Shown piece after piece: positions 1 to 64,000 of a stretch of DNA of 64,000 bases. The number at the start of each line of letters is the position of its first letter. Positions within the stretch are counted from its first letter, which is position 1. The notes below the pieces were generated by a model. That model was given only the letters and a program-made list of their open reading frames with translations, ran no database searches and was not told where the DNA came from. Both the position numbers and the translations under genes were made by a program. The stretch comes from Candidatus Bathyarchaeota archaeon (GTDB taxonomy: Archaea > Thermoproteota > Bathyarchaeia > TCS64). The stretch covers positions 10,710 through 74,709 of the forward strand of contig JADHWN010000007.1 of assembly GCA_016783455.1 (NCBI GenBank), read 5' to 3'.

Positions 1-440
1 TGGCGCTGGGGATCTCGGCGGGGATAGGCGCGGCCATCGGCGAGGTCACCACATACCTCCTGGGCTGGGGGGTCGCCGAGTCCATGAGGGACCAGGAGGG
101 GGAGGACAACCGCCTCGCCAGATGGATCAGGCAGTACGGCCTCTGGGCGGTGCTCCTCGTCGCCATAACTCCCCTCCCGGACACCCCCATCATCCTCCTG
201 GCGGGCTCCAACAAACTCCCCTTCGTGAAGCTCTTCATAGTCGAATGTATCGGCAAGACGACCCTCTACACCATCGGCGCCGTCGTCGGGGGCATAGTAT
301 TCATGGGCCTCACCGGGGCGGTGGGGGGATGGATGGCCTCACTGCTAATGGTCGTGGGCTCCCTGGCCTTCTGCGTCCTCGTCACCTGGAAGAGGAGCAG
401 GGACGTCCTCTTCGGCTGGTTCGAGCGCCTCTTCAGCTAG
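1..440 (+). CDS. DedA/VTT-type (YqaA-like) integral membrane protein, 5' end outside window
   Basis: Frame of track ORF 84..440 stays open back to nt 3 (ALGISAGIGAAIGEVTTYLLGW...). Hydrophobic helices and an 'ITPLPDTPIILLAGS' VTT-like segment. Confidence 0.6.
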   Translation, partial: ALGISAGIGAAIGEVTTYLLGWGVAESMRDQEGEDNRLARWIRQYGLWAVLLVAITPLPDTPIILLAGSNKLPFVKLFIVECIGKTTLYTIGAVVGGIVFMGLTGAVGGWMASLLMVVGSLAFCVLVTWKRSRDVLFGWFERLFS

Positions 441-2149
441 CCTCTCAGCCTCAGGAGCTCGTCCGCTGACATTGTGTTCGCCACGTCCCCCGCCTCCAGC
501 CAGCCCCGCCGTGCAACCGAGACCCCCAGCGCGATGAAGTCCAGGTGGCCCGGGGCGTGGGCGTCGGTCCCGATGGAGACCTTCACCCCCTGCTCCATTG
601 CGGCCCTGGAGTTGACGTCGTCCAGATCCAGGCGGTCCGGGAAGGCGTTTATCTCCATCATCACCCCCTGGGAGGCCGCCGCCTCGAAGACCTCCTCGGT
701 GTTTACCGCGTAGGGCATACGCCTCTGGATGAGCCTCCCCGTCAGGTGGCCTATCGTTGACACGTACTCGTTGTGGATGGCGGAGACGATCCTCTCCGTC
801 ATCTCCCCCTCGGTAGCCCTGAAGCCTGAGTGTACGCTCGCCACGACCCAATCCAGGTCCCGGAGCACAGAATCGGGGAGATCCAGGCTTCCGTCGGCCT
901 TTATATCGCACTCCACGCCCCTCAGGACCCTGAAACCCTCCGTGGACTCGTTAATTGCGTCGATCTCCGAGATCTGCGCCCTCAGACGCCCTTCGTCCAA
1001 GCCGTTGGCGATCCCCAGGGACTTTGTGTGGTCGCAGACGGTGATGTACTCCAGCCCCATTCCACGGGCTCTAGCGGCCATCTCCTCGACGGTGGCGTTC
1101 CCGTCGCTCCACTTCGTGTGGAGGTGGAGGTCGCCCCTTACGTCGCCCAGCTCCACGAGGGACGGCAGGCTCGCCCCCATGGCAGCCTCGATCTCCCCCC
1201 TGTTCTCCCTCAGCTCCGGGGGCATCAAGTCCATACCCAGGACCCGGTAGATCCCCTCCTCGTCCTCCCCGGCGACACGTCTATCCGTGTCCCTCTCGTA
1301 GAGGCCGTACTCGTTGAGCTTGTACCCGGCCTTGACGGCGATGGTCCTCAGCTTCACGTTGTGCTCCTTGGAGCCCGTGAAATACTGGAGGGCAGCGCCG
1401 TAGTCCCCCGGCTCCATCACCCTGATGTCCACCTGGAGGTTCCTCTCCAGAACCACCGTGCTCTTCGTCGACCCCTGGGCGAGCACCCTGATGACCGGGG
1501 GCATGGAGACGAAGCGCTCCACCACCTCCTCGGGCTCATTCGATGCCACCAGGACGTCGAGGTCGCCGACGGTCTCCTTCCTACGCCGTGCTGAGCCCGC
1601 GAACTCGATCTTGAGGACCGCCGGGGACTCTGACATGTAGGCCTTGATCTCGTCCATGACTGGGAGGACGGCGCCCAGGAGGAAGCGCCCCTGCATCATC
1701 CTGTGCTCCTCGATGCTCTTCTGGAGGTTCTCCTCGGTCTTGGGGCCGAAGCCCTTCAACCCCCTTATCCTCTGCCCCTTGATGGCCTCCTCCAGGTCGT
1801 CTATCGAGGTTATCCCCAGCTCCCTGTTGAGGGTCATCGCCCTCTTGGGGCCGACGCCCTCAAGCGCCATGAGCTCGCGCACCCCCTGGGGCAGTGACTC
1901 CCGCAGCTCCTCGAGGACGACGCTGGTCCCCGACTCCAGGACCTCCACGATGATCGCGGCTATGCTCTTCCCGACGCCGGGGATCTCCTCAAGCTCACCC
2001 CTCCCGTGGACGTTCCTGACGTCGTCTGTGAGGGCTGTGATCCTCTGGGCGGCCATGTTGAACGCGCGGCTGCGGAATCTGTCCTCCTTGATGGTGAGTA
2101 TCTCCCCTATCTCGTAGAGGACCTCTGCGACCCTGGCGTTGGCGCTCAT
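437..2149 (-). CDS. polX: Family X DNA polymerase with C-terminal PHP domain
   Basis: 570 aa. Repeated HhH motifs (GVGKSIA, GVGPKRA, GFGPKTE), a 'GDLDVLV' nucleotidyltransferase motif and a '[11 protein letters not shown]' PHP motif. Confidence 0.9.
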
Positions 2150-2224
2150 CTCCCTCAGATTGGGATACGCTCCGCTAAAATTAAGCTTGGGATGGATGGA
2201 GGGGGCTCACGGAGAAGGTGTCAT

Positions 2225-2247
2225 AAAAAAGTCGGAATAACTCCGAC
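2225..2247 (-). terminator. Hairpin plus T6 downstream of small ORF 2253..2507
   Basis: Minus strand reads GTCGGAgttatTCCGAC followed by TTTTTT. Confidence 0.45.
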
Positions 2248-2252
2248 CTGGT

Positions 2253-2507
2253 TCAATCCGCCTCGACGGGCACCATAGGCTCTATGTCCAGAAGCTCCCT
2301 AGTGCTGAGGTCGTCCCTCAGCCCCATTCTCTCATCGGCTGGGCCGAACATGCACCTCTTGTCATCCTCGACCTTGTTGCAGTAGGCCACTGCTCCCTCC
2401 GGCAAGGGCACGAAGTTAAAGTCCGGGCAGTCTACGCAGACGCTTGGTATGTACCAGTCCTGTGAATGTATGAACAAGGGCTTCCTGAGCGGTTCCTCCA
2501 TCATCAA
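2253..2507 (-). CDS. Small Cys-containing hypothetical protein
   Basis: 84-aa ORF with host-like codon bias and a terminator-like hairpin downstream. No family recognised. Confidence 0.4.
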   Translation of the reverse strand: MMMEEPLRKPLFIHSQDWYIPSVCVDCPDFNFVPLPEGAVAYCNKVEDDKRCMFGPADERMGLRDDLSTRELLDIEPMVPVEAD

Positions 2508-2650
2508 CCATCCCCCAAAAACGTCAGATTATATCCTTTTTCTTTACCCTTAATAATTGGGTTATGGAGGCCTGTGAAGGAATAAGCCACTGAAACAGAG
2601 CTATCTCTGCTAGATATCTATTTTTAATCCATCTTTTCGGGCCATGCGCC

Positions 2651-2675
2651 CCGGAAAAGCCTCGAAAAACGAGGC
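2651..2675 (-). terminator. Hairpin plus T-run downstream of the EamA gene
   Basis: Minus strand reads GCCTCGtttttCGAGGC followed by TTTTCC, 4 nt after the stop codon. Confidence 0.45.
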
Positions 2676-2679
2676 TATC

Positions 2680-3561
2680 CTATGTCGAGGGAGTGTTCCT
2701 CATGCATATGTAAATACCCACGAGGGTGACCGTCCCCCCTATCAGCGTGAGGCTCGACGGGGCCTCGTTAAGGAAAACGTAAGCGAGGATGGTGGCCCCC
2801 ACCGGCTCCCCTAGGAGGCTGATGGAGACGAGGGATGCCTCCAGGTACCTGAGGGTCCAGTTGTAGACTGTGTGGCCGAAGATCATGGGGACGACGGCTA
2901 TGGCCAGGAAGAGGGCGTACTCCCTCATGGGGAAGGGTCCCATGGGGGTTCCTGAGACGAGTCCACCGACAATCAGCGCAACCGCCGAGACGGCGTACAC
3001 CGGAGTCACGTACGTGACTAGGTCCAGCCTCTGCCTCAGCCTGCGGCCCGCGAGGATGTAGAGCCCCAGCATGATGGCCCCAACGATGGCGAGGAGGTCG
3101 CCGTAGAGGCTTGCCTGCCCGGTCCCCGCGTCCCCGTAGGCTATCAGCGCGGCCCCCGCGAAGGCGACAGCTATGCCCGCCAGGGTTCCCCTGTTGATCC
3201 TCTCCCCGAGGAAGAAGTGGGAGACGGCTGCCACGAAGATGGGGTCGATGTGGACGAAGATTACCGAGCTTGCGACCGAGGTGAGGCCAAGGCTCGTTAT
3301 CCAGGATGCGAAGTGGAGGGCTAGGACGACCCCCACGCCTGCGAGCGTTGCCAGCTCCCCCTGGTTCAGTTTGCGCAGCTTGGCGATCCCCCCTGTCCAC
3401 ACGAAGTACGGGAGGAGGATGAGGGTCGAGAAGGTGAGGCGGTAGGCTGCGATGGCGAGGGGCCCCGAGTTGCTCATCCGGATCAGGACCGAGGCCGTGG
3501 AGACGGCTACGATGCTGACGGCGAGTGCGAGCCTCGGCGGGAAACTGGGCCTCTCGCTCAT
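2680..3561 (-). CDS. EamA/DMT-family transporter
   Basis: 293 aa, about 10 hydrophobic helices, two-EamA-repeat architecture. Confidence 0.8.
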   Translation of the reverse strand: MSERPSFPPRLALAVSIVAVSTASVLIRMSNSGPLAIAAYRLTFSTLILLPYFVWTGGIAKLRKLNQGELATLAGVGVVLALHFASWITSLGLTSVASSVIFVHIDPIFVAAVSHFFLGERINRGTLAGIAVAFAGAALIAYGDAGTGQASLYGDLLAIVGAIMLGLYILAGRRLRQRLDLVTYVTPVYAVSAVALIVGGLVSGTPMGPFPMREYALFLAIAVVPMIFGHTVYNWTLRYLEASLVSISLLGEPVGATILAYVFLNEAPSSLTLIGGTVTLVGIYICMRNTPST

Positions 3562-3659
3562 CGGAATCAGGATTGATTTGGGGTGGAAGTATAAAACTTG
3601 GGCCTCCCGCCAGGGAAAACGATAAACAGTCCGTTAGGTCCATTCATCCCTGAGCCGAT

Positions 3660-4016
3660 ATGACGATATACGAGGTTGAGACCTGGAAGGTAAAGCCCGG
3701 CAAGGAGAAGGTCCACGAGGAGGCCCTGAGGAACTGGCTCAAGTGGGTCAGCGAGCACAGGGAGCTCTTCCCGGAGTGGAAGAGCCTCAGGTACATGGTG
3801 AAGTACATCGCGGGGGAGGAGACGGAGCGCCACATGATGCTCTGGGAGTACGACAGCCTAGCTGCCTTCGAGGAGTACAAGGCGAGGAGGAAGGACTACA
3901 CGGGGGCCTACGCGGAGTACAAGAAGGTGGACCCCTACTACATGGACGTCTTCGAGCACACCACCATGAACGTGGAGGTCTGGAAGCCCCTGGACCTGGA
4001 GTTCTGGATAGAGTAG
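3660..4016 (+). CDS. Hypothetical protein (possibly a dimeric alpha/beta-barrel, NIPSNAP/ABM-like)
   Basis: 118-aa ORF with good codon bias. Family assignment is only by general resemblance. Confidence 0.45.
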   Translation: MTIYEVETWKVKPGKEKVHEEALRNWLKWVSEHRELFPEWKSLRYMVKYIAGEETERHMMLWEYDSLAAFEEYKARRKDYTGAYAEYKKVDPYYMDVFEHTTMNVEVWKPLDLEFWIE

Positions 4017-4082
4017 CCCTCCCTCCCTTTAGGCTGCTAAAGTCTCCTTATATCATGAATGGAGTGAGAAAAAGGACCGAAT

Positions 4083-5750
4083 TTACTCCTCGGACCTGAG
4101 TGCCTTGAAGATGTAGTTGATGTCCATCTCCAGAGCCGCCACGGGCATCTCCAACTCCCATCCGACGAGGACCTCGGGTCTGACCTCTCCTACCCAGCAC
4201 ATAGGCACTCCCTCATGCATTGCCGTGAACCGCCTCCCCTCTATGAAGCAGTCCCAGCCCCCCTCATTGATCTCCGCCGATATGTCGAGGTTATCAAGCA
4301 CGGCGTTGAGGACCGCCTTGGTCTCCGAGAAGTTGGCCTTCGCGTGGCACAATACGACCGCGAGGCGCCTTGAGGCCCTCGCCCCTGTCTCCGTCTCGGG
4401 GTCCAGTAGTATGACGTCGTTTATCTCGTAGAGGTTCTGGGGGTGAGGATGGTGCTTGTTGTTGGTGAGCACCTCAATGAGGCTTGGGATGAGACGGTTC
4501 CTCAGGGAGTCGTAGGCATCCATCTTGGGGTTCGACGTCTCCGCTATGGGCTCCTCGGGGATGCACATCCGGGTGAAGAGCTTCTCCCTGTTGGACATCA
4601 TGAACGTCAGGACCTCCTGGAGGCCGAAGCCCACCATGAAGTTCCTTAATCCCCTGCTGAAGACCTCCAGGGGGTCCTCCCCCGCCTGTGAGGCGATGTC
4701 AGGTATCACCGGGACGACGTTGTCGTACCCGTAGGCGATGGCGACGTCCTCGACGAGGTCCATGGGGTGCATCACGTCGGTCCGGTAGCGTGGGACATTG
4801 ACCTTGAGCGTGTCACCCGCGACCGCTCCGTGGCCCATCATCTCCAGGTACTTGGCTGACTCCTCGGGCGACAGGTCAATGCCCAGGGTCCTGATAACGT
4901 ACTCGTTCTCCACTGTCATCTCCCGGGGCTCCAGGTACGGGGTCACGATGGGCTCTCCATCATGGTACTCGTTCCTGACTGAGTAGATCTCGGCGCCCCT
5001 GTCGGCGAAGGTCGTTGTGATGATGTTGAGGGTCTCCGTGATGGCCTTCAAGTCGGTCCCCGTGATGTCGATGAATATGTCCGTGGTAGCCTCGTCGATG
5101 CGGGTGTACTCGCCGTTGATTATGGGGGGCATGCTGAGGACCATCCCCTTCGCGTCGACGATCATGGGGTACTCCTCGAAGCCCTCGACGGTCCAGGCGT
5201 ACTCCCTGCCCGTGTGCATCTCGGTGAGTATCTGGGTGAGGTCCTTCTCGAAGCGCTCCCCCAGGGGCCTGAACTTGAACTCCGGGGGCTTGGTCGTGTA
5301 CGTTATGGGGAACTCGATGGGCTCCAGGTTGTGGAGGCCGATGGCGACCTTCCGGCGCCTCCTGCCGTGGGTGACGTGGAGCTTTTCCTGCATCTGGATG
5401 ATGCTCCTGATCAGGGCGTCGTCGAAGTCGATATTCTTCACAATAGCCGTGACGAAGTAGGGTCGAACCTTCTCGACCTTCTTGTCGATGATGGCGGTCA
5501 CCCCTGACTCCTTGACGTCGTAATACCTGAATCCTGTCCTGTGTCCCATGAACGAGTCGTATGCTCTGGCGAGGCCTTCTATTGAGAGCATGTCTGGGCG
5601 GTTGGGGAATATCTGCAGCTGGAGGCTGTCTTCCGTGTTTCCCTCCCACTCTATTCCGAGCATGGGCATCCTGTCGCTTAGCTCCTCTATCGTTGCGTCT
5701 CTGCCCAGGAGCTTCCTCAAGTCCTCGATGTTTACCTCAATGACTGGCAT
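4083..5750 (-). CDS. pheT: Phenylalanine--tRNA ligase beta subunit (archaeal type)
   Basis: 555 aa; N-terminus 'MPVIEVNIEDLRKLLG', B3/4 and B5 regions; directly downstream of pheS. Confidence 0.93.
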   Translation of the reverse strand: MPVIEVNIEDLRKLLGRDATIEELSDRMPMLGIEWEGNTEDSLQLQIFPNRPDMLSIEGLARAYDSFMGHRTGFRYYDVKESGVTAIIDKKVEKVRPYFVTAIVKNIDFDDALIRSIIQMQEKLHVTHGRRRRKVAIGLHNLEPIEFPITYTTKPPEFKFRPLGERFEKDLTQILTEMHTGREYAWTVEGFEEYPMIVDAKGMVLSMPPIINGEYTRIDEATTDIFIDITGTDLKAITETLNIITTTFADRGAEIYSVRNEYHDGEPIVTPYLEPREMTVENEYVIRTLGIDLSPEESAKYLEMMGHGAVAGDTLKVNVPRYRTDVMHPMDLVEDVAIAYGYDNVVPVIPDIASQAGEDPLEVFSRGLRNFMVGFGLQEVLTFMMSNREKLFTRMCIPEEPIAETSNPKMDAYDSLRNRLIPSLIEVLTNNKHHPHPQNLYEINDVILLDPETETGARASRRLAVVLCHAKANFSETKAVLNAVLDNLDISAEINEGGWDCFIEGRRFTAMHEGVPMCWVGEVRPEVLVGWELEMPVAALEMDINYIFKALRSEE

Positions 5751-5756
5751 CGTTCA

Positions 5757-7271
5757 TCACTCCATCCAGAGCTTGGCCTTCCTTAGCAGGCCGAGGTCGT
5801 TTCCGTAGAGCTCCCCTATGCGCTCGATCCTGTAGCTCTCCATCACTAGCCGTTCGAAGCCGGGGCCCCATGCTAGGACTGGGACATCCTTCCCCAGGAG
5901 GGGCTTGACGACCTCGGGGCGGAACATTCCTGCTCCGAAGAGCTCCATCCACGCCCCTCTGCTCTCGATCCAGACCTCCGCCTCCATGCTCATCTCGGTG
6001 TAGGGGAAATAGGCTGGGCGGAACCTGAACCTCTTGATGCCGAGGCCCTCCAGGTAGGCCTTGAGGTATCCCTGCATGTTGGTGAATGTGACCCCCTCGC
6101 CGACGACGATGCCATCCGTCTGGTAGAACTCGGCTAGGTGGTTCCAGTCGATGGTCTCGTTCCTGAAGACCCTGCCGACGCTGAAGAACTTGGCGGGGAG
6201 GTCGTCCTCGGTGAGCTTGGCGATGGCGTTCACGGAGAGGCTTGTCGTGTGGGTCCTGAGGCAGTTCCTGGCGGCCATCGCCGGATCCCACTTGTACTGC
6301 CATCCGGTGGATCCGGTGGTCCAGCCGTTCTCGTGGGTCTCCTTCACCCTCTGGACCATCTCAGGGTCGGGGAGGTGGCCGCTCTCCGGGGTCTTCAGGT
6401 AGAAGGTGTCCGCTAGGTCCCTGGCTGGGTGGTCCTGGGGCTGGAAGAGGGCGTCGAAGTTCCAGAAGTTGAGCTCCAGGTACTCCCCGGTCATCTCCTT
6501 GAAGCCTAGCTCCACCCAGAAGCGGCGGATGTAGTCAATGACCTGGCTGACGAAGTGGCGCTTCCCGGGTCTAGTACTCGGAACTGAAAGAGTTACATCG
6601 TATCTTTGGAACACCGATCCTTTCCAACTTTCATTCTTAAGGATTTCTGGAGTAAGCTGTGTTATGATCTTAGAATGATCGACATTTTGTAAATATCGCA
6701 ACACAGAATGTCCGAAATTCGTTAGCATTGCTTGATTCTCGTAATAATTATTTTCTTCAATTAAGTTTCTAGATTTAAGAAAAATCAGATCATTATTTTT
6801 AATGATGTCTCTTGGAACTTCTGCATAGTTATTTTCAATTATAATCGATCTGTATTCATCAAAATAATTTATATTTTTTGAGGCATTTATTCCCTTATTA
6901 TTTATTAATATCTTATCATTCCTAATGGTTGCCCATTTATTTTTCATAATCCAAGAGATGGCTATATTAAAATTACGATATGTATTTTTCAATATACCTA
7001 CATTATTTTGATTATTTTCTATTATGTACTTTATTAAATTTATTTCAGGGAAGCCGTTTTGTAGATAGTCTATCCCTTCTTCTGTTAGCTTAATTTTTTC
7101 ATTGATTAATTGTGTTAATTTTATTACGCCTTTTGCTTCTGCCCACAAGCATGCTTTTTCTACTACATCCTTTTTAAGTTCTAATAGTTGACTAAGTTCA
7201 GTAGTTGTTGCAGGTTTATCTACCAATGATTCAACAACTAACCTTTCATAATAATGTAAACTAGCAGCCAT
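5757..7271 (-). CDS. pheS: Phenylalanine--tRNA ligase alpha subunit; the 5' third has very low G+C
   Basis: Class II core motifs (FQPQDHPARD, GRVFRNE, GAGMFRPEV). ATG at 7271 (MAASLHYYE); the track ORF starts at a TTG at 7286. Confidence 0.9.
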   Translation of the reverse strand: MAASLHYYERLVVESLVDKPATTTELSQLLELKKDVVEKACLWAEAKGVIKLTQLINEKIKLTEEGIDYLQNGFPEINLIKYIIENNQNNVGILKNTYRNFNIAISWIMKNKWATIRNDKILINNKGINASKNINYFDEYRSIIIENNYAEVPRDIIKNNDLIFLKSRNLIEENNYYENQAMLTNFGHSVLRYLQNVDHSKIITQLTPEILKNESWKGSVFQRYDVTLSVPSTRPGKRHFVSQVIDYIRRFWVELGFKEMTGEYLELNFWNFDALFQPQDHPARDLADTFYLKTPESGHLPDPEMVQRVKETHENGWTTGSTGWQYKWDPAMAARNCLRTHTTSLSVNAIAKLTEDDLPAKFFSVGRVFRNETIDWNHLAEFYQTDGIVVGEGVTFTNMQGYLKAYLEGLGIKRFRFRPAYFPYTEMSMEAEVWIESRGAWMELFGAGMFRPEVVKPLLGKDVPVLAWGPGFERLVMESYRIERIGELYGNDLGLLRKAKLWME

Positions 7272-7295
7272 TCTTTCAGGGAGCAAACCCTCACC

Positions 7296-7356
7296 AACCT
7301 ACCAATACAGGCTTGTGGCTCGTCTTAAAAATCATACTGGATGAATTTGGCGGGCC
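7296..7356. repeat. Direct repeat copy R1 (61 nt), contains the pheS promoter-like region
   Basis: 50 of 61 positions identical to 8334..8394 by hand alignment. Confidence 0.75.
7324..7332 (-). promoter_or_regulatory. TATA-like box (ATTTTTAAG) upstream of pheS
   Basis: About 53 nt upstream of the ATG at 7271. A GGTGAG Shine-Dalgarno-like element lies between them. Confidence 0.4.
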
Positions 7357-7365
7357 AAGGGCTCA

Positions 7366-7373
7366 CGCGCGCG
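7366..7373. repeat. (CG)4 tract
   Basis: CGCGCGCG in an AT-rich spacer, abutting the hairpin 7374..7403. Confidence 0.9.
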
Positions 7374-7403
7374 ATGGGAAGTAATTATTCCATAACTTCC
7401 CAT
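7374..7403 (-). terminator. Perfect 9-bp stem hairpin downstream of the aldolase gene
   Basis: ATGGGAAGT (7374-7382) pairs with ACTTCCCAT (7395-7403), 12-nt loop, 7 nt after the stop at 7410. Confidence 0.5.
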
Positions 7404-7409
7404 TTGGTC

Positions 7410-8087
7410 TTATCTTTTAATCGTCGCTAGACCGTTATTAATACCAGCGGTAGCCCATCTATTCCATGGCAGGGTAAAGAACTTAAATCCCCTCTCGACG
7501 AAGCCACTAGGGTCTTGACCTCCAGGGATGAAATACATTCCAGGGATAACTCCGGCATTATTGCAGGCGTCTACTATCTTATCCAGTGTTTCTTGATACT
7601 TGGGGTTATGATAATCCAACGTGATATCCAACGCGATTGAAAGGTCTGAAGGACCTACTAGGAGAACGTCAACCCCAGGAACTGAAAGGATCTCATCAAG
7701 ATTACTCAACGCCTTCATCGTTTCCACCATGGGAATAATCAGTAACTCCTCATTGACCGCAGACATCTGTTCACGGAAGTTCTCAAATTCTCCCCACTCA
7801 CCTCTCGGCCCAGCAGCGCTCCTGATCCCATCAGGCGGATATTTGCAGCAACGGACCATGTGAGAAGCTTCCTCTTTCGAGTTGACCATGGGCACTATAA
7901 TACCCCTGGCGCCGATATCGAGTGCGTAGCAGATTTGATCTTGGTCGTTCGCCCCTACTCGAACGATGGGGCTAGCTCTTTTCCCTTTCATGGCTCGGAT
8001 CTGATGCTGCAACTCCTTGATCCCCACAGGCGAGTGCTGAGTATCAAAGAGAATAAAATCAAATCCTGCATCAGCTAAAAACTCCAC
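7410..8087 (-). CDS. HpcH/HpaI-family 2-keto-3-deoxy-acid aldolase; 5' end apparently disrupted
   Basis: 'FLADAGFDFILFDTQHSP', 'IVRV', 'GIIVPMV' and 'ETMKAL' match the family. The frame stays open to 8156 with family-like residues (KKAGKTAIGTTASIKSP) but no start codon. The ATG at 8158-8160 is in another frame. Confidence 0.75.
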   Translation of the reverse strand: MEFLADAGFDFILFDTQHSPVGIKELQHQIRAMKGKRASPIVRVGANDQDQICYALDIGARGIIVPMVNSKEEASHMVRCCKYPPDGIRSAAGPRGEWGEFENFREQMSAVNEELLIIPMVETMKALSNLDEILSVPGVDVLLVGPSDLSIALDITLDYHNPKYQETLDKIVDACNNAGVIPGMYFIPGGQDPSGFVERGFKFFTLPWNRWATAGINNGLATIKR

Positions 8088-8290
8088 AGGGCTTTTTATA
8101 GAAGCAGTCGTTCCAATGGCGGTTTTACCCGCTTTTTTACATATCCTTAACGATGTTCATATTCAATAAACCTCAAAAGATTAGTTATCTTTCAATGTTT
8201 ATTACAGTTTGTCTTGCACACTATTTTCTCTTGAGGATAAAATCTTTGATTTTGTTTTTAAGTAAAGTTTTCTTGTTGAAATATTCGATT

Positions 8291-8298
8291 GCGCGCGC
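8291..8298. repeat. (GC)4 tract
   Basis: GCGCGCGC in the AT-rich spacer upstream of the aldolase gene. Confidence 0.9.
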
Positions 8299-8333
8299 TG
8301 TACTACAAGTAATAATTCTTGGTGGTTACAGCG

Positions 8334-8394
8334 AACCTACCATTAGAGGCAAGTGGCTCATCTTAAAAATAATACCGGATGAACATGTCGAGCC
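8334..8394. repeat. Direct repeat copy R2 (61 nt)
   Basis: Matches 7296..7356, including the CTTAAAAAT and GGATGAA blocks. Confidence 0.75.
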
Positions 8395-8427
8395 TGTATA
8401 TGGGGAGTAAAAAGAGGTTAGAGGTGT

Positions 8428-8817
8428 CTACTCCTTTACCCTGGGCTCCGAGACTATCTGGATGGTGTTGCCCTCTGAGTCTTTGATGTAGAAGTAGGTG
8501 ACTATCCCCGGGAGGTCAGTGTACTCCGTGGTCTCCACCCCCTTCCCCTCCAGGTAGGCCTTGGTCCCCTCGATGTCGTCCACCTCCATCATCATTCTCC
8601 CGAACTCAGGAGAGTGTTCCCCCTCACCGAGGTTGAGTCCGAGCCTGGGGGCTCCCCCGGGGAGCTGCATCTCGCACCAGCCCACCTCCGGGGGAGGTGC
8701 GAAGACCACGTCTAGGTTGAGTACGTCGGAGTAGAACCTCTTGGCCCGCTCCATGTCCTTGACGTTGATCTGGAAGTACATCGTGCTGACCTTCATCGGG
8801 TGTTCGCTCTTTGGCAT
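8428..8817 (-). CDS. Glyoxalase/VOC-family protein
   Basis: 'MYFQINVKDMERAKRFYSDVLNL' VOC N-terminus. Start is uncertain (8817 or 8796; the track ORF runs to 8874). Confidence 0.75.
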   Translation of the reverse strand: MPKSEHPMKVSTMYFQINVKDMERAKRFYSDVLNLDVVFAPPPEVGWCEMQLPGGAPRLGLNLGEGEHSPEFGRMMMEVDDIEGTKAYLEGKGVETTEYTDLPGIVTYFYIKDSEGNTIQIVSEPRVKE

Positions 8818-8916
8818 GGTTAACAAAGAAATTCGGAGGCTACAAAAGGGTTTTGACGGTTGATGAGTCCGCATATTGTTATATCCATTCAGCAGCTAGT
8901 ACGATGAGGTATCAAC

Positions 8917-9267
8917 ATGAAGATCGTGAAGCGTGAGGACGCCCCGACGCTGGAGACCGTGAAGGGGAGGAAGGGGGAGATCCTGATGGCCGGGGAGAAG
9001 TGCATGATGATGATCAACACCATCGAGCCCGGTGTGCCCACACCCCCCCACAGCCACCCCCACGAGCAGATCGGCTTCCTCATCGAGGGCAAGGGGATAC
9101 TCTACATCGACGGCGAGACCAGGGAGATGGAGGCCCAGGCATCGTTCTTGGTGCCAGGGGGCGCGGCCCACAATTTCGACGCCACCGGGGACAAGCCCGC
9201 CGTACTCATCGAGGCCTTCGCTCCCCCCAGGGAAGACTACCTGGAGCGGGTCAAGAGCGAGGGCTAG
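8917..9267 (+). CDS. Cupin-domain protein
   Basis: 116 aa, 'PPHSHPHEQIGFLIEG' cupin motif 1 and 'GAAHNF' motif 2. Confidence 0.8.
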   Translation: MKIVKREDAPTLETVKGRKGEILMAGEKCMMMINTIEPGVPTPPHSHPHEQIGFLIEGKGILYIDGETREMEAQASFLVPGGAAHNFDATGDKPAVLIEAFAPPREDYLERVKSEG

Positions 9268-9302
9268 CGTCCCAGGGAACGCTTAGATCCCCCTTTCTCT
9301 GA

Positions 9303-10673
9303 TCAGAAGTAGTCGGTCATCTTCCTCTGCTGGAGTGTGTGCCTGAGGAGGTAACCCGCCTGCAGCCACTGCTCCAGGGGGATGCTTAGCCTGCCCATCA
9401 CCCTCTCCAGGGCCTCCCCCAAAGTGTCGTAGGCCAGGGGCGGCTGGCGCATCGCGTTCCTCACGTTCTCCCGGACCTGCCAGACCCCAACCGGCAGTAT
9501 ATAGTCGGGGTAGGCCTCCCTGAGGATGAAGACCTTGGCCTGGCGCCGGACCTTGGTGAGGTGCTCCAGGACGGCGAGCCTACCCGCGTAGTAGCAGCCC
9601 CCCATGGAGGCGTACTTGCTCCGGCTGTTGTAGCCCTCCCAGTCGGTGACTATGGAGACATGAGTCTCAGAGGGGTTCCACAGGGTGCGGGGGTACCACG
9701 CCTCGTAGGCCTCGTAGCACCAGGCGTCGGGGACGAGGAGGACCTCGAACCTGTTCCCTAAGTAGTCCGACTCGTAGACCTCGTAGTGGTTGACGAGGGG
9801 GTAGTCCTTGGTCCTGTTGGCGAGGACCTTGGAGACGATGTCGTCCACAGCCGTGATGCTCCACCGGGTGGGCACCAGCCTCCTATTCCTCTCGACGCCG
9901 AAGCTCCCCATGCTGAAGGCCTTCTGGATCTGGGTCACCGGGACCCCCTCCTCGTGGAGGCTGATGGTCGCGGGGGCGGCCTTGAGGTCGGTGTCGTAGT
10001 GGGCCTTCTCCATGTCCCTGTTCCACCTGATGTAGCCGATCTCGATCTTGTCCAGGGGGGCGTTGGGCCCTATCGGCTGGACATCGGCGTCCACCCTGAA
10101 GCTCCTCCGGGGGGGCTTGTGGAGCTTCATCTCGGTCTCCACGTAGTGCTCAGCCAGGGCGAGCTCCCTGGTCCGGTCGAGGACGCGCCCCGCCCTCTCC
10201 GGCTTATGGACGTTCACCCTGTACATGCCCCTGACGAGCTGGGCCCTGTAATCGATGATCTCGTCTATGGACCTCCCTAGCCACTGCTCGGGTGAGTCGA
10301 GGATTGACGTGTCGCCGTAGTAATTAGGGGCCAGGGGGCCGATGTTGACGTAGGGATAGCCGAATCGCCCCACGAAGACGCTGGGGGGCGAGGATCCGTC
10401 GACGGTGAGGCCCTTGATGCTCCTCCAGATCTTGTAGTGGGAGCTCGCGCGGGCGATGACGGGGCAGCTGGTCTTCCCGCAGAGCATCTTGGAGCCCTTG
10501 CAGATGGCGCAGAGGGAGCCGCTGGGAGCCTGCATCCTGAGGTAGTCCGATGTGAAGTCCAGATTTGCACCCATGTTGGGGTCCGTGGACGTCAGGTCGC
10601 GGATCCAGAGGTTACTGGCCTTGACCCGTTTGGCTATCCTCTTTGGCAACTTCGGTATCAGGTTCCCCTGCAC
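9303..10673 (-). CDS. nre: Archaeal Nre-family protein (DUF650/DUF651, putative DNA repair)
   Basis: 456 aa, N-terminal Cys cluster (CAICKGSKMLCGKTSCP) and conserved 'PTRWSITAVDD'. GTG start. Confidence 0.7.
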   Translation of the reverse strand: MQGNLIPKLPKRIAKRVKASNLWIRDLTSTDPNMGANLDFTSDYLRMQAPSGSLCAICKGSKMLCGKTSCPVIARASSHYKIWRSIKGLTVDGSSPPSVFVGRFGYPYVNIGPLAPNYYGDTSILDSPEQWLGRSIDEIIDYRAQLVRGMYRVNVHKPERAGRVLDRTRELALAEHYVETEMKLHKPPRRSFRVDADVQPIGPNAPLDKIEIGYIRWNRDMEKAHYDTDLKAAPATISLHEEGVPVTQIQKAFSMGSFGVERNRRLVPTRWSITAVDDIVSKVLANRTKDYPLVNHYEVYESDYLGNRFEVLLVPDAWCYEAYEAWYPRTLWNPSETHVSIVTDWEGYNSRSKYASMGGCYYAGRLAVLEHLTKVRRQAKVFILREAYPDYILPVGVWQVRENVRNAMRQPPLAYDTLGEALERVMGRLSIPLEQWLQAGYLLRHTLQQRKMTDYF

Positions 10674-10784
10674 TTGTTATATAGCTTAAGGTGGTGATGA
10701 TAGGAGAGAGGTCGGTGAAATTACCCTACCTGGAGGACGCGTGAACTGGGCGACAGCATAGTCAACGGCTGGTCCGACCTCCTC

Positions 10785-11429
10785 ATGAGGCTTCCCCCCC
10801 TCATCCTAGGCCTCTTCCTGTTCTCCGTGGGAGTCGTCATGAGCCTCTACTCCAACCTCGGCATGAGCCCCTGGGGCGTCTTCCAGGTAGGCCTCGCCGA
10901 GATACTGCCTCTCACCCTCGGACAGGTCTCACAGGTCGTCGGCCTCGCCGTCCTGGTGCTCGGCTGGGCCCTCGGGTTCCCACCGGGCCTCGGCACCGTC
11001 GCCAACGTGTACCTGGTAGGACTGTTCATCGACCTCGTGATGGTCTGGAACCTCCTACCACAACCGGTTGGGCTAGTCCCCCAGATGGCGATGCTCATCC
11101 TCGGCATCGTGGTGATAGGAGTCGCCTCCCTCCTCTACCTTAAGGTCCAGCTCGGGGCGGGACCCAGGGACGGCCTCATGGTAGGCCTGGTCACCAAACT
11201 AGACAGGCCAGTCTCCCAGGTCCGGATGGCCATCGAGGTCACAGTGCTGGTGATGGGCTTCTTCCTCGGTGGACCGGTGGGCATAGGGACCATCCTGAAC
11301 GCCCTCCTCACTGGGCCTGTGGTGCAACTGTCCTTCAAGCTGGGGGGGTTCAACCCGAAATCGGAGCAGGTTGACCTGTACAGGCTGGCGAGGCTTCTGT
11401 CAGGTAGGTCCAAGGGGCTCGAAAAATAA
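10785..11429 (+). CDS. YczE-like membrane protein
   Basis: 'NLGMSPWGVFQVGL' and 'GAGPRDGLMVGL' match remembered B. subtilis YczE motifs. Confidence 0.75.
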   Translation: MRLPPLILGLFLFSVGVVMSLYSNLGMSPWGVFQVGLAEILPLTLGQVSQVVGLAVLVLGWALGFPPGLGTVANVYLVGLFIDLVMVWNLLPQPVGLVPQMAMLILGIVVIGVASLLYLKVQLGAGPRDGLMVGLVTKLDRPVSQVRMAIEVTVLVMGFFLGGPVGIGTILNALLTGPVVQLSFKLGGFNPKSEQVDLYRLARLLSGRSKGLEK

Positions 11430-11437
11430 GAAAAAAA

Positions 11438-12634
11438 TTAGAGGATGGTCATGGACTCGAGGTCCCTGGGATAGTAGGTTATCAGCTCGTAGCCGTCCTC
11501 GGTTATCACCGCAGTGTCGGAGTGCCTGAACCCGGCGTAGCCGAGCTCGTAGATCCCCGGCTCGATGCTCACAACCATCCCGACCTCCAGGACCTCGGGG
11601 TTGCCCATGTCAAGGAAGGGCGGCTCGTGACCCTGCAGCCCGATGCCGTGGCCCGTGTGGTGCTTCATCAGGGACCCGTACCCCGCGTCAATGAAGACCT
11701 TCCGGGAAGCATTGTCGACATCCGCACAGGTGTTCCCGGGCTTCAAGGCCTCGATGGAGGCGGCCTGGGCATCCACCATCACGTCGAACATCTTCGCCTG
11801 CTTCGCCGTGGGCTCCCCCACGATCATGGTCCTCTCCAGCTCGCTCCCGTAGCCCCCGACGTCTGCCCCGGCCCCTGTGACGAGGACGTCCCCGTCCTTG
11901 ATGGCCCTGTCGATGCTGACGCAGTGGGGCATCGCCGACTTCCAGCCGACCTGGCCCCTGAAGCCCGCCGAGCAGGCCCTGCTCCCCTTGGTGGGCGCGT
12001 ATTCGGGGCCCAGGGTCTTCTTCATGATCCCCGTGGCCTCGGCGCTGGCCATCAACGCGACCTCGGCGTCCCAGAGCCCCGGAGCCGTGTACTCCTGGAG
12101 GAACATGTGGGCTAGGTTGCCCCACTTCCCGCTCTCCCTGATGAGGGCGATCTCCTCCTCTGTCTTCTTGAGCCTCACGTCCCAGAAGTACCTCCCCAGC
12201 TTCTCGAAGGATGCGTCCGGCATCTTCTCGCTCAGCGGCGGCCCATCGTAGCCCATGGCCCCGGTTGCCCCGGCGGGGTTGTCGGCCACTATCTTCGCCT
12301 TCCCGTAGCCCATCTCCGTGAGCCACTTGGCGAAGAGGTCGATGGGGTGGGTCTCCCCAGGGTAGTCCAGGTACGTGTAGACGTCCTTGATGAGGGGTGT
12401 CTGGTGCTTCAGGTGGTCTCCCTCGAGGAGGGGTCCGACGAAGGCCATCTCCCCCTCGGCGGGCACCACGAGGGCGGCGGGGCGCTCCGTGGTCATGTGG
12501 TAGAAGTGGCTGAGGTAGAAGATGTTGACCCCGCTCGTGACGAGCATGGCGTCGTATCCCTTCTCCCCCATGAACGACTTGGCGTGCTCCAGCCTCCTCC
12601 CGTACTCCTTCCAGCTGATCCTAAGCTTAGGCAT
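11438..12634 (-). CDS. M24-family Xaa-Pro peptidase/creatinase-like
   Basis: 398 aa, 'HHTGHGIGLQGHEPP', 'SIEPGIY', creatinase-like N-domain. Confidence 0.85.
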   Translation of the reverse strand: MPKLRISWKEYGRRLEHAKSFMGEKGYDAMLVTSGVNIFYLSHFYHMTTERPAALVVPAEGEMAFVGPLLEGDHLKHQTPLIKDVYTYLDYPGETHPIDLFAKWLTEMGYGKAKIVADNPAGATGAMGYDGPPLSEKMPDASFEKLGRYFWDVRLKKTEEEIALIRESGKWGNLAHMFLQEYTAPGLWDAEVALMASAEATGIMKKTLGPEYAPTKGSRACSAGFRGQVGWKSAMPHCVSIDRAIKDGDVLVTGAGADVGGYGSELERTMIVGEPTAKQAKMFDVMVDAQAASIEALKPGNTCADVDNASRKVFIDAGYGSLMKHHTGHGIGLQGHEPPFLDMGNPEVLEVGMVVSIEPGIYELGYAGFRHSDTAVITEDGYELITYYPRDLESMTIL

Positions 12635-12705
12635 GATAATCCGCTCATCTCAGATTCAGCCTATGAACATTAAAGCACTATCGACCCCGCACAACCATTT
12701 TATAG

Positions 12706-12978
12706 ATGCCCGAAAAACGATTAGACAATTCCAATTGGAGGGCCTGGATGCAGCTCTGGGAGTGGATTTTAGTCTTCATCCTCATAGGCCCCCTGATCCT
12801 CACGACCATCGTGCTCGGCCTCAGCCTCGCAGGTGTGGGCCTTAAGGACCTGACCCGCTACTTGGACCGGCTGCGGGCCGAGGAGGGGCCCGCCCTCCCA
12901 GAGGACACCATCCCCGATGTCGATATCGACAGGTACATTGAAGAGCTGAAGAAGCAGAAGGATCAGGATGAAGGCTAA
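12706..12978 (+). CDS. Small membrane protein, hypothetical
   Basis: 90 aa, one long hydrophobic helix then an acidic/basic tail. Confidence 0.35.
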   Translation: MPEKRLDNSNWRAWMQLWEWILVFILIGPLILTTIVLGLSLAGVGLKDLTRYLDRLRAEEGPALPEDTIPDVDIDRYIEELKKQKDQDEG

Positions 12979-13838
12979 TCCTCGCCGTAGATGAGCTTCA
13001 TCTCGTCGAGGGAGAGCTTCTCACCTGCCTCCAGCTTGCGCTTCGCCTCAGCCAGGAGCTCTTCCCTCATCGCCCTGAGGCCCTGGTCCCTCCTGGCGCT
13101 GAGCCTCTGGCCCACCACCTGGAGCTTCTTCCTCAGCTTCCGGACCTCGGGTAGGACCACGTCTATCTCAGCGTTGACCTTCCTGCTCTCCTCGAGGCGC
13201 TCCACGAACCTGGCATGGAACTCATCGGCGCGGCCACCCTCCTCGTCGACCTTCCTGTACAGCGCGAGCATCCTCTCGTGGTGGCCCTGGCTCACATCGC
13301 GGATCGCCTGTATCTCATCCCTCTCCTTGCGGATCCCTAGTCCGATGGCCCGGGAGCCCGCTAGTGAGTCTAGCCTGACATCCTCCTGGGCCTCAAGCCT
13401 CTTGTGCTCCTCCAGGAGGGTCCTGAGGCTGCTGGCCCGCTCCATTAGCTCCTCCTCCTTGTCCCTGATCTCCATGGTGGGCGTCGTCGCCATCTCCCAC
13501 TCGACCTGCTGCAGGTCCTGCTCCACCCTCCACCGCGGGGGGAGCCCGGATCGCCTCTCCTCCCGCCTCCCGTCGAGCTGGTTGAGCTCCCCCCTCTTGT
13601 CGTCCAGCTTCTCCCTCAGCCCGTCTATCCTGGCCTTGATCTCGGCAACCTTCTGGTTGAGCTCGTCCCTCAGGCCTCTCTCCGAGGTGGCCTGCTCCCG
13701 GAGCGACCTGACCTCCTCGTTGAGAGCATCGCGCTGGCCCTTGAACTTGTCCGCCTGCTCCCGTAGGCTGTCCCTCTTCCTGAAGAGCCCGTCCAGTGTC
13801 CTCTCGAGCTCTGCGAGCCTCTCGTCGTCAGCTGACAT
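12975..13838 (-). CDS. Archaeal coiled-coil protein (COG1340-like)
   Basis: Heptad-rich E/R/L/K sequence. ATG at 13838 (MSADDERLAELE) is preferred over the track start at 13925. Confidence 0.55.
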   Translation of the reverse strand: MSADDERLAELERTLDGLFRKRDSLREQADKFKGQRDALNEEVRSLREQATSERGLRDELNQKVAEIKARIDGLREKLDDKRGELNQLDGRREERRSGLPPRWRVEQDLQQVEWEMATTPTMEIRDKEEELMERASSLRTLLEEHKRLEAQEDVRLDSLAGSRAIGLGIRKERDEIQAIRDVSQGHHERMLALYRKVDEEGGRADEFHARFVERLEESRKVNAEIDVVLPEVRKLRKKLQVVGQRLSARRDQGLRAMREELLAEAKRKLEAGEKLSLDEMKLIYGED

Positions 13839-14163
13839 ACTGGTCTTCCTCCCCGTGGAGCTTCCTTCTTCTCGCCTCATGCAGATTGGGCTCTTCATTA
13901 AAAACTTGGCGGATGATTGGACCACATCTCCATCGTCTAATCAAGTGAGATGTGGCGCTCGATGATTCTAAAAAGTTGGCCTCAGATTAACTCTGATCGG
14001 TCATTGATCACCCTAATGCCTTCACATCATTGGCCACACTGGGATTCTCATGCGACGATATATGGGTTCCCTTGAACTCCTGTATGCGGATGAAGCGTAC
14101 AACCTCGTGCAGCACGGTTAGCAACAGATAATTAGTGTACCCCACTACTCTTCTCCGGCTAAA

Positions 14164-15177
14164 ATGAGGGATCTGGAGGAGAGGGGGCTCATCGTCCTCG
14201 GAGTCCACTTCACCCTCCACCTCATCCCGGTCATGGTCGTCGTCTGGGTCCTAGGATCCCAGAGCCTCAATCTGCTATACGTACTGGGCTACGGGGCATT
14301 GGCCACGCTCATTATCATACTCGCGGAATGGCTTCTGGGGCCTTCCCTGATATCCTCGATGGCTGATCCCCGGTGGGTCGCTGAGGGGGAGGACCCCATC
14401 ATCTGGGCCCTCGTGGAGGGGGAGGCCCGGAAGCTGGATATGAGGGTCCCCCGGGTCGGCGTCATCGACAACATGGCCCCAAACGCACTGGTGTACTCGT
14501 CGCTGACAGGTCGGCCTGTGCTCCTCTTCACGAGGGGTCTCCTCGTAGAGCTGACTCACAGCGAGGTCAGATGCGTGGCGGTCCACCTTATGTGCCGCTC
14601 CGGGGGCTGGGTCCCCTCGGTCCTGACCACTGTGTCGGGGTTCCTGACGGTCTTCAACCTGATGTCCAGGGGATACTTTCAGCGCAGGGCCAAGGGGCAG
14701 TCCCCGGGCCTTCTCAACGTGATGCTAGCCGGGTGGGGGCACCTGTTCATGAACTTGGCGTATCCCGTCATAGCACCTCTGTCGAGGCAGCTGACAGTCC
14801 AGGGGGACGAAGCCGCTCTGGCTCAGACCGGGGATCCCTCCAGCTACCTGAGGGCGCTTATGAAGGTCTCGGCGGGGCTGGCCTCCCGGGAGCTGGACCT
14901 AGTCCAGGTGTTCCTGGGGGGACACTCGTTCCAGGACCCCACCGTCGCGAACGCGGATACGTCAGCGGTGAGGAACGTTGCTGGCATGTACGGGATCAAC
15001 CTGGATATTCTCCTGGGATACAAGTTCCCCGCCGATCAGGGTAACCAGTCGCTTCTGCCCAGCCTTTTCAAGAGGCTGTCGTTGCAGCCCGAGCTGTCCG
15101 AGAGGTTCAGGAGTGTGGTTGAGACGGGGAAGAGTGTTCAGACTCCCATCAAGGTGGGTCTGGCCTGGATAGAGTAG
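14164..15177 (+). CDS. M48/HtpX-like membrane protein with degenerate zinc motif
   Basis: HtpX-like topology and 'GLLVELTHSEVRCVAVHLMCR', where HEXXH would be expected. Confidence 0.5.
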   Translation: MRDLEERGLIVLGVHFTLHLIPVMVVVWVLGSQSLNLLYVLGYGALATLIIILAEWLLGPSLISSMADPRWVAEGEDPIIWALVEGEARKLDMRVPRVGVIDNMAPNALVYSSLTGRPVLLFTRGLLVELTHSEVRCVAVHLMCRSGGWVPSVLTTVSGFLTVFNLMSRGYFQRRAKGQSPGLLNVMLAGWGHLFMNLAYPVIAPLSRQLTVQGDEAALAQTGDPSSYLRALMKVSAGLASRELDLVQVFLGGHSFQDPTVANADTSAVRNVAGMYGINLDILLGYKFPADQGNQSLLPSLFKRLSLQPELSERFRSVVETGKSVQTPIKVGLAWIE

Positions 15178-15181
15178 GGCC

Positions 15182-15784
15182 TCACTCGATGCTCAGCTTC
15201 TTGCCCTTGCCCTTGGACTGACGCTTGGTCAGCGTCGTCTCCAGGACGCCGTTGGAGAAGGTGGACCTCGCCGACGATTCGTCCACTTCCACGGGGAGGT
15301 CGAGCTCCTTGAGGTACCTCCTCTCAGGGGTGTCGACGCTTATGGTGAGTGTGCCCTCGGCGAGGAAGAGGCTGATGTCCTCCTTGTCCACGCCGGGGAG
15401 CTCCGCCAGCACCTTGATCTCCCCCTCCTCCTCGATGACGTCGACGAGGGGCTCCCTCTGGTCACGTAGATTAAGGGGCTGCCCCTCCGTCCCCGCACCA
15501 GGCTTTATGTTGCCGAACTCCCGTATCACGGGCTTGCCGTCTGGGCCGATCTTCATGGAGTAGCCGTAGACGAAGGGGCCATACTCCCTACTGACGGAGC
15601 CGTCGGGGAGGCGTCGAACCCGGACCATGTCCCGGGGCATTGTGTTCTCCATCTCCTTGAAGGACTTGGCCATCTCCTTCTCCATCTCCTCGATCATCTT
15701 GTCGAGCTCCGGGAAGAAGAATCCTTTCCGCTCCTTGAATCTCTTGAACCAATCATCACCGAAAGATGACATACCTAATACCAA
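15182..15784 (-). CDS. Small heat-shock protein (Hsp20/alpha-crystallin family)
   Basis: 'VLAELPGVDKEDISLFLAEGTLTISV...GVLETTL' ACD motifs. Confidence 0.8.
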   Translation of the reverse strand: MVLGMSSFGDDWFKRFKERKGFFFPELDKMIEEMEKEMAKSFKEMENTMPRDMVRVRRLPDGSVSREYGPFVYGYSMKIGPDGKPVIREFGNIKPGAGTEGQPLNLRDQREPLVDVIEEEGEIKVLAELPGVDKEDISLFLAEGTLTISVDTPERRYLKELDLPVEVDESSARSTFSNGVLETTLTKRQSKGKGKKLSIE

Positions 15785-15861
15785 GAGAACGATCTGAAAC
15801 GTGTTTCTTAAAGGTTAGCCAGGGAGCGAACGCCTTATCTCAATCCGTTCGTGATCGGATC

Positions 15862-17031
15862 GTGGTCAATTTGGAGACTATCCTGGTCGCCTACAACGAG
15901 ATAGCCCTCAAGAGCCCGAGCGTGAGGAGGCGGCTGGAGAGGCACCTGATGAGCAACATCCTCCACATCCTGAGGAGGAAGGGCTTCGACGACGCGAATG
16001 CCACCCGGGGCTTCGGCAGGATCTACATCGAGGGAGCCCCCCTTGATTCAGCTTCCACGGTGGCCAACGTCTTCGGCGTCGCCTCATCGATGCCTGCCCT
16101 GAAGACCACGACCGACTACGACTCTGTGGAACGCCTCACGGTCGAGGTCGCAAATCAACGCATCCAGGAAGGGCAGTCCTTCGCTGTGAGGCCGAGGGTG
16201 GTAGGAGATCACCCCTTCTCCAGCCAGGACCTGGCGGTGAAGCTTGGGTCCGCCGTCCTCGAACCCAACTCCGCCAGGGGGGTCCACGTAAACCTCTCCG
16301 AGCCCGACGTCACCCTCTACGTCGAGGTGCGGGACATGGGCGCCTACGTCTACACGCGGATAATCAAGGGGGTCGGGGGGCTCCCCTACGGCTCCCAGGG
16401 CCGTCTCGTCTCCCTCTTCAGCGGGGGGATCGACAGCCCCGCGGCGGCCTGGATGATGATGAAGAGGGGGGCGGAGGTCCTCCCCCTGTTCATGGATCAG
16501 AGGCCTCACGTCGGTGAGAGCTACGTGGAGCGGGTTAAGGACGCCCTTAGGGGTCTCTCGGACTACATCCCGACCGATGAGCTGGTCCTCTACGTCGCCC
16601 CCATCGGGGACCTGATGGGCAGGATATCGGAGTCCCCTAACCCGAAGCTCAGGTGCGTGCTCTGCAAGCGCTCCATGTACCGCATCGCCGCGGCCTTCGC
16701 CGAGGAGCAGAACGCGAAGGGCATCGTGACGGGTGAGAGCCTAGGGCAGGTCGCCTCCCAGACACTGGACAATCTCTACGTGCTCGACGAGGCAGTCAGC
16801 ATCCCCGTGCTGCGGCCGACGATCGGCTTTGACAAGCTGGAGATCGAGGGAATCGCGAAGAAGATAGGGACCTATGGCATCTCAGCTGTGTCTGTCGACG
16901 GCTGCACCGTGGTCCCGAGCAAGCCCTCCACGAGGTCCAGGTTGGAGGAGGTCCGCAAGCTTGAGGAGGAGCTGGGGCTGCTCGACCTATGCAGCGAGGC
17001 GAGCCAGAGCATAACTAAAGTTCCCGTCTAG
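15862..17031 (+). CDS. thiI: tRNA 4-thiouridine synthase ThiI (THUMP plus PP-loop)
   Basis: 'SGGIDSPAAAWMMMKRG' PP-loop. The track start at 15766 overlaps the hsp20 start, so GTG 15862 or TTG 15871 is more plausible. Confidence 0.8.
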   Translation: MVNLETILVAYNEIALKSPSVRRRLERHLMSNILHILRRKGFDDANATRGFGRIYIEGAPLDSASTVANVFGVASSMPALKTTTDYDSVERLTVEVANQRIQEGQSFAVRPRVVGDHPFSSQDLAVKLGSAVLEPNSARGVHVNLSEPDVTLYVEVRDMGAYVYTRIIKGVGGLPYGSQGRLVSLFSGGIDSPAAAWMMMKRGAEVLPLFMDQRPHVGESYVERVKDALRGLSDYIPTDELVLYVAPIGDLMGRISESPNPKLRCVLCKRSMYRIAAAFAEEQNAKGIVTGESLGQVASQTLDNLYVLDEAVSIPVLRPTIGFDKLEIEGIAKKIGTYGISAVSVDGCTVVPSKPSTRSRLEEVRKLEEELGLLDLCSEASQSITKVPV

Positions 17032-17100
17032 TACACTTCTCTCACTGGTTAGGGAAACGTGAAATAGGCGTGAGCCCTACGATATCCAACTGGTGTCATT

Positions 17101-17364
17101 ATGGCTAAACTACCCAGGAACGCCCTGGAGGGGAGCGTCGACCTCGACTTCGAGGAGACCGAGGAGCACTGGAACACCTACACCCTCAGCGACGGGACCA
17201 CAATCAAGGTGAAGCTGGTCCTGAGGGGGGTGAAGCGCCTCAAGAGGTACGAGCCCGACGGGAACCCCATCTACGTAATAAACTCGATAAACGTCGTCAG
17301 GTCCATCAATGTCCCCCCTGAGCTCAAGGCTAAACCGAAAGCGTCCGAGATGGCCCCCGTCTAG
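17101..17364 (+). CDS. Hypothetical protein
   Basis: 87-aa ORF with host-like codon usage. No family recognised. Confidence 0.4.
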   Translation: MAKLPRNALEGSVDLDFEETEEHWNTYTLSDGTTIKVKLVLRGVKRLKRYEPDGNPIYVINSINVVRSINVPPELKAKPKASEMAPV

Positions 17365-17381
17365 ACCCCGAGGCCCGAGCC

Positions 17382-17795
17382 TTGAAGCTTGACCTCATCT
17401 ACCACACCCCCGACGTGGAGACCCTCATCGCCACCGCGATGCTGACCACTACCAGTGGTGCCAAGCCCTCTACGCTCTACAACCGCCTGAAGGAGAAGGA
17501 GAAGCGTGTTGCGGATGTCGTGGGCAGGCTTGAGGCCCAGCACGGGAGCACCCTGGAGCATAACAGGCTGGTCTGGCTTCTGGAGGCCGTGGAAGGCGAG
17601 GTCCTAGACTTTGCGCTTCGGTCGAGGTTCTTAACGATAACTAAACTCGGTGACGACCGCTGGCTGCTCAGCGCAAACCTGAGGACCGTTGTTGAGCTAG
17701 CTGCAGAGGACGATCCCTTCGCAAAGTCGCTGGCGGCTTCGATCCAAGAGGTAGCCCCCAATCTCAGCGTAAGCCCGTCGAGGAGTGGGGCATGA
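17382..17795 (+). CDS. Degenerate ThyX-like protein lacking the RHRxxS signature
   Basis: 'HGSTLEHNRLVWLLE' resembles the ThyX N-terminal half, and 'RSRFLTI' replaces RHR..S..S.RY. The stop overlaps the thyX ATG (ATGA). Confidence 0.45.
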   Translation: MKLDLIYHTPDVETLIATAMLTTTSGAKPSTLYNRLKEKEKRVADVVGRLEAQHGSTLEHNRLVWLLEAVEGEVLDFALRSRFLTITKLGDDRWLLSANLRTVVELAAEDDPFAKSLAASIQEVAPNLSVSPSRSGA

Positions 17796-18412
17796 AAGCG
17801 GAGCTGCTGAGCTTCACGCCCCTCAAGGAGGTGAAGGCGGTCATCCATGAAGACCTTCCCGAGACGGAGCTGCTCCCACACCTTACCTACGTCTACGCCA
17901 TCGAGGGCATCAGCAGGGCCTGCAGCCACCAGCTCGTGAGGCACAGGACCGCCTCCTACTCCCAGCAGAGCCAACGCTACATCCCCGTAAGGAGGCTGCG
18001 GGAGAGGGTAGTGGTCCCCCCCAGCGTCTCGGAGAAGGCCCTGGACGGGTACCTATCACTCATCGAGGGCGCCAGCGACGCCTACGAGGGGCTCGTTGAC
18101 AGGGGCGTCCCCCGGGAGGACGCCCGCTTCGTCCTGCCTAACGCCACCGAGACGAGCCTCCTCTTCACAATCGACGGCCGATCCCTCATCCACTTCTTCG
18201 GCATAAGATGCTGCAACAGGGCCCAGTGGGAGATAAGGGCGCTAGCGGACAGGATGCTTGCCGAGGTCCGCAGGGAGGAGCCCGCGCTGTACAGCCGTGC
18301 CGGTCCATCCTGCTACCAGCTTGGGTACTGTCCAGAGGGGCGCTTCACATGCGGCAAGATGGACGAGGTAGTCGAAAGATACGGCAACCTAATTCAGGAT
18401 ATAGTGGAATAG
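17792..18412 (+). CDS. thyX: FAD-dependent thymidylate synthase
   Basis: 'QLVRHRTASYSQQSQRY' ThyX signature. Confidence 0.85.
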   Translation: MKAELLSFTPLKEVKAVIHEDLPETELLPHLTYVYAIEGISRACSHQLVRHRTASYSQQSQRYIPVRRLRERVVVPPSVSEKALDGYLSLIEGASDAYEGLVDRGVPREDARFVLPNATETSLLFTIDGRSLIHFFGIRCCNRAQWEIRALADRMLAEVRREEPALYSRAGPSCYQLGYCPEGRFTCGKMDEVVERYGNLIQDIVE

Positions 18413-18574
18413 TGGGTTCATGGCTCTCTTGAGGACCCTTCTGGGCTTCGCTCCCGTGTGCTCACCCTTCTCGACGACGGGTGTGCCGTTGATGATGACG
18501 TACTTGATGCACAGCCATCTAACGAGGCGGGAAACCCCTTTTATCGCCCCTCCCCCTATTTTCCTGTGGTTTCC

Positions 18575-19231
18575 ATGAGAAGATTGCTAGCTGTGGTCTC
18601 ACATCCCGACGACGAGACCTTCGGATGCGGTGGAGCCCTGGCCCTCAACGCGAAGCAGGGGGGCTTGAGCCGGGTCCTCTGCCTGACAAGCGACCCGCCG
18701 GAGCGGGGTGACGAGCTCAGGGCAGCGTGCAAGGCCCTGAGGATCGGTAAACCCGTGATCATGGGCCTTGAGAAGATCTCAGCTGATGACGCCGTCATCA
18801 GGCGGGTCTCAGACCACATCGCCTCGTTCAGGCCCGACGTCGTGATAACACACCTCCCTACCGACTATCACAGGGACCACCGGGCGACCTACGAGGTCGT
18901 GAAGGAGGCGGTGGAGTGGGCAGCCCACACGACCGCGTACGAGGAGCCCTGGCTCGTCGGTAGGCTGCTGCTCATGGAGGTGAACACCCTGATCTCAAGC
19001 CCCCACGTCCTACTGGACATCTCAGACGTCTGGGCTCTCAAGGAGGCGGCTCTCGAGAGCCACCCCACGCAGCTTGCCAAGTTCAAGGACGGCTACTATC
19101 AGAGGTTCACCAAGGCGAAGGCTGAGCTAAGGGGCGTGCAGGGCGGATGCAGCTACGCGGAGGCCTTCATCGAGGAACCACTCCAGAGGAACGGGCCCTT
19201 CTACGAGACGAAGGCGTCCAAGTCCCTGTAG
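18575..19231 (+). CDS. bshB: PIG-L/LmbE-family N-acetylglucosaminyl deacetylase (BshB-like)
   Basis: 'AVVSHPDDETFGCGG' and 'DYHRDHR' motifs. ATG at 18575 is preferred over the track start at 18458. Confidence 0.7.
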   Translation: MRRLLAVVSHPDDETFGCGGALALNAKQGGLSRVLCLTSDPPERGDELRAACKALRIGKPVIMGLEKISADDAVIRRVSDHIASFRPDVVITHLPTDYHRDHRATYEVVKEAVEWAAHTTAYEEPWLVGRLLLMEVNTLISSPHVLLDISDVWALKEAALESHPTQLAKFKDGYYQRFTKAKAELRGVQGGCSYAEAFIEEPLQRNGPFYETKASKSL

Positions 19232-19295
19232 CAATTTCCCCGTCATGGAAAACGTTTAAAGCGACCCTAAGGGCTGGATTCTAAGGTTGTACTCT

Positions 19296-20240
19296 ATGAA
19301 TCTCTACGGCCTCAAGGTAATCGACTTCCACTCCCACTTCCCCCGCCAGAGAACCGGGAGGAGCGCCAGCTGGAGGGCGCGCATGGTGGAGCGGTACGGG
19401 GAGCGGAGGACGGACATCATCCTGGAGAACTCCCGCCGGTACAGGGACGATTGGAGGAAGATGTGGGCCTTCGACGAGTACGAGACCGACGTCCACACAG
19501 ACGAGGAGCAGGCCGAACGATGGGTCGCGGACATGGACGCCAAGGGCCTCTCCAGGGTCAACTTCGTGATGGGAGGCGGAAACGACAACCTCTCGAAGAT
19601 CGTGTCCTGGTACCCGGACCGCTTCACGGGCTTCGCCCACCACAGCGTCTGGGACGAGGACGCAGCGGAGGAGCTCGAGAGGGCGGTGAATGAGCTGGGC
19701 CTCAAGGGCTTCAAGATGATCGCGTCCAGCCAGCAGAGGCCCATCGACGACAAGGCCGCCTACCCGGTCTGGGAGATGGCCGAGAACCTTGAGGTGCCCG
19801 TGCTCATCCACTTCGGCGTCCTCGGGGGCGGCGGCGGTCCCGCGTACGACCTCAGGAACATGAACCCATTGACGCTGTGGAAGGTCTGCAGCGACTTCCC
19901 CACCCTCAACTTCGTCATCCCCCACTTCGGCGCCTGCTACTGGAGGGAGCTCCTCCAGCTCTGCTGGCAGTGCCCCAGCGTCCACGTCGACACATCGGGC
20001 TCCAACCAGTGGATGAGGTGGATGCCCTACGAGCTCACCATGAAGGACCTATTCAGGAAGTCCATGGAGACCATAGGCGCCGAGAGGCTCATCTTCGCAA
20101 CCGACTCCAGCTGGTTCCCCCGGGGGTTCAGCGTCGAGTACCTCAGGGAGCAGCTCAGGGTCTGTTACGACATGGGCCTCGACGAAGAGAGCATTGGGAA
20201 GATCTTCTACGACAACGCCGCTAGGCTGCTGAAGCTCTAG
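19296..20240 (+). CDS. Amidohydrolase-2 (ACMSD-like) family metal hydrolase
   Basis: 'VIDFHSHF' N-terminal metal motif, 'IHFG', 'FATDSSWFP'. Confidence 0.7.
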   Translation: MNLYGLKVIDFHSHFPRQRTGRSASWRARMVERYGERRTDIILENSRRYRDDWRKMWAFDEYETDVHTDEEQAERWVADMDAKGLSRVNFVMGGGNDNLSKIVSWYPDRFTGFAHHSVWDEDAAEELERAVNELGLKGFKMIASSQQRPIDDKAAYPVWEMAENLEVPVLIHFGVLGGGGGPAYDLRNMNPLTLWKVCSDFPTLNFVIPHFGACYWRELLQLCWQCPSVHVDTSGSNQWMRWMPYELTMKDLFRKSMETIGAERLIFATDSSWFPRGFSVEYLREQLRVCYDMGLDEESIGKIFYDNAARLLKL

Positions 20241-20301
20241 ACCCTTCACAAGGGTTTTTATCCCCCTCTAAAAAGAATAAGCCAGTCATACTGCTCATAT
20301 T

Positions 20302-22059
20302 GTGGTCGACATGGCTCAGGAAGACGTTCTACGACCCGCCCACGAGCTCTACACAAGCCACGTGGAGAAAGGTGCCCGAGGTGGTCTTGCAGAGGAGCTG
20401 TGGGGGCGTATCCCCACCACCATGGGGGAGGCGTACGGCCTCCTCAAGGGGGTAAAGGCGGGGTACGGTGAGGCCTCCGACTCCCTCGAGGAGCTGAAGG
20501 GGGCGATGAAGTCCAACCTTCGCAGATTAGGGATCCTGACCTCGTCTGTCTCCGAGAACATCGACCGCCTCGAAAACGGGGTCGTGGAGACGGGGCAGCA
20601 GCCTAACGCCATCGGAGGCCCGAGCCTAGTCCTGAACAAGATAGCTTACGCCAAGAGCCTGAGCGGCATGGGGGAGGAGGGCTATGTGCCCCTGTTCTAC
20701 ATGGCTGACTATGACGGTGTCCAGCCTGAGCTCACCAACACCCGTGTGCCCAGCCCCTCCTCGCGAGGCGTCCTCATCAGCTACCCCACGTCCCCCGAGC
20801 AGGAGGGGGTGCCCATCCACGAGATACCCAACCCATCTGAGGCCTGGTTGAATCAGACACTGGATAAGCTTACGAGCAACTACCGGGGTCTCCTCAATGG
20901 CGCTGACAGCCGGCTGAGGGAGCGGGCCCTGATGAACCTCGACCACGCGATAACGGTTCTGAAGAGCGCCTTCCACTCCACGGAGAACGTCTCAGACTGG
21001 TCTACAAAGGTGATAGGCTCCATCGTCAACCTTGAGGCCGACCTGGGAGTCCCGATCCTCAGCCACTCCATGCCGGGGACGCGCCACATCTTCCAGCAGG
21101 GATACGAGGTTCTTCTCACCGATTCGAATCGTGAAACGTTCATCGAGGTCTCTAACCGGGCGGCTGAGAAGGTGGAGGCGTCGGGTCATAGACCCGGGAT
21201 CGGCCTCAGGGACCCGGACTACGTCCCGTTCTTCTACGAGTGCCAGACGCCCGGATGCCAGAGGCGCCGGGTGGAGCTAGGCTACCGCCGCGACACGGGC
21301 TCTACCACGGCCAGCGTTGGGGGCAAGTGCCCAAAGTGCGGCGCAGTCTACGAGTTCTCGTTCAACGCGAGCACCCCCGACCTGTCCGACATCGTAGGAA
21401 GTATCTCCCCGAGGGTCGACTCCCGCCAGATAATCATGGACTCCGTCCTCCCGATACTGGCCCACGTCGGGGGACCCGGGGAGACGAACTACTACTCTGA
21501 GGTGATCCCGGCTGCCAAGGCCGTCGGCCTCCCCTTTCCGGTCTTCCTCCGGTACACACGCCTCTTCTACAACACACCGTGGAACGAGGGGTACGCCAAG
21601 GAACTGAAGTGGCTAGGATATCGCAGCCTGGCGGATGAGAGGCTGTTCAGCGCTCTCAGCGGCTGGGTGCAGGCTCGGAACCAGGGTGATACGGAGGGGT
21701 TGAAGAAGGCCCATGTGGCGATCAGGTCCTGCGTTGAGTCGACGGACCGGGAGCTCAGGGAGATACTGGAAGGCCTGAACGCGGAGATCGAGGGGATAAA
21801 GCGTAAGCTAAGCTCCTCGGAGGATAGGGGGGCCCTCATCGCGGAGATGAGAGGGAAGCAGGCGATGGTCCAGAAAGTCGAGGTCTACCTCTCCTCGGCC
21901 CTGGGGCGGTTCAGTCCGGAGAGGTTCGGTCAGGAGGTGAGCTGGGCATGGTTGGATGTCGCGGTGGTCTCGGGGATGGGGGACCTAATGGGGGTCTTCA
22001 TGCGCCAGTACAGCGAGAACACTCCCAACTCGTCGATGTTCTACGCGAACCTAGGCTGA
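20302..22059 (+). CDS. bshC: BshC-like putative cysteine ligase with an inserted CxxC...CxxC zinc ribbon
   Basis: 'ETGQQPNAIGGPSLVLNKI' and 'HVGGPGETNYYSE' match remembered BshC motifs. Cys pairs at aa 314/319 and 343/346. Confidence 0.65.
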   Translation: MVDMAQEDVLRPAHELYTSHVEKGARGGLAEELWGRIPTTMGEAYGLLKGVKAGYGEASDSLEELKGAMKSNLRRLGILTSSVSENIDRLENGVVETGQQPNAIGGPSLVLNKIAYAKSLSGMGEEGYVPLFYMADYDGVQPELTNTRVPSPSSRGVLISYPTSPEQEGVPIHEIPNPSEAWLNQTLDKLTSNYRGLLNGADSRLRERALMNLDHAITVLKSAFHSTENVSDWSTKVIGSIVNLEADLGVPILSHSMPGTRHIFQQGYEVLLTDSNRETFIEVSNRAAEKVEASGHRPGIGLRDPDYVPFFYECQTPGCQRRRVELGYRRDTGSTTASVGGKCPKCGAVYEFSFNASTPDLSDIVGSISPRVDSRQIIMDSVLPILAHVGGPGETNYYSEVIPAAKAVGLPFPVFLRYTRLFYNTPWNEGYAKELKWLGYRSLADERLFSALSGWVQARNQGDTEGLKKAHVAIRSCVESTDRELREILEGLNAEIEGIKRKLSSSEDRGALIAEMRGKQAMVQKVEVYLSSALGRFSPERFGQEVSWAWLDVAVVSGMGDLMGVFMRQYSENTPNSSMFYANLG

Positions 22060-23199
22060 CGTGATCTCCTCGTAGACCTCGATATACTGGCCCACGATCT
22101 TGTCGATGGTGTACCTCTCCATGACCGTCTCCCGGGCCGCGTCTCCCAGTCTCTTCCTTAGCCCCGGGTCGGCGTTGAGCTCCAGGATCCTCTCGGCAAT
22201 TGCCTCCGGGTGCTTCAGGGGGACGAGGAAGCCGTTGACGCCGTCGTCGACTATCTCGGGGATCCCCCCGACCTCCGTGGCGACGACGGGTAGTCCGCAG
22301 CTCATGCCCTCCAGGAGGGTGAGGGGGGTGCTCTCCGTTTCCGAGCAGAGGACGACGATATCGGCGCATCCCAGAAGATGGGGGACGTCGCTCCTGTATC
22401 CCGTGAAGAGGACGTGCCTGTTGAGGTCCAACTGGTCCACGAGCTTCTCGATCTTGTGCCTTTCGGGGCCGTCACCAACGAGGACGAGGCGTGCCTCCGG
22501 GGCCTTCTTGGTGACGATGCTCATTGCGTAGACGAGGTCCCCTATCCTCTTCACCGGCCTGAAGTTGGAGATGTGGGTGACCACGACGTCCCTGCCCTTA
22601 ATGACCTCGGGGTCCTCGCATGGGGCGGGGAAGAACCTATCGGAGTCCACGAAGTTGGATATTACCTTGATCTCCCGTGAGATCCCCAGGCTCTCATGGG
22701 CCTCCTTAGCGATGAAGTTTGAGACAGCTGTGACCGCGTCGGCCCTCTCCAGGGAGAGGGTGTTGACGGGCATGTAGGAGGCGTCGCTCCCCAGGATGGT
22801 GACGTCGGAGCCGTGGAGCGTTGCGACGTAGGGCTTCCCCGTGAGCTCCCGGGCGAGGAATGCGGCCGTCGAGTGGGGGAGGGCGTAGTGGACGTGGAGG
22901 AGGTCCAGGTCCTGCTGCTCGGTGATCCTGAACATCTCGGAGCCGAGGGCGACGGTGTAGGGCGGGTACTTGAACAGGGGGTACTCGACGACGGAGACGA
23001 GGTGGACATACACGTTCTCGTAGTCCTGATCCTGGATAGCGACCGGGCGCTCGTAGGTGATGAAGTGTGTCTCGTGCCCCCTCTTCGCCAGCTCCACACC
23101 GAGGCGGGTGGCTAATATGCCGCTTCCTCCCACGGTAGGGTAGCAGGTTATCCCTATCTTCATACTGTGTCCTCTCTCCCGTTCTAAGATGTGTTTCAT
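22051..23199 (-). CDS. bshA: GT4 glycosyltransferase, BshA-like (N-acetylglucosaminyl-malate synthase)
   Basis: 'MKIGITCYPTVGGSGILATRLGVELAKRGHETHFIT' closely parallels the Bacillus BshA N-terminus. Confidence 0.8.
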   Translation of the reverse strand: MKHILERERGHSMKIGITCYPTVGGSGILATRLGVELAKRGHETHFITYERPVAIQDQDYENVYVHLVSVVEYPLFKYPPYTVALGSEMFRITEQQDLDLLHVHYALPHSTAAFLARELTGKPYVATLHGSDVTILGSDASYMPVNTLSLERADAVTAVSNFIAKEAHESLGISREIKVISNFVDSDRFFPAPCEDPEVIKGRDVVVTHISNFRPVKRIGDLVYAMSIVTKKAPEARLVLVGDGPERHKIEKLVDQLDLNRHVLFTGYRSDVPHLLGCADIVVLCSETESTPLTLLEGMSCGLPVVATEVGGIPEIVDDGVNGFLVPLKHPEAIAERILELNADPGLRKRLGDAARETVMERYTIDKIVGQYIEVYEEITSA

Positions 23200-23237
23200 G
23201 AGAGAACGGCTAAATAAAAACGGTGAGTATAGATGTG

Positions 23238-23711
23238 CTATGTGCCCTTCATCCGTTTCTCGACGCCGAGGATGGCTGCGATCTGCCCTTCGTGGTGGAT
23301 GATCTCCGAGATCATGCCCATGAGGGCTGCCTCGCGCTTCCTCTTGCCCCTGAAGTACTCGATCTCCTCTTCGAGTTTACTGTCGTCGAGTTTGTCGAGG
23401 CCTTTCAGGAGCTTCTCCTGGCCAGACTTTACGTCCCCCATGATCTTCTCCAGCGTGTAGCTCGTGTTGCCGGAGTAGTCGTCCGGCCAGCCCTCGGGCT
23501 TGTAGCTCCAGTCGCCCTTGATGATCCGAGGGAGGTAGATGTGCATCTCCTGTGAGACGTGGGTCAGGATATTTCTGATGGTGTTGGCCTCGGAGCATGA
23601 CTTCCAGTCGAGCTGCTCCGGGGTGAGGTCCTTGGTGGCCCTCTCCAGACGGCTCAGCCCTACCTGTGTGAACGCTTTAATGGTCTCTACTTTTTCGGAC
23701 ATGTTTTTCAC
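23238..23711 (-). CDS. DinB/YfiT-like superfamily protein (candidate thiol S-transferase)
   Basis: 157 aa, four-helix DinB pattern with His residues (ILTHV...IIHHEGQI). Confidence 0.7.
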   Translation of the reverse strand: MKNMSEKVETIKAFTQVGLSRLERATKDLTPEQLDWKSCSEANTIRNILTHVSQEMHIYLPRIIKGDWSYKPEGWPDDYSGNTSYTLEKIMGDVKSGQEKLLKGLDKLDDSKLEEEIEYFRGKRKREAALMGMISEIIHHEGQIAAILGVEKRMKGT

Positions 23712-23796
23712 CTTAGAACTGTGTGTTGGGATGAGGTCTGATTGCTTTTATGTCTAGCGGTGGGTTAGCTGGTAATATATAAAAAAGGGGGGAGGT

Positions 23797-24261
23797 TTAC
23801 TCCTTCTCCTTGAGGCGCTTCATGGTACCCTTGAGGTAGGCGATCTGGCCCCTGTGGTGGACGAGCTCCCCGAGGTACGCGAAGATCCCAGTTTTCCTCT
23901 TCTCGGTCCCCCTCCAGAGGGGTATCTCCTCCTCCAGCTGCTCCGACGTGAGGTTGCCGATGCCCTTCAGGACGACCTCCTTCGAGGCGTCGATGTCCTT
24001 GAGCATCTTCTCTACTGTGTAGTCCTTGTTCCTGTAGTCGTCGGGCCAGTCCGCGGGCGTGTACTCCTGGTTTCCCTTGATGATGCGTGGGATGCTGACG
24101 TTGGCGATCCTTGACATGTGGTTGAGGGTCCACGCGACGCTGTTGGATTCCTCCGTGGGCTTCCACTTGGCGTCCTCCTCGGTGATGCCTTCAACTGTGC
24201 GGCTTATCGATCCGAAGATGTACTCTGCCTGGTCCTTCAGGATTGAACCTTTCTCCGACAT
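23797..24261 (-). CDS. DinB/YfiT-like superfamily protein, paralog of 23238..23711
   Basis: 154 aa; shares 'PRIIKG..W..P.GWPDDY' and 'HH.GQIA' with its neighbour. Confidence 0.7.
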   Translation of the reverse strand: MSEKGSILKDQAEYIFGSISRTVEGITEEDAKWKPTEESNSVAWTLNHMSRIANVSIPRIIKGNQEYTPADWPDDYRNKDYTVEKMLKDIDASKEVVLKGIGNLTSEQLEEEIPLWRGTEKRKTGIFAYLGELVHHRGQIAYLKGTMKRLKEKE

Positions 24262-24432
24262 TCTTTCACCGATAACTGAACCGCAGCGGGAGTTATTATA
24301 TTATTCACTATGGGAGCCCTCCCCCCTCTCGCTGGGCATCCACCCGTTTTTCCAAATCCCCAACTCTCATCGCCCATCGTAAAACCCTTATTCCCCCCGC
24401 TCGTGTATCTTCAGTAATATCTTGGTGATTCT

Positions 24433-25626
24433 ATGGGGGACACATCTGATCCATACGAGAAATTCGGTTTGAGGCGTGTCATCAACGCCTCGACAAGCAT
24501 GACCCGCCTGGGGGGCTCCATGCCCAAGCCGGAGGTGTTCAGGGCGATGGAGGAGGCGTCGAGGGCGTTCATCAGGATACCTGAGCTCCAGGTCTGGGCC
24601 GGGAGGAGGATAGCCGAGGCCTTCGGCGTGGAGGCCGGACTTCCCACGGCCGGGGGGTCCAATGGTATCACGCTGGCGGCAGCGGCGTGCATCATGAGGG
24701 GTACCGAGCTTGAGGGCTACGATCCCCTGGAGCCCCAGACGTGGATTCCAGTCGCGCAGAGGCTCCCTATGCACACGGAGGGGCTCAAGACGGAGTTCGT
24801 CATCCAGCGGAGCACCCGGAGCGAATACGACCACGCCATCGAGTGCGCAGGGGGGACCCTCGTCGAGGTGGGCTCGGAGAAGGGGGCGACGCCAGAGGAG
24901 CTGAGAGAGGCCTTCAACCCCGAGAGGACCGCCGCCTACCACTACACCGTCACTGCCTCAAAGAACAGGCTTCCCGTGGAGGACGTGGCCCGTATAGCCC
25001 ACGAGAGGGGCGTCCCCGTCACCGTCGACGCCGCACCCCACCTCACCCACAGGGGAGTTCCAAAAGCTCTCCTTGAGATGGGTGCCGATCTAGTCTCCTT
25101 CAGCGGTGGGAAGCACCTCGGTGGGCTCAACAACACGGGCATCCTCGTGGGCAGGAAGGACCTTGTGAAGCTCGCGCACCTCCAGTCCTACCCCTTCGAC
25201 GGCGTCGGCAGGGGGGCCAAGATGAGCAGGGAGGTGATCGTGGGGCTGATAAAGGCCGTCGAGCTGTTCGTGGGGAGGGATGACGGGGCGTTCTACGGAG
25301 CCCTGGAGAAGGTGTCGTTCGAGCTCTCAAGGAGGCTGGGTGAGATTCAGGGCGTAAGCTCCGGAGTCGTCTACGAGCCTGCTGCGATTGAGGGTGTCCT
25401 GGGTCCGTCCTACGCTTACATTACTTTGGATGAGGGAGCCAGCATCTCCCTCAGGGAGCTCCACAGGAAGCTTCGGGAGGGGGAGCCCGCCATAGAGGCG
25501 CTCTATGAGCCCTTCTTCATAACCCCGGAAGCGGCTGGGAAGATCACCATCAAGGCCGAGTATCTCCTTGAGGGGGACGACGAGATAATCCTCGATCGTG
25601 TGGCACAAATTGTCGGAGAAAAATAG
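24433..25626 (+). CDS. SelA-like PLP-dependent enzyme (MJ0158/DgaE-like)
   Basis: 'FSGGKHLGG' PLP-lysine context and 'RVINASTSMTRLGGS' N-terminus. Confidence 0.65.
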   Translation: MGDTSDPYEKFGLRRVINASTSMTRLGGSMPKPEVFRAMEEASRAFIRIPELQVWAGRRIAEAFGVEAGLPTAGGSNGITLAAAACIMRGTELEGYDPLEPQTWIPVAQRLPMHTEGLKTEFVIQRSTRSEYDHAIECAGGTLVEVGSEKGATPEELREAFNPERTAAYHYTVTASKNRLPVEDVARIAHERGVPVTVDAAPHLTHRGVPKALLEMGADLVSFSGGKHLGGLNNTGILVGRKDLVKLAHLQSYPFDGVGRGAKMSREVIVGLIKAVELFVGRDDGAFYGALEKVSFELSRRLGEIQGVSSGVVYEPAAIEGVLGPSYAYITLDEGASISLRELHRKLREGEPAIEALYEPFFITPEAAGKITIKAEYLLEGDDEIILDRVAQIVGEK

Positions 25627-25798
25627 TGTCAGTTTGTAGTATCATTTTAATCTTCGTCCGCTGACCTGGTTGAAGATCTTGATCAGGTTCCCGCTTTTCA
25701 ACAGTTAAGGGAAGAGATCCTCGCCCTGCGTGCGCACTCAGAAGAGGGGGGAGCCGTCGGAAAGAGATAAAATACACTCCATGAATTTTCTATAGGAA

Positions 25799-26089
25799 GT
25801 GTCACTTGAAAAAATACACCTCGAAATATTACAGTTGTTAATTGATAACATACCCAAAGATTTCTCCGACGCGGGTGACATCTCACGCAAGATTCTGTTC
25901 AAATCTGTGAATTACAAGCCAAAGCAGATCGAGAAGGCATGCGAAGAACTCGAATCCAGAGGATTCGTACAATTTCATGCTGGATTCTTCAAGAAAGACT
26001 GGTCATCCATCTCGATCACTGACGAGGGAATAGACATCATGGAACCAGAGAATGACTGGGACCAGGACCCAGAATCCAGCCCGGAATAA
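25799..26089 (+). CDS. Small winged-helix-like protein in a low-GC islet
   Basis: 96 aa, 'LEILQLLIDN...ESRGFVQF' wHTH-like pattern, GTG start, AT-rich codons. Confidence 0.35.
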   Translation: MSLEKIHLEILQLLIDNIPKDFSDAGDISRKILFKSVNYKPKQIEKACEELESRGFVQFHAGFFKKDWSSISITDEGIDIMEPENDWDQDPESSPE

Positions 26090-26107
26090 GTGGCCAAGTA
26101 GTCTCAA

Positions 26108-26183
26108 TTTAGCGGGTTTGTGACGCTATGCTGTGCGTGTATAGTAGGGGGTGTGCTGGCTCGGGGTGCATCTGGGTGGGTTC
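26108..26183 (-). repeat. C/A-rich element copy S3 (inverted; G/T-rich on the plus strand)
   Basis: The reverse complement shares the GAACCC.CC, CACACCCCCT and CACAAACCCGCTAAA blocks with S1 and S2. Confidence 0.5.
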
Positions 26184-26210
26184 AAGAAAAAGATGGAAGG
26201 TTCTCTGGCA

Positions 26211-26500
26211 TTATTTCTTTGTTTCCATGTACTGTTTCTCGAACGTCCTAGCGTCTAACAGAGGTATTACCTCGTACCTTGCCTCTGGCAACATGAACGT
26301 AATCTTGTTTGCATTTTCTCTTGATCGTCTGTTTCCCAGATCGCCATGTACTTGTCCTTATCCAACATGAAATGGGTGGGAAATATGGTGTCAGGGTATC
26401 TTTCAGGATGCTTCGCCTTATCTTCGAGGTATGCTTTTCCCTTCTTGAAGATCGCATCCATGTTATCTGGATTGTATTCACCTACAACTAGATACTTCAT
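26211..26500 (-). pseudogene. DUF3303-like small protein with a frameshift at an A4 run
   Basis: MKYLVVGEYNP...WETDDQEK continues in another frame as NANKITFMLPEARYEVIPLLDARTFEKQYMETKK*. One extra A near 26312-26316 would fuse the two. A GAGGTGAGAGG SD-like sequence precedes the ATG. Confidence 0.5.
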
Positions 26501-26664
26501 CCTCTCACCTCAGGAACTAAGCTTCCACAAGACAGAACCTTGAATTTCACTGGAACCCATGAATCTATAACGTTTGAGATTACTCTTTTTCCTCTACTTT
26601 TGACCTGACTTCTTGACTCCCCACCTTTGGAGTTATTAAAATTCCTTAGCATTTTTTTAACCGC

Positions 26665-26778
26665 GAAACCCCCGCCCTTCAATGGAAAACAGAAACAACC
26701 ACGACCACAACACACCCCCTTCACACGGAGAACACAAACACCTGAAACCCTTATCACCAGCTACCGACGCGCAAAAAA
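26665..26778 (+). repeat. C/A-rich element copy S1
   Basis: 26718..26778 aligns by eye at about 80% with 58001..58072, ending in the shared 12-mer ACGCGCAAAAAA. Confidence 0.6.
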
Positions 26779-26807
26779 CCCCTATCCCCGGCCACCACTT
26801 GATGGCC

Positions 26808-26826
26808 AAAAAACCGCTATAAGCGG
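26808..26826 (-). terminator. Hairpin plus T6 just 3' of tRNA-Leu
   Basis: Minus strand reads CCGCTtatAGCGG followed by TTTTTT. Confidence 0.5.
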
Positions 26827-26839
26827 CAACAATTATAAC

Positions 26840-26927
26840 TGGTGCGGAGAGTGGGATTCGAACCCACGAACTCCTAAGAGATAGGAACCTCAATCCTACG
26901 CCTTTGACCTAGCTTGGCGACCTCCGC
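26840..26927 (-). tRNA. tRNA-Leu (anticodon GAG), long variable arm, CCA encoded
   Basis: GCGGAGG...TAGGA-TTGAGGT-TCCTA...GTGGGTTCGAATCCCAC-TCTCCGC-A-CCA folds as a class II cloverleaf. Confidence 0.9.
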
Positions 26928-27050
26928 CCAGAAACCATACACCCCCACACCGTTTTTAAGTTTGCCTCTAAGCCTCGACAGCAGTGACCACGGGAGAACT
27001 TTTAACGAGCGAGGACGACAGGAGAAACATCGAATTGAGCCGGTGATGAC

Positions 27051-28436
27051 ATGGGCGCCCAAGGAGCCGATGACAGCGCAGTCCCCCCTGCACGGTCCGA
27101 TGAGACGAGGCGCCCCACCGGCATGAGGGGCTTCACCATCGTCTGGGCGGGCCAGCTCGTCTCCCTCCTGGGCACAGGCATGACCCAGTTCGCCATCACC
27201 ATCTGGGCCTGGCAGACCACCGGCATCGCAACCACCCTCGCCCTCATAGGCTTCTTCACAGCCGTCCCCCAGATCCTGACGAGCCCCCTGGCCGGGGCCA
27301 TAGTGGACAGGTACGACAGGAAGCACGTCATGATCCTGAGCGACCTGGCCGCCGGCCTCGCCACAGCCGCCCTCCTCGTGCTCTACTGGGGCGGCCACCT
27401 CCAGATCTGGCACCTCTACGTAATCAGCGCGTTCTCCGGCGCCTTCGGGGCGTTCCAGTTCCCAGCCTACTCGGCCACCGTCTCCACGATGCTCCCCAAG
27501 GAGCAGTACGGGAGGGCCAGCGGCATGATCGCCCTGGCGGAGGCGGCATCCGGGATCGTCGCCCCCATCTCCGCCGGTATCCTCCTCAGCGTCATGGGGA
27601 TCGGGGGCATCATGGTAATCGACATCCTCACCTTCATCGTGGCCATCGGGGCACTCCTCGTGACATACATCCCCCAGCCCCACCTGGAGGAGACGGCTAA
27701 GGCCGAGAGGGGGAGCATCTGGGAGGACTCGGTCTTCGGGTTCAAGTACATATTCAAGAGGCCGGGGCTCTTGGGCCTCCTCACCGTCTTCCTCCTCATG
27801 AACTTCATCCTGAGCTTCAGCTTCACCCTCTTCGCCCCCATGATCCTGGCGAGGACGGGGGACGACACCTTCATCCTGGGGGCAGTCCAGTCGGCCTTCG
27901 GGGTAGGCGGGATAGTGGGAGGAATCCTAATGAGCGCCTGGGGGGGTCCAAAGAAGAAGATCAACGGAGTCATCTTTGGCATGGCGATCGTCAGCATAAT
28001 CACCAGCTTCTTCGGGATCGGTAGGAACATGACCCTGTGGGCCCCGACGGCCTTCCTGGTCATGGCCTTCCTCCCCATCCTCAACGGCTCTAGCCAGGCC
28101 ATCTGGCAGTCCAAAGTGCCCCCGGAGATGCAGGGCCGGGTATTCGCGACGAGGTCCCTTATCGCCAGGGTGGCCTCCCCCCTCTCCATGGCCATAACAG
28201 GCCCCCTCGCAGACTGGATCTTCGAGCCGGCCATGATGTCGGGGGGGAGCCTTGTCCCCGTCTTCGGGTGGCTAGTGGGAACGGGCCCGGGAGCCGGTAT
28301 AGCGGTCCTCTTCGTGGTGATGGGGGTCTTCGGGTCCATCACGAGCCTGGCGGGGTACTCCTTAAGGTCGATCCGAGATCTCGAGACCCTAATACCCGAC
28401 CACGATGCCACGTCAGGACATGTGGAACCCTCGTAG
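27051..28436 (+). CDS. MFS transporter
   Basis: About 12 TM helices with an 'AGAIVDRYDRK' loop 2-3 motif. The true start may be the ATG at 27123 (MRGFTIVWAGQ). Confidence 0.85.
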   Translation: MGAQGADDSAVPPARSDETRRPTGMRGFTIVWAGQLVSLLGTGMTQFAITIWAWQTTGIATTLALIGFFTAVPQILTSPLAGAIVDRYDRKHVMILSDLAAGLATAALLVLYWGGHLQIWHLYVISAFSGAFGAFQFPAYSATVSTMLPKEQYGRASGMIALAEAASGIVAPISAGILLSVMGIGGIMVIDILTFIVAIGALLVTYIPQPHLEETAKAERGSIWEDSVFGFKYIFKRPGLLGLLTVFLLMNFILSFSFTLFAPMILARTGDDTFILGAVQSAFGVGGIVGGILMSAWGGPKKKINGVIFGMAIVSIITSFFGIGRNMTLWAPTAFLVMAFLPILNGSSQAIWQSKVPPEMQGRVFATRSLIARVASPLSMAITGPLADWIFEPAMMSGGSLVPVFGWLVGTGPGAGIAVLFVVMGVFGSITSLAGYSLRSIRDLETLIPDHDATSGHVEPS

Positions 28437-28640
28437 GATGGGCGGGTCCTCTCTCCAAGGCATAACATCCTGGTGAGGGAGCCTCAAGGGATACGGGCAG
28501 TCTCCGATTTCAATAGGTACGCCATCCACGATGGCCCAGAGATATGCACGACCGTACTCCTGAAAGGATGCCCCCTGGACCGCTCCCGATGCCACGACCC
28601 CGAGGGGAGAAGGTGCAAACCCGAGCATATGTGGTGGGAG

Positions 28641-28712
28641 GGCCGCTGCGGGGAATCGAACCCCGTCCAAGGGATCCACAGTCCCGTATGCTGCCACTAC
28701 ACCACAGCGGCC
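28641..28712 (-). tRNA. tRNA-His (anticodon GUG) with G-1
   Basis: G-GCCGCTG...CTGTGGA loop...CGGGGTTCGATTCCCCG-CAGCGGC-C. No encoded CCA. Confidence 0.85.
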
Positions 28713-28856
28713 ACGCGAAGAATCTATGGAAGGTCGACCATTAAAAAGGGTTGCTGGCTCCCTAAGTCCTGAAGGAAAAGGGGGTTCAGGCCGCACTGTC
28801 GGTAGTTCAATTCTACACACGTCCCCTTTTGTATCGTTGGGACGCACGGAAGATAC

Positions 28857-29081
28857 GTGAGCCACAAAAGCCAGAGAGGGGTCCAGGACAGCTACTCGCC
28901 CGATATACCAGCTTGGGCGAGGGACAACCTCGTTCTCAAGCTCCTTGATGACCAGGGCCTCGGCCTGGAGGTCGTCTACGACCGGAAGTTCCTGAACGGC
29001 CTGAACAGTAAGCCCCTGATCGTTATCAAGGCGAAGCGGAGAGAGCCGAGGTACTGGAAGCAGCGCACCCTACGGTTCTGA
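28857..29081 (+). CDS. Hypothetical small protein (weak call)
   Basis: 74-aa ORF, GTG start, host-like codon bias. No family recognised. Confidence 0.25.
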   Translation: MSHKSQRGVQDSYSPDIPAWARDNLVLKLLDDQGLGLEVVYDRKFLNGLNSKPLIVIKAKRREPRYWKQRTLRF

Positions 29082-29144
29082 ACTCACCTTCTTCCTCCCT
29101 GCTCAAACCTTAAATTTTGTACACCCCTAGAGTTGGGTGATTCC

Positions 29145-29759
29145 ATGATCAAGAGCGAGATAGTCTACTTCGAGGAGGGTGGGGCCGAGCACACGGACTT
29201 GACCCTCGACCTCTCCCTCAAGGCCGCGAAGGAGCTGGGCATAGGTAAGATCGTCGTCGCCAGCAACACCGGTGAGACAGGGGTCAAAGCTGCCGAGAAG
29301 TTCCATGCCTCGGGTGTGAAACTCATCGTCGTGGGCCACCAGACAGGGTTCCCGGTCCCCGGGAAGAACCAGTTCCTCCCTGAGAACAAGGAGGCGATAG
29401 AGGAGCTCAGGGGCGTCGTCTGCCTCGGCTCGGATGTCCTCACCAACTCCATCAGGATGCGCCAGAGCCTCGGTCACTCGCACCTCAGCTACATCACGTC
29501 GACCCTCATCTCGATGAAGGTGAAGGTCAACGTGGAGATAGTGGCCAAGGCCACCGACGCGGGTCTCCTGGAGCCAGGTGAGAGGGTCATCTCCGTCGCG
29601 GGCTCCCACAAGGGCGCCGACACGGCTGTGGTCTTCACCGCCGACGAGACGTCCAACGTCCTCGCCATCAGGCCGCTGCAGTACATCGCGATGCCCCTGT
29701 CGAGGAAGAAGGCCGACGAGGAGTATATGGCGAAGAGAAGGGCTGCCCAGAGCAGCTGA
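29145..29759 (+). CDS. Pyruvate-kinase C-terminal (alpha/beta) domain-like protein
   Basis: 'GIGKIVVASNTGETGVKAAE' and 'VAGSHKGADTAVV' resemble stand-alone PK_C-like proteins. ATG at 29145 is preceded by GGTGA. Confidence 0.55.
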   Translation: MIKSEIVYFEEGGAEHTDLTLDLSLKAAKELGIGKIVVASNTGETGVKAAEKFHASGVKLIVVGHQTGFPVPGKNQFLPENKEAIEELRGVVCLGSDVLTNSIRMRQSLGHSHLSYITSTLISMKVKVNVEIVAKATDAGLLEPGERVISVAGSHKGADTAVVFTADETSNVLAIRPLQYIAMPLSRKKADEEYMAKRRAAQSS

Positions 29760-29998
29760 GAGCGCCTACCCTAAATTTCTATAATTTTTTCCCTAAATAA
29801 TTCTCATCATAAATATGGAATTAATTGTAGCCTATTTTTTGCAGATTTTCTCGCTCGCGAGTCTTGTGAGATCCCAAGATTCCCCTACGAATAGGACCTC
29901 ACCGGATTGACGTTAGGAATTCTCCTGCTCTACCTGGCGAACAGCAACCGGCGTGGCTAGAGTTTTAGCCTAATACCCTCCCCTATACCGCGAGGGTT

Positions 29999-30883
29999 AT
30001 GATTAACACAAACAAGGACCGCTTGATCACCCTCGCCGTGCAGGGCGAGATCGTGCCAGCCCAGATAGAGCGCCAGTACCAGGCCACCTGGGATGGGAGG
30101 GCGAAGCTCTGCATCGGCGTCGGGGGCATCAACTATAACCTGAAGATCGGCTCCAAGGTCTTCGGCTGGGTCAACGGGGACAGGGCTGAGCCCGGGGTCT
30201 GCACGGACAACACGGGGAGCGCTTCCCAGAAGAACGGCTACAGGACCAAGGCCTCCCTTGGGAACGAGGTGAAGCTCCTCAGCGGTGAGGCCAAGGGCGA
30301 GAGGGGGGTCGTCGTCGGGAAGCACGGCTACAGGCTCCCCGGGGACGCTCATCACGTCCTCCTCCACTTCGGGGACGAGACCGTGGAGAAGTTGACTATC
30401 GGGGACAAGGTTCTCGTCAAGGCCTGCGGCATCGGCCTGGAGATCGAGGGGTACGAGGACGTCCTCGTGAGGAGTCTGGGGCCGGGCCTGCTGGAGTCCA
30501 TGGGCGTCGAGGAGGGGGGAGGGATGCTCCACGTCCCGGCGGTCAAGGAGATCCCTCACACGCTGATGGGGGAGGGCTGGGGAACGGGTGCGCATAGCAG
30601 TCACATCGGCATCCAGACCTGCTACGAGCCAGATATAGCGGCCCACGGCCTCGATGAGCTCCGCTTCGGGGATGTGGTCTTCCTCAGGGACGTCCTGAGC
30701 GACTGGGGGAGGCACTACTACCGCGGTGGGTCATCCATTGGGGTGGTCGTCAGTGGGCCCAGCGACGTCTCTGGGAGGGGGATAGGTGTCTGCACGATCC
30801 TTTCCTCCAAGGACGGGAAGCTTGAGCCAAGCATCGACTCTGAGGCCAACATAGGCAACTACCTGGGACTAATCGGGGGCTGA
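29999..30883 (+). CDS. DUF4438-like protein, paralog A
   Basis: 294 aa; 'MINTNKDRLITLAVQG' N-terminus. Collinear similarity to the next ORF. Confidence 0.55.
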   Translation: MINTNKDRLITLAVQGEIVPAQIERQYQATWDGRAKLCIGVGGINYNLKIGSKVFGWVNGDRAEPGVCTDNTGSASQKNGYRTKASLGNEVKLLSGEAKGERGVVVGKHGYRLPGDAHHVLLHFGDETVEKLTIGDKVLVKACGIGLEIEGYEDVLVRSLGPGLLESMGVEEGGGMLHVPAVKEIPHTLMGEGWGTGAHSSHIGIQTCYEPDIAAHGLDELRFGDVVFLRDVLSDWGRHYYRGGSSIGVVVSGPSDVSGRGIGVCTILSSKDGKLEPSIDSEANIGNYLGLIGG

Positions 30884-30886
30884 ACT

Positions 30887-31768
30887 ATGCTCAAGACGAA
30901 CAAGGACCGGCTCATCGTCACCGCCGTCCAGGCCGTGGTCCAGCCCTCCGGGGGCAGGGGCTACGGGAGCACCTGGGAGGGCAAGTCCAAGATGACCCTG
31001 GGCACAGCCTCCATCAACTACACCGTTTCCATAGGCGACCCCGTGTGGGGCTATGCTTCCGCCGACCACGTCGAGCCCGACGTCACCGTCCAGGGGCGGG
31101 ATAAGCCCGGCGCCAGCGACTGCGCCATCGCCATCCTGGGCTGTATCGGCAACGAGGCGAGGGTCGTCTCCGGCGATGCCAAGGGCGCGTCTGGTTACTA
31201 CATCGGGCGCCACGCGGGGGCCGACGACCTGGTCTGGTTCCCCAAGGAGGTGCTGGAGGACTTGGCGTTGGACGACAAGATACAGGTGAAGGCGAGGGGC
31301 TGCGGATTGCAGATCGAGGGCTTCGAGGACGTGAAGCTGAACAAGATGTCTCCCGAGTTGCTGGAGGCCATGGGCGTCACCGTGGAGGACGGGGAGCTCG
31401 TCGTCTCGGTTGTGGCGGAGATACCGGGGTGGATCCTGGGGGCTGGCGTCGGCTGGGACGCCTCGGTCGAAGTTGTTGACTACGACATTCAGACCACCTG
31501 CCCGGAGGTCGTGGAGGAGCTAAACCTGAAGAGCCTACGCCTCGGCGACGTCATCGCCATCCCGGACCACTACGACGCCTGGGGGCGAGGGCGCTACGAG
31601 GGAGCCATGACCATCGGGGTAATCGTGCACGGGTTCAGCAGCTCCGGGGGCCACGGACCGGGGGTGAACCCCATAATGGCGGCCCTACCCGGGAAGATAA
31701 AGACGAAGATAGATCCCCATGCCAACATCGCCTACTACCTTGGCATCAGGGATAAGCCGAAGAAATAA
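30887..31768 (+). CDS. DUF4438-like protein, paralog B
   Basis: 293 aa; 'MLKTNKDRLIVTAVQA' N-terminus. Separated from paralog A by 3 nt. Confidence 0.55.
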   Translation: MLKTNKDRLIVTAVQAVVQPSGGRGYGSTWEGKSKMTLGTASINYTVSIGDPVWGYASADHVEPDVTVQGRDKPGASDCAIAILGCIGNEARVVSGDAKGASGYYIGRHAGADDLVWFPKEVLEDLALDDKIQVKARGCGLQIEGFEDVKLNKMSPELLEAMGVTVEDGELVVSVVAEIPGWILGAGVGWDASVEVVDYDIQTTCPEVVEELNLKSLRLGDVIAIPDHYDAWGRGRYEGAMTIGVIVHGFSSSGGHGPGVNPIMAALPGKIKTKIDPHANIAYYLGIRDKPKK

Positions 31769-31769
31769 C

Positions 31770-31789
31770 CCTTTTTTCTTTATTTCTGT
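31770..31789 (+). terminator. Oligo-T terminator
   Basis: CCTTTTTTCTTTATTTCT immediately after the stop at 31768. Confidence 0.55.
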
Positions 31790-32032
31790 CCTATAGCCAC
31801 TCCGAGGGAGCCGTCTCCTCGTCGGTCCCGAACCTCCACCCCAAGAGGACCAGGAAGGCCGTGTAACCTATGGACATGGCCCACTTTACGAGCTCCCACT
31901 GCCAGGGTTCCAAATATATCGGGGATCAAATGGGTGCTCATCGATGAAAAGGATATCGGGAACCGAGCCAACAGTCCACCGATTTGTTCCTTCCTACACA
32001 CACCATCATTTTTACACTACGTTAACAGATAA

Positions 32033-32983
32033 TTGGATGAGGTAGACATCCCCATGGACATCGTCATTGAGACAGCCCGCAGGATAAGGGCGCTAGAGAT
32101 CCAGGGCGCCACCAACGTCGCCATCGCCGCGGTGAACGCCCTGTCCGAGCAGATACAGCTCTCCGAGGAGGTGGACCGGGGCTCCATACTCTCCCAGATA
32201 GATGAGGCCAAGGAGATCCTATTCGCCTCCAGGGAGACCGAGCCCTTCATGAGGAACGCCATAAGGTACGTCGAGTGGAGGCTCAGGACCGGGGAGTGGC
32301 GGGACAAGGAGGAGCTCAGGGGGCTGGTTCACGGCGTCTCGGAGGGCTTCCTGGAGGACTTCAGGGCCGCCACGGACGCCCTGGTCAAGGTGGGGATGAG
32401 GAGGATAAACTCGGACACCGTCGTGCTCACCCACTGCCACTCGTCCGCAGTCTCCAAGGTCTTCGTGGAGGCGAAGCGGAAGGGCGTGGACTTCAGGGCC
32501 ATCTGCACAGAGACCCGCCCCAAGTACCAGGGGAGGATCACAGCCGGGGAGCTGCTGGAGGCCGGCATCGACACGACGATGATAGTCGACTCCGCAATGA
32601 GGAACTTCCTGAAGGAGGCCGACCTCGTCCTGGTCGGGGCAGATGCCATCACCTCCGAGGGGAACGTCATCAACAAGATCGGCACCAGCCAGCTCGCTCT
32701 CGCAGCCGACGAGGCACGGGTGCCCCTCTACGTCGTCTCGACCCTCCTCAAGTTCGATCCCCAGACCATCCACGGGGAGTATGAGGTCATCGAGGAGAGG
32801 AGCCCCGACGAGATATGGCCCGACGCCCCGGATGGCCTGAAGATCAGGAACCCCGCCTTCGACGTGACCCGCCGGGAGTACATCCACGGCATCGTCTGCG
32901 AGGAGGGGGTCATCTCACCCCACTCGATCCTCGAGGCCGTGAGAAGAAGGTACCCCTGGATTATTGAGAGTATAGAGACCTAG
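32033..32983 (+). CDS. Ribose-1,5-bisphosphate isomerase (eIF-2B alpha/beta/delta-like, e2b2 family)
   Basis: 'ALEIQGATNVAIAA', 'VLTHCHS', 'VGADAITSEGNVINKIGT'. Start is TTG 32033 or ATG 32054. Confidence 0.85.
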   Translation: MDEVDIPMDIVIETARRIRALEIQGATNVAIAAVNALSEQIQLSEEVDRGSILSQIDEAKEILFASRETEPFMRNAIRYVEWRLRTGEWRDKEELRGLVHGVSEGFLEDFRAATDALVKVGMRRINSDTVVLTHCHSSAVSKVFVEAKRKGVDFRAICTETRPKYQGRITAGELLEAGIDTTMIVDSAMRNFLKEADLVLVGADAITSEGNVINKIGTSQLALAADEARVPLYVVSTLLKFDPQTIHGEYEVIEERSPDEIWPDAPDGLKIRNPAFDVTRREYIHGIVCEEGVISPHSILEAVRRRYPWIIESIET

Positions 32984-34200
32984 GACCAGGTCTCCAGGGC
33001 TCTTGCCAGTTCTTTATGATCTTGGGCGTATTCCTTGAGGGAATGGCCTCCGAGCCTCGCGTCCACGGCCTGCCTCAAGGCCATGGCGCCCGCCACAGAT
33101 CCGTCCGGGTGACCGTGGATGCCACCTCCCGCCTGGATGACGAAGTCCGTGCCGAATATCTCGATGAGATCCGGGACGTGGCCCGGGTGGAGGCCTCCCG
33201 ACGCGACGGGGAGGACCTTCTTCAGGCCGTGCATGGGTTCCTTCAGGGCCTTGATGTTCTCGTGGACCTCGTCCCTGGTCTCCGCCATCTTCCCCACCGC
33301 CGTCCCCACGTGGAGCTGGTCCACGCCGAGGATACGGGCCACCTTTGCTATCACCCTCATGTTGATGCCGTGGACAGCTGAGCGGGTGAAGGCGGCGTGG
33401 CCCGCCCTGTGGGCGTGGATGACCAACTCGAGCCCCCTGTCCCTGAGGGTCTGGAGGGCCGACCAGCCGACTGTGAGGATGTCCACCATCATGTAGCGGC
33501 CGTCCTGGTCCTGGACCATCTCAGCCCGCCTGAGCATCTCCTCGGTCTCCGCAGTGACGTTCACCATGTAGACCTTCCTCTCCCCAGTCTCCTCCTCGGC
33601 CCGGTCCCTCATCTCCAGGGTGCTGACCAGCCTATCCTCGAAGGGGTTGAACGCCTGGCTGCTCAGGTTCTCGTCGTCCTTGATGATGTCGCAGCCTCCG
33701 GACCAGGCGTCGTAGGCCACCTTGGCGTGGTCCTCGGTCCTCAGCCCCAGCTTTGGCTTGATGATAGTGCCCACCAGGGGCCTCCCCTTCAGCCTTAGGA
33801 GCTTCCTGATCCCATCGATCCCGTATCGGGGCCCCTCGAAGCTCCGCACGAGCTCCTCAGGAAACTCCATGTCGTTGAGCCTCAGGTTCCCCAAAGCCTC
33901 GAGGCCGAAGACGTTCCCGGCCACGCTGCTCAGGATGTTGGCCATGTTCCCCGGCTCGAACAGCTCGATGGGATACGCTATCCTGCAGTCGTTCCCTACG
34001 ATATCGTAGACCGTGGCGTGAAGCCTTTCGAGGTAGGGCTTGACAGTGGTTAGCTCCGTCCAGGTGCCGATTGAGCTCTCTGCGGCGACGCCCCCCATGG
34101 CCTCATCCATGGAGATCCCCTTAGGTTCCACGTGGAAGCCGCAGACGAGGTCAGAGGCCTTGGGCCGGTAGTCCAGGTCGATGAAATCGACATATCTCAT
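32980..34200 (-). CDS. rbcL: Type III ribulose-1,5-bisphosphate carboxylase/oxygenase large subunit
   Basis: 406 aa; 'GTIIKPKLGL', 'GGCDIIKDDENL', 'HAHRAGHAAF', 'QAGGGIHGHP'. Confidence 0.93.
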   Translation of the reverse strand: MRYVDFIDLDYRPKASDLVCGFHVEPKGISMDEAMGGVAAESSIGTWTELTTVKPYLERLHATVYDIVGNDCRIAYPIELFEPGNMANILSSVAGNVFGLEALGNLRLNDMEFPEELVRSFEGPRYGIDGIRKLLRLKGRPLVGTIIKPKLGLRTEDHAKVAYDAWSGGCDIIKDDENLSSQAFNPFEDRLVSTLEMRDRAEEETGERKVYMVNVTAETEEMLRRAEMVQDQDGRYMMVDILTVGWSALQTLRDRGLELVIHAHRAGHAAFTRSAVHGINMRVIAKVARILGVDQLHVGTAVGKMAETRDEVHENIKALKEPMHGLKKVLPVASGGLHPGHVPDLIEIFGTDFVIQAGGGIHGHPDGSVAGAMALRQAVDARLGGHSLKEYAQDHKELARALETWS

Positions 34201-34290
34201 ACATGAAACCCCTTTATGATAGATTCCGGATCCGTTAGTAATTTAATTTTCCGTGTATATTCCAGTATTGGCGTAGTGTGGGGTATCGAT

Positions 34291-35838
34291 ATGCAGTACA
34301 GTGTCAGGCTCCTCGACCTGGAGGCCGGTGGGAAGTACATCGTCGTGATGTGCGTAGACGACGCTAGGACCCTGGGGGTCATCTCCAACGACAGGCTGAT
34401 GCTGAACTCCAACGGGACAGCAGTCGTCGCCATCCTCAACACCTCCGAGGTGTTCCCACGGGGAGTGCTCGGGATGTACAAGGAGATCGGCGAGTACCTG
34501 GACGTTGAGGAGGGCGACCCCATCGACGTGGAGCCCGCCGAGAGGCCCGAGTCCCTCCTTCACATCAGGTCGAAGATAATGGGGGAGAAGCTGATGCCCA
34601 AGCATATCGATGCCATTGTTGAGGACGTCGTCCAGAGGCACCTGAGCAGCATAGAGCTCTCGTCCTTCGTCACGGCACTCCAGATCCACGGCACCAATAT
34701 GGAGGAGATCGAGGCCCTCTCGAGGTCCATGATAAAATGGGGGAAGACCATCGACTTCGGCAGGACCCCCATCTGCGACAAGCACAGCATAGGAGGCGTG
34801 CCCGGCGACAAGACCACAATGATCGTGGTCCCAATAATCGCTGCCGCCGGATACACGATCCCCAAGAGCTCCTCTAGGGCCATCACCTCCCCGGCGGGCA
34901 CCGCCGATAGGATGGAGGCCATCTGCCCCGTGAACCTGAGGCTGGATGAGATCATCGAGGTCGTCAACGACATCGGCGCCTGCATCGTCTGGGGCGGGGC
35001 CCTGGACCTGGCGCCAGCCGACGACCTCTTCATCCAGGTGGAGTACCCCCTCTCCATCGACCCCCTCCTCCTCCCCTCCATAATGAGCAAGAAGAAGGCC
35101 ATGGGCTCCACCCACGTCGTCGTGGACATCCCCACGGGGCGGGAGGCCAAGATTAAGACCATGGAGGAGGCCCAGCAGCTGGCCATCAACTTCATCGAGC
35201 TCGGGAACCGCCTAGAGATGAAGATACGGTGCGCCGTCACCGAGGGGGAGCAGCCCATAGGCTACTGCATAGGCCCCAGCCTAGAGGCGAGAGAGGCCCT
35301 CAAGACCCTGGCGGGCTCAGGGCCGCCGGACGTCGTGGACAAGGCCACCAGCATAGCCGGAATACTCCTGGAGATGGTGGGAGAGGAGAACGGCCAGGCT
35401 AGGGCCATGGAGATGCTTACCTCCGGCAAGGCGGAGGCGAAGATGAGGGAGATAATAGGAGCCCAGGGCGGAGACCCGGATGTCAAGCCTGAGGACCTCG
35501 CCGTAGGCGATGAGAGGCTCGACGTGCGGGCGGTGAGAGACGGGCGGGTCCTGTGGCTCAAGAACCGGTCAATAGCCCAGATAGCTAGGGCCGTGGGTAC
35601 CCCCAACACCAAATGCGCGGGTATAGAGCTGGGTGTGAAGCTGGGGGACGAGGTGAAGGAGGGAGACATCCTCTTCAGCGTCTACACCGACAGCCTGCGC
35701 AAGCTGGGCCAGGCTGAAGAGCTGTTGGAGAACATGGAGCCCATAATCGTCGGGAACCGTATAGGCGAGAAGATGATCATGATGAAGATCTCCGAGTCGA
35801 CGACCCCGGGGTCCGAGAGGTACATAATCGACAGGTGA
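34291..35838 (+). CDS. deoA: AMP phosphorylase (thymidine-phosphorylase family, DeoA-like)
   Basis: 'DKHSIGGVPGDKTT', 'SSRAITSPAGTAD', N-terminal archaeal extension. ATG at 34291 is preferred over the track start at 34216. Confidence 0.88.
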   Translation: MQYSVRLLDLEAGGKYIVVMCVDDARTLGVISNDRLMLNSNGTAVVAILNTSEVFPRGVLGMYKEIGEYLDVEEGDPIDVEPAERPESLLHIRSKIMGEKLMPKHIDAIVEDVVQRHLSSIELSSFVTALQIHGTNMEEIEALSRSMIKWGKTIDFGRTPICDKHSIGGVPGDKTTMIVVPIIAAAGYTIPKSSSRAITSPAGTADRMEAICPVNLRLDEIIEVVNDIGACIVWGGALDLAPADDLFIQVEYPLSIDPLLLPSIMSKKKAMGSTHVVVDIPTGREAKIKTMEEAQQLAINFIELGNRLEMKIRCAVTEGEQPIGYCIGPSLEAREALKTLAGSGPPDVVDKATSIAGILLEMVGEENGQARAMEMLTSGKAEAKMREIIGAQGGDPDVKPEDLAVGDERLDVRAVRDGRVLWLKNRSIAQIARAVGTPNTKCAGIELGVKLGDEVKEGDILFSVYTDSLRKLGQAEELLENMEPIIVGNRIGEKMIMMKISESTTPGSERYIIDR

Positions 35839-35891
35839 CTCTGCCCATCGCAAGTTTCATATCGTGATCAGGCCGTTCCTCGGTTATTCAG

Positions 35892-36992
35892 GTGGCGCCC
35901 TTGCTGACGATATGGCAGATTGTGGTGATAAACTTCGCCATCTTCTTCGGCCACTACGTCATAGTCGCCACGACCCTCAACTTCCAGTACGGGAACGCCG
36001 GCATCCCCAACATGAGCAACAACCTCTCGGTGGCCTGCGGGGCCTATGTCATCACCTCCATTGTTACCAGGATCTGCATGTGGCTCCTGGGGATGGCGGG
36101 GGTGGCTTTCAGGCTCAGCTGGGTCTACGATAACCCCTATAATGTCTCTTTGATCTCTGCCTTCCTGAATGATCGCCCCTTGCTAGGATTCTCCCTCTTC
36201 ATGCTCTCCCTGGCCCTAGCACTGGTCTTCGGCAACCTCCTGGGCTGGGTCCTCGCCTCGATAAGCGGGAAGATGAGGGCCTCCACGCTCATGGTCCTCC
36301 TCTACGTCGTGGCCCAAGCCGGGGACGTCATAGTGGCCAACGAGAGCTGGATAGCAGGGGGCTCACAAGGGGCCTTCATCCCCAACTTTCTCTCCTGGTA
36401 CCCAGGGGAGGACTTCCTCATCGTCGCCGTCACGACAATGCTCGTGGGGCTGCTCTGCTACTTCGTGGTGAGGGCCATACAGAACTCCCCCTTCGGAAGG
36501 CTGGCCAGGGCTGTCAGGGAGAACGAGTGGACGGTGATGAGCATGGGGAAGGACGTGGGGAGGATCAGGAGGGGGGTCATGGCGTTCAGCTCGGGGATGA
36601 TGGCTGTCACAGGGGTCCTCCTCGCCCTTTACTACCGGTTCGTGGAGTACGGGATGTTCGACCAGGTCTCGTACACAATATGGCCTTGGCTCATGATAAC
36701 TATAGGGGGCATCGGGAACAACGCCGGTTCCCTGGTCGGCGTGATAGTGTGCGTGGGCATTCTGAAGACCATCTCGACGTTCAACCTGTTCTTTGGAGGT
36801 GTAATCGCGTCTTCCGGGAAGGCCGGGCTCTTCATCACCTTCGAGGAGATGGCGCTCTCGGTGATACTCCTAGCGTTCCTGATCTACAAGCCCAACGGCC
36901 TCTTACCTGAGAAGCGTCTCCACATCCCAGGCATCGACTATAGGAGATACCTGATGGAGAATCCTTCACCCGGTGATGAACAGTCGAAGTGA
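35892..36992 (+). CDS. Branched-chain amino-acid ABC transporter permease-like (LivM-like), orphan
   Basis: Multi-TM protein with a 'RAVRENEWTVMSMGKDVGRIR' LivM-like loop. No ATPase or binding protein is adjacent. Confidence 0.65.
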   Translation: MAPLLTIWQIVVINFAIFFGHYVIVATTLNFQYGNAGIPNMSNNLSVACGAYVITSIVTRICMWLLGMAGVAFRLSWVYDNPYNVSLISAFLNDRPLLGFSLFMLSLALALVFGNLLGWVLASISGKMRASTLMVLLYVVAQAGDVIVANESWIAGGSQGAFIPNFLSWYPGEDFLIVAVTTMLVGLLCYFVVRAIQNSPFGRLARAVRENEWTVMSMGKDVGRIRRGVMAFSSGMMAVTGVLLALYYRFVEYGMFDQVSYTIWPWLMITIGGIGNNAGSLVGVIVCVGILKTISTFNLFFGGVIASSGKAGLFITFEEMALSVILLAFLIYKPNGLLPEKRLHIPGIDYRRYLMENPSPGDEQSK

Positions 36993-37040
36993 GTCACGTG
37001 GACCTCAGGAAAGTATAGAGGACCGTGGAGCACGCCTTCA

Positions 37041-38051
37041 TCATGACTGCACGACTATCGTAGCATCCGAGACCGCGTCCTGAGCCTCTCGCTTCAGCAG
37101 GTCCTTTGCCCGTCTTTCCTCCTTGATGCTGTCCTGAAGAGCCTTGAGGCCCTCCCAATGGCCATCCGCAGCCATTCTCGCCTGCTCGTGCCAGGTCGAT
37201 GGATCGGTTAAACGCGTTAGGCTGGGCTTCTCGGCCACTAGTATGTCATGTATCTCTTTGGGCTCCTTCTCGGTTAACTTCGAGAATGAGGTGATGCCCG
37301 CTGTTCTAAGCACAGAGGAGACCTTGGGGCCGATGCCGTCGATTACCGTGAGATCGTCCTGCATGCTGCGGATCTTTAATTTCTGAGAGGCCGCCTCCTG
37401 AGCGCTCTCCTCCAACTCCTTCTCAAGCTTGGCTATACCTGCCTCAGCGGCCTCCGCTCGGGTAAGGGTGTCTTGATTCTTCTTCTCGAGAGCCGCCAAG
37501 TCCTCTCTTATGAGCTCGATGGAGCTATTCCTCTCCTCAATCTCCTTCTCACGTTCCAGGATCCCTGCCTCTGCCATCTCCGCCCGAGCGTTTAATGCCT
37601 GTTTCTCCTCCTTGAGGGTGTTCAGGCCCTCCTCCAACTGCTTGAGGGAGTCATCCTTCTCCTTGATCTGTTCCCTCAGGAGGCTGATTGTCTCCTCTCG
37701 TTTGTCCAGTTGAACGTTAAGGCTGTCTCTCGTGGCACGTAGGTCCGATAGATCATGGTTGAGGCCGCTCACCGAGTCGTCTCTCTCCTTGACCTGGGCG
37801 GAGATCTGGCGGATGTTCTTATCCTTCTTGGCGACCGTCTTCTGGAGGCCCTCTATGTTGGACTCGTGTCCCAGCACCTCCTCCTTCAGGTCCTTGAGTG
37901 TCGCGTCCTTGTTCTTGAGGGAGGTCCTCAGCTTCTCGATCTTCTTCTCCCCCTCGCTCATGGTGACGCGGTAGACGAACCACATGATGAGCATCCCTAT
38001 GAACAGGTTGCTTACTAGCAGGATCAGGATCGGGGTGATGCTCATCAACAT
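37041..38051 (-). CDS. Membrane-anchored coiled-coil protein with a C-terminal helix-hairpin-helix domain
   Basis: N-terminal TM helix, long E/K/L coiled coil, 'DDLTVIDGIGPKVSSVLRTAGITSF'. Confidence 0.55.
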   Translation of the reverse strand: MLMSITPILILLVSNLFIGMLIMWFVYRVTMSEGEKKIEKLRTSLKNKDATLKDLKEEVLGHESNIEGLQKTVAKKDKNIRQISAQVKERDDSVSGLNHDLSDLRATRDSLNVQLDKREETISLLREQIKEKDDSLKQLEEGLNTLKEEKQALNARAEMAEAGILEREKEIEERNSSIELIREDLAALEKKNQDTLTRAEAAEAGIAKLEKELEESAQEAASQKLKIRSMQDDLTVIDGIGPKVSSVLRTAGITSFSKLTEKEPKEIHDILVAEKPSLTRLTDPSTWHEQARMAADGHWEGLKALQDSIKEERRAKDLLKREAQDAVSDATIVVQS

Positions 38052-38181
38052 CTCGGATTAACGCATTTGGGACGTAATTGTCATATAAGTTGTTATGAAT
38101 CGCTGAAACTTCACTGGGAAACCTACCTATACTCTTGACCGGTTGTAAGTTTCCATGAGGCGAATACGTGACATGAGAAGA

Positions 38182-38202
38182 CGTGGCGGGTCCGGAGGGA
38201 TT
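38182..38202. repeat. att-like copy of the tRNA-Lys 3' end (21 nt)
   Basis: CGTGGCGGGTCCGGAGGGATT is identical to 40369..40389. Confidence 0.85.
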
Positions 38203-38247
38203 TACGTAAAAGATTAGGCTAGATGGATTCGTAATAAACGTGTTTTT

Positions 38248-38259
38248 TCGCGCGCGCGA
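38248..38259. repeat. 12-bp palindrome TCGCGCGCGCGA
   Basis: Lies 10 nt downstream of the amidohydrolase stop. The 13-mer TCGCGCGCGCGAG recurs at 53344. Confidence 0.9.
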
Positions 38260-38269
38260 GAACTGCTGA

Positions 38270-39256
38270 TCATATGCTCATCATCTGGGCTGGGTTCTTG
38301 GATAAAATAGCCTCTTTTTCATTCTCTGTTAGGCCCTCCAAGCCGTTTATCCAGTTCACAGCATCTACTATCTCCATCGGGCAAGGGTAATCGGTCCCGA
38401 ACACAACCCTGTCTATCCCAACGGTGTCTATCAGGAAACGCAGGGTCTGTTCGCTGAAGGTGGCGCAATCATAGTAAAATTTGCCCAAGTAGCTGCTAGG
38501 AGGTTTGGATATCTTCTGATCGGCGTCCTCACCAGCAGAGTACTCAGCCATATAATTCAGCCTCGCCGCTTCCCATCCCTTATCCATCCGAGCTACCCCG
38601 AATGCCACATAGCCACCTCCGTGTAGCAGGCAGATCTTCAGCTTAGGGAAGCGATCTAGGATTCCACCCTGCACTAAGGCACCATATGTGAGGGTACGCT
38701 CTACAAGATTCCCTACAGTGTTCTCTAGGAAGTAACCCGTGATACGATGAGCTACAACTGTGTCGCCCTGATGGATCTCGACGACAGCGCCTAACCTTTC
38801 AACTGCTTCCCAAAAGGGGTAGAACATAGGCTCATCCAATGTATGACCGTTGATATGGTCCTTGATGGTAACTCCTCTTAGCCCTAAGTCGTTTACTGCC
38901 CGCTCTAGCTCCTCTATAGATGCCGTGGCATCCTGCATTGGGATGATTCCCAAGCCTATGAATCGGTCTGGGTAGTCATCAACCATAGACGCTATCTCGT
39001 CATTACATTGCCTGGCAACATTCTTTGAGTGTTCAAGGTCCCGGTTGTATTGGTTAAAGTCACCATAAACTGTTAGTAGCTGCATGTCCACCCCGAGGCG
39101 ATCCATGTCTGCGATTCGCTTTTTAAGGGTCCAACTGTTGCGGGGGTTCTCAAGCTCCCCATTATCGGATGCGAATCCAAGCCAATCTCTATTGTCTCGT
39201 ATCGCCTGCAGGAATGGGCGCGGGTTCACGTGGTTATGGACATCAATGACCTTCAT
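38270..39256 (-). CDS. Amidohydrolase-2 (ACMSD-like) family hydrolase, lower-GC islet cargo
   Basis: 'MKVIDVHNHV', 'HGGG', 'VVFGTDYP' metal-site motifs. Confidence 0.8.
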   Translation of the reverse strand: MKVIDVHNHVNPRPFLQAIRDNRDWLGFASDNGELENPRNSWTLKKRIADMDRLGVDMQLLTVYGDFNQYNRDLEHSKNVARQCNDEIASMVDDYPDRFIGLGIIPMQDATASIEELERAVNDLGLRGVTIKDHINGHTLDEPMFYPFWEAVERLGAVVEIHQGDTVVAHRITGYFLENTVGNLVERTLTYGALVQGGILDRFPKLKICLLHGGGYVAFGVARMDKGWEAARLNYMAEYSAGEDADQKISKPPSSYLGKFYYDCATFSEQTLRFLIDTVGIDRVVFGTDYPCPMEIVDAVNWINGLEGLTENEKEAILSKNPAQMMSI

Positions 39257-39354
39257 TCAATCATCCTGAGCCTTCTCTGGCTCATATTCACAGAGCCACG
39301 TGTGTATTAAATAGTAACGCGCACTTGCATAGCTTTTTCTTAACGCAAAAAAAC

Positions 39355-39364
39355 GTGCTAGCAC
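39355..39364. promoter_or_regulatory. Perfect 10-bp palindrome GTGCTAGCAC in a divergent promoter spacer
   Basis: Located between the starts at 39256 (-) and 39419 (+). Confidence 0.3.
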
Positions 39365-39418
39365 AGTTTTTGTGGCAAAAATATTTTAGTCGAGTGCAGA
39401 ATTAGACAACGACATAAT

Positions 39419-40321
39419 ATGGGTGAAAAAAGAGTGGGCGAAGACTCTGGGTACATATTCGCAGGCCCTACTGTGGAGAGGAAGAGGAAGGTTGTGAAGC
39501 CGGGTGTAATACTCATCGACAACCATAAACAGGGAGTCATCGTAACCGAAAATTCAGACAGCCCCTGGCACAAGGCAACATACTACGCGCATGGAAGCAT
39601 CCTGAGTGATGCCGAAGGCAAGTTCATCCGACAGGTGGCGTTCTGCGAGACGATAGATCCAGATGGCGACGTGACCTGGAGCATTCTATGGGAGCCAAGT
39701 GAGGGGAAAGCCAGCTATCACTTCATAGTTGGCACGGGGAAGTGGAAGGGAATCGCCGGTGAGGCGACCATCACAGGTGTGACGAGTCGCGCTGATGACC
39801 ACACGACGCCAAGCTACAAGATGAGCTGGGAGATCGATGAGAAGAATGATGAAACCATCCCGCCATTCTCACCAAAGGGCCCATACACCAACCACGCAAC
39901 AAGTCTGAGCTTCCATGGACCCCACGTTACCGAGAACATTAAGGAACTAGCCAACGGATTGAAGCTTATAATCAACACACAATTAGGTGTGCTAGTAGGA
40001 GAAGACTCCACAGTCTCAAATGTCTTAAATCCACGTGGTTACGCGGCCAGCTACGACAAGGGAGTGACCGTGTGGAGCGGTGACAAGAGGCTCGCCGATG
40101 TAATGCTGCTCGAGGATACGGACCCGGACGGCGATATGGCTTGGCTCGTCCATGTATGGTGGTACGCGAGGGGCCGTGGATTATACAAGTTCGTTGGAGG
40201 CACTGGTAAGTGGGAGGGCATCAGAGGCGAAGGAACTACCCTCGGTCAGCTTATGAAGCGAACCGATGACTATCATCTCCTCAGGTCAGAGATACACTGG
40301 AGGATAGACGACATCAGCTGA
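39419..40321 (+). CDS. Two-repeat protein of unknown function (AOC/dirigent-barrel-like 'GTGKW.GI.GE' motif twice)
   Basis: Internal duplication: 'DPDGDVTW...VGTGKWKGIAGEAT' and 'DPDGDMAW...GGTGKWEGIRGEGT'. Confidence 0.5.
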   Translation: MGEKRVGEDSGYIFAGPTVERKRKVVKPGVILIDNHKQGVIVTENSDSPWHKATYYAHGSILSDAEGKFIRQVAFCETIDPDGDVTWSILWEPSEGKASYHFIVGTGKWKGIAGEATITGVTSRADDHTTPSYKMSWEIDEKNDETIPPFSPKGPYTNHATSLSFHGPHVTENIKELANGLKLIINTQLGVLVGEDSTVSNVLNPRGYAASYDKGVTVWSGDKRLADVMLLEDTDPDGDMAWLVHVWWYARGRGLYKFVGGTGKWEGIRGEGTTLGQLMKRTDDYHLLRSEIHWRIDDIS

Positions 40322-40368
40322 GAATGGGGATCGTTTAATGTACGAACTCGGTTCTCATATTGCACGTG

Positions 40369-40389
40369 CGTGGCGGGTCCGGAGGGATT
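40369..40389. repeat. att-like 21-mer overlapping the 3' end of tRNA-Lys
   Basis: Identical to 38182..38202. Covers 2 nt of trailer, the CCA, the discriminator, the acceptor 3' strand and part of the T arm. Confidence 0.85.
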
Positions 40390-40447
40390 CGAACCCTCGG
40401 CCAATGGCTTAAGAGGCCACCGCTCTAACCTTGCTGAGCTACGGACC
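40371..40447 (-). tRNA. tRNA-Lys (anticodon CUU), CCA encoded
   Basis: GGGTCCG-TA-GCTC...CTCTTAA loop...GAGGGTTCGAATCCCTC-CGGACCC-G-CCA. Confidence 0.9.
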
Positions 40448-40553
40448 CACTCGAAACACCCATATTGCGAGACCAGATTTAAATCTTTCAGCCCTCCCGC
40501 TCCCAGGGGCTTAACCAATAAATACCTCCGACAAGATAGAAGGACGAACGAGA

Positions 40554-41294
40554 ATGGCTTTGAACGGAGCCCTTTCAGCATTATACTCATTCTTCGTCAC
40601 CAAGCTGCCTTACATCACCATCGCCGTGTTCCTCCTCGGCGTCACATACAGGCTCCAGAGGTGGCTCTCGGCCCCCAAGGGCCCCGAAGGCCCGCCCCTC
40701 CACTGGCCCTCAGCACTAAAGTACGTCGTCCTCGACGTCGTCCTCTTCAGGAAGACCTACAAGACTGACAAGCTCATGTGGCTCGTCCTCGTCCTCTTCC
40801 ACATCGGAACCGGGGGCATCCTCTTCGGCCACATGAGGGGGTTCCACCTCTGGTCGGCCTCCATGTTCGAGGTCCTCGGCCACGGCTTCGCGGAGTTCAT
40901 GGTTCACACCCTCCCCCTATACATGGGATGGATGTTCCTAGCGACCCAGATCTACCTACTCTACAGGAGGACCCGCCTTGAGGGGAAGCAGCTGCAGTCC
41001 CTGGCAAACGACTACGGGGCCCTGGTCATCCTGCTCATCACCAGCATACTGGGACAGGGGATGAGGATCTTCCCTCCAGAGGCGATCCCCACGGAGACCT
41101 ACAGCGTCGTCTTCATACCCAACCTCATAGTCCTACACCTGGAGAAGGTGCCCAGCCACCACTGGTTCTTCTGGCACGTCCTCTTCACACAGCTCCTGGT
41201 GATGTACCTCCCCTGGAGCAAGCTTGTCCACGTCGTCAGCGGCGTGGCCACCTCGGCCCTCTACGGCTCAAGGAGGAGAAAATATGACCTCTAG
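40554..41294 (+). CDS. NarI/DsrM/HdrE-like membrane cytochrome b subunit
   Basis: 246 aa, 5-6 TM helices with conserved His (FHIGTGG, HHWFFWH). Overlaps the next gene by 11 nt. Confidence 0.7.
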   Translation: MALNGALSALYSFFVTKLPYITIAVFLLGVTYRLQRWLSAPKGPEGPPLHWPSALKYVVLDVVLFRKTYKTDKLMWLVLVLFHIGTGGILFGHMRGFHLWSASMFEVLGHGFAEFMVHTLPLYMGWMFLATQIYLLYRRTRLEGKQLQSLANDYGALVILLITSILGQGMRIFPPEAIPTETYSVVFIPNLIVLHLEKVPSHHWFFWHVLFTQLLVMYLPWSKLVHVVSGVATSALYGSRRRKYDL

Positions 41295-42504
41295 GGACGC
41301 CAAGGAGGCCCTGGGCAAGTTCACCAGGCGCCAGCTCATGGAGCTGGACACATGCGCCCACTGCGCCCTCTGCACGGAGTACTGCCCCGTCTACATGGAA
41401 ACCGAGGAGCCCGGCCACGCCCCGGGAGTGAGGTCCTCCAAGGCCGTGAAGCTCTACGACAAGCAACACGGGCTGAGGGCGCGCATCCTTGGCCCCAGAC
41501 CCGTAACAGACGAGGAGGTCGAGGAGCTCTCCGACAGCGCGTTCAACTGCACCTTCTGCGGACGCTGCATGGAGGTCTGCCCCTTCGGCATCCAGACCCA
41601 CGAACTCTGGAGCAAGGTCAGGGAGGTCGTACACGACCTCGAGGGGACCCCCCGCAACGTCGGGATGCTAGAGGAGATGCTCGACGAGAGCCAGAACCCC
41701 TACGGCCTCGACCCCGACTCACGCCTCGACTGGGCGGACTTCACCGACCTCGAGGAGATACCCGAGAAGGACAAAGCCGAGGTAGCCTACTTCGTCGGGT
41801 GCACCACCGCCTTCAAGGGTGCCAACCACGAGGTGGCATTCGCCACGGCCTCCATACTCAACATGCTCGGCGAGGACTGGACCCTCCTGGGGGAGGACGA
41901 GTGGTGCTGCGGGAGCCCCCTGCTCCTCGCCGGGGACGAGCACAGCGCCAAGGAGTACGCCAAGCACAACGTCGAGGTCCTCGAGTCCAGGGGCGTCAAG
42001 AGGCTGATCACAGGCTGCTCAGGGTGCTACAGGGTGTTCAAGTGGGAGTACCCCAAGCTCCTCGGAGGCGACCTCAAGTTCGAGGTCCTCCACACCCTGG
42101 AGTACCTCCTCGAGAAGCTGGAGTCCGGAGAGCTGAAGCCCGAGAAGACCGACGAGAGGGTCATCTACCACGACCCTTGCGAGCTCTCCCGCCTTGGCGG
42201 GCTCATAGATGAGCCCAGGAAGGTCCTGGCATACCTAGCCAACGACTGGGTGGAGTTCGCCGAGCACGGAATCGACGTCAGGTGCTGCGGAGGAGGCGGT
42301 CTCCTCCAAGCCTCGAACAACGAAGCACGGCTGGCCATTGCCAAGAAGCGGCTCGACGAGGCCAAGTCCCTGGGAGCAGAGATAATCACCTCCGCCTGCC
42401 CCTCCTGCAAGCTTACCTTCGTGGACAGCGCGAGGGAACACGAGGTGGACATAGAGGTCCTGGACCTCGTCGAGCTAGTGGCGAAGCAACTGGGCATTCT
42501 ATGA
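41284..42504 (+). CDS. HdrD/DsrK-like Fe-S oxidoreductase with two CCG domains
   Basis: 'CAHCALCTEYCP', 'CTFCGRCMEVCP', 'CCGSPL', 'YHDPCEL', 'RCCGGGG', 'CPSC'. ATG at 41284. Confidence 0.85.
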   Translation: MTSRDAKEALGKFTRRQLMELDTCAHCALCTEYCPVYMETEEPGHAPGVRSSKAVKLYDKQHGLRARILGPRPVTDEEVEELSDSAFNCTFCGRCMEVCPFGIQTHELWSKVREVVHDLEGTPRNVGMLEEMLDESQNPYGLDPDSRLDWADFTDLEEIPEKDKAEVAYFVGCTTAFKGANHEVAFATASILNMLGEDWTLLGEDEWCCGSPLLLAGDEHSAKEYAKHNVEVLESRGVKRLITGCSGCYRVFKWEYPKLLGGDLKFEVLHTLEYLLEKLESGELKPEKTDERVIYHDPCELSRLGGLIDEPRKVLAYLANDWVEFAEHGIDVRCCGGGGLLQASNNEARLAIAKKRLDEAKSLGAEIITSACPSCKLTFVDSAREHEVDIEVLDLVELVAKQLGIL

Positions 42505-42508
42505 GTGT

Positions 42509-43381
42509 GTGATGATGGGAAGCGTGTATGACTACGGGGTCCTCGCGAAGCCGAAGGTTCTCCTCGCGATGCTCCTCCTCTACGCCTCCTCCTACTTCGC
42601 ATCGGTGGCATACTCAGGCGTCAACTGGGGCGTGAACACCTTCCTGGTGGGGCTGACGGCGGTGGCGATGGCCGTCAGCGGTGCCAACGCCCTCAACTGC
42701 TACCTCGACAGGGACATCGACGCCCTCATGACGAGGACACTCGGGCGCCCCCTCATCACAGGGACCATCGGACCATCTGGGGCTCTTACGTTCAGCGGCA
42801 TCCTGCTCATTGCCTCGTCAATATTAGCCCTCTCACTCGGAACCGTACCCTTCCTCCTCTTCCTGGAGGGTGCTGGGACATACCTCCTCCTGTACACGGT
42901 GCTTCTGAAGAGGAGGACGAGCCTCAACGTCCTCGCGACCGCCCCGAGCGTCGCAGCCCCCGCCTGGTTCGGTTGGTACCTGGGAGGGGCCCAGCTCTAC
43001 CCCGTCGGGCTGCTGATGGGAGTCCTGGTGGCGATCTGGGGGCCCATCCACCTCTGGAGCCTCGTTTATGCCTACTCGAAGGACTACTCCAGGGCGGGGG
43101 TGCCCATGTTCCCCTCAGTTGCCTCTAACGAGAACGCCGTGAGGGGCATCATCGCCGCCCTTGCCGTGCTGATCGCCTCCTCCTACACCTTGGTCCCGTG
43201 GACGAGGACCCTCTTCTACCCCCTTGTCGTCACCCTCATCAACGCCCCCCTGGCGGTAGCGGGCTACAGGTTCTACAGATCGAGGACCAACAAGGCTGGA
43301 TGGTGGATCTTCAAGCTCACGGCCCCCCAGATAGTCGTCGTCCTCCTCGCCTTCATGGCGGAGAGGCTGCTCTTCGCCTAG
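42509..43381 (+). CDS. ctaB: UbiA-family prenyltransferase, heme O synthase-like
   Basis: The 'NCYLDRDIDALMTRTLGRPL' motif is typical of CyoE/CtaB. Confidence 0.7.
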   Translation: MMMGSVYDYGVLAKPKVLLAMLLLYASSYFASVAYSGVNWGVNTFLVGLTAVAMAVSGANALNCYLDRDIDALMTRTLGRPLITGTIGPSGALTFSGILLIASSILALSLGTVPFLLFLEGAGTYLLLYTVLLKRRTSLNVLATAPSVAAPAWFGWYLGGAQLYPVGLLMGVLVAIWGPIHLWSLVYAYSKDYSRAGVPMFPSVASNENAVRGIIAALAVLIASSYTLVPWTRTLFYPLVVTLINAPLAVAGYRFYRSRTNKAGWWIFKLTAPQIVVVLLAFMAERLLFA

Positions 43382-43442
43382 GCGTCAGGGTAATAGTCTT
43401 TTATTTCCCGATACTTGTTAAGATAATACTGGATGGATTAGC

Positions 43443-43871
43443 ATGGTTAGAATCGAGGGAAACGACTTCCCTGAGGACCTGTACTACCACAGGGATCACA
43501 TGTGGGTGAAGGTGGAGGGGGACAAGGTCCGGGTCGGTTACAACGACTGGGCACAGGAGGCGGCGGGGAAGCTCCTGAACCTTAATACCAAGAAGGCGGG
43601 GAGGTCCGTAAAGTCGGGGAAGACCTTGGGCACAGTGGAGAGCGGCAAGTGGGTCGGCCCCCTAAAGTCTCCTGTCTCAGGGGAGATCGTTGAGGTCAAC
43701 GAGGAGGCCCGTAAGGAGCCCTCAATCATCAACGACGACCCCTACGGGAACGGCTGGGTCGCGGTCATCACCCCGTCCGACCTCGACGCCGAGCTAGGGG
43801 GGCTAATCAAGGGTTCCGATGGCGCTGAGATAGAGTCCTGGCTGGCCTCGGAGAAAGCCAAACACACATAA
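43443..43871 (+). CDS. GcvH-like lipoyl-carrier protein with a non-canonical lipoyl-Lys context
   Basis: 'HMWVKVEG', 'TVESGKWVGPLKSPVSGEIVEVNE', 'DPYGNGWVAVI'. Confidence 0.8.
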   Translation: MVRIEGNDFPEDLYYHRDHMWVKVEGDKVRVGYNDWAQEAAGKLLNLNTKKAGRSVKSGKTLGTVESGKWVGPLKSPVSGEIVEVNEEARKEPSIINDDPYGNGWVAVITPSDLDAELGGLIKGSDGAEIESWLASEKAKHT

Positions 43872-43900
43872 ACACCCATCCTCTTTTTAGCAGAACAACC

Positions 43901-44992
43901 ATGGAACGCTGGAGGCTTCTCAACCTAGGATACTCCGAGCCCCTGGTGGCCCAAACATTCTACGAGACCGTGGCGGAGGCCGTCCACAGGGGGATCTCAC
44001 CTAACACCCTCATCCTCCTGCAGCCTGACAGCCCGTACGCCTGCCTCGGCTACCACCAGGACCTGGAGAAGGAGCTGGACCTGAGGTTCTGCGAGGGGGC
44101 GGGCCTGCCCATCATAAGGAGGAGCCAGGGGGGAGGCGCGACGTATCTGGACCGGGGCCAGGTCTTCTACCAGATCGTCTCCAAGGGGAGCGAGATCGTC
44201 CCCAGGAATATCGATGCGATGTTCGAGAGGTTACTCTCGGTGACCGTTGAGACCTACAGGAGACTCGGCGTGCCCGCGGAGTTTAAGCCCCTCAACGACG
44301 TCGTGGTGGAGGGAAGGAAGATCTCCGGGAACGGGGCGGGGATGCACGAGTCAGCATCCATCCTCGTAGGGAACGTGATCCTGGACCTCAACTACGACCT
44401 CATGGCCCGGGTGCTCAGGGTCCCCGACGAGAAGTTCAGGGACAAGATGGCCAGCAGCATGAGGGAGTGGGTGTCCACATTGAAGCGGGAGCTGGGCGAG
44501 GCGCCCCCCGTCGAGAAGGTCCACTACACCTACGCCGCTGCCTTCGAGGAGCTCCTCGGCGTCGAGCTCCACAGGGAGGAGCCCTCCGAGGAGGAGTGGA
44601 GGATCTTCGAGGAGGAAACCAAGCCACGACACACCTCCCGGGAGTGGCTCTACATGGAGGCGCCCCCGTCCCAGCTCAGGGAGGGGAGGGGCGTGAAGAT
44701 CGCCCACGACGTGAAGGTCGTCGAGGCCGACCACAAGGCAGCCAAGCTCATCCGGATAAGGGCCGAGGTGAAGGGGGACGAGATCCTCAGCGCCCAGGTG
44801 AGAGGGGACTTCTTCGCCCTGCCCAAGGAGGCCGTCTTCAGGCTCGAGGAGGCTCTCACGGGCGTGAACCTTGACGAGTCAGCCATCTCCGATGTCGTCA
44901 ACAGGTTCTACGACGAGACGGATGTCCAGATACCCGGAATCAGCCCGGGGGACTTCACGACTGCCATAATGAAGGTCAAGGACCTACTGTAG
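43901..44992 (+). CDS. lplA: Lipoate--protein ligase A
   Basis: 'RRSQGGGATYLD', 'GRKISGNGA' (lipoyl-AMP lysine region), plus a C-terminal accessory domain. Confidence 0.8.
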   Translation: MERWRLLNLGYSEPLVAQTFYETVAEAVHRGISPNTLILLQPDSPYACLGYHQDLEKELDLRFCEGAGLPIIRRSQGGGATYLDRGQVFYQIVSKGSEIVPRNIDAMFERLLSVTVETYRRLGVPAEFKPLNDVVVEGRKISGNGAGMHESASILVGNVILDLNYDLMARVLRVPDEKFRDKMASSMREWVSTLKRELGEAPPVEKVHYTYAAAFEELLGVELHREEPSEEEWRIFEEETKPRHTSREWLYMEAPPSQLREGRGVKIAHDVKVVEADHKAAKLIRIRAEVKGDEILSAQVRGDFFALPKEAVFRLEEALTGVNLDESAISDVVNRFYDETDVQIPGISPGDFTTAIMKVKDLL

Positions 44993-45102
44993 ACCCGCGA
45001 CCTTCCCCTTATTTTTCATTGACCATGCCTGTTTTCAATGGGTAACAAGTCTTGCTCAAAATGGTTAAAAAGAACTGGTGTCTCTGACTGGTTACAATCC
45101 AG

Positions 45103-46653
45103 GTGTCCAATTTGAGTGAAAACCAGTTCTACCTCAGCCAGTACAAACCCGGGGGGGAGAGGTTCCTCCCCGAGAAGGTCTGGATATTCGACACGACCCT
45201 CCGTGACGGCGAGCAGATGCCCGGCGTCACCTACACGATAGACGAGAAGGTCCTCATCGCCCAGCAGCTCGACGAGCTACGTGTCCCCAGGATCGAGGCG
45301 GGGTTCCCCATAACCTCGCCTGGGGAGACCGAGGCGGTGAAGAGGATCGCGGCTCTGGGCCTCGATGCCCAGGTGGTCGCCCTCTCCAGGCCCCTCAAGG
45401 AGGACGTCGACAGGGCCCTAGAGTGCGACGTGCCCTACATCCACATATTCATCTCCACGAGCGACCTCCACATCGAGACCATGATGAAGACCACCCGGGA
45501 GGACGTCCTCAGGTCCGCGGTCGAGGGGATAGAGTACGCTAAGGAGCACGGGGTCTTCGTCGAGTTCAGCCCCCAGGACGCAACCCGCACGGACATGGGC
45601 TACCTCGTCGAGATCTGCAAGGCCGCCGAGGACGCCGGGGCCGAGATGCTCAACATCCCGGACACCGTCGGGGTCATGACCCCTCGGATGACCTTCGACT
45701 TCTTCAAGGAGCTGAAGGCCCAGACCAGGGTCCCCCTGAGCGCCCACGCCCACAACGACCTGGGCCAGGCCACGGCCAACACCCTCGCCTCCATCGAGGC
45801 GGGAGCCGAGCAGGCCCACGTCTGCATCAACGGCCTGGGCGAGCGGGCAGGGAACACGTCCCTGGAGGAGGTGGTGGTCTGCCTGGCGGCCCAGTACGAG
45901 GTCGAGACGGGCATCAACACCAAGAAGATAGCTGAGACCAGCTCACTGGTGGAGAGGCTCAGCGGGGTCTACATGCCCCCGAGCACTCCAATAATTGGGG
46001 ACAACGCCTTTGCCCACGAGGCCGGCATCCATGTCCACGGGCTCCTCAGCCACTCTGGGAACTACGAGATACTCCGCCCCGAGTTCGTGGGGAAGAGGAG
46101 CCGGATAGTCGCGGGGAAGCACGCCGGCAGGCACGGTATCTCCAGCATGCTGGATGACCTGGGTCTGGAGCCCACCCGGGAGCAGTTGAAGGCGGTAGCC
46201 GCAGAGGTGAAGAAGCTCGGCGACACCGGGAAGGTGGTCTCCGACTCTGATCTGTACGCCATCGCCAAGAACGTCATGGACATAACCGCCGACGACAGGG
46301 TGAAGCTTAAGCAGCTTCTGGTGGTCACCGGGAACACCATCACGCCCACCGCCTCGGCGACCCTCCTGGTCGACGGTGTCGAGTACAAGGGCTCTGGGGT
46401 GGGGAACGGACCCATCGACTCGGCCATCAACGCCATCAGGAACGTCGTCAACGGCTTCGCCAACATAACCTTAGAGAAGTTCTCGATGAAGGCCATCACG
46501 GGAGGTACCGACGCCGTCGCCGACGTCACCGTCGCCGTCCGGAGGGGCGAGAAGATGGTGACGGCCAACAGCGTCAACGGCGACACGGTTATGGCGAGCG
46601 TCGAGGCCATCCTGAAGGGCATGAACAGGCTCCTCGTGGAAAGCAACAAGTAG
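45103..46653 (+). CDS. LeuA/CimA-family synthase 1 (2-isopropylmalate or citramalate synthase)
   Basis: 'FDTTLRDGEQMPGV', 'HAHNDLGQATANTL', C-terminal LeuA-dimer regulatory domain. GTG start. Confidence 0.88.
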   Translation: MSNLSENQFYLSQYKPGGERFLPEKVWIFDTTLRDGEQMPGVTYTIDEKVLIAQQLDELRVPRIEAGFPITSPGETEAVKRIAALGLDAQVVALSRPLKEDVDRALECDVPYIHIFISTSDLHIETMMKTTREDVLRSAVEGIEYAKEHGVFVEFSPQDATRTDMGYLVEICKAAEDAGAEMLNIPDTVGVMTPRMTFDFFKELKAQTRVPLSAHAHNDLGQATANTLASIEAGAEQAHVCINGLGERAGNTSLEEVVVCLAAQYEVETGINTKKIAETSSLVERLSGVYMPPSTPIIGDNAFAHEAGIHVHGLLSHSGNYEILRPEFVGKRSRIVAGKHAGRHGISSMLDDLGLEPTREQLKAVAAEVKKLGDTGKVVSDSDLYAIAKNVMDITADDRVKLKQLLVVTGNTITPTASATLLVDGVEYKGSGVGNGPIDSAINAIRNVVNGFANITLEKFSMKAITGGTDAVADVTVAVRRGEKMVTANSVNGDTVMASVEAILKGMNRLLVESNK

Positions 46654-46778
46654 GCCAAGGAAAGAAGCCTATTTTTCCCTCTTTTCATCAAACGATTTGT
46701 ATTCATGTATAGCTGGAGGCTACGGCGATATCCTTATATGACGAGTTTTCTAGCCTATATTCTACCAATCGAAGGAAT

Positions 46779-48326
46779 GTGAAATGGGGTATCGCTTTAT
46801 TAGGTGACTTCAAGGAACACGTAAGATTTTTAGATACTACTCTCCGTGACGGAGAGCAGACACCCGGCGTCTCCCTGACCCCCGAGAAAAAGCTTGAGAT
46901 AGCCAGGCAGCTGGACAAGCTCGGGGTTGAGGTGATCGAGGCTGGCTTCGCCGTGGTCTCCGAGGGGGAGTCCAAGGGAGTGAAGCTTATCGCCTCGGAG
47001 GGGCTGGACGCCGAGATATGCTCCGCGACGAGGGGCGTGATCAGGGACATCGATATCGCCATCGCATGCGGTGTCGACAGCGTCAACATCATCGTTCCAG
47101 TCTCTGACCTCCACATCGAGCAGAAGCTTGGGAAGACCCGTGAGGAGGTCATCGGCATGATGGAGAAGGCCGTGATCCACGCAAAGGACCACGGCATCAT
47201 CACGGAGCTCTCCACCGAGGACGGCTCCAGGACCGACATGGACTACCTGAAGACGGTCATCCGGCACGCCTTGGACGTGGGATGCGACAGAATCGCCCCA
47301 TGCGACACCGTGGGCATACTGACTCCTGAGAAGTCCTACGGCTGGTTCGCGGATCTCAGGAAGGAGTTCCCGGACGCGTTCTTCAGCGTCCATTGCCACG
47401 ACGACTTCGGCCTCGCCGTCGCCAACTCCATCTCGGCCCTCATGGCCGGGGCGGACCAGGTCCACGGGACCATCAACGGCATCGGCGAGAGGGCTGGGAA
47501 CGCCTCCCTCGAGGAGATCGCCGTCACACTCAGGGTGCTCTACAACGTTAAGCACAGCGTCAAGACGGAGTTCCTCTACGAGACGTCGCAGCTGGTCTCC
47601 CGCCTCACCCACATGCACGTGCAGCCCAACAAGGCCATAGTGGGTAAGAACGCCTTCGCCCACGAGTCGGGGATCCACACACACGCCATCTTGAGGAACC
47701 CCCTGACCTACGAGGCTATCGACCCGGAGCTGGTGGGGGCTGTGAGGCACATCGTCTCTGGGAAGCACGCTGGCTCGGCGGGGCTGAACAGCAGCCTGGA
47801 GGACATGGGCCTGGCTCCCTCGGAGGAGGAGTTCAGCGAGATCCTCAGGGTGGTGAAGGCGAGGGGCGATGACGGGGAGAGGGTGACCGACGCCGACCTC
47901 CTGGACATCGCGAGGGACGTGATGTCCCTGGAGATGGTGAACCCCCTGAACCTGGAGGAGTTCATCGTCACCACGGGGAACAAGATCACCCCCACGTCGT
48001 CCGTGAAGCTGAGGCTCAACGGCGACTCGTTCATCGAGGCGGCCACGGGGAACGGCCCGGTGGATGCCACACTCAACGCCGTGAACAAGGCCATCAGCCC
48101 CAGTGCTCGCGCGATCCTGGACACCTACAGCGTCGAGGCCATCACCGGTGGCACAGACGCAATGGTGAACGTCGAGGTGAGGCTGAGGCGGGGCGACCGG
48201 CTGGTGACCGCGAAGGGGGTCAACGAGGACATAGTGATGGCGAGCATAGAGGCTTACCTCAACGGGATGAACGTTCTCCTGCTGCAGGAGGAGCACCCCG
48301 AGAAGAGATGGACAGTCAAAAAGTAG
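46779..48326 (+). CDS. LeuA/CimA-family synthase 2
   Basis: 'LDTTLRDGEQTPGV', 'HCHDDFGLAVANSI'. Paralog of the previous gene. Confidence 0.88.
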   Translation: MKWGIALLGDFKEHVRFLDTTLRDGEQTPGVSLTPEKKLEIARQLDKLGVEVIEAGFAVVSEGESKGVKLIASEGLDAEICSATRGVIRDIDIAIACGVDSVNIIVPVSDLHIEQKLGKTREEVIGMMEKAVIHAKDHGIITELSTEDGSRTDMDYLKTVIRHALDVGCDRIAPCDTVGILTPEKSYGWFADLRKEFPDAFFSVHCHDDFGLAVANSISALMAGADQVHGTINGIGERAGNASLEEIAVTLRVLYNVKHSVKTEFLYETSQLVSRLTHMHVQPNKAIVGKNAFAHESGIHTHAILRNPLTYEAIDPELVGAVRHIVSGKHAGSAGLNSSLEDMGLAPSEEEFSEILRVVKARGDDGERVTDADLLDIARDVMSLEMVNPLNLEEFIVTTGNKITPTSSVKLRLNGDSFIEAATGNGPVDATLNAVNKAISPSARAILDTYSVEAITGGTDAMVNVEVRLRRGDRLVTAKGVNEDIVMASIEAYLNGMNVLLLQEEHPEKRWTVKK

Positions 48327-48341
48327 GAGAAATGTACAGAC

Positions 48342-49598
48342 ATGGGTTACACAGTATCAGAGAAGATCCTAGCCAGGGCATCGGGTAAGGAAGAGGCCAG
48401 GGCTGGGGAGATAGTCAAGGCCAGCGTGGACGTGGCGATGATGCCGGACCTGACCACGATCCTGGCCGTCAACGCGATGAAGGCTATGGGCGTCGAGAAG
48501 ATCTGGGACACGGACAAGGTCGTCATAATACTGGACCACGTCGCGCCCGCGTCGACGCTCCTGGCCGCGGAGATCCACAGGGACATCCGGAAGTTCGCGA
48601 AGGAGCAGGAGCTGAAGCACCTCTACGACGTGAACTCGGGGGTCTGCCACCAGGTCCTCCCGGAGAAGGGGCACGTGAAGCCCGGGAGGCTGGTGATTGG
48701 GGCCGACTCCCACACCTGCACCCACGGGGCCTTCGGGGCCTTCGCGACCGGCGTTGGCTCAACGGACATGGGCGCCATCCTGGCGACGGGGAAGACCTGG
48801 CTCAGGGTCCCCGAGACCATCAAGGTCAAGGTGGACGGGAGGCTGCCCGACTGGGTGGCCCCCAAGGACGTCATCCTCCACACTGCTGGCCAGATCGGGG
48901 CCGACGGGGCCACGTATGATGCGTTGGAGTTCGCCGGGGAGACTATCAAGGACATGAGTGTCTCCGGAAGGATGACCCTCTGCAATATGGCGATAGAGAT
49001 GGGGGGCAAGGCGGGCATCGTGGAGCCCGACGACAAGACCTTCGACTTCCTCAACGAGAGGACGGACGGCGTCTACGATCCTGTCCACGCTGACGATAAC
49101 GCAGTCTACAAGAGCACGCTCAACGTGGACGCCGAGTCGCTGGAGCCCCAGATAGCGTGCCCCCACAAGGTGGACAACGTGAAGCCTATCAGCGAGGTCG
49201 CCGGTCTCAAGATCAACCAGGCCTTCGTGGGCTCGTGCACCAACGGGCGCCTCGAGGACTTGGAGGTAGCGGCTTCCATACTGCAGGGCAGGAGCGTGCA
49301 CGAGGATGTCAGGCTCCTAGTCGTGCCAGCGTCTGCGGAGGTCTATCTCCAGGCCTTGGATTCCGGTGTGATCCAGGATCTGGTCGAGGCGGGGGCGATG
49401 TTCAGCAACCCGAGCTGCGGGGCCTGCTTCGGGGGCCACATCGGCCTCCTGGCTCCTGGTGAGGTGGGCCTTACCTCTTCCAACAGGAACTTCAGGGGGA
49501 GGCAGGGCAGCCCAGAGGCGTGGGTCTATCTGGCCTCTCCAGCTGTGACCGCGGCGTCGGCCGTGGCTGGCGAGATAACCCATCCGAGGGACCTATGA
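48342..49598 (+). CDS. leuC: 3-isopropylmalate/(homo)aconitate dehydratase large subunit
   Basis: 'GADSHTCTHGAFGAFA', 'GSCTNGR', 'CGAC' aconitase motifs. Confidence 0.9.
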   Translation: MGYTVSEKILARASGKEEARAGEIVKASVDVAMMPDLTTILAVNAMKAMGVEKIWDTDKVVIILDHVAPASTLLAAEIHRDIRKFAKEQELKHLYDVNSGVCHQVLPEKGHVKPGRLVIGADSHTCTHGAFGAFATGVGSTDMGAILATGKTWLRVPETIKVKVDGRLPDWVAPKDVILHTAGQIGADGATYDALEFAGETIKDMSVSGRMTLCNMAIEMGGKAGIVEPDDKTFDFLNERTDGVYDPVHADDNAVYKSTLNVDAESLEPQIACPHKVDNVKPISEVAGLKINQAFVGSCTNGRLEDLEVAASILQGRSVHEDVRLLVVPASAEVYLQALDSGVIQDLVEAGAMFSNPSCGACFGGHIGLLAPGEVGLTSSNRNFRGRQGSPEAWVYLASPAVTAASAVAGEITHPRDL

Positions 49599-50104
49599 TG
49601 GCAGGGATGAAGGTGAGCGGGAAGGCGTGGAAGTTCGGTGACGACGTGAACACTGACCTCATCGTCCCCGGCAAGTACTTGGAGCTCGTGGACCCCCACG
49701 AGATGGCCAAGCACGCCATGGAGGGCGTCGATCCCGACTTCCCGGGCAAGGTGAGCGAGGGTGACGTTGTGGTCGGAGGGAGCAACTTCGGATGCGGCTC
49801 CAGCAGGGAGCACGCCGCCATTGCCCTCAAGTACGTGGGCGTGGGCGCCGTGGTCGCCGAGTCCTTCGCCCGGATCTTCTACAGGAACGCGATCAACCTC
49901 GGCCTCCCGGCGCTGGAGTGCCCGGGGATAAGCGAGGCCGTCAGCGAGGGAGACTCCCTGGAGATCGACCTCACGGGGGGCAAGGTGGTGAACGCGACGA
50001 CAGGGAAGGAGCTGGACTTCGTCCCCCTACCCGGGTTCATGGTCGAGGTCCTCGGAGAGGGAGGGCTCGTAACGTATATCAGGAATCACCTGGATGAGTG
50101 GTAG
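49595..50104 (+). CDS. leuD: 3-isopropylmalate dehydratase small subunit
   Basis: 'KFGDDVNTDLIVPGKY', 'GSNFGCGSSREHA'. ATGA overlap with leuC. Confidence 0.9.
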   Translation: MMAGMKVSGKAWKFGDDVNTDLIVPGKYLELVDPHEMAKHAMEGVDPDFPGKVSEGDVVVGGSNFGCGSSREHAAIALKYVGVGAVVAESFARIFYRNAINLGLPALECPGISEAVSEGDSLEIDLTGGKVVNATTGKELDFVPLPGFMVEVLGEGGLVTYIRNHLDEW

Positions 50105-50106
50105 AT

Positions 50107-51105
50107 ATGGCGAAGTACAAGATAGCTGAGATACCCGGCGACGGGATAGGGCCGGACGTGATGGCTGCGGCCGTCAAGGTCCTGGAGACGCTTGAGGAGA
50201 CACGGGACCTGAGCTTCGAGTTCAACAGGCTCGTGGTCGGCGATGAGCTCAAGGAGAGGACGGGTGTGGCCCTACCTCCTGGGACGATCGACGAGATCAG
50301 GAAGTCCGACGTGGCGCTCTTCGCCGCCGTCGGAGACACGGCGAGGGAGGTCCTCTTGCCCATCAGGCAGCAGCTGGACCTCTACGTGAACCTGAGGCCG
50401 GCGAAGGTCTATCCCAACGTCCCCCACCTCAAGGAGGACGTGGACATCGTCATGGTGCGGGAGAACACCGAGGGCATCTACAAGATGATCGGCGACAGGG
50501 GCGACGGTTGGGGGATCAACGTCAGGGTGATCACCGCGAAGGCCTCGGAGAGGATAGCGAGGTACGCCTTCGAGTACGCCGTAAAGTACGACCGGAAGCT
50601 CGTCACCAGCGTCCACAAATCCAATGTCCTCAACTACAGCTGCGGTGTCTTCCAGGAGGCCTGCCAGCGGGTCGCCGAGGAGTATCCGGGCGTCGAGTTC
50701 AACGAGGTCCTCGTCGACGCGTGCGCCATGAGGCTGATTCTGAGGCCGGAGGCGTTCGACGTCATCGTCACCACCAACCTGTTCGGGGACATCCTCTCCG
50801 ACGAGGCCGCTGGGCTGGTCGGCGGATTGGGGATGACGCCGTCAGGGAACATCGGGGACGACCACGCCATGTTCGAGCCCATCCACGGCACCGCGCCGCG
50901 GCTGGCCGGTACGGGCAGGGCGAACCCCATGGCCACGATTTTGTCGGCGGGGATGATGCTTGACTGGCTGGGCGAGAAGGACTCAGCCGCGGTTGTCGAG
51001 AAGGCGGTGATCGACGTCCTCAAGGAGGCGAAGACGCTGACGCCCGACCTGGGTGGCAGCGCCAAGACGATGGACGTAGCCTCGGCCGTCTGCGAGAAGC
51101 TCTAG
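50107..51105 (+). CDS. leuB: 3-isopropylmalate dehydrogenase
   Basis: 'IPGDGIGPDV', 'VRENTEG', 'NLFGDILSDEAAGLVGGLGM'. Confidence 0.9.
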   Translation: MAKYKIAEIPGDGIGPDVMAAAVKVLETLEETRDLSFEFNRLVVGDELKERTGVALPPGTIDEIRKSDVALFAAVGDTAREVLLPIRQQLDLYVNLRPAKVYPNVPHLKEDVDIVMVRENTEGIYKMIGDRGDGWGINVRVITAKASERIARYAFEYAVKYDRKLVTSVHKSNVLNYSCGVFQEACQRVAEEYPGVEFNEVLVDACAMRLILRPEAFDVIVTTNLFGDILSDEAAGLVGGLGMTPSGNIGDDHAMFEPIHGTAPRLAGTGRANPMATILSAGMMLDWLGEKDSAAVVEKAVIDVLKEAKTLTPDLGGSAKTMDVASAVCEKL

Positions 51106-51248
51106 GGCCCCAATATCCCCTCTTTTCATGGGATAGTCCCCTTTCTTCTTTCTATTGGGTTAACCCTGAGTGATTCTTTGGTATTCCAGAAAAGTTTTAA
51201 GCAGGAACCCCCCATGAGATGGATGCTTGGAGTGAATTGGCATGACAG

Positions 51249-51731
51249 GTGAATATTTCCTCCATCGATAAGACAGAATTCTACCCGACCCCAGAGTTTA
51301 AGAACGTTCTCGCCGCAGCGGAGAGTCTGAAGGCAGAGTATTCTATGCACTGGGCCGGGCAGCTGGATGAGAAGACCCACGGGAGGTTCATGGAGGGGCT
51401 TGAGCTCCTCCGGGAGTCCCTTACAGTACACTACAAGGAGCTCTACGCCAGGGAGCAGGCCCTCGCGGCGGCGGCCTCCGACAGCTACACCGGGAAACAG
51501 AAGACCCTCCTGGTCTGGCTGGCGGGGAACTACGACGGGAGGACCGTCTACACCGCCCTCATAGAGCGCCTCTCGGGGGATCTGGGGATCCCGAAGTCCA
51601 CTGTGAGGTGGAACCTCCGGGGGCTCAGGGAGGCGGGGCTCATCAAGGCCGGGGACAGGGAGAACAAGGGGATCCCTGTAGTCCTCACCGAGATGGGGCA
51701 GCTGATGGCGGAATACATGGCGTCCGAGTGA
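51249..51731 (+). CDS. Winged-helix transcriptional regulator-like protein
   Basis: 'IPKSTVRWNLRGLREAGLI' recognition-helix-like segment. Start is uncertain (GTG). Confidence 0.45.
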   Translation: MNISSIDKTEFYPTPEFKNVLAAAESLKAEYSMHWAGQLDEKTHGRFMEGLELLRESLTVHYKELYAREQALAAAASDSYTGKQKTLLVWLAGNYDGRTVYTALIERLSGDLGIPKSTVRWNLRGLREAGLIKAGDRENKGIPVVLTEMGQLMAEYMASE

Positions 51732-51783
51732 GCTGACACGGAACACATTTAAAGACCGCTGTAATCGATTTGAACGAGGCATC

Positions 51784-52026
51784 ATGACGGTTAAAGCCTA
51801 CATAATGATGAACGCAAAGTCCGGAACCGAGGACGAGATCTGTAAGGAGCTCGCAGAGTACGAGGAGGTCGAGGGGGTGGCCACCATCTACGGCCAGTAC
51901 GACGTGATCATAAAGGTCGCGGCGGAGGACATGCCTGGCCTCGACGACTTCATACTCAACAAGCTGAGGGGAATACCGAACATCATCCTGACCGCGACGA
52001 TGATAATAAACAGGGAGTACCGCTGA
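51784..52026 (+). CDS. Stand-alone Lrp/AsnC ligand-binding (RAM) domain protein
   Basis: 80 aa, 'VKAYIMMNAKSG...VEGVATIYGQYDVIIKV'. Confidence 0.7.
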   Translation: MTVKAYIMMNAKSGTEDEICKELAEYEEVEGVATIYGQYDVIIKVAAEDMPGLDDFILNKLRGIPNIILTATMIINREYR

Positions 52027-52094
52027 GCCTCGTGACGTGTACATCTGGTCAGGCGTAAAGTTTATCTGCGCCTGAGCTTCATTTCCGTCATCCT

Positions 52095-52173
52095 GCCCTG
52101 GTAGTATAGTCAGGCCCAGTATGCTCGGCTGTCACCCGAGCGATCCCGGGTTCGAATCCCGGCCAGGGCGCCA
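52095..52173 (+). tRNA. tRNA-Asp (anticodon GUC), CCA encoded
   Basis: GCCCTGG...CTCGG-CTGTCAC-CCGAG...CCGGGTTCGAATCCCGG-CCAGGGC-G-CCA. Confidence 0.88.
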
Positions 52174-52236
52174 TTCTCTAAATCACGCGGTCGTCGTGTC
52201 ACCTTATAATGGCCTTCGTGGTAATCCTTTTTTGAT

Positions 52237-53295
52237 ATGACCCTTCTCCGTCACAGATTTGGTGGGACAACTTTCGCCAAGGTCGCTGACTCTGGGGATC
52301 TGAAGGAGGCTTTGGACGACCCCTGGATGGAGTCCGAGACCGTTATAGTCAAACCCAACTGGGTGGCTGTCGAGCCCGGGGGCTTCACAGACGGAGAGAT
52401 CATGAGGACGCTGTTCGAGGCGCTGGACTCCCGGATCGTGGTGACAGAGTCCCTGCACCTGGGGCGCGCCTTCAACCTCCTCCCGGACGGGATGGCGTTC
52501 ACAGTTGATGGGGAGAAGGTGAACTGGCGCTGGCTCCTCAAGGGCGACGGGTGGAAGTGGCTCTACGACGAGCCCGACTGGGGCTGGTTCAGGGAGGGGG
52601 GCCACTGGGAGCAGATCGTGAGGGAGGACGAGGCCTTCCTCGACGAGCAGGGGTTCACCGACCTCTTCGAGGAGTTCGGCGTGGAGTACGTCAACACAAC
52701 TGATGAGGTCTGGAGGGGCAGGCACGCGGACCCAGTGGAGGTTAAGGAGGCCGTGGAGTCCCGCTTCAGGCCAGTCCAGTTCGAGAGGCTTTACGGGATG
52801 ATCCCGCAGAGGCTCTACGACCTGCGGGGGTCGACGTTCATAAGCCTCGCACGGCTGAAGCAGTACGCCACGTTCACCCTGAAGAACATGTTCGGGCTGA
52901 TAGTGGACCCCATGAGGTCATGGTGGCACGGACCGGGAAACGACAGGATAGCCCCGAGCATCGTGGGCATCAACAAAGTCTACCACTCGCTCTTCAACGT
53001 CTACGGCGTGACGACCTCCCTCCACGGGACGGCCGTGCCCAACCCCGACGGGGAGCACCAGGGGGAGTACATGGGGAGATTCGACGTGGTCGAGGGCTTG
53101 GGCTTCGTGGCCTGCGGGAGGGACCTGGTGTCCATCGACTCCCTCCTCATGGGGCTTACGGAGGGCAGGATTGGGGTCGCTGAGAGGGTCAACCGTGAGC
53201 CCATCCGCCTTGCCGAGGAGGAGGGGCTTGGGGTCTCCGACGGTGGGGCCCTGGAGGAGGCGAGGGCGAAGGTCGGGGGCTGGTTCACCCCGTAA
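52237..53295 (+). CDS. DUF362-like protein
   Basis: 'VIVKPNWVAVEPGGFTDGEIMRTLFEAL' resembles the DUF362 N-terminal motif. Confidence 0.5.
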   Translation: MTLLRHRFGGTTFAKVADSGDLKEALDDPWMESETVIVKPNWVAVEPGGFTDGEIMRTLFEALDSRIVVTESLHLGRAFNLLPDGMAFTVDGEKVNWRWLLKGDGWKWLYDEPDWGWFREGGHWEQIVREDEAFLDEQGFTDLFEEFGVEYVNTTDEVWRGRHADPVEVKEAVESRFRPVQFERLYGMIPQRLYDLRGSTFISLARLKQYATFTLKNMFGLIVDPMRSWWHGPGNDRIAPSIVGINKVYHSLFNVYGVTTSLHGTAVPNPDGEHQGEYMGRFDVVEGLGFVACGRDLVSIDSLLMGLTEGRIGVAERVNREPIRLAEEEGLGVSDGGALEEARAKVGGWFTP

Positions 53296-53343
53296 TCTCA
53301 GCGTATCCTCAGAGGATTATGTTTAGGTCTCGAGTTCAGGGTG

Positions 53344-53355
53344 TCGCGCGCGCGA
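53344..53355. repeat. 12-bp palindrome TCGCGCGCGCGA in a convergent spacer
   Basis: Same 13-mer TCGCGCGCGCGAG as at 38248. Flanked by the 8-bp inverted repeat CAGCGTAT (53299-53306) / ATACGCTG (53384-53391). Confidence 0.9.
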
Positions 53356-53456
53356 GCCCCCTGCTACTGGCTGCGTCCTTGGAATACGCTGTAGACCCTA
53401 AAAATCTGAAAAAAAGAGGGTTGGAGAGATTCCTGAGTCTCCAGATTCTCAGCGGA

Positions 53457-55238
53457 TTAGAGGGTCTCCTCGAGCGTGTCGATGAACTCCTCGACCTGCT
53501 TCATGCCCTTCATCCAGAACTCCTCCGTCCTGATGTCGAACCCCAGCTCCTCGCCGAGTTGCCACGGCGACCTGCTGGAGCCCGCGGCCAGCAGGTTATT
53601 CATCTTGGGGGCGAACGCCTCGCCCTGCTCCTTGTAGAGGCGGTAGAGGGCGAAGACGAAGAGCTTGGCGAAGACGTATGGGTAGTTGTAGAAGCGACGG
53701 TTGGGCATGTAGTAGTGCACCTTCATGGTCCACTCCCACTTCATCACCTCCAGCCAGTCCACGGCGTCCCCGTAGATCTTGTCCCGGGCCGCGGTCCAGA
53801 GGTCTGCGACGGTCTCCCCGTCCAGGAATCTACCCTCTTCGATGGCGTCGTACATGCTCTGCTCGAAGAAGACCCTGGCCGAGACCTGAAAGGCGCTCAT
53901 GCCGAAGCTGTCCAGCACGGTGGCTAGGAAGGCCTGCTTCTCCTCCTTCGTGGTCGCTTTGGAGAGCAGCCTTTCGTTGAGGAGGAGCTCGCCGAAGTTG
54001 CTGCCGCACTCGGCTATGCAGCTCCCTATCTTGTAGTTGCTGGGCTTCTGGGCCCTGGAGCCTAGGTGGGCGTGGATGGCGTGACCCATCTCGTGGGCCT
54101 GGGTGCGGACGTTCCCCACGAAGCCGTTGAAGCTCTGCAGTATGTAGGCGGTCTTCCCCGCGAGCCAAGTGGAGCTGAACGCCCCCGATCTCTTCCCCTT
54201 CCTCACCTCCCCGTCTATGTGGCGCTTCTCGAACATCTCATCTGCCCAGCCCCCGAGCTGCCGGTCGAACTCGGTGTAGGCTGCGACAACCTCGTCCCTG
54301 GACTCCCTCCAGCTGTACTTCATCTCGGGGACCTGTGGCAAGGGAGCGACGATGTCGTAGTTGGCCAGCTTCTCCAGGCCCATCAGCCTGGCCTTCAGCC
54401 TAAGGTACCGCTGGTAGAGGCCCGTGCTCTTCAGGATGGTGCTCATCAGGCTGTCGATGGTCTCCTGGTCGACGTCGTTGGCGATGAGACTCTGGGTCAT
54501 CGGGGAGGGGTACCCCCTGAAGCCGCAGATCTGGAGATGGTCGGCGCAGACGGACCGGACGGCGCTGGCCCAGACTATCTCGTCTTTGCCCAGTTCCTCG
54601 TAGACGACCTGGTTCGCCCTCATCCGGAGGTCACGGTCGGGGCTCTGGTAGAGGCCGATTATCTCCCCATAGGGCATGGTCTTCTTCTCGCCTTCTACCT
54701 CGACCTCGAATGTTCGGGTGGAGAGCCAGTCGTTCTGGAGCTGCTGCCATGCGTAGACGCCGTTCTTGTCCTTGGCGAGTATCAGTCTCTCCTCTTCCTC
54801 CGAGAGCATGTGGGGCACCCGCCTCAGGATCCTCTCTAGGTAGTGCTCGTACTCCGCGAGGGCGGGGTCCTCGACGAGGGCTGGGTTGCCGGCCAGGAGC
54901 TTGCCCATCTCGATGTCGACGAATGCCAGGGTCTGGTCCCTCTTCATGATGGCGGTGCGGGAGGCGTCGTTGAGCTGCTTGGCGGTGTCGTCGAGGGCGT
55001 TGGCGGAATAGAGCAGCCTGCAGTATAGGGTCACGCCCCCGTACTTGAGGGTCATGGAGTCGTTCAGCTCCAAGAGCTCCAGGAGGCCCTTGGCGTCCAA
55101 GCTAACGATTTTGCCGTAATACTTCTCTCGGATCTTCTCGGCCTCAGCCACCATGGATTCCAGCGTCTGCCTTACAGACGCCGAGTCCGTGCTCTCGACC
55201 AGCTGAGATAGATCCCATCTCATCTCTTCTACACTCAT
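53457..55238 (-). CDS. pepF: Oligoendopeptidase F (M3B)
   Basis: 593 aa, 'HEMGHAIH' zinc motif, PepF-type N-terminal domain. Confidence 0.9.
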   Translation of the reverse strand: MSVEEMRWDLSQLVESTDSASVRQTLESMVAEAEKIREKYYGKIVSLDAKGLLELLELNDSMTLKYGGVTLYCRLLYSANALDDTAKQLNDASRTAIMKRDQTLAFVDIEMGKLLAGNPALVEDPALAEYEHYLERILRRVPHMLSEEEERLILAKDKNGVYAWQQLQNDWLSTRTFEVEVEGEKKTMPYGEIIGLYQSPDRDLRMRANQVVYEELGKDEIVWASAVRSVCADHLQICGFRGYPSPMTQSLIANDVDQETIDSLMSTILKSTGLYQRYLRLKARLMGLEKLANYDIVAPLPQVPEMKYSWRESRDEVVAAYTEFDRQLGGWADEMFEKRHIDGEVRKGKRSGAFSSTWLAGKTAYILQSFNGFVGNVRTQAHEMGHAIHAHLGSRAQKPSNYKIGSCIAECGSNFGELLLNERLLSKATTKEEKQAFLATVLDSFGMSAFQVSARVFFEQSMYDAIEEGRFLDGETVADLWTAARDKIYGDAVDWLEVMKWEWTMKVHYYMPNRRFYNYPYVFAKLFVFALYRLYKEQGEAFAPKMNNLLAAGSSRSPWQLGEELGFDIRTEEFWMKGMKQVEEFIDTLEETL

Positions 55239-55370
55239 GGTGATTAATCGATCTGTTATTGATTTATTATTACTTATGAGTTATACGGTTAGAGTAATCT
55301 GCCTCTTCTTCCCAGCCCTACGCAGGGATAGCGGAATGGAAGACATACAATGTCTGTTCTGAAGCATGAC

Positions 55371-55377
55371 AAAAAAA
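55371..55377 (-). terminator. T7 run downstream of the tautomerase-like remnant and asparaginase unit
   Basis: Minus strand reads TCCTTTTTTTGTC, followed by an AGACAT/ATGTCT hairpin. Confidence 0.4.
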
Positions 55378-55397
55378 GGAGATGATAGTTCTGCTTC

Positions 55398-55540
55398 CTA
55401 GCCGTAGGGTTTTCCGCCCCTGCCCCACTGGGTCTTGGGGACGTCCTCGATGATTACAGTGACGGCCTCCGTGGGGCATCCGCGCTCCTCGCAGATGGCT
55501 TTGCGCGCGCGGCCTTGTGGAAATCTTCGGAAATAGGCAC
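55398..55540 (-). pseudogene. 4-oxalocrotonate-tautomerase-like remnant, frame broken at a (GC)n tract
   Basis: The 3' frame reads KAICEERGCPTEAVTVIIEDVPKTQWGRGGKPYG*. The upstream frame reads (GTG)MPISEDFHKAARA. The two frames differ by 2 nt across GCGCGCGCG, and the beta-1 strand seems to be missing. Confidence 0.35.
55503..55511. repeat. (GC)4G tract at a composition junction
   Basis: GC-rich sequence lies to the left and AT-rich sequence to the right. The tract is inside the tautomerase-like remnant. Confidence 0.9.
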
Positions 55541-55556
55541 GAGTGTGTGTTCTTTA

Positions 55557-56501
55557 TTATTTTCTTACCCATGTGCCTTTTCTAGTCTCGACATCCACGC
55601 AATCAAGATCATAATAATAGTATGGAACTTCTCGGTGGGTTGCGGCTCCACCAGTATTTCCAAATGCGTCAATGGCTATTACGTTCATGCTCGGTGTTTC
55701 CAATATTTCATGTATCTCTTTCATTGACTCCTCGCATGCTCTAAGTGGACCCATCCCTGTCTTCATGTACGCTACCACCGCTCTCGCTGTGCCGTTTCTA
55801 ATGGCAAGCTCACCAGTTCCTGTACATGTTGCCGCACCATACCTGTTGTCACAATAGTTTCCTGCGCCGATAATCGGGCTATCGCCGACTCTCCCAGGTA
55901 GTTTCAGGTATGTGCCACTTGTGGTCACTCCCGATGCCATGTTTGATGAGGAGTCCAATGCAATGACGTTGACGGTGCCCCTCATGTGGTCTTTGAGTTT
56001 CTCATACCACGTCTCCATATCGTATTCCTGTTCGTCTTCTCTGAGGTATCCGATATCCACATCATATTCCGGTCCCAGCGTGTGGAGTCTCTTCTCCACA
56101 AATGCCCTGTAGAACTCTCGCGAGTAGTCTGTTGATAGCGTTGTCCTTTTGAACCCTTTCTGTGAGGCAAAGAGCTCCGCCCCTTCACCGACCAACATGA
56201 CATGGGGGCTCTCCTCCATGACCTTCCTCGCAATGGATATTACATGTAGATAGTTCTTGATGTCGGCTACAGCCCCTGCGTTCAGTGTTCTCCCATCCAT
56301 TATTGAGGCATCCAAGGTGACCTGCCCCGCGAGGTTTGGTATGCCACCGAGCCCCACGCCGTGGTCTTCAGGGTCTGCTTCAACTGCTCTACAGGTAACC
56401 TCAACAGCGTCCAGGGCTGTTCCCCTGTCTCCTAGGATCTCGAGGCCGATTTGGAGGTATTTCTGTGCGCTTTCCGAGCCTATTATGAAAGGTTTAACCA
56501 T
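55557..56501 (-). CDS. Ntn-hydrolase of the asparaginase_2 family (isoaspartyl peptidase/L-asparaginase-like)
   Basis: 'GTVNVIALD' nucleophile context, 'GRVGDSPIIGAG', 'TGTGE'. Confidence 0.8.
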   Translation of the reverse strand: MVKPFIIGSESAQKYLQIGLEILGDRGTALDAVEVTCRAVEADPEDHGVGLGGIPNLAGQVTLDASIMDGRTLNAGAVADIKNYLHVISIARKVMEESPHVMLVGEGAELFASQKGFKRTTLSTDYSREFYRAFVEKRLHTLGPEYDVDIGYLREDEQEYDMETWYEKLKDHMRGTVNVIALDSSSNMASGVTTSGTYLKLPGRVGDSPIIGAGNYCDNRYGAATCTGTGELAIRNGTARAVVAYMKTGMGPLRACEESMKEIHEILETPSMNVIAIDAFGNTGGAATHREVPYYYYDLDCVDVETRKGTWVRK

Positions 56502-56546
56502 ACATTTCTCACGCTTGGATGAAGTATAAATGATTCATCCATCACA

Positions 56547-56554
56547 GCGCGCGC
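56547..56554. repeat. (GC)4 tract
   Basis: GCGCGCGC lies 46 nt upstream of the asparaginase start. The adjacent GCGCGCGCTGT (minus strand) also occurs at 8291 (plus strand). Confidence 0.9.
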
Positions 56555-56662
56555 CCATTGTCTGAAGGGCGCTCAACACTATCTGGTCTGTGATCTCAAC
56601 CATCCTAGATCAGACACGCATGGTTTGGAAGCAAAGAAAAGAGTATGGGGGTGTACGTGTAT

Positions 56663-57088
56663 CTAGGTCAGGCCCCAGCTCTGGACCTTGATTGGAGTGA
56701 TCACTAGGATATACTTGCTCCAGCCATCTTCTCGAACTCCCCAATTCTCCTCATACCCTGGAAACTTCTCCTCGATGAGGTCTCGACCCTTTTCATGAAG
56801 CTTGCCACTCGATATCAGCTCCGCTTTACCGCTTATCAATACTCCATGAAGTCCCTGTGCTGTTCCATCCCATGGGGGAAAATCATCCACTAAAAAGGAA
56901 ACTCTCGGGTTACTCCTTATGTTTCTAGCTTTCTTTGACGTGTGTTTGATGTTAACATACACTCTGTCCTCATCTGCGCCAAACCCTACTGGGGTCACTT
57001 GAGGAATCTGCTTCCTTGAGACTGTGGCTAACCTGCCCACCAACTGTTCTCTGAGATACTCTAACTCTACCTGTGAAAATGCTCCCAT
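56663..57088 (-). CDS. Pyridoxamine 5'-phosphate oxidase-family (PPOX-class, possibly F420/FMN-dependent) protein
   Basis: 'LVGRLATVSRKQIPQVTPVGF' and 'NPRVSFLVDD' motifs. ATG at 57088 is preferred over the track start at 57139. Confidence 0.7.
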   Translation of the reverse strand: MGAFSQVELEYLREQLVGRLATVSRKQIPQVTPVGFGADEDRVYVNIKHTSKKARNIRSNPRVSFLVDDFPPWDGTAQGLHGVLISGKAELISSGKLHEKGRDLIEEKFPGYEENWGVREDGWSKYILVITPIKVQSWGLT

Positions 57089-57275
57089 CTTATCCCCAAA
57101 ATGATGTAGGATAAAGACAATAAAGATTTTTCTTTTCATGTATCTAACTAGTATGGCTCACGCTTATCCAGGTCAGATAGTCAAACATGAACTGAATATC
57201 AACCATTCAACTCACCGAGTGGAATTATGTCAAAATTTGAATAAGAACCTGATGATCAAAGGAAATGCGAGGGAC

Positions 57276-57717
57276 TCAGGTCTCGGAGATGTTGACCTTT
57301 ACGGGGATCCCCCTCCTGAGGCTCCTGACTATGCTGCACGCGTGGCCTTCATGCTCCTTCACCACCTCAGCGAACTCTGAGCGAAGCCCGTCGGGCACAT
57401 CCACCTTCACGTCGATCTCCATGGACACAACGACGGCCCGCCCGGACTCGTCCTTCCCCATCCTCCACCTCGCGGACGACTCCAGCTCACCGTAACGCGC
57501 ACCCGGCTCCAGCGCGTCCAGCTCGTACTCCATAGAGGAAGAGAAACAGATCAACGCGGCGGCCACCAGGAGCCGCGTGTTGCTGAAGCCTATCTTCCAC
57601 CAGTTCTCTACGGTGATGTCCTCCATCCCCGTAGTCAAAGAGGACCTCATACGTCCCCTCCCCCGTACGCCTCAACCTAACCTCGTTCGGCGACTTAATG
57701 ATCGTACATCCCCTCAA
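57276..57717 (-). pseudogene. OsmC/Ohr-like protein with an apparent 1-nt frameshift at a G4 run
   Basis: Frame X (TIIKSPNEVRLRRTGEGTYEVLFDYG) and frame Y (MEDITVENWWKIGFSNTRLLVAAALICF...HEGHACSIVRSL) join if one G at 57627-57630 is removed. Confidence 0.5.
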
Positions 57718-57721
57718 CCCA

Positions 57722-58135
57722 GAACCGGATAAGAGTTGGGGCTAAAACAGTTAAACACCCCCGCAAAGCCCCCCTCAGTGAAGAGCAGGATAAAATACAG
57801 AAAAATAGAAAAAAACACGAAAAAATAACCCGAATAAACGAAAACAGACCCCCTCCCACGAAAAGGAACCCGGAAACACCCCCAAGAAAGGGGGGGGCAC
57901 ACGCCTACACCCCCGAACCAAATACAGCGTAGAACAAAACACCCAACCCAAGAAAAAACCCCTCAACGAAGACGTGAACCCCCAACCCGGAAACCAACAG
58001 CCTTCACACAGAAAACACAACACACCAAACCCGCTAAACACTTATCCCTAGCCAGGCGCACGCGCAAAAAAATAAAATCGCTTATCATATGCTACCATTC
58101 ACACAGACGCACCCACCCGAAAACAGACAAACCCT
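57722..58135 (+). other. About 400-nt T-poor, C/A-rich strand-asymmetric tract upstream of psmA
   Basis: 6 T in 120 nt (57781-57900) by hand count. ACACCCCC recurs at 57755, 57876 and 57907. CCCCCaagaaaGGGGG hairpin near 57879-57894. Confidence 0.8.
57976..58072 (+). repeat. C/A-rich element copy S2
   Basis: Shares the blocks GAACCCCCAACCC, CCTTCACACAGAAAACACAA, AAACCCGCTAAA, TTATCCCTAGCC and ACGCGCAAAAAA with S1 and S3. Confidence 0.6.
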
Positions 58136-58218
58136 ATTAGCATCCTTTAAATAATATACATGAGGTAAACTCACGAAACCAACGTCTGAGAGGATAAAAG
58201 GAGGACTGGAATTTGTTT

Positions 58219-58917
58219 ATGCCCAGAGCTTACGACCGCGCCATAACAATATTTTCACCCGAAGGGCGCCTATACCAAGTTGAATACGCACTAGAGCTAG
58301 TGAAGAGAGGAGCCCCTATAGTAGGCGTGACATCACCAGAGGGAGTGGTCCTAGCAGCCAACGAGACCCCCCTAAACACGCTCGAAGACCCCAAGTACTT
58401 CGAGAAGATATTCCAACTCGACACCCACGTCGCAACCGCAATAGCCGGACTAAGCTCCGACGCACGGGTACTAATCAGCCAGTCCAGAGTCTTCTGCCAG
58501 AGCAACCGTCTCCTATACGACGAACCAGTCGACATAGAGATCCTCACAAGGAGGATGGGCGACCAAGCCCAAGTATACACCCAGCACGCCGGAGCCAGAC
58601 CCTTCGGGGTCAGCATGATCATAGCCGGCGTAGACGGAACCGGGAGCAGAGTGTTCACGGCTGACCCCAGCGGATCATACAGGGGATACAAAGCAACAGC
58701 CGTGGGAAGGAAGAGCGAAGAGGCAAACAAGCTCCTCGAGGAGAAGTTCAGGCCCGACCTAACGCTGGACGAGGCCATCTCCCTCGCCGTCGAGACAGTC
58801 AAACATGCATCGGAGGGCGAAATAACCTCCAAGAACTGCAAGGTCGCAGTGATACCCAAGGAGACGAGAGCCTTCAGAAGACTCGCAGAGGATGAGGTAC
58901 AGAAACACCTCAAGTAG
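58219..58917 (+). CDS. psmA: Proteasome subunit alpha
   Basis: 'YDRAITIFSPEGRLYQVEYA' signature. ATG at 58219. Confidence 0.95.
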   Translation: MPRAYDRAITIFSPEGRLYQVEYALELVKRGAPIVGVTSPEGVVLAANETPLNTLEDPKYFEKIFQLDTHVATAIAGLSSDARVLISQSRVFCQSNRLLYDEPVDIEILTRRMGDQAQVYTQHAGARPFGVSMIIAGVDGTGSRVFTADPSGSYRGYKATAVGRKSEEANKLLEEKFRPDLTLDEAISLAVETVKHASEGEITSKNCKVAVIPKETRAFRRLAEDEVQKHLK

Positions 58918-58929
58918 AAGGCTCCAAGA

Positions 58930-59619
58930 ATGAGTGACAGATACACACGGGTCAGGTACTCGCATTCAGGCGAGAGATTCGAAATTCTGGTAGACCCAGA
59001 CAAGGGACTCCTCTACAAGCGGGGAGATCTGACCGACATATCGAACGTCCTCATGGTAGACACGATATTCACAGACGCCAACAAAGGTGAGAAGGCCTCC
59101 GGCACCAAGCTCGAGGAGGCATTCGGAACAGCAGACCCCCTCGAGGTGGCCGAGATCATGTTCGAGAAGGGCACTCTCCAGCTCACCGCCCAGCAGAGGA
59201 AGGAGATGACCGAGCAGAAGCTGAAGCAGATAATCAGCATCATCTCCCGCACCTACGTGGATCCATCTACAAAACTACCCCATCCACCCCTGAGAATAGA
59301 GAACGCCATGACAGAGGCCAAGGTATCCATCGACGCATTCGTAGACGCCGAGGAGCAGCTCAAGGACATAGTCGACGCCCTCAGGCCCATACTGCCCATG
59401 AGGATGGAGACTATCGAGATCGCCGTCAAGATACCCGCCGAGTACTCATCCAAGTCATACGGCATAGCCAAGAACCTGGGAGACATCAAACGGGACGAGT
59501 GGGCCGTGGACGGCTCATGGATCGCCGTGATCTCCATCTCAGCGGCGATGCAGGGAGAGCTACTAGACCGCCTCGGGAAAGCCACCCAGGGCAACCTCCA
59601 GACGAAGATAATGAAGTGA
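58930..59619 (+). CDS. sdo1: SBDS-family ribosome maturation protein
   Basis: 229 aa; '[17 protein letters not shown]' FYSH domain. Conserved position after psmA. Confidence 0.9.
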
Positions 59620-59632
59620 AAGGAGAACAACA

Positions 59633-60325
59633 ATGTCAGCGAAATTTGAGAACAGGGACCTGGTGGTCCCGGGAGACGTCCTCTTCGAAGGAAGGATCAG
59701 GACGGGCGACAACACGTTCCGCAGCAATGGACATGTCAGCGCATCAAGAATAGGGCTGGTGAACTACAACCAAGGGATGGTGTCGGTCATCTCCCTCGAG
59801 GCTGGGTTCAATCCCCTCTCAGGGGACTTGGTCATCGGCGAAGTCATCGACATAGACCTCGGACGCTGGATCGTAGACATAGGGTCATCAGAGAACGCAT
59901 TTCTGAACGTCCAGGACGCAATAGACGCCCCCTTCAGGTCGGACATAGTCATGCCAGAGATACTCGACGTCGGTGAGACGATCATCGCCAAGATAGTCGA
60001 CTTGGACCGACGGAGGACACCCATACTCTCGATCCTAGGCCCGAGTCTGGGGAAGGTGAAAGAAGGATTTATCTTTCGCATAACCCCCTCGAAGATACCA
60101 AGGCTCATAGGAAAGAAGGGCTCGATGGTGAACATGATCCTGAAAGCGACAGGATGCAACGTGGTCATCGGGCAGAACGGATGGATCCTCATCCAAGGGA
60201 GGAACCGGGAGAACGAGATGATCGTCGTAAAGGTCATCGAGAAGATCGAGCGGGAAGCGCACATCTCGGGCCTCACCACACGGGTGCAGGAATACCTGAA
60301 AGAGTTAAAGGAGGAAATTAAATGA
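59633..60325 (+). CDS. rrp4: Exosome complex RNA-binding protein Rrp4 (S1 plus KH)
   Basis: 'VVPGD', S1 region, '[13 protein letters not shown]' KH motif. Confidence 0.9.
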
Positions 60326-61047
60326 GCAAGAAAAAAAGTAAGAAAACAACAAAGAGATTCGACGGGAGGAAACCAGACGAGCTCCGGCCACTCAAGATAG
60401 AGAGCGGAGTACTCCCCCACGCGGACGGGTCGGCCTACATAGAGATGGGACGGAACAAGATCCTAGTAGGCGTATTCGGACCCAGGGAAATGCACCCAAA
60501 GCGCTTCTCCAAGCCGAACATGGCCACCCTGAGATGCAGGTACCACATGGCCCCCTTCTCGGTGGACCCAAGACGGTCCCCCGCACCATCACGAAGAGAC
60601 AACGAGATAAGCATGGTCATGAGATACGCCCTGGAACCCGCCGTCTTCCTCGAGAGATATCCAAGATCCGTGATAGACGTATACGCGGAGATACTGGAGG
60701 CGGACGGGGGAACAAGGACGGCCTGCATCAACGCAGCCTCAGTCGCCCTAGTCGACGCAGGAATACCCGTACGAGACCTCGTGGCGTCGTGCGCCGCAGG
60801 GAAGATAGACGGCCAGCTGGTCCTGGACCTCGGAGACTACGAGGACAAGGAAGGCGACGCCGACGTACCACTAGCCTACATGCCAAAGACTGAGCATGTA
60901 ACCCTGCTCCAGATGGACGGCATCCTATCCCAGGATGACTTCAACGGCTGCATCGACATGGCTATAGAGGGCTGCAAGCAGATATACGAGGTCCAGCGCG
61001 AGGCACTGAAGAAGAAGTACGGCCTCGACGAAGGGGAGGCGAACTAG
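60322..61047 (+). CDS. rrp41: Exosome complex exonuclease Rrp41 (RNase PH-like)
   Basis: '[32 protein letters not shown]', 'DGGTRTA'. Confidence 0.92.
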
Positions 61048-61048
61048 G

Positions 61049-61843
61049 ATGTCTAGAAACGTCGGAATAGCCTCAAGGCTCAAGAGAAACAAGATCACCG
61101 AGGTCGTCGCATCAGGGAAGCGCATGGATGGACGAGACCTGCTGGACTATCGTGAGATCCAGATAAAGACAGGGGTCCTCGAGAAGGTCGAGGGATCTGC
61201 AGAAGCATACCTGGGAAAGACAAGGGTCCTGGTAGGAGTCAAATTCGGGAAAGGCTACCCATTCGATGACACTCCTGACAAGGGAGTGCTCATGACCAAC
61301 GCCGAGTTCACGCCCATCGCACATCCGACATTCGAGCCGGGCCCCCCAGACGAGAGGTCAATAGAGCTCGCAAGGGTGGTCGACAGGGGACTCAGGTCCG
61401 CTGAGATACTCGATATGAAGAAGCTGTGCCTAGTACCGGGAAAGTCAGTCTACATGGTTCACGTGGACATCTACGTGCTCAGCTACGACGGAAACCTCAT
61501 AGACTGCTCAGCATTGGCCGCGATCGCCGCACTGAAGACAGCAAAGATGCCTGTCTACACAGTCAAGGACGAAAACGTCAAACTCACAAAGAAGACGAAG
61601 GCCGTCAAGATCCTGAGGGAGCCCCTCGCCGTCTCGATAGTGAAGATCGGCGACAGCCTGTTGGTCGACCCATCCGCGGACGAGGAGGAAGTCATGGACG
61701 CCAGGATAACCATAACCCTAGACGAGAAGGGTAACGTGTGCACGATACAGAAAGTAGGCTCAGTAGGCTTCACCAGGGACGAGCTCAAGACAGCCGTACA
61801 GATCGCAGCTGAAAAAGTCGAAGAACTGAGAAAGAACGTCTAG
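61049..61843 (+). CDS. rrp42: Exosome complex component Rrp42
   Basis: 'GKRMDGRDLLDYREIQIKTGVL' RNase PH-like inactive subunit. Confidence 0.9.
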   Translation: MSRNVGIASRLKRNKITEVVASGKRMDGRDLLDYREIQIKTGVLEKVEGSAEAYLGKTRVLVGVKFGKGYPFDDTPDKGVLMTNAEFTPIAHPTFEPGPPDERSIELARVVDRGLRSAEILDMKKLCLVPGKSVYMVHVDIYVLSYDGNLIDCSALAAIAALKTAKMPVYTVKDENVKLTKKTKAVKILREPLAVSIVKIGDSLLVDPSADEEEVMDARITITLDEKGNVCTIQKVGSVGFTRDELKTAVQIAAEKVEELRKNV

Positions 61844-61854
61844 GAGAATGACTG

Positions 61855-62097
61855 ATGCCCAAGAAGAAGACTTTCGGCCTCCGGCTCAGAACCCGGGGTG
61901 GCACGTCCGTCCGCAAGAACTGGACAAGGCTCACCTTGGGCATGAGGGCCAAACACAGATGCCCCAGATGCTCAAGCAGGAAAGTTAAACGGGAGAGCGT
62001 AGGGATCTGGGGATGCAATAAATGCGGATACAGATTCGCCGGGGGAGCCTACATCCCCTCAACGAAGACAGGGCAAGCCTCGACTCGTATACGTTAA
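61855..62097 (+). CDS. rpl37ae: Ribosomal protein L37Ae (eL43)
   Basis: 'CPRCSSRKVKRESVGIWGCNKCGYRFAGGAY' zinc ribbon. Confidence 0.92.
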   Translation: MPKKKTFGLRLRTRGGTSVRKNWTRLTLGMRAKHRCPRCSSRKVKRESVGIWGCNKCGYRFAGGAYIPSTKTGQASTRIR

Positions 62098-62135
62098 TAT
62101 ACTCCACCATTTTTTCATATTTATCGTGAGACACA

Positions 62136-62399
62136 GTGGAGCGTAGGAGCCTTTCAAGGATGATATACGCTGAGGTCTCAATCCAGTTATCATTCGAGGT
62201 AGCTGCCATAGTCGAAGAATCCCTAAATCCAGAGGCTGAACACCCCATATCACAGCGTTCTAATGTCGAAGTCGAAGCAAAGGAAGGGAAGCTCGTCATC
62301 TCGATGGAGGCCTCGGATGTCACAGCCATGCGGGCTGCTTTCAACAGCTATATCCGCTGGGTCGGGGCAATCATGAACGTAGTTGATTCGGTTAGTTAA
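62136..62399 (+). CDS. pcc1: KEOPS subunit Pcc1-like protein
   Basis: 'DVTAMRAAFNSYIRWVGAIMNVV' resembles the Pcc1/CTAG C-terminal helix. Start is GTG 62136 or ATG 62160. Confidence 0.5.
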   Translation: MERRSLSRMIYAEVSIQLSFEVAAIVEESLNPEAEHPISQRSNVEVEAKEGKLVISMEASDVTAMRAAFNSYIRWVGAIMNVVDSVS

Positions 62400-62492
62400 G
62401 AGATCCCCCGCATACACTTGAGCCCCGTTCCTAGAGCATATATCCCATCAATAACTATAAACCTAGGCTCGTATTGTTAAAAGGAGAATGAT

Positions 62493-62861
62493 ATGTCAAA
62501 TCTGAGTCAGCTTCCACCGGACATCCAGGAGAAGCTTAGCCGGATGCAGCAGCTTCAGAACATGCTACAGCAGCTAGTTGCCCAGAAGCAGCGACTCGAG
62601 CTAGAGCTCACAGAATCCGACCGAGCACTGAAAACGCTGGAGGACACGCCTTCTGACGCCAAGGTCTACAAGTCAGCTGGTGCGGTCCTAGTTGAGAAAG
62701 ATAAAGACATCGTCGTGAAGGAGCTCACGGAGAGGAAGGAGTTCCTCGACATGAGGTCCAAGGTGCTGGTGAAACAGGAGACCAACACAAGGGAGAGGCT
62801 GACGCAGCTCCAAGAGAACCTCCAGAAGGACATAAACCAGCAGATGGGCTCGAGCCCCTAG
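62493..62861 (+). CDS. pfdB: Prefoldin beta subunit
   Basis: 122 aa, two coiled coils flanking 'VYKSAGAVLVEKDKD' beta hairpins. Confidence 0.85.
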   Translation: MSNLSQLPPDIQEKLSRMQQLQNMLQQLVAQKQRLELELTESDRALKTLEDTPSDAKVYKSAGAVLVEKDKDIVVKELTERKEFLDMRSKVLVKQETNTRERLTQLQENLQKDINQQMGSSP

Positions 62862-62870
62862 GTTTACTTT

Positions 62871-63596
62871 CTAGCCCCTTCTCCTGAGTGAGCTCAGTAG
62901 ACCACGCTTCTCCTCTACGCCAGCTTTCTGTGATATCTCCTCTCTCATCTCAATGCTTCTCTTAAGTGGCGTGATGTCCACGCCGAGTTTGTACATCTTG
63001 TTTAGGACGCTGATCACTGATGTGGCCCCTGCGTAGTCTATGGATGAGATGTAGGATGTCGGTATCAGGAGAGTAGTCCAAGGTAGATCATGTTTCAAGG
63101 CCTCCTCCATGAGGACCGCGTTGAGACCTGAGACCCCTCCTTCAGTCAAGGGTCTTACGCCGAACTTTATCAGCTCCCTATCAGGTATGCTGAAGCCAAA
63201 GACAGGGTTCTCCTTCAACTGCTGCGGCATAGGCATCGCCTCGATGCAGACGAAATCTTTGGCACCATTCTCCAGCAACCATTCCATGAGCTTGGCGCCG
63301 ATATCCCAAGAGCTCTCGGGGGAGACCAGGGACTCGCTGACGACCACTAGCAGCTCGTCCTTGCTGTCACCATATATCCTGAATGGATGAATGGGTTTCC
63401 CTTCCATGAGTAGTATAGTCGGAGGAAGTAGCTTTGATCTTACCTCAGCCTTTAACTCGAAATTCTTGTTGCGCGTAATGTACATGAGAGCCGTATTGCC
63501 TATGAAGCCAGGACCAGAAAAAGCGAATATGACCGAAGGCCGTGTCTTCTTCAGAGGATTGACCTCATTGATCAATATTTTCTCCGACATTTTCAA
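62871..63596 (-). CDS. PAC2-family (proteasome assembly chaperone-like) protein
   Basis: 'SVIFAFSGPGFIGNTA' and 'HPFRIY' resemble archaeal PAC2/PbaB-type proteins. Confidence 0.65.
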   Translation of the reverse strand: MKMSEKILINEVNPLKKTRPSVIFAFSGPGFIGNTALMYITRNKNFELKAEVRSKLLPPTILLMEGKPIHPFRIYGDSKDELLVVVSESLVSPESSWDIGAKLMEWLLENGAKDFVCIEAMPMPQQLKENPVFGFSIPDRELIKFGVRPLTEGGVSGLNAVLMEEALKHDLPWTTLLIPTSYISSIDYAGATSVISVLNKMYKLGVDITPLKRSIEMREEISQKAGVEEKRGLLSSLRRRG

Positions 63597-63688
63597 ATCC
63601 AGTTTAAGGGGCGCATTCTGATTTAAAAGGTAGCCCCTCGGCTGTGCCCCCTATCTTTATCCCTAGACTGTACTAATTCATATCCAGG

Positions 63689-64000
63689 TTGGTCATCACA
63701 GACTCCCAATATGAGACATTAAAGAGGTTAATCTCTGGTCGTACCCTCATTCTTTGTCATCACAATGCTGATCCCGACGCGATTGGATCAGCATTCGCTC
63801 TTCAACAGTTAGTCTACTCTCTGAAGCCGCCCGCTTCAGCTGACATCTACCTACCGGGGGGAGCCACTCTCCTCTCGAAAAAGATAATGGATGAATTGGG
63901 CATCGCGGTCCTCGATGATGCCTCTATTGATGACTATGAACTCCTACTTGTTTGTGACACTGCGACACTGAGGCAGCTTGAGGCTTGGGGAGACATGGTG
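63689..64000 (+). CDS. DHH-family phosphoesterase, 3' end outside window
   Basis: Open frame from GTG 63689 to the window edge. 'LILCHHNADPDAIGSAFAL' DHH motifs I-II and 'LLLVCDTA' motif. Confidence 0.65.
   Translation, partial: MVITDSQYETLKRLISGRTLILCHHNADPDAIGSAFALQQLVYSLKPPASADIYLPGGATLLSKKIMDELGIAVLDDASIDDYELLLVCDTATLRQLEAWGDMV

Follow-up and report, generated by a model that had tools for sequence, protein, structure and literature searches.

We hypothesize, from comparative genomics and structure modelling, that the lipoylated form of a GcvH-fold protein (H2) serves as dithiol/disulfide partner to a membrane module resembling HdrDE in an uncultured, non-methanogenic member of the Bathyarchaeia, and we put the chances of this reading at about even. 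An earlier note on this DNA had raised the idea of a lipoyl- or dithiol-linked electron route through a membrane Hdr module, and our in silico results favour it. McrA was not found in the host's metagenome-assembled genome (MAG) or in 39 of its 40 relatives (40 of 41 genomes), so that CoM-S-S-CoB would not be available as a substrate; the Hdr substrate of such archaea has been called unidentified (PMC11291895; PMC8407382). If the hypothesis is correct, protein-bound lipoate would be that unknown disulfide for Hdr-like enzymes outside the methanogens. We found no description of a GcvH-like/Hdr link of this kind in the published literature.

In the proposed scheme, H2 would be a dedicated lipoyl redox carrier, distinct from the glycine-cleavage H protein, and would be charged by the two-domain lipoate-protein ligase (LplA) encoded next to it. 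Its lipoyl-lysine arm would reach into the cleft that separates the two CCG domains of an HdrD-like Fe-S protein (K). Two [4Fe-4S] clusters of the noncubane type at that site would switch lipoamide between its disulfide and dithiol forms, in the way that CoM-S-S-CoB is handled by HdrB and HdrD. The two cubane clusters of K would link this site to a di-haem NarI-type cytochrome b, which in turn would exchange electrons with a lipophilic membrane carrier; from redox potentials, the likely direction is from dihydrolipoyl-H2 to the membrane carrier. A CtaB-like enzyme would make either a prenylated haem (haem O-like) for the cytochrome b or the lipid carrier itself. In sister genomes, a GlcD-like protein together with K would connect the same carrier to a D-2-hydroxyacid-type dehydrogenase.

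The gene cluster and its boundaries

The cluster lies in a window of 64,000 nucleotides (the whole stretch of DNA analysed). As the earlier note had it, five co-directional genes are present, all on the plus strand between 40554 and 44992, in the order cytochrome b, K, CtaB-like, H2 and LplA (Table 1), with intergenic gaps of -11, 4, 61 and 29 nt. The open reading frame of K spans 41224-42504; with its likely start, an ATG at 41284, the 11-nt overlap with the cytochrome b gene that had been described also holds. Two candidate TATA-like boxes (ATTTAAAT at 40476-40483 and AATAAATA at 40516-40523) stand 31-78 nt 5' of the cytochrome b ATG, and an unrelated gene, leuA, comes downstream of the T-run that follows lplA. 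The spacer between the CtaB-like gene and H2 has both terminator-like and promoter-like features, and may be a putative internal terminator/promoter that makes H2-lplA a transcription unit of its own; the cluster is therefore possibly two units, which counts against a joint function of lipoyl-H2 and K.

Table 1. Features of the cluster and its surroundings (positions within the window)
Feature	Position	Strand	Basis
tRNA-Lys(CUU)	40371-40448	-	ARAGORN; upstream boundary of the cluster
Candidate archaeal promoter region	40476-40523	+	Read off the sequence; two TATA-like boxes
NarI/HdrE/DsrM-type membrane cytochrome b, 246 aa	40554-41294	+	PF02665, E 1.7e-12
K, HdrD-like Fe-S protein, 406 aa	41284-42504	+	PF02754, E 1e-30
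CtaB-like (haem O synthase-like) UbiA-family prenyltransferase	42509-43381	+	TIGR01473, E 1.3e-51
CtaB-H2 spacer, 61 nt	43382-43442	+	Read off the sequence: T-run CTTTTATTT, TATA-like AAGATAATA
H2, GcvH-fold lipoyl carrier paralogue, 142 aa, no Cys	43443-43871	+	PF01597, E 4e-35
Two-domain lipoate-protein ligase LplA	43901-44992	+	PF21948, E 2.4e-39 (catalytic domain), and PF10437 (C-terminal domain)
T-rich run TTATTTTTCATT	45008-45020	+	3' of the lplA stop; terminator-like unit end

The membrane module

The first two genes have the architecture of an HdrDE pair. K contains two CxxCxxCxxxCP ferredoxin motifs ([4Fe-4S]) and, as in HdrD, two complete five-cysteine CCG motifs (cysteines 173, 208, 209, 245, 248 and 299, 334, 335, 372, 375), all ten CCG cysteines being invariant in the alignment of K proteins. 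The cytochrome b carries the four candidate haem-ligand histidines of a NarI-type protein, paired as H83 with H93 and H208 with H226; across 11 orthologues, three of them (H83, H208, H226) never vary and conservation of H93 is at least 90%. The paired histidines are spaced by 10 and 18 residues, which we take to be NarI-like. The best NCBIfam match of the cytochrome b is DsrM (NF038037), at 59.4 bits against a cut-off of 300, its scores with the DsrM, TmcC and NarI models all being far under cut-off, and K reaches 124.7 against a cut-off of 400 with the DsrK model NF045796. A DsrMK identity was rejected on these scores.

The closest solved relative of K in the PDB is EtfD (9ojn, E 9e-58). EtfD is a single fused protein in which the first CCG motif has C-T and gives a linear [3Fe-4S] cluster, and in which His583 caps the second cluster and the cavity is occluded, making it non-catalytic (PMC13083937). 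Pairwise alignment of K with 9ojn_A places WCCG where EtfD has TCTG, and C-S-G-C where EtfD has C-P-H-C; K thus has CC at the C-T of EtfD and a glycine at the capping His583, and an EtfD/EMO identity was rejected. With its ten CCG cysteines, the CC pair and the glycine, K carries the catalytic Hdr signature. Against the lipoyl-H2 reading stands the nature of that nearest structure, an ETF:menaquinone wire, together with the presence of ETF genes (ETF-alpha has two per genome); a search for MqnA/D found neither. CCG motifs are also seen in GlcF/GlpC-type proteins, which have no known disulfide chemistry, an observation that likewise weighs against the lipoyl-H2 reading.

In complex predictions, K and H2 gave an ipSAE of 0.72 in three runs and the best control gave 0.37, the score being the model's own confidence, obtained with input alignments built in this analysis; 58 of 80 solved complexes attained the ipSAE mark, as did 2 of 110 mismatched pairs. 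Contacts agreed between runs to at least 95%, with partner pLDDT of at least 88. The predicted interface takes in residues 45-73 of H2, including the lysine K69, and residues 140-155, 177-182, 342-346 and 381-384 of K, which flank the CCG cysteines; in the model, the lipoyl-lysine hairpin of H2 sits on the CCG cleft of K. We infer that K would bind H2 and take lipoamide as its substrate. Among PDB entries found by sequence, none combined a GcvH chain with a chain of the Hdr/EtfD kind.

The CtaB-like protein matches TIGR01473 from end to end, at 176 bits under a cut-off of 210. Searches for COX1 (haem-copper oxidase) and cytochrome bd found neither in five module-bearing genomes, four of which are at least 94% complete. 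The gene resembles CtaB, and a role as haem O synthase proper (CtaB/CyoE) would draw support neither from its score nor from an oxidase to serve. CtaB-like orthologues occur only in genomes bearing the cytochrome b-K pair, in the cluster every time: the gene is co-inherited with that pair.

Conservation of the neighbourhood

The earlier note had made its idea depend on the adjacency being conserved in relatives, and it is: the arrangement cytochrome b-K-CtaB-H2 recurs in two families of the order, being present in this MAG, in G008 and G009, and in five genomes of family f4. In three other genomes (G003, G015, G023) a GlcD-like/K pair adjoins H2-lplA, and within genus g1 cytochrome b-K-CtaB and GlcD-K share one slot upstream of H2-lplA-leuA. 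K stands beside H2 in two interchangeable forms, either with cytochrome b and CtaB or with the GlcD-like flavoprotein, the K of the latter form being 50-54% identical to that of the window. More widely, among 79 species-level loci that encode a K homologue, 23 carry a gene with the GKW (H2) signature no more than 8 kb away, against about one expected by chance. The 23 loci come from Thermoproteota, Asgard archaea and Desulfosarcina, with Nitrososphaeria-type lineages, Geothermarchaeales, Heimdall- and Thorarchaeota among them. Over all genomes, K and H2 adjoin in at least four different architectures and in several phyla; locus L104 unites H2, GlcD, K, cytochrome b and a further K in a single cluster, and loci L087 and L089 have both module types. 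The genomes are related, and the counts therefore overstate independence.

A second reading, which we consider unlikely though by no means negligible, is that two unrelated units merely adjoin: cytochrome b-K-CtaB would be a generic entry point for electrons at the membrane, of the EtfD/EMO or GlpC/GlcF type and fed by ETF or another flavoprotein, and H2-lplA would serve in lipoate salvage or in a lipoyl relay, or would provide glycine cleavage, or the second, divergent GcvPA/PB-like pair found on C59, with a spare H protein. The most constant neighbour of H2 is indeed lplA, the two being paired in most genomes of the family, and K is beside H2 in only part of the genomes: most f1 genomes have the H2-lplA pair without any K nearby, and in G011 and G014 cytochrome b-K-CtaB lies apart from H2. 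The features of the CtaB-H2 spacer, EtfD as best PDB match, the paired ETF-alpha genes and the presence of a second GcvPA/PB-like pair all fit such a separation, as does the part of GcvH as lipoyl donor in relays of the B. subtilis type (Cao et al. 2018). It is opposed, however, by the K/H2 adjacency in several architectures and phyla, by the exchange of cytochrome b-K and GlcD-K at one slot beside H2, by the Hdr-type rather than EtfD-type cluster ligands of K, by the complex prediction that beat its controls, and by the search for E2 proteins as relay targets, which found none in most of the genomes concerned. It is opposed also by G035 (89% complete): GcvT, GcvP and MCR were not found there, yet a gene for an H2-type protein follows a GlcD::K fusion at a distance of 46 nt.

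H2 and lipoate metabolism

The lipoyl-lysine of H2 is K69, within the family signature E-S-G-K-W-V-G. The motif at this site, TVESGKWVGPLKSP, is as the earlier note quoted it, and its claim that the context departs from the canonical one is borne out (ESGKWVG(P) versus ESVKAxSD). K69, W70 and V71 are invariant in 23 H2 sequences, and positions 41, 42, 68, 70 and 72 separate H2 from canonical H proteins (16 sequences). H2 has the GCV_H fold with a lipoyl-lysine and passes the subfamily model NF002270 (126.7, cut-off 117), but its score with the TIGR00527 equivalog is 95.6, under the cut-off of 115.85, and the canonical E-S-V-K-A-x-S-D hairpin is replaced. In a phylogeny, it falls outside the clade that contains canonical GcvH and E. 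coli GcvH.

The gene content of the host and its relatives agrees. There is no gcvT, gcvP or E2 gene on the contig, extending the earlier statement that none, nor any 2-oxoacid dehydrogenase gene, is nearby; in the whole MAG (74.7% complete), GcvT, canonical gcvH and E2 were not found, and GcvP-like genes are on C78 and C59. Canonical gcvH directly adjoins gcvT in at least 30 relatives, including members of the same genus (G004:C286 and G002:C1), which makes H2 an extra paralogue rather than the usual H protein that goes with gcvT and gcvP. The earlier note had held that a glycine cleavage system elsewhere, lacking its own gcvH, would overturn its idea; the gcvT of the relatives has its own gcvH. 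The MAG also encodes a bona fide Lpd. The module is therefore no simple replacement of the L protein; by the same token, lipoyl reoxidation can do without the module, which speaks against the pairing of lipoyl-H2 with K.

Electron flow could also run the other way, with H2 as a reductant carrier for thiol defence or repair: K would take electrons from quinol by way of cytochrome b, or from D-2-hydroxyacids by way of the GlcD-like protein, and reduce lipoyl-H2, whose dithiol form would serve enzymes of the OsmC/Ohr or peroxiredoxin type or the reduction of other disulfides. Peroxidases of the Ohr/OsmC type depend on lipoyl groups, the normal direction of HdrDE is reducing, a third GcvH-like protein of the genome (H3) adjoins an OsmC-like gene, and a PrxQ-like gene comes next after the Lpd gene. 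We nevertheless regard this as improbable, for reduction of lipoamide (about -290 mV) by quinol or lactate is uphill, H2 itself has no linked peroxidase gene, and it is H3, of a different clade, that has the defence-type context.

That H2 is a plain glycine-cleavage H protein, or the LbpA of an sHdr sulfur-oxidation system, is largely refuted and very improbable: the Pfam GCV_H and NF002270 models are passed, such proteins are named GcvH in public records and LbpA proteins are GcvH-like with dedicated ligases, but relatives have canonical gcvT-gcvH pairs elsewhere, the equivalog score is not reached and the signature residues differ, H2 has no cysteine where LbpAs have two conserved, the ligase is two-domain and not of the single-domain sLpl type, and a profile search found only one hdrCB pair in this MAG (75% complete), on C34, where its neighbours are a fumarate-reductase-like flavoprotein and HdrA::MvhD.

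Comparison with known systems

Returning to lipoyl-H2 as partner of K, a broader generalization is conceivable, though we hold it as rather doubtful: lipoate on a GKW-signature GcvH paralogue may be the physiological dithiol/disulfide that CCG enzymes of the Hdr type use in general, both in archaea that are not methanogens and in anaerobic bacteria, in the role that CoM-S-S-CoB has in methanogens. At this locus the route would then end in the membrane, at an HdrDE-like oxidoreductase that acts between the lipoyl protein and the membrane carrier and whose cytochrome uses prenylated (haem O-type) haem from a dedicated CtaB-like enzyme, in hosts without terminal oxidases.

The sHdr-LbpA system of Hyphomicrobium denitrificans and Thioalkalivibrio (PMC6067878; Tanabe et al. 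2023, PMC10332631) likewise ties a GcvH-fold carrier with its own ligase, separate from the glycine-cleavage GcvH, to a CCG-domain enzyme. LbpA is GcvH-like, has a dedicated ligase and carries two conserved cysteines, N- and C-terminal, which are absent in some archaeal LbpAs (Cao et al. 2018, PMC6067878). By contrast, most members of the H2 family have zero or one, non-conserved, cysteine; the neighbours are cytochrome b, HdrD-like and CtaB-like genes, not an shdrC1B1AHC2B2 cluster; and the adjacent ligase has two domains, a second, single-domain ligase (sLpl) with LipS1/LipS2 lying away on C58. The partner here would be a membrane HdrDE-type pair, or GlcD-like plus HdrD-like proteins, not soluble sHdrC1B1AHC2B2, in an anaerobic Bathyarchaeon outside any sulfur-oxidation context; of the sulfur transferases that go with LbpA (DsrE, TusA, rhodanese), none lies within the cluster. 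Of the analogy drawn earlier, the link between a lipoyl carrier and an Hdr-like enzyme is supported in silico, but H2 is not a strict LbpA.

Methanosarcina HdrDE shares the NarI-type di-haem cytochrome b, the protein with two [4Fe-4S] and two complete CCG motifs, and the Hdr-type cluster ligands kept in K. It differs in that genes for a lipoyl carrier, a ligase and a CtaB-like enzyme accompany our module, whose similarity to HdrB/HdrD models is low, and in that it acts on CoM-S-S-CoB in an MCR-containing host, whereas no MCR was found here and CoM-S-S-CoB would not be formed.

EtfD/EMO (the Rv0338c-type ETF:menaquinone oxidoreductase, 9ojn) is built along the same lines, with a cytochrome b, a pair of cubane clusters and two CCG domains in series; here, unlike EtfD, cytochrome b and K are separate genes. 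The GlcD/HdrD ('D-lactate dehydrogenase-HdrD') pairs of Bathyarchaeota, whose acceptor in non-methanogens is left open in the literature, correspond to the sister module of GlcD-like protein and K (GlcDEF and two-subunit D-lactate dehydrogenases were also compared). Unlike the published pairs, a GKW-signature lipoyl carrier stands alongside, here and in the 23 loci, and in the window cytochrome b replaces the flavoprotein.

In the DsrMK(JOP), Tmc and Hmc complexes of sulfate reducers, too, a NarI-type cytochrome b is joined by a CCG protein. Our cluster has no dsrJOP, and its carrier is a lipoyl protein, not DsrC; these complexes act on a protein-bound trisulfide or disulfide (DsrC), and so offer a precedent for a protein substrate at the CCG site.

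Gene organization of the cluster

The window lies on contig C5 of a 2.19-Mb MAG. The earlier note had described five co-directional genes, the second overlapping the cytochrome b gene by 11 nt, and this arrangement and gene content were confirmed, with all five genes on the + strand and gaps, in order from cytochrome b to lplA, of -11, 4, 61 and 29 nt (see table). His 83, 93, 208 and 226 of the cytochrome b are kept in orthologues, and K, the HdrD-like Fe-S protein, has two ferredoxin motifs and ten invariant cysteines of the CCG (Hdr-type) motifs. To judge from the T-run and TATA-like box in the spacer upstream of H2, the GcvH-like lipoyl carrier, H2-lplA may also form a transcript of its own; 3' of lplA, a T-run is followed by leuA. 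The latter belongs to a tandem pair of LeuA/homocitrate-synthase-family genes that precedes an aconitase-family gene, and the order H2-lplA-leuA is shared with the same-genus relative G003.

Coordinates of the cluster (window positions) and of other loci discussed; G000 is the MAG, C a contig, L a locus
Feature	Position	Strand	Remark
tRNA-Lys	40371-40448	-	5' of five-gene cluster
Cytochrome b, NarI/DsrM/HdrE-type	40554-41294	+	
K, HdrD-like	41284-42504	+	11-nt overlap with cytochrome b gene
CtaB-like UbiA-family prenyltransferase	42509-43381	+	
Spacer 5' of H2	43382-43442		61 nt
H2, GcvH-fold	43443-43871	+	
LplA, two-domain	43901-44992	+	
Two LeuA/homocitrate-synthase-family genes, aconitase-family gene	45103-48326		516 and 515 aa, mutually ~45% identical; leuC-like
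hdr-type cluster	G000:C34:26061-32083 (L178:8061-14083)		
Divergent GcvPA/GcvPB-like pair	G000:C59:46038-48988 (L007:8038-10989)		
H3 and its row	G000:C83:2923-5655 (L005)	-	
LipS2/ligase/LipS1 row	G000:C58:99808-102741 (L175:4809-7742)		
Nuo/Mbh-like rows	L053:799-10135 (G034); L072:58-9512 (G037)		
GcvH-fold genes lacking the lipoyl-lysine	L087:13103-13420; L089:12861-13175; L094:6117-6446; L097:4261-4572; L100:6119-6499; L101:6111-6455; L102:6442-7181		

H2 is distinct from the canonical H protein

H2 as an ordinary GcvH is ruled out by the gcvT-gcvH pairs of relatives, by its different signature and by its placement outside the canonical clade. GcvT is present in 33 of 40 relatives, and in those that bear it (including G002, G003 and G004 of the same genus) a high-scoring canonical gcvH directly adjoins gcvT; glycine cleavage in relatives thus has its own gcvH, contrary to what the earlier note said would make H2 the ordinary H protein. 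The search for gcvT and gcvP suggested in that note recovered GcvPA/GcvPB-type genes in the MAG (one pair on C78 and a divergent second pair on C59) but no GcvT; since the MAG is 74.7% complete and relatives carry gcvT-gcvH pairs, the canonical pair most likely lies in the unassembled quarter. The GcvH-family genes found in the MAG itself are two, H2 and a third-type paralogue, H3, on C83. The genome of the relative G035 (89% complete) encodes an H2-type protein, and none of GcvT, GcvP, E2 or MCR was found in it.

H2-type proteins score lower on the GCV_H model than canonical gcvH products, and H2 itself (95.6) does not reach the TIGR00527 equivalog cut-off of 115.85. The departure of the lipoyl-lysine context from the canonical motif, which the earlier note had pointed out, holds throughout the type: the hairpin reads invariantly E-S-G-K-W-V-G (the GKW signature) in H2-type proteins, whereas canonical sequences, that of E. 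coli included, have E-S-V-K-A-x-S-D, and positions 41, 42, 68, 70 and 72 split 50 H2-type from 16 canonical sequences. In a maximum-likelihood tree, canonical and H3 sequences form one group, and the window's H2 falls outside it in a Bathyarchaeia clade (support 99/97); sequences with the H2 signature form several clades around, and none within, the canonical clade. The proposed GcvH phylogeny, with canonical GcvH included, therefore separates H2 from the canonical clade but neither resolves the deep backbone nor establishes all GKW proteins as monophyletic.

H3, of 153 aa with two Cys and the hairpin Y-E-T-I-K-A-A, makes up a separate clade (100/97). Its gene shares a row with those of an SBF/ACR3-type transporter, a DGC-domain protein and an OsmC-like protein, a set that may serve in a lipoyl-dependent response to peroxide or arsenic stress. 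On C59, the GcvPA/GcvPB-like pair scores 202 bits, where the canonical C78 pair reaches 370, and has a Pyr_redox-rhodanese fusion gene in its vicinity. As a partner of H2 it was rejected: roughly half of the family carries it, and its occurrence shows no clear tie to either H2 or K.

K and H2 recur together in two forms

K adjoins H2 in two interchangeable forms. Form A, cytochrome b-K-CtaB-H2, occurs in three genomes of family f1 (the MAG, G008 and G009) and in five of family f4. In form B, a K homologue 50-54% identical comes after a GlcD-like flavoprotein (FAD_binding_4 and FAD-oxidase_C); this pair stands beside H2 or diverges from it in G003, G015 and G023, and in G035 an 899-aa GlcD::K fusion lies directly 5' of H2. 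Within genus g1, both forms fill the same slot between conserved flanks (c19-c21 and H2-lplA-leuA). In a survey of K homologues restricted to one genome per species (79 loci), a GKW-signature gene lay within 8 kb at 23, against about one expected by chance on the assumption of one such gene per ~2-Mb genome; these loci belong to Nitrososphaeria-type lineages, Geothermarchaeales, Heimdall- and Thorarchaeota, and one Desulfosarcina. Some clusters hold both forms (L104, in the order H2, GlcD, K, cytochrome b, K; L087 and L089 also have both module types), as expected if a single carrier links two CCG enzymes. The adjacency, which the earlier note conceded might be coincidental, is accordingly conserved in relatives, as form A in families f1 and f4 and as form B in other genomes.

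The main rival explanation, that cytochrome b-K-CtaB and H2-lplA are two independent neighbouring units, has counter-cases to draw on: form A lies away from H2 in G011 and G014, and in the majority of f1 genomes no K gene is close to H2-lplA. We regard it as less likely than not.

Several observations accompany the survey. Locus L085 (DATLAV010000130.1), titled 'Patescibacteria group bacterium', is the same stretch as contig C130 of G003, and its label is probably wrong. In one strongly separated GcvH-fold clade (100/100), Arg or Met takes the place of the lipoyl-lysine (for example, S-I-E-S-G-R-R-I and S-V-E-H-G-M-R-V), so that these domains cannot be lipoylated; their genes immediately precede glcD-like/K pairs in genomes of Nitrososphaeria-type lineages, Geoarchaeota and Bathyarchaeia, and the proteins may be docking subunits. 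In G034 and G037, one co-linear row joins Nuo/Mbh-like membrane subunits (antiporter-like, NuoCD-like, NuoH-like and NuoI-like) to an HdrC-like ferredoxin, a protein of 95 aa and an HdrB-like CCG protein; the row is followed in G034 by a GlcD-like/K pair, and in G037 it stands divergently beside H2, followed by LutA- and LutB-like genes.

Cluster ligands of K and predicted complex with H2

The best solved relative of K is mycobacterial EtfD, an ETF:menaquinone oxidoreductase (9ojn, E 9e-58; HdrB, ~1e-16). EtfD is non-catalytic: C-T in its first CCG motif leads to a linear [3Fe-4S] cluster, its second cluster is completed by His583, and its cavity is closed (PMC13083937). K has C-C and Gly at the two EtfD-divergent positions of a pairwise alignment and so keeps the HdrB/HdrD-type ligand set, which is permissive rather than decisive, as GlcF/GlpC-type proteins also retain CCG motifs. 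In 40 of 41 relatives the search found no MCR, with McrA turning up in G037 alone, so that CoM-S-S-CoB would be unavailable as substrate; papers on Bathyarchaeia and Asgard archaea name no Hdr substrate (PMC8407382), one writing of an "unidentified heterodisulfide" (PMC11291895).

Complex prediction, with K and H2 each supplied with its own alignment, gave an ipSAE (the model's own confidence) of 0.72 in 3 of 3 runs, against 0.37 for the best of three controls; among 80 solved complexes 58 come up to that mark, and among 110 mismatched pairs 2 do. Contacts agreed between runs to at least 95%, with partner pLDDT of at least 88. The predicted interface comprises, on H2, the lipoyl-lysine hairpin (residues 45-73, including K69), overlapping the H2-specific positions, and, on K, residues 140-155, 177-182, 342-346 and 381-384, segments bordering the CCG cysteines whose conservation extends to both forms. 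PDB sequence searches returned no entry with both Hdr/EtfD-like and GcvH chains, making recall of a solved complex unlikely. K loops after CCG Cys173 and around 152-155 are absent in 2 homologues with H2 nearby versus 28 without, and present in both classes (44 versus 38; 112 homologues), a loose pattern confounded by phylogeny that we give no weight as evidence.

Elsewhere in the MAG, between fumarase and malic enzyme on C34, lie genes for hdrC-like, hdrB-like (two CCG) and Fe-S proteins, a fumarate-reductase/succinate-dehydrogenase-type flavoprotein and an HdrA::MvhD fusion. This looks like a thiol:fumarate-reductase-like Hdr system and, as no MCR was found in the MAG, would be another CCG enzyme needing some thiol or disulfide.

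The CtaB-like gene and lipoate supply

CtaB-like orthologues (at least 44% identical) occur in form A genomes only, always within the cluster. Among UbiA-family models, that of haem O synthases matches the protein best by a wide margin (E 1e-51; the others 1e-11 or weaker), with a score below its equivalog cut-off. A housekeeping haem O synthase for an oxidase is ruled out: neither COX1 nor a credible cytochrome bd was found in five module-bearing genomes (four at least 94% complete), so the usual haem O client is missing. The enzyme would either prenylate the haem of the cluster's cytochrome b or make a lipid-soluble carrier; MqnA/D, of the futalosine pathway to menaquinone as a possible acceptor, were not found in 5 genomes. 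Family f4 has a second CtaB-like gene outside the cluster (G027:C32, G030:C251, G028:C14, G029:C7 and G032:C6), 34-38% identical to the window's and scoring up to 217 bits on TIGR01473, and no oxidase was found there.

The most constant neighbour of H2 is the two-domain lplA. Every genome additionally has a single-domain ligase, which in the MAG is of LplA type and sits between LipS2 (338 bits) and LipS1 (268 bits) in what is an archaeal lipoate-assembly cluster; LipA was not found in five genomes of the group. Together with H2 and the other GcvH types, this makes two ligases and two or more types of carrier.

Discussion

The paralogy of H2, the recurrent K/H2 adjacency and the complex prediction support, as a hypothesis, the lipoyl-linked electron route to the membrane that the earlier note had raised; we judge it about as likely as not that lipoyl-H2 serves K as redox partner. 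In such a route LplA would lipoylate H2, the lipoyl arm would enter K's CCG cleft, and K would connect the arm with a membrane carrier by way of two cubane clusters and then two haems. The standard potential of lipoamide is about -290 mV, so oxidation of dihydrolipoyl-H2 toward the membrane would be the easy direction. Candidate reducers of H2 in the MAG are the glycine cleavage P and T proteins, a second CCG protein on C64, and the hdrC-hdrB/fumarate-reductase-like/HdrA::MvhD cluster on C34. A true Lpd is encoded in the MAG (627 bits on NF004947, where the cut-off is 592), so the module would be an additional route, not the sole one, and its role as a general replacement of the L-protein (Lpd) is unsupported; no full-length Lpd match was found in five or six module-bearing f4 genomes.

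In Bathyarchaeia, Asgard archaea and many anaerobic bacteria, Hdr-like and HdrD/GlcD genes rank with the commonest and most strongly expressed genes of energy metabolism. A lipoyl protein that is small, simple to express, marked by a recognisable signature and served by its own ligase would open the Hdr-disulfide question to direct tests in vitro. If confirmed, the route would define a membrane exit, possibly energy-conserving, for lipoyl-bound electrons, and thousands of "glycine cleavage system protein H" annotations would need renaming. The CtaB-like gene, strictly co-inherited with the cytochrome and with no oxidase found, is a second problem raised by the locus.

Among known systems, the module differs from HdrDE proper in that no MCR was found, from DsrMK in scoring far below the DsrMK cut-offs, and from EtfD in the cluster ligand set of K. 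It resembles the sHdr-LbpA system of sulfur oxidisers in having a dedicated lipoyl carrier for a CCG enzyme, but H2 is not an LbpA in the strict sense: it has no conserved Cys, the window's ligase is two-domain, and no shdr cluster was found in the MAG. A full-text search of the published literature returned no description of GcvH-like proteins linked to HdrD/GlcD-type enzymes other than in the sHdr context. What the window adds is a membrane HdrDE-like form, the swap of HdrDE-like and GlcD forms at one locus, a CtaB-like gene inherited along with the module, and a cluster ligand set that contrasts with that of EtfD. Confirmation of the route would carry the sHdr-LbpA principle beyond sulfur oxidisers and into central anaerobic energy metabolism.
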